Origin: Candidatus Hydrothermarchaeum profundi
GTDB lineage: Archaea; Hydrothermarchaeota; Hydrothermarchaeia; Hydrothermarchaeales; Hydrothermarchaeaceae
Assembly: GCA_002011125.2 (NCBI GenBank)
Contig: MTMF02000011.1
Location: 1-13,208 of the forward strand
DNA: 13,208 bases
Direction: 5' to 3'
Part shown: positions 1 to 13,208 of the stretch, one piece after another
Layout of the letters: each line of letters starts with the position of its first letter
Position numbering within the stretch: the stretch's first letter is position 1
Program-made: the position numbers and the translations under genes
The notes under the pieces: generated by a model
Database searches by the model: none
What the model was told of the DNA's origin: nothing
What the model saw: only the letters and a program-made list of their open reading frames with translations

Positions 1-47
1 CCGCTGGCTCCGGCGCCAACAACTATGGCATCGAACTTCTCTTCCAT
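1..47 (-). CDS. 5' end of an FAD-dependent oxidoreductase, FixC/ETF:quinone oxidoreductase-like or geranylgeranyl-reductase-like (truncated by window edge)
   Basis: Not in the ORF track. The minus strand reads AGGAGGtcttcgATG (strong RBS, ATG at 47), then MEEKFDAIVVGAGAS(G), a Rossmann GxGxxG FAD-binding start. The subfamily cannot be fixed from about 15 residues. Confidence 0.75.
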   Translation of the reverse strand, partial: MEEKFDAIVVGAGAS

Positions 48-69
48 CGAAGACCTCCTAATTTTATTT

Positions 70-972
70 TTAATTATTATTATTTTTAATATTTAAGAAC
101 TTAAAATCCTTTTCTAATTTTATCAACTTCTTAATTTTTTTAGGATAGATCCCTACAAACTTGTCCAATTTAATTATTGTAGCGACTCCCACTTTTTTGG
201 CAAAACTTAAACCATTAATTATAGCATCTCTGATTTCTGAGTTAGATAATTCACCATGCCTCATGACAACTTTTTCTCCTCTGATATCGGTAAGGGGGTC
301 TAGATTTTCTGCGTACTCGTATTTAATTTTGGGAGAATCTACCACAACCCTATTGCCGATTAATGTCGCAAAAGTATCTGCAAGAGATGCAGATTTATTA
401 ATGCAAACCGTAGCCTCTGATATTCCTTTTGAAAAACTTCTTCCTCTGAAACCACTAGTACATATTCCTCCAATACTATTGTCCACTTCCATGACTCCGA
501 ATAAGTTCTCTTTAGCGTCTAACAGCCCTATTTTCGCACGTTCAACTCTTAAGGCGATGTCGCCATAATTATTGATTATAATGTACTCCGCTTCAGATTC
601 AAGTTCTTCTAGAATGCAATCCGAGATTGATCCTGCAACGCTAATTAAAGGTGTTGTTTTCTCTCCAAAAAATTCCTGACCAATTAACGCTGATTCCACC
701 ATTTTTTTTACAACTTTTGGAAGGCTTGAAATGTCTAATGGCTTACACCATGAAGTTACAATGTCTAGATTTCCTGCAACGTCCTCTAAAGTCTGGATTG
801 CAACAGATACTGTTCGATTAATCGCTCTTTCACTGACAAATATTGATTCTCCATCGTTTTTCGCTGTTATAACAAGGCCCATTGGGCCAAGATATATGTG
901 AAGCCTCATTTTGGAATCTAAAAAGTAAGTTAGGTCAGAGTAGTTCGACTTCATACTTTTTAATAAACTCAT
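70..972 (-). CDS. UPF0280 / ApbE-like (flavin transferase superfamily) protein
   Basis: Motifs GPMGL, TPLISVAGSISD, NNYGDIAL, GICTSGFRGRSFSKG and LADTFAT match UPF0280/ApbE-like proteins. This family usually follows hnr in nicotinate clusters. It overlaps the hnr 3' end, and the start could be ATG 972 or 954. Confidence 0.85.
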   Translation of the reverse strand: MSLLKSMKSNYSDLTYFLDSKMRLHIYLGPMGLVITAKNDGESIFVSERAINRTVSVAIQTLEDVAGNLDIVTSWCKPLDISSLPKVVKKMVESALIGQEFFGEKTTPLISVAGSISDCILEELESEAEYIIINNYGDIALRVERAKIGLLDAKENLFGVMEVDNSIGGICTSGFRGRSFSKGISEATVCINKSASLADTFATLIGNRVVVDSPKIKYEYAENLDPLTDIRGEKVVMRHGELSNSEIRDAIINGLSFAKKVGVATIIKLDKFVGIYPKKIKKLIKLEKDFKFLNIKNNNN

Positions 973-2689
973 TATAACTCATTTTATTTTCTATATGTCC
1001 ACCTATTTCTTCGTAAACTTTTCTCTCCATCGTATACTCAATCGGAGCAACTATCGCAGGTGTTGGGACATAGGTTAAAGGATCTTTTCCCTTGATTTCT
1101 TCAACATTCACATAGAAGTTAATGCCCCCTCCTGGGAGTACAAAAGCTGGAGCTCCGCCAATAGTTAACTTTATTAGCCCTTTATGTACAGCTTCTGTAA
1201 CTTTTTTAGGAAACTTCGCCACTCCAGCTCTCGCACTACCACCTACCCCCCCGCAAAATAGCGCAGAAACTCCAGAATCTTCGCATGTATCAAATATCAT
1301 CTTGACCACTTTCTTGGCTTCTTCAGTAGGTTCTATTTCTTTTAACCTTTCTCCTCTCAACTCGAACATACTAAGGTGTTCTCCCGTTGTATCAGTTATT
1401 AAGACTCTCATGCCTTCCCAAGCGTAATTGAAGTCTATTTTTTTAATTGCGTCAAGTGGGTCCTTGATTGGTGTACCACCTATTCCGTCACCATGCTCAC
1501 CAAAGTAACGGCCGTCTGTACTCTTAACACCCCATGGGATTATACCCGAATATTTCATACCTAAGTACTTACCTGCATAGTGCTCTGAAAGGAGGCCAAT
1601 TATATGGGAGTCTAAAATTATTGCCTCATCAGCAACTTTCTTCAGATATGGTGCAAACATGCCTATAATCGCACTTCCACATCCTGCACGCATCTTTCTT
1701 ACCTTTTTCCCGTTAATTACTGGTTGTTTGCCAAGCTTAAATCTAATCCAGCTCTTTTTACCGATTTTTAATTCAACCTCTTTTCCATTCACAATGTCTA
1801 CTATTGTTCTTGCTGCTGTTAGTCCTGTTTTACTCTGCAGAATGTTTACCCCTCCAATATCTATCATTTTTGATCCATATTCTTCTGTCACAACTATCCC
1901 TACCTTTTTTCCGTCTCTGTATACAGTTTGACCTTCTGTTCCTATGAACTCATCAGTATCTATTTTTAGTTTCAAGTGGGAAAAGCTAAGAGGTGTTGCT
2001 GAAACAACTGTGACCACATCTACTCCTTCTACGTTACCTTCTACAATGATCGGGGCTGGTACAAAGTCGGGATATGTATTACCAGCCCCTACACCATAAA
2101 CTAGAGGTTCTCCGAATCTCTTCTGAGCTGGAACAGAGATTCTTCTGGATAGAACTAACCTCCCCCTCTCATTTTTATATCTTTTACAAGCCCCGTATTC
2201 TCCGTCTTTTATGGTACAAAAAACTGGACAACTCGTACATTTGATCCCTTTTGAGGGCAAAAATACGATGGCATTAAAGTTACACACTTTCTTGCAAGCT
2301 CCGCAATCAACGCATAACTTGGAGTTAACAAATGCCCTCTTTTTATCATCTGACTTTATGATATTTATAGCATTCTTTGGACACTCTTTAGCACATGAAC
2401 CGCATCCAGTACAATCATCCGTTATAAAGGCACTTCTGTTACCAATACCAATACTTGGCGCAGTAATGATTACATCGTCATTCTCAGCTAATTTGTAAGA
2501 TGCTAAGTTCCCCCGTATGGGTTGACTATTTACTAAAACCGTTATATTTCCTAACTTCTTTTTCAGCGAGTACTTTTCTTCGATAAAATTTAGTAACTCC
2601 CCTAACGTTCCACTTATGAGTTCGAACTCTTCCTTTGACTTCGTGGTGATACTCCTTACAGTAGTTAAATATCTCACACCAACCTTCAT
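935..2689 (-). CDS. hnr: 6-hydroxynicotinate reductase-like Fe-S flavoprotein with N-terminal MoaD/ThiS-like and 2x[4Fe-4S] ferredoxin domains
   Basis: Two ferredoxin motifs (CTGCGSCAKECP, CVDCGACKKVC), followed by Hnr-type motifs CTSCPVFCTIKDGEYGACKRY, GAGNTYPD, KLKIDTD, TEEYGSKM, MRAGCGSA, GGVGGSARAGV, PGGGINF and VPTPAIVAPIEYTM. Adjacent enamidase, DUF1185 and UPF0280 genes support the call. Confidence 0.85.
   Translation of the reverse strand: MKVGVRYLTTVRSITTKSKEEFELISGTLGELLNFIEEKYSLKKKLGNITVLVNSQPIRGNLASYKLAENDDVIITAPSIGIGNRSAFITDDCTGCGSCAKECPKNAINIIKSDDKKRAFVNSKLCVDCGACKKVCNFNAIVFLPSKGIKCTSCPVFCTIKDGEYGACKRYKNERGRLVLSRRISVPAQKRFGEPLVYGVGAGNTYPDFVPAPIIVEGNVEGVDVVTVVSATPLSFSHLKLKIDTDEFIGTEGQTVYRDGKKVGIVVTEEYGSKMIDIGGVNILQSKTGLTAARTIVDIVNGKEVELKIGKKSWIRFKLGKQPVINGKKVRKMRAGCGSAIIGMFAPYLKKVADEAIILDSHIIGLLSEHYAGKYLGMKYSGIIPWGVKSTDGRYFGEHGDGIGGTPIKDPLDAIKKIDFNYAWEGMRVLITDTTGEHLSMFELRGERLKEIEPTEEAKKVVKMIFDTCEDSGVSALFCGGVGGSARAGVAKFPKKVTEAVHKGLIKLTIGGAPAFVLPGGGINFYVNVEEIKGKDPLTYVPTPAIVAPIEYTMERKVYEEIGGHIENKMSYNEFIKKYEVELL
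2441..2689 (-). other. Ubiquitin-like beta-grasp (MoaD/ThiS/SAMP-like) domain fused in frame to Hnr, residues 1 to about 83
   Basis: MKVGVRY..VRSIT....EEFEL..GTLGELL..I.EKY....TVLVNSQPI......KLAENDDVIITAPSIGIG follows the MoaD/SAMP pattern (V.VR....R, T+.+L+..+, +LVNG, L.+.D.+.+.PP+.GG). The terminal Gly-Gly is replaced by GIG and there is no stop codon. Confidence 0.7.
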
Positions 2690-2740
2690 ATTTATCTTAA
2701 ATTTTTCTTTATATTTCTCTTATTGGTTGATATTCTGCAT

Positions 2741-3043
2741 TTATCTCATCTTACTTAGAGTATTCGTTAAGCGCAACATCTGGTTCAACAACCTGTATTT
2801 ACCTCCCCTAGACACGAACTCGAACTGTTTACCGACTCCTTGGTAGGGTTGTACCCTTCTTTTTAATCCGTGTTTCACAAGGAACATTCTTTCCAAATTA
2901 ATTATCTGCCAATACATCGCCAGATCTTTCCTTAGACGCTGCACCCTCAATCCTAAGTTTTGAAATGAAATCTGCTGTGGCCTCATACTTTTATTCCTGC
3001 TAGGTTCTAATCCTACAATTACGTGTTTAAAGTTCTCAAGCAT
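2741..3043 (-). pseudogene. Doubtful 100-aa hypothetical ORF, possibly a decayed gene remnant
   Basis: The ATG overlaps the upstream stop (TAATG), which suggests coupling, but the protein is very basic and has no recognisable motif. Other minus frames carry protein-like stretches broken by stops (KYEATADFISKLRIEG...LADN*FGKNVPCETRI). Confidence 0.3.
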
Positions 3044-3639
3044 TACCTAAGCCCATCTATCCCCTTTATTTCCTCCTTCTTCAACCCACCAACTCTGGGG
3101 TGAGGTCTACCACCGTTAGTCACCGCTACTGCAATTACGAGTTCGTCATCTCTTGGTGCATCGCTGATCGAAATGGTTACAGCATCAAAGTGTGATCTAA
3201 CGAAGGCTGCATCTTTGTAATGCAACGGTATATCCAGTGGTGTACCCATACAGCCATATTTCTTACTCGAAGGAATTATCGCCTTCCCTCCTCCAACTAC
3301 TTCCCGCATTGGCGCGCCAATCTTTGGGTGTAAAATTGCTGCTACATGTTCAAGCTCCCCCTTAGCACCTGCTATTCCTCCTTTACCGTAACTTTCAACA
3401 TTATCTTCAAGAATTTCAACTGCTCTTTCTGTCAAGATCTTTCCGAGTACTTCTCCCCACTCTATAAGCTTAGAGAGATCCTCTACATATTCGCCAGCGT
3501 AAGGGTTTTTTATAACAGCTGCACAAACGACTTTCTTAATCGGCCTTTCGACAGCTTTCCCCCCATCCATAAAAATTTCTTCGGAGTAAGTAACAATTTT
3601 CCTTATTTCCATACCTTTTAAATCCACTTCTATGCTCAT
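3043..3639 (-). CDS. DUF1185 ('amino acid synthesis' family) protein
   Basis: Motifs IRKIVT..EEI, AAVIKNPYAGEYVEDL, VESYGKGGI.G..GELEH.AA, GKAIIPS, DIPLHYKDAAFVRSHFD, DAPRDDE and GGRPHPRVGGL. Start moved from 3648 to ATG 3639, which follows the RBS GGGGTG. Confidence 0.9.
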   Translation of the reverse strand: MSIEVDLKGMEIRKIVTYSEEIFMDGGKAVERPIKKVVCAAVIKNPYAGEYVEDLSKLIEWGEVLGKILTERAVEILEDNVESYGKGGIAGAKGELEHVAAILHPKIGAPMREVVGGGKAIIPSSKKYGCMGTPLDIPLHYKDAAFVRSHFDAVTISISDAPRDDELVIAVAVTNGGRPHPRVGGLKKEEIKGIDGLR

Positions 3640-3652
3640 TTTGCACACCCCC

Positions 3653-5119
3653 TTAACCTCTTTTACCTAGCCACCTAGATACCACTACTTTTTTATCGGT
3701 GTAGAAATCAATTGCATCGTTTGCTCTACCCCTAGTTGAACCGTAAAATGATGTCTTTCTCCCTCCTACCGGGTAAAACGCGATTGGAGCTGGGGTTCCC
3801 ACGTTTATGCCAATTTGCCCAGTATTAACCATTCTCACGAAATCTCTTGCGTACTTTCCACATTCCGTATAGATTACTGCAGTATGACCGTATTTACTTT
3901 GGTTTATTATTGAAATCGCTTCTTCGAAGTTTTTAACACTCTTAACACACCTTATGGGTCCAAATACCTCTTCATCAAACACTTTCATTCCTGGCTCAGC
4001 TTCAAATACAGTAGGGGCTAAAAAGTACCCTTTCGGATATTTTTCGACCTTGTATTTTCTCCCATCAAGTATCAATTTTGCTCCCTCTTTGATAGCTAGG
4101 TCAATCTCGTTTAGAAGTCTTTTTAAAGCTTCTTTCGTCACTACTGGCCCCATTGTAACATCTTTATCCATACCATAACCTAGTTTGATTTCCTTTACCT
4201 GTTTTAGGAACTTGTCTATGAATTCGTCATATATTTCTTCGATTACTAGAATGTTAGATATTGCAAAACATCTCTCGCTTACATGGCCAAAACAAGAATT
4301 TACAAGGTTTTGCATAATACCATCCAGATTTGTATCTTCCATAACTAAGGCATGGTTATTCGCACCTCCTTGGCACTGAGCCCTTTTGCCGTGGGATGTT
4401 GCAAGTTTATAAACTTCTTCGGCAGCCCTCGAAGAACCCACAAAAGTAACACCCACAACATCTTTGTTCGTAACTAAAGCCCTTCCAACCTCTGCACCTC
4501 CGTGAACGACATTTATAACGCCTTTAGGATAACCTACTTCGTGGCATAATCCTATAATTTCATTTGTTGTCATGGGACAAATCTCACTCGGTTTAATTAT
4601 CACTGTATTCCCAGCTGCTACCGCCCATCCAAAGTAGAGTGGTATCATTGCTGGAAAGTTAAAAGGTGGAAGTATAATGAAAGGTCCTAATGGTTCGCGA
4701 ATGTAGTACTCGTCAACTCCTCTACCCACATCTTCTGAAAAACTCCCTTTAAGGAGTTCTGTAATTGCACAGGCGTGCTCGACGTATTGTATTCCTCTCA
4801 TCAATTCCTGCATAGCTTCTTCGAACGTCTTACCATGCTCGTTAACTATTATTTCAGCGAGCCTCTCTTTGTTCTCTTCTAATTTATATTTTAGCTCGAA
4901 CAAGTATTCCGCCCTGACTGGCGGAGGAGTTTGCCTCCATTCCCAAAAAGCCTCTTTAGCGCTTTTAACAGCCTCATTTACTTCCTCATTGGTAGACATT
5001 GGACATAGAGCTATTACTTCGTCAAAAGCTGGATTAGTTACCTCTATGTACTCACAGCTTTTAGATTCTATAAATCTTCCTCCTATATAATTCTTCAATT
5101 TTACTACTATTTCAATCAC
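3653..5119 (-). CDS. CoA-acylating aldehyde dehydrogenase, methylmalonate-semialdehyde dehydrogenase (MmsA/IolA)-like
   Basis: Motifs PFNFPAMIP, KPSE, FVGSS, GKRAQCQGGANNH, catalytic Cys in SERCFA, EEVFGP, and GQIGINVGTPAPIAFYPVGGRKTSFYG. The start is uncertain (TTG 5137, GTG 5119, or possibly ATA 5110). Confidence 0.85.
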   Translation of the reverse strand: MIEIVVKLKNYIGGRFIESKSCEYIEVTNPAFDEVIALCPMSTNEEVNEAVKSAKEAFWEWRQTPPPVRAEYLFELKYKLEENKERLAEIIVNEHGKTFEEAMQELMRGIQYVEHACAITELLKGSFSEDVGRGVDEYYIREPLGPFIILPPFNFPAMIPLYFGWAVAAGNTVIIKPSEICPMTTNEIIGLCHEVGYPKGVINVVHGGAEVGRALVTNKDVVGVTFVGSSRAAEEVYKLATSHGKRAQCQGGANNHALVMEDTNLDGIMQNLVNSCFGHVSERCFAISNILVIEEIYDEFIDKFLKQVKEIKLGYGMDKDVTMGPVVTKEALKRLLNEIDLAIKEGAKLILDGRKYKVEKYPKGYFLAPTVFEAEPGMKVFDEEVFGPIRCVKSVKNFEEAISIINQSKYGHTAVIYTECGKYARDFVRMVNTGQIGINVGTPAPIAFYPVGGRKTSFYGSTRGRANDAIDFYTDKKVVVSRWLGKRG

Positions 5120-6281
5120 CCCCTTTTGTAATTTCAATCATTCTATATGGTGGAGGTGTATACTTGCTTTTTACAACCTTAATGTCACCATTAATTAAAA
5201 CAGCAGAAATTCCTGGCACATCTCCATTCTTTAAAGCTTCAAGCGCAGTATCTCCAACACCTCCCATGGGCACATCTGCAAAAACCAAGTCTGCCTCCTT
5301 TCCAGTTTCTATAACGCCCGTATTCAAACCATAAACTCTCGCAGTGTTTCCAGTAGCTAGCGAAATTGCCTTTTCTGGTTCAAGTTCGCAAATAGATGAG
5401 ATGAAGGCCAGCAATCTAAGGACGGCTAAAGGTATAATTCCCGTCCCAGAAGGAGAATCCGTTCCTAGAACCACCCTTTCGAGAGCATTTTTATTTCTTA
5501 TGTATTTCAATATTTCTTGTAAAGCTTTCAGATTTCCACAATAGACAAATTCTAAGATTATATCAGTTTCGTCCACTATTCTGAATGCATCTTCCAGCGG
5601 CATGGCAGTCGGACCACCATTGATGTGTCCCACTATGTCAGGGTGAATTGCAATTACTTCCTCTGCACCTATGGTTGTACTTTCTGGAATTGAAGTGCCG
5701 CCAGTGTGCATTTTTACTTTCATGCCGTACTTCCTAGCGAGTTGAACAAGTGGTTTAACATCTTCAGGTTTGTACGCGCTACCTAGTCCGATTTCTCCTA
5801 CCAGCCACACACCATGATGGGCCAGTTCCTTGAAATCATCTTCCGTCATTCCCTTTTCTAGAATAACTGCACCGGCGTGAACCTTTACACCACTTGGTCT
5901 CATGTTGTCAAAACTTTTCCTTGCAAGTATCGCTAGTGCTTTGGCACCCACAATATCTCTGGGCCTTCCAGGCATATGTGGTTCGCCAGCAGAAATCATT
6001 GTTGTTACCCCACCATGAAGATAACCTGAAATCCACCCTATGGTATTTTGCCTTGGTGTATAGTCTCCGAAAACGGGATGAACGTGTGCATCTATAAGCC
6101 CTGGGAACACGGTATTGCCATTTGCATCTATCACTACATCGAAATTTTTATCGCCCAACTCATTTTCAAATCCAATAAATGCTATTTTACCATTATCCAA
6201 AACCAAGCAGTCTCCTTCTAAGATTGGTTCCTCCAACTTTCCAGACACTATCACGCCAATATTTCGAATTTTTACTTCCAT
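5112..6281 (-). CDS. ena: Enamidase (amidohydrolase superfamily, binuclear metal)
   Basis: PGLIDAHVHPVFGDYTPRQ, LHGGVTTMISAGEPHMPGRP, VKVHAGA, GEIGLG, MHTGGTSIP, GHINGGPTA and GTDSPSGTG are enamidase-type motifs. Start moved to ATG 6281 (MEVKIRNIG), preceded by RBS GGTGA, giving 389 aa. Confidence 0.9.
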   Translation of the reverse strand: MEVKIRNIGVIVSGKLEEPILEGDCLVLDNGKIAFIGFENELGDKNFDVVIDANGNTVFPGLIDAHVHPVFGDYTPRQNTIGWISGYLHGGVTTMISAGEPHMPGRPRDIVGAKALAILARKSFDNMRPSGVKVHAGAVILEKGMTEDDFKELAHHGVWLVGEIGLGSAYKPEDVKPLVQLARKYGMKVKMHTGGTSIPESTTIGAEEVIAIHPDIVGHINGGPTAMPLEDAFRIVDETDIILEFVYCGNLKALQEILKYIRNKNALERVVLGTDSPSGTGIIPLAVLRLLAFISSICELEPEKAISLATGNTARVYGLNTGVIETGKEADLVFADVPMGGVGDTALEALKNGDVPGISAVLINGDIKVVKSKYTPPPYRMIEITKGGD

Positions 6282-6293
6282 TAATCTCACCGT

Positions 6294-6310
6294 AAATCGA
6301 TTAGCGTTTA
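6294..6310. promoter_or_regulatory. Candidate operator, copy 1 (imperfect palindrome)
   Basis: Minus strand TAAACGCT-A-ATCGATTT lies between the TATA box and the RBS of ena, with 3 mismatches to TAAACGAT-W-ATCGTTTA. Confidence 0.55.
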
Positions 6311-6313
6311 TCA

Positions 6314-6327
6314 ATATAAAATTTTCG
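6314..6327 (-). promoter_or_regulatory. Archaeal BRE + TATA box for the ena operon
   Basis: The minus strand reads CGAAAA-TTTTATAT about 33 nt upstream of ATG 6281. Confidence 0.7.
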
Positions 6328-6369
6328 AAACTAAGAGCTTTCATAACAATAACTAAAAATAGTAGATGT

Positions 6370-6388
6370 GTCACTCAATATTAGTGAC
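6370..6388. repeat. Near-perfect palindrome GTCACTcAATATTAGTGAC
   Basis: It is an 18-bp palindrome (GTCACTAATATTAGTGAC) with one extra C, at the 3' edge of the IS6 fragment. Confidence 0.6.
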
Positions 6389-6389
6389 C

Positions 6390-6627
6390 TCCAGCTCAGA
6401 GTCGAACGAACTGTTAAATGGAAACCTGTTATGAAATCTCCTAGTTCTGTCTTTAAGCTGGGAAAACAGGCTTTCAATGGAGTTTCTTCTTCCAAACGTT
6501 TCGTGTTAATACTTTAAGCCAACCTCCTCAAAACCCAGAGACACCAGAATCCTTTATCAACCACCACTTCCGGCTTGTTCTCGCAGCATCTCAGCACTTC
6601 TTTGAGGAAAACGTAGGCGTGGAAGTT
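6390..6627 (-). mobile_element. Degraded IS6-family transposase, C-terminal fragment
   Basis: Manual translation gives NFHAYVFLKEVLRCCENKPEVVVDKGFWCLWVLRRL, a frameshift, then [40 protein letters not shown]. This matches the archaeal IS6 DDE C-terminal pattern (vVDxGxW ... RNxxE). Confidence 0.85.
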
Positions 6628-6681
6628 TGGTTTGTTATCAGAACCTCAAATAAACGGCATATCGCTAGTTCCCTAGAGACA

Positions 6682-6697
6682 CCAAAAAATTCATATA
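6682..6697 (+). promoter_or_regulatory. Putative BRE + TATA box for the ABC transporter operon
   Basis: CCAAAAAA-TTCATATA lies about 35 nt upstream of ATG 6733, and RBS GGTGG precedes the ATG. Confidence 0.55.
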
Positions 6698-6703
6698 GTG
6701 TGT

Positions 6704-6720
6704 TAACAATTAATCGTTTA
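6704..6720. promoter_or_regulatory. Candidate operator, copy 2
   Basis: TAACAATT-A-ATCGTTTA has a perfect right half-site and a degenerate left half. It lies between the TATA box and the RBS. Confidence 0.5.
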
Positions 6721-6732
6721 GTGGTGGTTGAG

Positions 6733-8004
6733 ATGGGAGGGTTTACGCGAAGAGATTTTATAAAAAGAACTATGGCTATTGGTATAGGCTCTACTCTTTT
6801 TGGTACAACCTTAATGGGTTGTGCAGGAGAGAAACCTGAAGAGAAGAAAGAACCTATTAAAGTGGGGCATTTAGCCGATTTAACAGGCGGCTTAGCCATT
6901 TACGGTTACTCACACGATAAAACACTGAACGCTGCTGTTAGAAGAATAAACGCTGAAGGTGGAATAGGGGGAAGGCCGGTAGAGATATACACAGAAGATA
7001 CAGAATCCAACGTTTCAACCGCAACGACAAGAATGAGAAAACTTATCGAATACTACAAGGTGGATTTTATAATTGGTTCTAATCATTCAGGAATTAATAT
7101 AGCGTGCAATCCAATTGCGAAGGAATTAAAGACAATTTTCTGGCCAACATCTGGGGCCATTAGTATAACCGGTGACCAAGGAAATCGCTACGTTTTCAGA
7201 ATGTGTAGTAATGTTAGAAGTGAGATAAAAGGTGCTGCGAACTGGGCAGTTGAGAACCTTGGAAGAAAGTGGGCCACAATTGTAGTAAACTATGCTTGGG
7301 GATGGTCCAATGAAGACGAATTCAAGAAAAGAGTTTCGGAAGCTGGTGGTAAGATAGTTAAATCTATAAGGGCACCCATGGGGACTAAGGATTTCATACC
7401 CTATGTAAACCAAATACCGGAGGATGTGGATGCGGTTTTCATTGCCTTCTTCAGCACTGATCTACTTTCACTTCTAAAAGATCTTTATGTATTAAGACCA
7501 AACATACAAAAGATGGTTGCATTGTATGGACTAAGCGGAATAGATACAACAAAACTTGGTGAGATGGTTGAGGATGTTACTATAATAAGTACCTTCCCAA
7601 GAAGACTTGAAGGGTTCGATACGCCGTACACGAGAGAATTTAGAAAAGCTATCGGTGTAGATCCTAAAGGTAGGGAAGTAGGAAACCCTTCAATGATATA
7701 CGCACTGCCATACGACTGGGCAGTCTGGGAAGCAATGTTTGCGATGAAAAAAGCTATTGAAGAATCTGGATGGTCAGGCAAGGAAGATAACCCGGATTTA
7801 ATCAAAACCCTTGAAGGGATTGAATTCAAAGAGAGCATAGAATTCCCACAGGGTGATGTAACTATTAGAGCGCAAGACCATCAGGCATTCATGCAACTCT
7901 TTATCGAAGGAGTTAAAAATGGCAAGTTAAAAGTCTTGGCAAGAATTCCTGCTGAAGAAACAATATATCCTTATGAGGTAGATTTCACTCAGGAGGCTTT
8001 TTGA
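6733..8004 (+). CDS. ABC transporter substrate-binding lipoprotein, LivK/Peripla_BP_6 type, Tat-exported
   Basis: Start moved to ATG 6733. It has a twin-arginine motif TRRDFIK, an h-region and lipobox LMGC, then PIKVGHLADLTGGLA, INAEGGIGGRPVE.Y.EDTES, YAWG and IRAQDHQA. Confidence 0.92.
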   Translation: MGGFTRRDFIKRTMAIGIGSTLFGTTLMGCAGEKPEEKKEPIKVGHLADLTGGLAIYGYSHDKTLNAAVRRINAEGGIGGRPVEIYTEDTESNVSTATTRMRKLIEYYKVDFIIGSNHSGINIACNPIAKELKTIFWPTSGAISITGDQGNRYVFRMCSNVRSEIKGAANWAVENLGRKWATIVVNYAWGWSNEDEFKKRVSEAGGKIVKSIRAPMGTKDFIPYVNQIPEDVDAVFIAFFSTDLLSLLKDLYVLRPNIQKMVALYGLSGIDTTKLGEMVEDVTIISTFPRRLEGFDTPYTREFRKAIGVDPKGREVGNPSMIYALPYDWAVWEAMFAMKKAIEESGWSGKEDNPDLIKTLEGIEFKESIEFPQGDVTIRAQDHQAFMQLFIEGVKNGKLKVLARIPAEETIYPYEVDFTQEAF

Positions 8005-8029
8005 ATTTTTTAAAAGGTTCAGGAGGTCT

Positions 8030-8902
8030 ATGGTGCCAATTGAACCCACAATTGTTAATAAAATTATCCTAGCCATTTTGAATGGAGTTGTATGGGCGCT
8101 CATCATAGCACTGGTAGCTCTGGGACTTACCCTCATCTTTGGTCTTATGGATATAGTAAACATAGCCCATGGAGACTTCTACATGCTTGGAGCTGTATTA
8201 GCATGGTACGGAGTTGCTTTGTTCAATAATTTCTGGCTTGGTGCGGTAATGGCAATGATATTTACAGCGATACTTGGAGCTGTGGTAGAGCGTAGTATAA
8301 TAAGACCCGTTGAGGGGCTACCAGCATTTACAGTTGTAGTCACCATAGGCCTTTCATACATCATCCAACAATCCGTTTTGGCTACCTTTGGTGGTTCTCC
8401 TCAAACCGTGCCCGAACCTATCCGTTTAACCATAGAATTCTTAGGTATAAGATATCCTGCCTACAGATTGTTTGTAGCAGGAGTTTCAGGGTTGGCCCTT
8501 ATCGCTTTAGGAGTTTTCCTTTTTAAAACACCCTATGGACTTTGGATTAGGGCCTCTATGCAAGATAAAGAAATAGCAAGCGCAATGGGCATTAACGTTA
8601 GCAATGTTTACATCATGACATTTAGCTTGGGTGCTATGCTTTCAGCACTGGGTGGTGCTCTCGCAGCCCCTATAACACAAGTTTTTTACCTAATGGGACT
8701 AGACGTGCTTGCTATTTCATTTATTATCGTTATAATAGGTGGTCTTGGTAGCTTGAAAGGGACACTGATTGCAGCTTTCATCATCTCTCTCTTGGAGAAC
8801 TTCATAACCCTTGTAGCCACACCAACGGAAGCAAGAGTCATATCATTGCTTATAATGGGAGCAGTACTTCTGATACGGCCGAAAGGGCTTTTTAGCACAT
8901 AA
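8030..8902 (+). CDS. livH: LIV-type ABC transporter permease, LivH-like
   Basis: Hydrophobic, with motifs ALGLTLIFGLMDIVNIAHGDFYMLGA, KTPYGLWIRA, A.AMGINV and IIGGLGSL.G. RBS AGGAGG. Confidence 0.92.
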   Translation: MVPIEPTIVNKIILAILNGVVWALIIALVALGLTLIFGLMDIVNIAHGDFYMLGAVLAWYGVALFNNFWLGAVMAMIFTAILGAVVERSIIRPVEGLPAFTVVVTIGLSYIIQQSVLATFGGSPQTVPEPIRLTIEFLGIRYPAYRLFVAGVSGLALIALGVFLFKTPYGLWIRASMQDKEIASAMGINVSNVYIMTFSLGAMLSALGGALAAPITQVFYLMGLDVLAISFIIVIIGGLGSLKGTLIAAFIISLLENFITLVATPTEARVISLLIMGAVLLIRPKGLFST

Positions 8903-8905
8903 GGG

Positions 8906-9883
8906 GTGATAATCATTTCAAACAGTAAGATTAAAAATTTTAATATCATGAAAAACAGGCTCATATTGTATGTGTTGGTATTGGTAATATTGTTCTCGTT
9001 GGGTTTTACTCTTCCTACAGATATGCGATCCTTATCCATTGATATTTTTATTTTCGCCATTTATGCAATGGCCTATGACATACTTTATGGTTATACCGGC
9101 CAGTTTAGCTATGGCCAAGCCGTGTTTTTTGGGGTTGCAGCATACGGCCTTCTATTACCAGTACTTCATACTAATACAAATCTCTGGGTTTCATTAACAA
9201 TAGCATTGGTAATAACAGTTGTGTTTGGAATAGTGTTGGGCTTTTTAGCAGTTAGGCTTGGTGGGGCGTATTTTGTAATAATTACAATTATCTTCAATCT
9301 CACATTTTACTTAATAGCTCTCGATTGGATTTGGCTTACAGGTGGAGATGATGGGCTAACGTTTAGAGCTCCAAAAATAGAGTTTGGCGTGTTTAGTCTT
9401 TCGCTATATGATCCAGTTGTCACCTATTATTTCATGCTATCCTTTTTACTGGCAAGTTACCTAATTTTAAAAAGGCTGATATCATCTCCAATTGGTAAAG
9501 TACTGATAGCAATCAGAGAAAACGAGGAGCGAGCGCAATTAATCGGTTATAACGTTTTTCGATATAAACTTCTAGCATACGTTGTCTCAGCATTATTCAC
9601 TGGCTTAAGCGGTGCGCTTTATTCTCTAAGGACCCGCTACGCCTCTGCTGATTACTTTAACATAGCTTTATCGGTCCAACCTATAATATGGACCTTAGTA
9701 GGTGGCGCAGGAACTCTGACAGGACCAATAGTTGGTGTTATACTCATAAATCCCCTAATCTACTACATAGGTGTATGGTGGAAACACTACCTATCAATTA
9801 TAGGAGCACTCATGATTTTTGTTGTGATATACTCTCCCAAAGGGATTGTAGGCAATCTCATAAATAAAATAGAAAAAAGTTAG
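8906..9883 (+). CDS. livM: LIV-type ABC transporter permease, LivM-like
   Basis: Motifs GYTGQFSYGQAVFFG, GAYFVIITI, LTGGDDG, SPIGKVLIAIRENEERA..IGYN and VGGAGTLTGPIVG. The start is uncertain (GTG 8906 or ATG 8948). Confidence 0.92.
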   Translation: MIIISNSKIKNFNIMKNRLILYVLVLVILFSLGFTLPTDMRSLSIDIFIFAIYAMAYDILYGYTGQFSYGQAVFFGVAAYGLLLPVLHTNTNLWVSLTIALVITVVFGIVLGFLAVRLGGAYFVIITIIFNLTFYLIALDWIWLTGGDDGLTFRAPKIEFGVFSLSLYDPVVTYYFMLSFLLASYLILKRLISSPIGKVLIAIRENEERAQLIGYNVFRYKLLAYVVSALFTGLSGALYSLRTRYASADYFNIALSVQPIIWTLVGGAGTLTGPIVGVILINPLIYYIGVWWKHYLSIIGALMIFVVIYSPKGIVGNLINKIEKS

Positions 9884-9900
9884 AACAGGGAGGATAATGA

Positions 9901-10659
9901 ATGAAAGACTCAGAAAAAAGTATCATAATTGAAACACATGAGTTAACAAAGAGTTTTGGAGGATTAGTCGCTTTAAACAATGTAAATCTTAGAATTCCAA
10001 AAGGTGAACTCAGAGCCATCATTGGACCTAACGGAGCCGGGAAATCCACCTTGCTGAATACAATAACTGGACGTCTTACTCCAACCTCAGGAGAGATATA
10101 CTTTCTGGGTGAAAAAATAACTGGACTTCCACCACATGAAATAGCAAGGCGAGGAATAGCGCTGTCACTCCAAATAGTACAAGTATTTCCGAATTTGTCT
10201 GTTTTCGATAATATCTGGTTAGGAGTTAAAATGAGATTTAAGACGAGGAACCCGTTTATTCATTGGAGACAATTAAAGGTAATTGAGGAGAAGGTTATCG
10301 AGATATGCAAGAAGATCGGACTTGAAAATAAAATTGATGAAATAGCTTCTAACCTTTCTCATGGTGATCAGAGGCTTCTAGATATAGCAATAGCTTTAAG
10401 CACCAATCCGAAATTACTTCTCCTAGATGAACCCCTCGCAGGTCTAAGTGTTAAAGAAAGAAGGCATGTGAGTAACTTGATCAAGGAATTATCCCAAGAA
10501 AAAACTATTATCTTGATAGAACACGATATAGACGCAGTTATGCGATTAGCAGATAGAATAACAGTTCTAGATAGAGGTAGGGTAATTGCAGAAGGTACAC
10601 CTCGTGAGATAAGTGAAGATCGGCAAGTTCAGGAAGTTTATATAGGAAGTAGAGAATGA
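9901..10659 (+). CDS. livG: LIV-type ABC transporter ATPase, LivG-like
   Basis: KSFGGLVAL, Walker A GPNGAGKS, signature LSHGDQR, Walker B LLLLDEP, H-loop IEHD and C-terminal VQEVYIG. Confidence 0.95.
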   Translation: MKDSEKSIIIETHELTKSFGGLVALNNVNLRIPKGELRAIIGPNGAGKSTLLNTITGRLTPTSGEIYFLGEKITGLPPHEIARRGIALSLQIVQVFPNLSVFDNIWLGVKMRFKTRNPFIHWRQLKVIEEKVIEICKKIGLENKIDEIASNLSHGDQRLLDIAIALSTNPKLLLLDEPLAGLSVKERRHVSNLIKELSQEKTIILIEHDIDAVMRLADRITVLDRGRVIAEGTPREISEDRQVQEVYIGSRE

Positions 10660-10671
10660 TGAGGTGTTAAC

Positions 10672-11388
10672 ATGTTAAGAGTTGAAGATGTGGATGTGTT
10701 TTACGGTAAGAGTCATATATTGCACGGAATCGAAATGGATATCCAGCATGGCCAAATTGTGGCACTTTTGGGCAGAAATGGTGTAGGCAAGACGACTACT
10801 ATAAAGACTATAATAGGGATCCTAAAACCAAAAAAGGGGAGAATAATATTTGAAGGTCAAGAAATCTCCAAAATACCTACTCACGAGATAGCTAGAATAG
10901 GAATAAGTTACGTTCCACAGGGTCGAAGATTATTTAATAAATTAACAGTTCTTGAAAATATTATTATAGGACTTACAGTAAAAAAAGAATTAAGAAATAA
11001 TGAGTCTTATCAAGATAAAATAAAAAAAGTTTTAGAAATCTTTCCGCAATTGGAAAGTCTACTAAATAGGCCAGTAGAAACTCTAAGTGGAGGTGAACAA
11101 CAAATGGTCGCTATAGCTAGAGCATTGGTAACGAATCCCAAGTTGTTGCTAATGGATGAACCTAGCGAGGGTTTAATGCCTGTACTTGTACAAAAGTTAG
11201 GTGACACAATAAAATTAATTAATCAAATGGGTGTCACAATTCTCCTTACAGAACAAAACGTATCCATGGCTCTAAAAATTGCTGACAAAGTATATATAAT
11301 GGATAACGGTGAGATAAGATTTAAAGGAAACCCTACTAGGCTTTTGAAGGACGAAGATCTGCTTTTAAAATATCTAGGCGTAAGATGA
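10672..11388 (+). CDS. livF: LIV-type ABC transporter ATPase, LivF-like
   Basis: Walker A GRNGVGKT, YVPQGRRLF, LSGGEQQM, Walker B LLLMDEPSEGL, EQN and C-terminal YLG. RBS GAGGTG. Confidence 0.95.
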   Translation: MLRVEDVDVFYGKSHILHGIEMDIQHGQIVALLGRNGVGKTTTIKTIIGILKPKKGRIIFEGQEISKIPTHEIARIGISYVPQGRRLFNKLTVLENIIIGLTVKKELRNNESYQDKIKKVLEIFPQLESLLNRPVETLSGGEQQMVAIARALVTNPKLLLMDEPSEGLMPVLVQKLGDTIKLINQMGVTILLTEQNVSMALKIADKVYIMDNGEIRFKGNPTRLLKDEDLLLKYLGVR

Positions 11389-11395
11389 AATTACC

Positions 11396-11683
11396 ATGCT
11401 AAAAAATAAAAGGAAATTGTAAAGGAACCAAAAGTCTTTGAAAGAAACAAAGTACTTCCAGAAATCAAAATACTTGGCATAACAATGTACATCCAAACAT
11501 CCTCGGTAAGAAGAAGTGCCAGAATTCTGTCAGAGCTTCATCCAATCTCTAAAACATCAGTATGGAACTGGATAAAGAAGTTCAAAGAAAGTTGCCAATT
11601 ACAGCGGAGAGAAAACCAAGGAACCAGATAACAGATAAAACGGTTGTTGAAGCGGGAAAAAGAAGTATTACATCTATACGATA
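11396..11683 (+). mobile_element. Degraded IS6-family transposase, N-terminal (HTH) fragment
   Basis: Manual translation across several frameshifts gives ML.. / KEIVKEPKVFERNKVLPEIKILGITMYIQTSSVRRSARILSELHPISKTSVWNWIKKFKE / KLPITAERKPRNQITDKTVVEAG / KYYIYT. This is the archaeal IS6 HTH plus a decayed IDET motif. Confidence 0.8.
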
Positions 11684-11689
11684 AGATCT

Positions 11690-11960
11690 GTTTATAAGTT
11701 TGCAGTTCTGAATGTCCTTTTGATTGGGATTGTTGTAGCTACTATGGCATAACAATAAAATGAAGAGGAAGATGGGGAAATAAGCAAGCATATGAAGAAT
11801 AAATGGATGAAGTGGAGTGCTAAAGGAGCTGAGAATTTTGGCACTCTGCAGATGAAGATGAAGTGTGAGGAAGATATTTATGAATCGTTCGTTGAAATTA
11901 TGAAGCTAGATGGGAATATAAGATGAGAAGTGAATTTAAACTCATGATAGAACACGACCC
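11690..11960 (+). mobile_element. Degraded ISH6-like transposase, C-terminal fragment
   Basis: LWHNNKMKRKMG, a frameshift, then EISKHMKNKWMKWSAKGAENFGTLQMKMKCEEDIYESF. This resembles the ISH6-family C-terminal motif W..N..ER.MGE+sKR.K..WM+W. Boundaries are approximate. Confidence 0.65.
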
Positions 11961-11966
11961 AATTGT

Positions 11967-12923
11967 TTACAATTCCTCAAGCAATTCATAGTCAATTACA
12001 TCAACCATTAATTCCAGTTCAACGTTTATTCCTTGTTCTTTTAGTATTAGTAAGGGCGTCGAAGAAGCTACGATAGTTATACCTAATTGATCACTATTTA
12101 CTGGAAGTCCAAGAACTTCTTGATTGGGCTTACCTATTTTCAAAAATCCGTTTATCTTGCATTTCTTCAATTTAGCGGAGATATCAATAACCTCTTGGTA
12201 ACAAATACCTGGGATAACTCTGAATGTTGCTGGACACTCCCCACAACCATTAGTGAGAATGCTTAATGCTGAAAAAGACTTAGCACGAAAGAGGTCTACT
12301 GATGTAATAGAGGATGTCTCATACCCTACCATATCTATAAATCTAACAGGTTCACCATGTTTAAATTCGACCACTCCACCATATCTTAAATGTACGTTAA
12401 TTCCTCTTCTTAATAAAACACCATCAACTGCTATTCCATTTATGTAATACATCCCAACTTCATCCTCAGATAGTAGTTCACCGTCCTCTATGACTTTAAC
12501 TAAAGGAGATATAGCTAATTTTCGTTTATAGCATTCTTTAAATATATCAATTACTTCATCTAAATAATCTTTTTTAAACTTGCAGAAATTTACAAGTATC
12601 TTTCCTTTCTTTGTTTCTGGATTAAAATTAGACATGAACATGTATTCTTCCTTTCTAGTTAACAATGTACTGACTCTAGCCATAACATTTGCTCTTTCAA
12701 GTTCAGATAAACCTTTTTGAGTAATTTTTCTACCCAAATTCTTTACTTTAAAGACATACCCTCGTTCCTCAAGTATCCTCAGATGATACCTAATTGCAGC
12801 TTCGCTTAGTTCGATGCCAACTTCTTTCAGTTTTTCAGAAAGTTTTTTGGATCCCATTGGATCTCTTTCGTCTCTCAGTATTGAGAGAATAGTATGTCTA
12901 ATTTCTTCGTTAGATAACAACAT
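11967..12923 (-). CDS. NrpR-family transcriptional regulator (N-terminal winged HTH + single NRD/DUF128 domain)
   Basis: wHTH ILSILRD...PMGSKKLSEKL...GIELSEAAIRYHLRILEERG...GRKITQKGLSEL, followed by NRD-like FNPETKKGKILVN, VDGVLLRRGI...RYGGVVE...GEPVRFIDMVGYETSS, ATFRVIP and GKPNQEVLGLPV. At 318 aa it has a one-NRD (NrpRI-like) architecture. Confidence 0.88.
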   Translation of the reverse strand: MLLSNEEIRHTILSILRDERDPMGSKKLSEKLKEVGIELSEAAIRYHLRILEERGYVFKVKNLGRKITQKGLSELERANVMARVSTLLTRKEEYMFMSNFNPETKKGKILVNFCKFKKDYLDEVIDIFKECYKRKLAISPLVKVIEDGELLSEDEVGMYYINGIAVDGVLLRRGINVHLRYGGVVEFKHGEPVRFIDMVGYETSSITSVDLFRAKSFSALSILTNGCGECPATFRVIPGICYQEVIDISAKLKKCKINGFLKIGKPNQEVLGLPVNSDQLGITIVASSTPLLILKEQGINVELELMVDVIDYELLEEL

Positions 12924-12940
12924 TAAACGATTTTCGTCTA
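12924..12940. promoter_or_regulatory. Candidate operator, copy 3 (autoregulatory site)
   Basis: Minus strand TAGACGAA-A-ATCGTTTA directly abuts the regulator ATG, with 2 mismatches to the palindromic consensus. Confidence 0.6.
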
Positions 12941-12945
12941 ATGCC

Positions 12946-12960
12946 TATTTAAATTCTTCG
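12946..12960 (-). promoter_or_regulatory. BRE + TATA box for the regulator (probably leaderless mRNA)
   Basis: The minus strand reads CGAAGAA-TTTAAATA, then 22 nt to the ATG, with no RBS. Confidence 0.75.
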
Positions 12961-13208
12961 CTTTAATAGAGTTAAAATTAAAATTAAGATATTAACACAT
13001 TTATTTATACTTCCTTGTTCTCGTTGATAGAGATAAGCAAGTTCTAGGGCTTTCCACATTCAGTAACCTAATCTCTTAGCCATCTCACACCTTCTAACTT
13101 TAAACAAATAATCATCGAGCCTTCCCCAAAAAAGAAATATTCTATAATAAGGCCCTTACAAAACCACCACTTAAATCTTAACTCTAACAACTCTAAACCA
13201 AAAACAAC

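What the first reader, a model, noticed from the sequence alone, without database searches (positions are those of the whole stretch)
2441..2689. Ubiquitin-like (MoaD/SAMP) domain fused to the N-terminus of 6-hydroxynicotinate reductase, with the di-Gly motif lost
Seen: the first 83 aa or so look like a beta-grasp sulfur carrier ending APSIGIG instead of PPxxGG. They run in frame, with no stop or internal ATG, into the ferredoxin and Hnr domains. Established: MoaD/ThiS/SAMP proteins need a free C-terminal GG for E1 activation, and the Hnr sequences I know start at the ferredoxin or CxxCP domain. Inference: the domain is repurposed, for example as a docking module for a Mo/W hydroxylase or electron donor, a stability or proteolysis tag, or a JAMM-cleavable leader.
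Basis: partly seen in the sequence, partly recalled or inferred. Interest (0 to 1): 0.75.

Follow-up and report, generated by a model that had tools for sequence, protein, structure and literature searches.

The report
Leftover MoaD-like domain on nicotinate-pathway reductase
The first 80 residues of this archaeal 6-hydroxynicotinate-reductase-like enzyme are a real ubiquitin-like MoaD domain, most likely left over from a neighbouring tungsten-enzyme gene set that this genome has since deleted, rather than a newly repurposed module.

Summary
Window 935-2689 (- strand) is one 584-aa ORF with three parts: a MoaD/SAMP1-type beta-grasp (res 1-78), a 2x[4Fe-4S] ferredoxin (88-145) and an Hnr-like domain (146-584). 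The Ubl tail reads APSIGIGNR, not PPxxGG. Contigs of two sequencing runs carry the junction with no differences.

The context changes the reading. Among 119 listed homologues, only 5 share the fusion. With the window they form one clade (support 1.0), and all 5 keep the di-Gly (PPIGGG, PVIGGG, PIMAGG).

In the 3 relatives whose flanks I could read, an intact tungsten aldehyde:ferredoxin oxidoreductase (AOR) gene overlaps the Ubl start codon by 4 nt. This fits the published class of MoaD genes strictly adjacent to AOR. In the window, the 353 nt upstream of the gene are a wreck. The first ~15 codons of an AorC-like flavoprotein are joined to the last ~70 to 90 codons of AOR, frameshifted and with stops.

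So the lineage that lost the AOR module also lost the di-Gly, through substitutions plus a 6-bp duplication (ATTGGT x2).

Best reading (0.55): an AOR-linked sulfur-carrier domain, probably JAMM-released in relatives, is here an uncleavable, non-activatable relic that is kept because it holds the only start codon. Repurposing is not excluded, since the domain core is still conserved. It is a new variant of a known kind and of moderate interest.

The parts
2456..2689 (-). MoaD/SAMP1-type beta-grasp core, residues 1-78 of the 584-aa protein
   Evidence: AF2 models. Foldseek top hits are MoaD and SAMP1, TMq 0.72-0.80. PF02597 gives 18.7-22.7 bits and TIGR01687 gives 32.8 bits. It is 50% identical to the stand-alone 82-aa P0121.
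2429..2455 (-). Degenerate tail and linker, residues 79-87 (SIGIGNRSA). Relatives have I-G-G-G or M-A-G-G at this place. Positions 2441-2452 are a 6-bp tandem duplication (ATTGGT ATTGGT on the coding strand).
   Evidence: Sequence read directly. Protein alignments and DNA alignments. Linker pLDDT is 68. Identical in the contigs of two runs.
2255..2428 (-). 2x[4Fe-4S] ferredoxin domain, residues 88-145
   Evidence: Pfam Fer4 families, E about 1e-8. The eight Cys at 93, 96, 99, 103, 126, 129, 132 and 136 are invariant in 120 sequences.
935..2254 (-). Hnr-like catalytic part, residues 146-584, plus the stop codon
   Evidence: 49-55% identical to ~500-aa bacterial proteins, some of which NCBI or JGI name 6-hydroxynicotinate reductase (P0024, P0026, P0099, P0122). 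No Pfam family and no PDB fold match.
2690..2944 (-). Pseudogene remnant of the 3' end of a tungsten aldehyde:ferredoxin oxidoreductase (AOR) gene. It corresponds to about AOR residues 528-597 of 614, with one frameshift and at least three in-frame stops, and it ends at the old ATGA overlap with the Ubl start.
   Evidence: tblastn of the L010 AOR: 55% over 31 aa plus 34% over 38 aa in another frame, E 9e-5. Alignments shown. DNA is collinear with L055 up to window 2906.
2991..3043 (-). Remnant of the first ~15-17 codons of an AorC-like pyridine-nucleotide-disulphide oxidoreductase gene, with its GxGxxG motif destroyed. Together with the AOR remnant it makes up the spurious 100-aa ORF 2741-3043.
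   Evidence: blastn: window 2991-6328 matches L055 11740-8415. N-termini compared. The intact L055 gene is Pyr_redox_2, E 6e-58. The ORF matches no family.
70..972 (-). Conserved 300-aa gene that overlaps the 3' end of the Ubl-Fd-Hnr gene. It follows that gene in all four loci and has no Pfam family.
   Evidence: NCBIfam PRK04334-type models, E 1.5e-39 but below the cut-off. 45-77% identical to the equivalent genes in L010 and L055. No Pfam hit even at E <= 5.
3043..6374 (-). Three co-oriented genes upstream: AA_synth PF06684 (3043-3648), methylmalonate-semialdehyde-dehydrogenase-like ALDH (3653-5137) and enamidase-like amidohydrolase (5112-6374)
   Evidence: Pfam and NCBIfam. 87-93% identical to the same block in L055.

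Best explanation
The N-terminal 78 residues are a genuine MoaD/SAMP1-type beta-grasp domain.

Origin. It descends from a MoaD gene of the AOR-linked class. In that class a sulfur-carrier gene sits directly behind a tungsten aldehyde:ferredoxin oxidoreductase gene and is thought to serve tungsten-pterin synthesis. In one small clade around the Archaeoglobi, this MoaD gene is translated as one polypeptide with the next gene, ferredoxin-Hnr.

Relatives. The domain boundary keeps PxxGG(G). Inferred: a JAMM protease cuts after GG and releases an activatable carrier, as shown for linear SAMP1-MoaE fusions.

This window. A deletion removed the AOR module: the AorC-like flavoprotein, the ferredoxin subunit and about 85% of AOR. 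It left a 353-nt chimeric wreck upstream. The di-Gly was then destroyed by substitutions and a 6-bp duplication. The domain here can therefore be neither released nor adenylated (inferred).

Why it survives. It is a relic carried as a folded N-terminal appendage. It holds the only start codon, and a misfolding N-terminus would harm the enzyme (inferred).

Shown: the fold, the fusion, the clade, the AOR adjacency in relatives, the AOR remnant here, and that the GG loss is derived. Inferred: the tungsten-cofactor role, JAMM processing in relatives, and loss of function here.
For: 1. Fold. MoaD and SAMP1 are the top structural matches, from confident models.

2. One origin. On Fd+Hnr columns only (488 columns, 120 sequences) the six fused proteins form a clade with support 1.0. 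The window is sister to P0002, so the GG loss sits on its terminal branch.

3. GG retention. 5 of 5 fused relatives keep GG at the boundary, although the Ubl domains are only 32-61% identical. Stand-alone relatives P0121 and G082:C149 end in a free VGG.

4. AOR adjacency. In 3 of 3 fused relatives with readable flanks (L010, L023, L055) an intact AOR (PF01314+PF02730, E <= 1e-134) overlaps the Ubl start by 4 nt and is preceded by a 4Fe-4S subunit. L055 also has a Pyr_redox_2 gene.

5. Literature. [quoted passage not shown]

6. AOR remnant in the window.

7. Processing precedent. HvJAMM1 cuts a linear SAMP1-MoaE fusion exactly after GG in vitro and in vivo. The delta-GG and delta-VSGG variants are not cut, and the fusion is inactive without the protease (PMC4443979, passages).

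8. JAMM genes are present in G000, G038, G131 and G082.

9. The host does not need this copy. It has a MoaD-MoaE pair, a Ubl next to an E1, and a third Ubl, all ending in SGG.

10. Independence from Hnr. G082 carries the close stand-alone Ubl, but no Hnr homologue was found there at E <= 1e-20. 114 of 119 listed Hnr homologues lack the domain.
Against: - The link between AOR loss and GG loss rests on a single lineage (n = 1).
- The flanks of two fused relatives (P0003, P0005) could not be read.
- The Ubl core shows no decay. The window deviates at 1 of 16 columns that are invariant in the other seven sequences (W to R), while the others deviate at 0-2.
- Relative-rate counts are not significant: 5-12 unique changes in the window against 4-7 in the sister, p >= 0.077.
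- The domain is predicted to fold well.
- All of this fits a retained function as well as it fits a recent loss.
- By sequence the domain does not group with other AOR-adjacent MoaDs. Only 1 of 28 other Archaeoglobi MoaD loci examined has an AOR within 1.5 kb.
- In G082 the AOR is 3.5 kb away on the other strand.
- Cleavage of any of these fusions has never been observed.
- No expression data exist.
Confidence: 0.55

Rival explanations
1. Repurposed structural module. The beta-grasp has become a permanent docking or stabilising domain of the Fd-Hnr enzyme, for instance for an electron donor or for oligomerisation, so the di-Gly is dispensable.
For: - The ORF is intact and the domain model is confident.
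- 15 of 16 otherwise-invariant core positions are kept.
- No significant rate acceleration.
- The domain persisted after the AOR module was deleted.
- The fusion is conserved across a clade with 60-79% overall identity.
Against: - 114 of 119 listed Hnr homologues work without it.
- Relatives keep a GG that a docking role does not need.
- The closest stand-alone form lies in a genome where no Hnr homologue was found.
- The Ubl is the fastest-evolving part of the protein: 32-61% identity against 66-85% for the Hnr part.
Confidence: 0.25
2. Still a pro-form. The domain is released at a non-canonical site, for example after G83 of IGIG, and still acts as a carrier or modifier.
For: A Gly is still present at position 83. 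The genome has one JAMM and one E1.
Against: - In the only tested case, cleavage needed the native tail, and the delta-GG and delta-VSGG variants were not cut (PMC4443979).
- All three stand-alone Ubls of this genome end in SGG.
- The penultimate residue here is Ile and two extra residues are inserted.
Confidence: 0.07
3. Cis-acting degradation or regulation tag. A linear N-terminal Ubl targets or gates the enzyme, comparable with ubiquitin-fusion degradation.
For: It is an N-terminal Ubl on a metabolic enzyme. Published work shows that covalent SAMP1 attachment inhibits MoaE until JAMM removes it (PMC4443979, abstract and passages).
Against: No evidence in this locus. It does not explain the tight AOR adjacency in relatives.
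Confidence: 0.06
4. Artefact. A lost stop codon, a frameshift or a chimeric assembly joins two separate genes.
For: The contig is short (13.2 kb) and comes from a metagenome-type assembly.
Against: - Contigs of two runs from two studies are identical over 2200-3200 (both may be sources of this DNA).
- Five relatives from other assemblies show the same in-frame fusion.
Confidence: 0.02

Closest known systems
AOR-linked MoaD genes (Iyer, Burroughs and Aravind 2006, PMC1779556; Makarova and Koonin 2010, PMC2948915)
   Same: A MoaD-type beta-grasp lies directly behind a tungsten aldehyde:ferredoxin oxidoreductase gene, with a 4Fe-4S ferredoxin and a pyridine-nucleotide-disulphide oxidoreductase in the same cluster. 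It is sporadic and looks mobile. A fusion to a neighbour is known: in Azoarcus, MoaD is fused to the C-terminus of AOR.
   Different: Here the MoaD is fused at its C-terminus to the next, unrelated gene (ferredoxin-Hnr), so the GG is internal. In the window the AOR is only a pseudogene remnant and the GG is gone.
Linear Ubl-enzyme fusions processed by JAMM proteases (SAMP1-MoaE with HvJAMM1, PMC4443979; D. radiodurans MoaD-MoaE with DRJAMM, PMC8832034, abstract only; M. tuberculosis Ubl-MoaE fusion, as cited in PMC4443979)
   Same: An N-terminal MoaD-type Ubl is followed directly by an enzyme, with the di-Gly at the boundary (in the five relatives). A JAMM gene is present in the genomes.
   Different: The fusion partner is not the carrier's own partner enzyme (MoaE) but a nicotinate-pathway reductase. 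Cleavage is untested. The window copy lacks the GG that the cited experiments found necessary.
6-hydroxynicotinate reductase (Hnr) of the anaerobic nicotinate pathway of Eubacterium barkeri
   Same: The Fd plus ~440-aa catalytic part is 49-55% identical to bacterial proteins, some of which databases name Hnr. An enamidase-like amidohydrolase is clustered with it. In L057 an unfused homologue lies between a molybdenum hydroxylase and the amidohydrolase. The pathway outline was taken from PMC9304392 (passages).
   Different: The window protein has the extra N-terminal Ubl and an archaeal host, and there is no molybdenum hydroxylase in the window. The characterised enzyme's sequence was not at hand, and Alhapel et al. 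2006 was not held, so identity to it and its cofactor content are recalled, not tested.
MoaD-MoeA and MoaD-polyferredoxin fusions seen here in Archaeoglobi and in a metagenome
   Same: N-terminal MoaD with an internal PPVSGG or PPVAGG running into another protein (L027, L028, L030, L044; P0129).
   Different: The partners are different (MoeA; an AorA-like Fe-S protein). All of these keep the GG.

Membership tests
ThiS/MoaD/SAMP beta-grasp sulfur carriers (PF02597, TIGR01687) | Beta-grasp fold of MoaD type | tested here: met
   AF2 pLDDT 84-93. Foldseek TMq 0.72-0.80 to MoaD, MOCS2A and SAMP1, with 24 hits at E <= 1e-3.
ThiS/MoaD/SAMP beta-grasp sulfur carriers (PF02597, TIGR01687) | Profile score above the curated cut-off | tested here: inconclusive
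   PF02597 scores 18.7 bits, below the 22.5 cut-off, and 22.7 bits in the six-frame search. TIGR01687 scores 32.8, below 49.5. The domain in two relatives scores 47-50 bits.
ThiS/MoaD/SAMP beta-grasp sulfur carriers (PF02597, TIGR01687) | Free C-terminal Gly-Gly for adenylation and thiocarboxylation | tested here: not met
   The tail reads SIGIGNR and continues in frame into the ferredoxin.
ThiS/MoaD/SAMP beta-grasp sulfur carriers (PF02597, TIGR01687) | Activation by an E1 (MoeB/UbaA) and sulfur transfer | not testable with these tools
   One ThiF-family E1 exists in the genome. Biochemistry would be needed.
AOR-linked MoaD (Iyer et al. 2006) | Gene strictly adjacent to an AOR gene | tested here: inconclusive
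   Met in 3 of 3 readable fused relatives, with a 4-nt overlap. In the window only a frameshifted AOR 3' remnant is adjacent.
AOR-linked MoaD (Iyer et al. 2006) | Cluster also holds a 4Fe-4S ferredoxin and a pyridine disulfide oxidoreductase | tested here: inconclusive
   L010, L023 and L055 have the ferredoxin, and L055 has Pyr_redox_2. The window keeps only ~15 codons of the oxidoreductase.
JAMM-processed linear Ubl fusions (SAMP1-MoaE type) | Di-Gly at the Ubl/partner boundary | tested here: not met
   Absent in the window and present in 5 of 5 fused relatives.
JAMM-processed linear Ubl fusions (SAMP1-MoaE type) | JAMM/MPN+ protease encoded in the genome | tested here: met
   A 135-aa Prok-JAB gene at G000:C9:867600-867938, 76.7 bits. 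Also present in G038, G131 and G082.
JAMM-processed linear Ubl fusions (SAMP1-MoaE type) | Observed cleavage after GG | not testable with these tools
   No proteomic or RNA data. No RNA-holding run was listed.
6-hydroxynicotinate reductase (Hnr) | Homology to the N-terminal 2x[4Fe-4S] plus ~440-aa catalytic part of proteins named Hnr | tested here: met
   E about 1e-150 to 1e-160 and 49-55% identity over 81-86% of the query. Some hits are named 6-hydroxynicotinate reductase by NCBI or JGI. These names are annotations, not assays.
6-hydroxynicotinate reductase (Hnr) | Clustering with enamidase-type amidohydrolase and other nicotinate-pathway genes | tested here: met
   An amidohydrolase is in the window operon. 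The unfused homologues in L057 and L058 are followed by the same amidohydrolase, and L057 is preceded by a molybdenum hydroxylase.
6-hydroxynicotinate reductase (Hnr) | Ferredoxin-dependent reduction of 6-hydroxynicotinate | not testable with these tools
   An enzyme assay is needed. The substrate of the archaeal clade is unknown.

The most novel reading that the evidence does not exclude
In this clade of archaeal clusters, a MoaD/SAMP-type Ubl is made as a ubiquitin-style pro-protein fused to a metabolic enzyme. JAMM cleavage after GG would at once release a sulfur carrier for the co-encoded tungsten enzyme and unmask the ferredoxin-Hnr. This would couple cofactor supply and two redox-linked steps of one pathway at the protein level. 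The window copy would then be a natural uncleavable mutant, in which the Ubl has become a permanent regulatory or structural cap on Hnr.
Probability: 0.12. Interest if true: 0.6.

Novelty: new variant of a known kind. Interest (0 to 1): 0.4.

Why it matters
Three reasons.

1. It gives a dated, readable example of how a ubiquitin-like sulfur carrier behaves once its client enzyme is lost. The activation motif goes first, while the fold is kept.

2. It adds a natural Ubl-enzyme fusion whose partner is not MoaE. The five GG-bearing relatives are ready-made substrates for testing whether archaeal JAMM proteases process natural linear Ubl fusions.

3. For annotation, it explains three things:
- why the protein is variously called 'MoaD family protein' or a truncated '6-hydroxynicotinate reductase';
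- that the 100-aa ORF upstream is a pseudogene chimera;
- that the Hnr catalytic domain still has no Pfam family or solved structural relative.

Tried and rejected
- **Word-index search with region 1-88** found only the query itself.
- **Exhaustive HMMER search with residues 1-88** returned one hit, P0121. The fused relatives did not appear, presumably because their 50% clusters are represented by other proteins. The call therefore gives no count of the architecture.
- **Complex prediction, Ubl (1-80) against Fd-Hnr (88-584):** verdict 'no answer', score 0.00, controls not run. This is no evidence either way.
- **Relative-rate and leave-one-out tests for decay of the Ubl core:** no significant signal. 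I do not claim that the core is degenerating.
- **Tetranucleotide test of whether contig C11 belongs with the 1.9-Mb contig C9:** 83rd percentile of C9 windows, with L055 at the 89th. It does not discriminate. Horizontal transfer and mis-binning remain undecided.
- **Sequence grouping with other AOR-adjacent MoaDs:** only 1 of 28 other Archaeoglobi MoaD loci (±1.5 kb) has an AOR. The AOR link therefore rests on gene order, not on sequence.
- **RNA evidence:** no RNA holder was listed.
- **Run X3** holds only window 2200-2329 and a 41-base ferredoxin-like piece, so it was not used.
- **Literature searches:** '6-hydroxynicotinate reductase' gave 2 papers, neither on architecture (listing only). 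'hydroxynicotinate' plus 'MoaD' gave 0 papers. 'Not in print' refers to these two searches only.
- **Papers and supplements not seen:** Alhapel et al. 2006 was not held, so Hnr cofactor details are recalled. Supplementary tables of PMC4443979 (list of Ubl-MoaE fusions) and of PMC2948915 were not opened. They may list related fusions.
- **Rejected, lost stop codon or assembly error:**
- **Rejected, the 100-aa ORF 2741-3043 as a real gene:** it matches no family and is a chimera of two gene remnants.
Full report
**What is there**

Window 935..2689 on the - strand is one 584-aa ORF. It has three parts:
- residues 5-75 match ThiS/MoaD weakly;
- residues 88-143 are a 2x[4Fe-4S] ferredoxin;
- residues ~150-584 have no Pfam family.

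The last part is 49-55% identical to ~500-aa, mostly Firmicutes proteins. NCBI or JGI name several of them 6-hydroxynicotinate reductase.

No in-frame start codon lies between residues 6 and 134.

**Is the N-terminus a beta-grasp?**

Yes.
- The full-length AlphaFold2 model (120-row alignment) has pLDDT 92.9 and pTM 0.87. The pattern beta-alpha-beta-alpha-beta-beta...beta lies in residues 2-76, and the linker has lower confidence (68) at 81-90.
- A domain-only model has pLDDT 84.1.
- Foldseek against the PDB returns MoaD/MOCS2A, mycobacterial, P. furiosus and E. coli MoaD, and H. volcanii and M. acetivorans SAMP1 at TMq 0.72-0.80. There are 24 hits at E <= 1e-3, and those listed are sulfur-carrier Ubls.
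- No solved structure matched the Hnr part.

**Is the fusion real?**

- Contigs of two runs from two studies hold window 2200-3200 in one piece with 0 differences. Both may be the source of this DNA.
- Five other proteins (P0002-P0006, 574-600 aa, 60-79% identical) from other assemblies have the same in-frame architecture.
- The other 114 of the 119 listed homologues start at the ferredoxin.
- A profile of the Ubl domain, searched against longer proteins, found only these six on an Hnr, plus one MoaD-polyferredoxin protein, P0129.
- On ferredoxin+Hnr columns alone the six form a clade with support 1.0: ((P0005,P0006),P0004),((P0001,P0002),P0003).

**The di-Gly**

- All five fused relatives keep it at the boundary: PPIGGG three times, PVIGGG and PIMAGG.
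- Two close stand-alone forms end in a free VGG. They are P0121 (82 aa, 50% identical) and the gene at G082:C149:8992-9261.
- Because the window is sister to P0002, its loss is derived.
- At the DNA level the window has ATT GGT ATT GGT AAC AGA where L055 has ATG GCT GGC GGT. That is a 6-bp tandem duplication plus several substitutions.

**Where the domain comes from**

In L010 (MAG Archaeoglobi archaeon JdFR-42), L023 (a second Archaeoglobi species genome) and L055 (a JGI metagenome contig, the closest relative), the gene order is:
- 4Fe-4S subunit;
- tungsten AOR (PF02730+PF01314);
- Ubl-Fd-Hnr;
- a ~300-aa protein with no Pfam family.

The AOR stop and the Ubl start overlap by 4 nt. L055 also carries a Pyr_redox_2 gene.

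[quoted passage not shown] Makarova and Koonin confirmed it for archaea (PMC2948915, passages).

The stand-alone relative in G082 lies among GlcD/GlcF-like genes, 3.5 kb from an AOR on the other strand. No Hnr homologue was found in that genome at E <= 1e-20.

**What happened in the window**

The 353 nt between the AA_synth gene and the Ubl start are not empty.
- tblastn with the L010 AOR finds residues 528-558 (55% identity) in the frame of the 100-aa ORF 2741-3043. It then finds residues ~555-597 in another frame with three stops, ending at the old ATGA overlap.
- The first ~15 codons of that ORF match the start of L055's Pyr_redox_2 gene, with the GxGxxG motif destroyed.
- blastn shows window 98-2906 collinear with L055 5864-3063, and window 2991-6328 collinear with L055 11740-8415.

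One deletion running from the start of the AorC-like gene to about codon 520-540 of AOR would give this picture. That holds if the ancestor had the order AA_synth, Pyr_redox, Fd, AOR, Ubl-Hnr. This order is inferred; L055 itself is arranged differently.

**How it most likely works**

In relatives, an internal GG cannot be adenylated.
- In the one tested case, HvJAMM1 cuts a linear SAMP1-MoaE fusion exactly after GG.
- The fusion is inactive without the protease.
- The delta-GG and delta-VSGG variants are not cut (PMC4443979, passages).
- JAMM genes exist in all four genomes concerned.

I therefore infer that the relatives make a pro-form that JAMM resolves into a free carrier and Fd-Hnr.

In the window, the client AOR module is gone and the motif is broken. 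The genome also has its own MoaD-MoaE pair, a Ubl-E1 pair and a third Ubl, all ending in SGG. The domain here should be a permanent, inactive appendage.

**What speaks against this**

- The co-loss is one event.
- The Ubl core is not visibly decaying, so a retained structural role is possible.
- The flanks of two relatives are unknown.
- Nothing has been shown biochemically.

I put 0.55 on the relic reading and 0.25 on a structural role. The rest is split between non-canonical processing, a cis tag and an artefact.

**Comparison and novelty**

AOR-linked MoaDs, MoaD fusions to neighbouring genes, and JAMM processing of linear Ubl fusions are all known. New here are the fusion partner (Fd-Hnr) and the natural 'after' state with the client deleted and the GG lost.

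Two literature searches found nothing on this architecture. Databases call the protein 'MoaD family protein' (JGI) or trim it to 503 aa, starting at the Met of PIMAGG (NCBI; P0122).

It is a new variant of a known kind. Interest is 0.4.

Noticed in passing
window 2741-3043 (-): The 100-aa ORF between the AA_synth and Ubl-Hnr genes is not a gene. It is a chimera of the first ~15 codons of an AorC-like Pyr_redox_2 gene and a piece of the AOR C-terminus (about residues 528-558). An automatic gene caller would probably call it a hypothetical protein.
   Followed up: yes
window 70-972 (-); L010 11715-12629; L023 1890-2765 (-); L055 5008-5898: A ~300-aa protein with no Pfam family (only sub-threshold NCBIfam PRK04334-type hits) follows the Ubl-Fd-Hnr gene and overlaps it by 20-38 nt in all four loci. 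It may be an Hnr subunit or maturation factor. Whether it relates to flavin attachment is my speculation and was not tested.
   Followed up: partly
window 935-2254 (-), residues 146-584: The Hnr-like catalytic part has no Pfam family and no Foldseek match in the PDB, although its model is very confident (pLDDT mostly above 90). More than 1,300 homologues exist. The fold has no solved representative.
   Followed up: partly
window 3043-6374 (-) and 6619-11388 (+), 11967-12923 (-): The cluster looks like an N-heterocycle (nicotinate-type) utilisation island: an enamidase-like amidohydrolase, a CoA-acylating methylmalonate-semialdehyde-dehydrogenase-like ALDH (TIGR01722, 484 bits, above cut-off), an AA_synth protein (PF06684), a five-gene ABC transporter and an NrpR-type nitrogen regulator. 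The ALDH could act on 2-formylglutarate, which is a 2-substituted malonate semialdehyde. That is my inference and was not tested.
   Followed up: no
G000 contig C11 (the whole window): Only 1 of the 38 genomes of the window's phylum (G000 itself) has an Hnr homologue. The nearest relatives are in Archaeoglobi and Archaeoglobales MAGs, where 2 of 96 species genomes have it. This means either transfer between phyla or a mis-binned 13-kb contig. The tetranucleotide test could not tell them apart.
   Followed up: partly
L027, L028, L030, L044 (Archaeoglobi genomes G076, G075, G074, G095): MoaD fused in frame to MoeA with an internal PPVSGG. This is another natural N-terminal MoaD fusion that would need processing to free the GG.
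   Followed up: no
P0129 (JGI metagenome protein, 258 aa): MoaD domain with an internal PPVAGG fused to an AorA-like polyferredoxin (PF13247). It is a further case of an AOR-system MoaD fused to a neighbour.
   Followed up: no
P0122 (RLI78453.1) against P0125, same 3,961-bp contig length: NCBI annotates the Archaeoglobales protein as a 503-aa 6-hydroxynicotinate reductase. The length suggests it starts at the Met three residues before the GG (my inference), which would hide the Ubl domain. JGI aa.
   Followed up: partly
L057 2-5546: An unfused Hnr homologue (45% identical) lies between a molybdenum hydroxylase (2Fe-2S subunit plus 800-aa large subunit) and an enamidase-like amidohydrolase. This is the classic bacterial nicotinate cluster and supports the Hnr naming of the family.
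   Followed up: partly
G000:C9:582682-584134: The host genome has a Ubl (ending SGG) directly upstream of its only ThiF-family E1, plus a separate 135-aa JAMM at C9:867600-867938. That is a complete SAMP-type toolkit.
   Followed up: partly

Follow-up and report, generated by a model that had tools for sequence, protein, structure and literature searches.

An MMSDH-like dehydrogenase clade of nicotinate gene clusters as a candidate for B12-independent conversion of 2-formylglutarate to glutaryl-CoA

The aldehyde dehydrogenase encoded in a 13,208-nucleotide stretch of Candidatus Hydrothermarchaeum profundi DNA (contig MTMF02000011.1; the whole stretch is called the window) belongs to a clade that appears to have been recruited to reductive 6-hydroxynicotinate catabolism. 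We put at about 65% the probability that these enzymes convert 2-formylglutarate to glutaryl-CoA, which in the archaeon would be followed by formation of glutarate and ATP. The linkage of the clade to nicotinate genes, the retained Cys, Asn and two Arg residues, the missing hydrolytic Glu and the scarcity of B12-branch genes together fit a reaction yielding glutaryl-CoA, CO2 and NADH. This comparative evidence favours the suggestion, made in a preliminary description of the DNA, that the chemistry of methylmalonate-semialdehyde dehydrogenase (MMSDH) operates on 2-formylglutarate; its claim about downstream metabolism did not hold for the archaeon's own genome. What the enzyme acts on, what it makes and where glutaryl-CoA goes are inferred from comparison of sequences.

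The dehydrogenase gene and its family

The dehydrogenase gene occupies positions 3653–5137 on the minus strand. Its longest frame (494 codons from a TTG at 5137) is intact, and the likely start is the GTG at 5119, giving 488 amino acids, which matches the protein on record (P0002). A plus-strand reading was rejected, being full of stops. The preliminary description had placed an MmsA-like dehydrogenase immediately downstream of enamidase, with the strand unstated; this arrangement was confirmed, the start of the dehydrogenase overlapping the enamidase stop.

The translated product matched the Pfam family Aldedh with E 1.7e-128, and scored 484.4 bits (cut-off 448.5) with the NCBIfam model TIGR01722, 'CoA-acylating methylmalonate-semialdehyde dehydrogenase'. 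The runner-up model gave 344.7 against its own cut-off of 750 and, TIGR01722 apart, none of the best 25 of the 44 matched NCBIfam models reached its cut-off. The best solved relatives are the MMSDHs 5TJR (E 3.7e-122), 1T90 (E 1.2e-116) and human ALDH6A1 (about 1e-112), and every source that names a homologue labels it MMSDH. The product of 3653–5137 is a member of the ALDH6, or CoA-acylating MMSDH, family (TIGR01722, cd07085), and is the sole aldehyde dehydrogenase (ALDH) of the genome.

Gene neighbourhood

The enamidase frame (5112–6374, minus strand) probably starts with the ATG at 6281, which gives 389 amino acids; its residues 35–414 match the Eubacterium barkeri enamidase 2VUN (E 1.2e-136). 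Four nucleotides downstream of the dehydrogenase lies a gene for a DUF1185, or 'amino acid synthesis', family protein (PF06684; 3043–3648, minus strand), whose association with Hnr and enamidase is conserved in either branch of the pathway. The 6-hydroxynicotinate reductase-like protein (Hnr; 935–2689, minus strand) has a ThiS/MoaD-like N-terminal part followed by a 2x[4Fe-4S] ferredoxin and the Hnr domain, and is 41–53% identical to bacterial Hnr (41–43% to annotated Hnr). Hnr and enamidase genes thus occur together in the window, as they do in reductive nicotinate clusters. A UPF0280-like gene (70–972, minus strand), conserved beside Hnr, ends 69 nt before the contig does.

Five divergent plus-strand genes encode an ABC importer (6619–11388): a binding protein (6619–8004), two permeases (8030–8902, 8906–9883) and two ATPases (9901–10659, 10672–11388). 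All three conserved companions of nicotinate clusters, UPF0280, DUF1185 and the ABC importer, are thus present in the window. Proteobacterial clusters have an ABC transporter of this type, putatively for nicotinate (PMC3511419).

A gene for an NrpR-type nitrogen regulator (11967–12923, minus strand) also stands beside the cluster of the 89%-identical relative L098, where Ndh and the ABC system are replaced by a sodium:solute symporter, a flavoprotein, a ferredoxin and an enzyme of the AOR family. Within the 353-nt spacer that precedes Hnr is a single exact GGAA-N6-TTCC palindrome (2881–2894, no strand assigned). It corresponds to the NrpR operator consensus and is at most a possible NrpR operator. 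One exact copy compares with 0.26 expected per 13.2 kb. When one mismatch was allowed the count was no higher than in shuffles, and the sole copy in L098 falls within a gene.

Orf100 (2741–3043) is probably not a gene: it matched no Pfam family, and none of the loci has a relative of it. A role of UPF0280 as a flavin transferase of the ApbE type acting on Hnr was considered and dropped: Pfam had no match up to E 5, and the sole PDB match was a 'hypothetical protein'. An Rfam search of the window at E 0.1 gave no match.

A clade linked to nicotinate genes

A tree was made from 80 MMSDH-like genes of species genomes ('quick' search, SH-aLRT support only). The window dehydrogenase falls within a clade of 32 rows with an SH-aLRT of 100. 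The other 48 rows, a biased MMSDH sample since they were drawn with peptide patterns from the clade alignment, have best-segment identities to the query of 41–50%.

At least one nicotinate-pathway gene was found at 29 of the 32 clade loci (enamidase at 26, DUF1185 at 21, NdhL at 21, Hnr at 11), and enamidase-linked copies do form a clade of their own, as the preliminary description had proposed to check; the three loci without pathway genes have at most 1.2 kb of downstream sequence each. Enamidase, Hnr, DUF1185 and UPF0280 were all missing from the 48 outside loci. Of 80 close relatives in metagenomes, 68 were linked to nicotinate genes, and so was every one of the 28 that are flanked on each side by 3 kb or more. 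The linkage recurs in at least six phyla, and the clade is represented in Thermodesulfobacteriota, Chloroflexota, Acidobacteriota, Bacillota and Actinomycetota. In bacteria its members adjoin genes for Ndh subunits and, in some cases, for a nicotinamidase-like isochorismatase. At two loci (L004 and L128) the dehydrogenase stands with Ndh and DUF1185, and enamidase is absent within 10 kb.

The TIGR01722 score, the uniform naming and the position as sole ALDH of the genome would also suit a (methyl)malonate-semialdehyde dehydrogenase of the ordinary kind, serving valine, beta-alanine or inositol metabolism and standing beside enamidase by chance. The linkage just described, with its absence from 48/48 non-clade loci, and thirteen clade-invariant residues unlike those of solved MMSDHs make such an accident most improbable. 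These results support the view that the clade is a distinct, widespread MMSDH branch, apparently recruited to nicotinate clusters.

Scarcity of B12-branch genes

Queries with Hgd, Hmd, Mgm, Mii, Dmd and Dml of the E. barkeri branch found no match in the window, and matched at only two of the 112 clade loci, the match being Hgd-like at 40% in one case and partial and aconitase-like in the other. This bears out the claim that the B12-branch genes are absent from the window, and would fit a bypass of that branch. In the archaeon's own genome Hmd, Mgm, Mii and Dml had no match at E 1e-10; the only matches to the B12-branch queries were a generic Hgd-like one at 34% and two of the aconitase family. 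Among 21 Bacillota enamidase loci, 12 had at least one B12-branch gene and no clade dehydrogenase, and the clade dehydrogenase was present at two.

Two loci show other combinations. At L230, a further one of these Bacillota loci, an Hmd-like gene occurs together with the clade dehydrogenase, and at the clade locus L018 an Hgd-like gene adjoins the dehydrogenase.

Catalytic residues

The roles of the active-site residues were taken from 1T90, for which the available text of a review (PMC12041015) describes Cys284 as catalytic, Asn153 as the oxyanion residue and Arg107 and Arg283 as binding the beta-carboxylate of the substrate, the hydrolytic Glu being missing (Leu250). By alignment the equivalents in the window enzyme are Cys290, Asn160, Arg114, Arg289 and Gln256. 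The first four are present in 32/32 clade rows and 48/48 outside rows, and Cys290 and Asn160 are also invariant in alignment A1. Gln256, just upstream of GANNH at the site of the hydrolytic Glu of other ALDHs, is Gln in 32/32 clade rows and in 121/121 nearest homologues.

Both motifs quoted in the preliminary description are present in the translation: the catalytic loop FGHVSERCFA (4262–4291, minus strand; residues 283–292) and GANNH (4352–4366, minus strand; residues 258–262), with Asn260 in place of the usual Lys. The forms given there as usual, FGAAGQRCMA and GAKNH, are roughly right, solved MMSDHs having YGSCGERCMA or FGSAGERCMA in the loop and GAKNH at the second site. Within the loop Arg289 and Cys290 are invariant in the family, and Phe291, after the catalytic Cys, is invariant in the clade. 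The substitutions proposed as a shared signature are enriched in the clade but not universal (His285 in 11/32 rows, Ser287 in 22/32, each in 0/48 outside). GANNH turned out to be idiosyncratic, occurring in only 6 of the 121 nearest homologues, and an 87%-identical relative has GAKNH. On these counts His/Ser and GANNH were rejected as universal clade marks.

A better distinction is given by 13 positions that are clade-invariant, rare outside and different from solved MMSDHs. They include Phe291 (not Met/Leu), Tyr118 (for Asn), Tyr168 (for Trp), His418 and three new Arg residues (396, 469 and 471); His418 and the new Arg would fit a substrate with one extra carboxylate.

Gene context cannot separate the proposed reaction from that of a CoA-acylating glutarate-semialdehyde dehydrogenase, since the net products are identical. 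Here 2-formylglutarate would be decarboxylated beforehand, spontaneously or by a different protein of the cluster; such an order has been proposed for Azorhizobium, where according to Kitts (1992) decarboxylation reportedly precedes oxidation. MMSDHs also turn propionaldehyde into propionyl-CoA, as stated in the available text of PMC12041015. Against this stands the clade-wide invariance of both beta-carboxylate-binding Arg residues. Moreover, the obvious decarboxylase candidate, DUF1185, was also found in E. barkeri-type clusters (17/21 enamidase loci of Bacillota, those with Hgd and the B12 mutase among them), and as 2-formylglutarate must stay intact there, this role of DUF1185 is unlikely. 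We regard prior decarboxylation as unlikely on the whole.

Oxidation of 2-formylglutarate independently of CoA, to free glutarate (and CO2) or to 2-carboxyglutarate, is brought to mind by the closest solved relative, KES23460 (5TJR), which accepts malonate semialdehyde whether or not CoA is present; the CoA-dependent step is, however, about ten times faster (available text of PMC4907197). The lack of a glutaryl-CoA dehydrogenase in the own genome would suit it as well. But the hydrolytic Glu is replaced by Gln256 throughout the 121 nearest homologues, and the review cited above (PMC12041015, available text) attributes the inability of MMSDHs to hydrolyse the thioester to loss of that Glu. The CoA-independent reaction seems very improbable, and transfer of the acyl group to CoA remains the preferred reading.

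Capacities of the host genome

The own genome is 97.65% complete. Mis-binning of the contig was not supported: in tetranucleotide usage it correlates with the main contig at 0.929, against 0.855–0.987 for main-contig pieces of equal size and 0.33 and -0.17 for bacterial loci. DsrA scored above cut-off and a DsrB-like gene adjoins it, which agrees with the earlier characterization of the organism as an anaerobic respirer.

The suggestion that glutaryl-CoA feeds the lower benzoyl-CoA pathway fails for this genome. Acyl-CoA dehydrogenase (PF00441) had 0 matches, so that no glutaryl-CoA dehydrogenase was found and the lower benzoyl-CoA pathway was rejected here; the control search matched 9 of 14 named genomes, and each of five bacterial genomes with the cluster (5/5) had 7–20 matches. 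The genome does encode one ADP-forming acyl-CoA synthetase, as an alpha and beta pair located on contig C9 at about 1.506–1.508 Mb. Taken together, these two findings make glutarate and ATP the likelier products. Unless the synthetase route is real, the genome is devoid of glutaryl-CoA catabolism, a situation that the preliminary description had named as counting against its proposal.

No Mo-hydroxylase of the nicotinate dehydrogenase type (PF02738) was found in the own genome, although loss in an assembly gap is possible, the contig ending shortly after UPF0280. With such an enzyme missing, nicotinate itself could not enter the pathway. This absence, together with the absence of enamidase from all 60 relatives and the different companion genes of L098, could indicate an archaeal cluster for another N-heterocycle, with the dehydrogenase acting on a different 2-formyl acid. 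The near full-length enamidase match to the E. barkeri enzyme, the identity level of Hnr to its bacterial counterparts and the Ndh and isochorismatase neighbours of bacterial clade members point the other way, and we think a different heterocycle quite improbable.

Proposed pathway

With 6-hydroxynicotinate assumed as the substrate in the archaeon, the ABC system would import it and Hnr would reduce it to 1,4,5,6-tetrahydro-6-oxonicotinate, from which enamidase would form 2-formylglutarate and ammonia. The dehydrogenase would oxidize the aldehyde group on Cys290 with NAD(P)+; the 2-carboxylate, held by Arg114 and Arg289, would leave as CO2 or bicarbonate, and CoA, because Gln256 replaces the hydrolytic Glu, would accept the acyl group to give glutaryl-CoA. 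Because the archaeon has no acyl-CoA dehydrogenase, its ADP-forming acyl-CoA synthetase would most likely turn glutaryl-CoA into glutarate and ATP. The yield of the pathway would be ammonia, NADH and one ATP.

More tentatively, and with less than even odds, the MMSDH-like clade may define a third, widespread, B12-independent nicotinate branch, a cut-down version of which was horizontally transferred to a sulfite-reducing archaeon that converts imported 6-hydroxynicotinate to glutarate, CO2, ammonia and, through the ADP-forming acyl-CoA synthetase, one ATP, possibly under NrpR control.

In the searchable full-text literature we found no link between MMSDH and 2-formylglutarate (though Alhapel 2006 may treat the downstream genes in proteobacterial clusters) and, apart from the B12 route of E. 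barkeri, no gene assigned to the conversion of 2-formylglutarate into glutarate or glutaryl-CoA. The putative B12-independent step is not described in that literature. If the proposal is true, it would be the first catabolic pathway of the nicotinate type to be proposed for an archaeon within the literature searched, and the archaeon would draw nitrogen and ATP from a borrowed bacterial pathway. Bacterial pyridine-ring breakdown would be joined to anaerobic aromatic metabolism at its glutaryl-CoA hub, and 'methylmalonate-semialdehyde dehydrogenase' labels in anaerobes and Actinomycetota would be open to re-annotation, for which RCF, Tyr118, Tyr168, Arg396, His418, Arg469 and Arg471 offer a clade signature of the candidate enzyme.

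Comparison with known systems

The route published for Azorhizobium caulinodans leads to free glutarate, on which a CoA transferase reportedly then acts. Its end product, like the one predicted for the window, belongs to the glutarate/glutaryl-CoA family, and to this extent the earlier comparison with a glutaryl-CoA route in Azorhizobium stands; the passage through glutarate, described in the available text of PMC3511419, departs from it. The proteobacterial cluster (Ndh, Hnr, Ena, an ABC transporter and two conserved unknowns; PMC3511419, available text) shares Hnr, UPF0280, DUF1185 and the five-gene ABC system with the window, which lacks Ndh. At the one proteobacterial locus inspected (L002, 25 kb) an MMSDH-like gene was not found.

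From the E. barkeri fermentation (Ndh, Hnr, Ena, Hgd, Hmd, B12-dependent 2-methyleneglutarate mutase, Mii, Dmd and Dml) Hnr and enamidase have clear homologues in the window, and in E. barkeri-type Bacillota clusters DUF1185 and UPF0280 accompany them as they do here. The window has none of the genes from Hgd to Dml, and the dehydrogenase would replace Hgd as consumer of 2-formylglutarate.

With the ALDH6 MMSDHs (B. subtilis IolA/MSDH 1T90, Pseudomonas KES23460 5TJR and human ALDH6A1) the window enzyme has in common the fold and family, the catalytic Cys, the oxyanion Asn, the two carboxylate-binding Arg residues and the missing hydrolytic Glu, and its predicted chemistry is the same: oxidation, beta-decarboxylation and transfer to CoA. 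It differs from them in belonging to a separate clade with thirteen clade-specific residues, which occurs in nicotinate clusters and not in valine, beta-alanine or inositol operons, and in its predicted substrate, in which carboxyethyl replaces the methyl group of methylmalonate semialdehyde.

Gene organization and host genome

The window is the entire contig C11 (13,208 bases) of a 2.19 Mb genome assembled in 19 contigs (97.65% complete). The host genome is archaeal, with ribosomal protein S3Ae on the main contig. It has no McrA; its DsrA passes the curated cut-off and is adjoined by a DsrB-like gene. There are two DsrAB-like pairs on contig C9 of this genome (C9:741986-744147 and C9:126293-128411), and only the first DsrA passes the cut-off. 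Of the three AOR-family genes in this genome, one (C9:1055903-1056922) contains an in-frame TGA, which may encode selenocysteine or may point to a frameshift or a pseudogene.

The minus-strand gene row of the window starts with the enamidase (5112-6374), which matches the E. barkeri enzyme 2VUN over residues 35-414 (E 1.2e-136). It is followed by the MMSDH-like dehydrogenase (3653-5137), a DUF1185/'amino acid synthesis' protein (PF06684, 3043-3648), a 353 nt spacer (2690-3042), a 6-hydroxynicotinate-reductase-like protein (Hnr, 935-2689) and a UPF0280-like protein (70-972). A five-gene ABC importer (6619-11388) diverges from this row on the plus strand, and beyond it lies an NrpR regulator (11967-12923). 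The Hnr-like protein shares 41-43% identity with proteins of alphaproteobacterial plasmids annotated as 6-hydroxynicotinate reductase. The proteobacterial matches reach residues 149-580 only, whereas the archaeal protein has an additional N-terminal ThiS/MoaD-like beta-grasp domain (PF02597, E 9.8e-5; 2420-2689) ahead of the ferredoxin domain, as does its counterpart in the metagenome contig L098.

The spacer contains a 100-codon frame that belongs to no family and has no relatives. It is also the site of the single exact GGAA-N6-TTCC palindrome of the window (2881-2894); the genome has 43 copies, and the expectation per 13.2 kb is 0.26. Approximately 450 nt (6282-6732) separate the likely enamidase start (6281) from that of the binding protein, a Met at roughly 6733, after which come an RR motif and a signal-like stretch that contains Cys. 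Rfam gave no match in 6282-6732.

The frame 3653-5137 is intact and full-length and scores 484.4 bits against TIGR01722 (cut-off 448.5). The best matches in the PDB were solved MMSDHs, and naming sources call the homologues MMSDH or 'aldehyde dehydrogenase family protein'. Judged by sequence, the dehydrogenase belongs to the CoA-acylating MMSDH family over its full length. Its GTG start (5119) overlaps the enamidase stop (5112-5114) and the DUF1185 gene follows after 4 nt, therefore the three genes look co-translated. The preliminary description, which had placed an MMSDH-like dehydrogenase immediately downstream of the enamidase, was right in this respect.

Linkage to nicotinate genes

Twenty-four close homologues were aligned, and a scan of one genome per species yielded 80 loci with up to 10 kb on each side. 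These were searched by tblastn with the window's own proteins and with the nicotinate dehydrogenase subunits (Ndh) of locus L004. Maximum-likelihood analysis of 80 rows (the window and 79 loci; the fragment L074 was excluded) placed the window's gene in a 32-row clade with SH-aLRT 100, together with genes from Thermodesulfobacteriota, Chloroflexota, Acidobacteriota, Bacillota and Actinomycetota.

Of 32 clade loci (31 from the tree and L074), 29 have one or more nicotinate-pathway genes: enamidase at 26, DUF1185 and NdhL at 21 each, NdhS at 19, NdhF at 17, Hnr at 11 and UPF0280 at 6. The three loci without a pathway gene have just 2, 297 and 1,214 bases of downstream sequence. Enamidase, Hnr, DUF1185 and UPF0280 were found by tblastn at none of the 48 outside loci, which were retrieved by peptide patterns from the clade alignment and are an unfair sample of MMSDHs at large; generic Mo-hydroxylase genes occurred at two of them. 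A further scan, independent of the first, searched metagenome contigs with a single protein and gave 80 loci (59-89% identity). A pathway gene was present at 68 of these, including all 28 in which both flanks were at least 3 kb, and eight of the remaining 12 have at most 305 bases downstream. The most frequent order was dehydrogenase, NdhS, NdhF, NdhL, enamidase, Hnr, UPF0280, DUF1185. Some metagenome clusters have in addition an isochorismatase-family gene, which may encode a nicotinamidase.

L004 and L128, which share the same arrangement, encode the dehydrogenase with NdhS, NdhF, NdhL and DUF1185. Enamidase and Hnr are absent from the 10 kb on each flank, and the enamidase of this lineage must be located elsewhere. 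In Actinomycetota (L019-L030) the nicotinate cluster may have been extended in a lineage-specific way: eight clade loci have a luciferase-like monooxygenase gene, about 11 an isochorismatase-family gene and about 7 a MarR regulator.

Active site

According to the review PMC12041015, ALDH6 (MMSDH family) enzymes retain Cys284 and Asn153 (1T90 numbering), have Leu250 in place of the missing hydrolytic Glu, and need Arg107 and Arg283 for substrate-carboxylate binding and bicarbonate release. The window's protein has Cys290, Asn160, Gln256, Arg114 and Arg289 at these sites, all invariant in the clade.

The motifs FGHVSERCFA and GANNH were found as described earlier, at residues 283-292 and 258-262. 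The phylogenetic check that had been suggested shows ena-linked copies in a clade of their own, but the His and Ser substitutions do not extend throughout it: His285 occurs in 11 of the 32 rows of the clade at species level (and in 91 of the 121 nearest homologues) and Ser287 in 22 of 32 (66 of 121). Both are absent from the 48 outside rows. Asn260 of GANNH is no mark of the group (6 of 121 homologues; Lys in an 87%-identical relative), and Phe291 is present in all 121.

Thirteen clade-invariant positions are rare outside: Tyr118, Tyr168, Trp171, His262, Phe291, Asn295, Arg396, His418, Gln441, Thr448, Val457, Arg469 and Arg471. At the ten compared (118, 168, 291, 295, 396, 418, 441, 448, 457, 469/471), the solved enzymes 5TJR and 1T90 show either the residue of the outside rows or a different one that is not the clade's, whereas His262 is common to the clade and the solved enzymes, whose reading is also GAKNH. 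Three additional Arg and a His would be in keeping with a substrate that bears a second carboxylate. Residues 118, 168 and 291 presumably map to substrate-tunnel positions of ALDH2.

A known and a proposed consumer of 2-formylglutarate

Among 401 Bacillota genomes, 22 had an enamidase match, at 28 places; 21 of these (51-59% identity) lie alongside Hnr and related genes. At 12 of the 21, one or more genes of the E. barkeri branch occur without the clade dehydrogenase, from a set made up of 3-hydroxyisobutyrate-dehydrogenase-like Hgd, serine-dehydratase-like Hmd, B12-binding mutase, PrpF-type Mii, aconitase-type Dmd and ICL/PEP-mutase-type Dml. The clade dehydrogenase is present at two, one of which (L230) has an Hmd-like gene as well. 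The six B12-branch queries matched only two of 112 clade loci, through an unrelated aconitase fragment in L098 and an Hgd-like gene in the Actinomycetota locus L018 (11544-12401; 3-hydroxyisobutyrate-dehydrogenase family, 40% identity), the only clade locus with one, directly after the dehydrogenase. As alternative ways of consuming 2-formylglutarate, the B12 branch and the dehydrogenase therefore hardly ever share a gene neighbourhood, matching the predicted bypass of the B12 branch; the six queries gave nothing in the window, in agreement with the earlier reading.

DUF1185 occurs in both cluster kinds (17 of 21 Bacillota loci), which argues against its being a 2-formylglutarate decarboxylase. 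Its structures (2QTP, 3BYQ) were solved only as 'uncharacterized protein'. UPF0280, for which a role as ApbE-like flavin transferase is conceivable, and DUF1185 accompany Hnr and enamidase in proteobacterial, B12-type Bacillota and MMSDH-type clusters alike; their likely place is in the Hnr and enamidase steps and not in the branch that follows.

Probable origin of the cluster and fate of the product

No true enamidase was found in 60 sampled relatives, of which three share the host's family, 31 its order and three its class, while 23 are other archaea; the best matches were generic amidohydrolases (E 5.5e-7). The contig still matches the host genome in tetranucleotide composition (r 0.929). 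The cluster therefore seems to have arrived by horizontal transfer and to have settled since. L098, a 16 kb metagenome contig with an 89%-identical relative, carries Hnr, UPF0280, enamidase, dehydrogenase, DUF1185 and NrpR. Unlike the window, it also has a polyferredoxin and an aldehyde:ferredoxin oxidoreductase-family gene before Hnr (991-3285), a sodium:solute symporter, and a pyridine-nucleotide-disulphide-family flavoprotein (Pyr_redox_2, 11689-12927) after DUF1185, none with a close copy in the window's genome. The polyferredoxin, the oxidoreductase and the flavoprotein may feed electrons to Hnr, or give the aldehyde a second route.

The host genome has no acyl-CoA dehydrogenase domain, therefore glutaryl-CoA cannot be oxidised there. 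Thus the glutaryl-CoA dehydrogenase sought in the genome was not found, and the proposal that the product feeds a lower benzoyl-CoA pathway is wrong for this host. All five bacterial carriers of the cluster that were searched have acyl-CoA dehydrogenase matches (7-20 each). Archaeal ADP-forming acyl-CoA synthetases can accept dicarboxylyl-CoAs. The host has a single such enzyme (adjacent alpha, 448 aa, and beta, 209 aa) as well as a succinyl-CoA synthetase, and the simplest fate would be conversion of glutaryl-CoA to glutarate with ATP formation by the ADP-forming enzyme. Since the genome has no Mo-hydroxylase, 6-hydroxynicotinate is presumably the point of entry, taken up by the ABC importer; the contig stops 69 nt past UPF0280 and a piece is possibly missing. 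Electrons would in principle balance, Hnr using two and the dehydrogenase giving NADH.

Gene context and active-site logic give good support to the prediction that the dehydrogenase converts 2-formylglutarate to glutaryl-CoA, with a probability of roughly 0.65, while the argument from the motifs holds only in part; that it acts downstream of the enamidase we hold with greater confidence. It would be a new functional variant inside a known enzyme family, and the prediction is easy to test.

Comparison with known systems

In the full-text literature we found no MMSDH-type enzyme tied to 2-formylglutarate or placed in a nicotinate cluster; an earlier mention in Alhapel 2006, Kitts 1992 or Talfournier 2011 is possible. 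On one of the alphaproteobacterial plasmids the cluster comprises, in this order, Mo-hydroxylase subunits, Hnr, UPF0280, DUF1185, a hypothetical protein and five ABC genes. It is the conserved 'nicotinate' cluster, to which PMC3511419 assigns the initial three steps of the pathway, an ABC transporter and two conserved unknowns.
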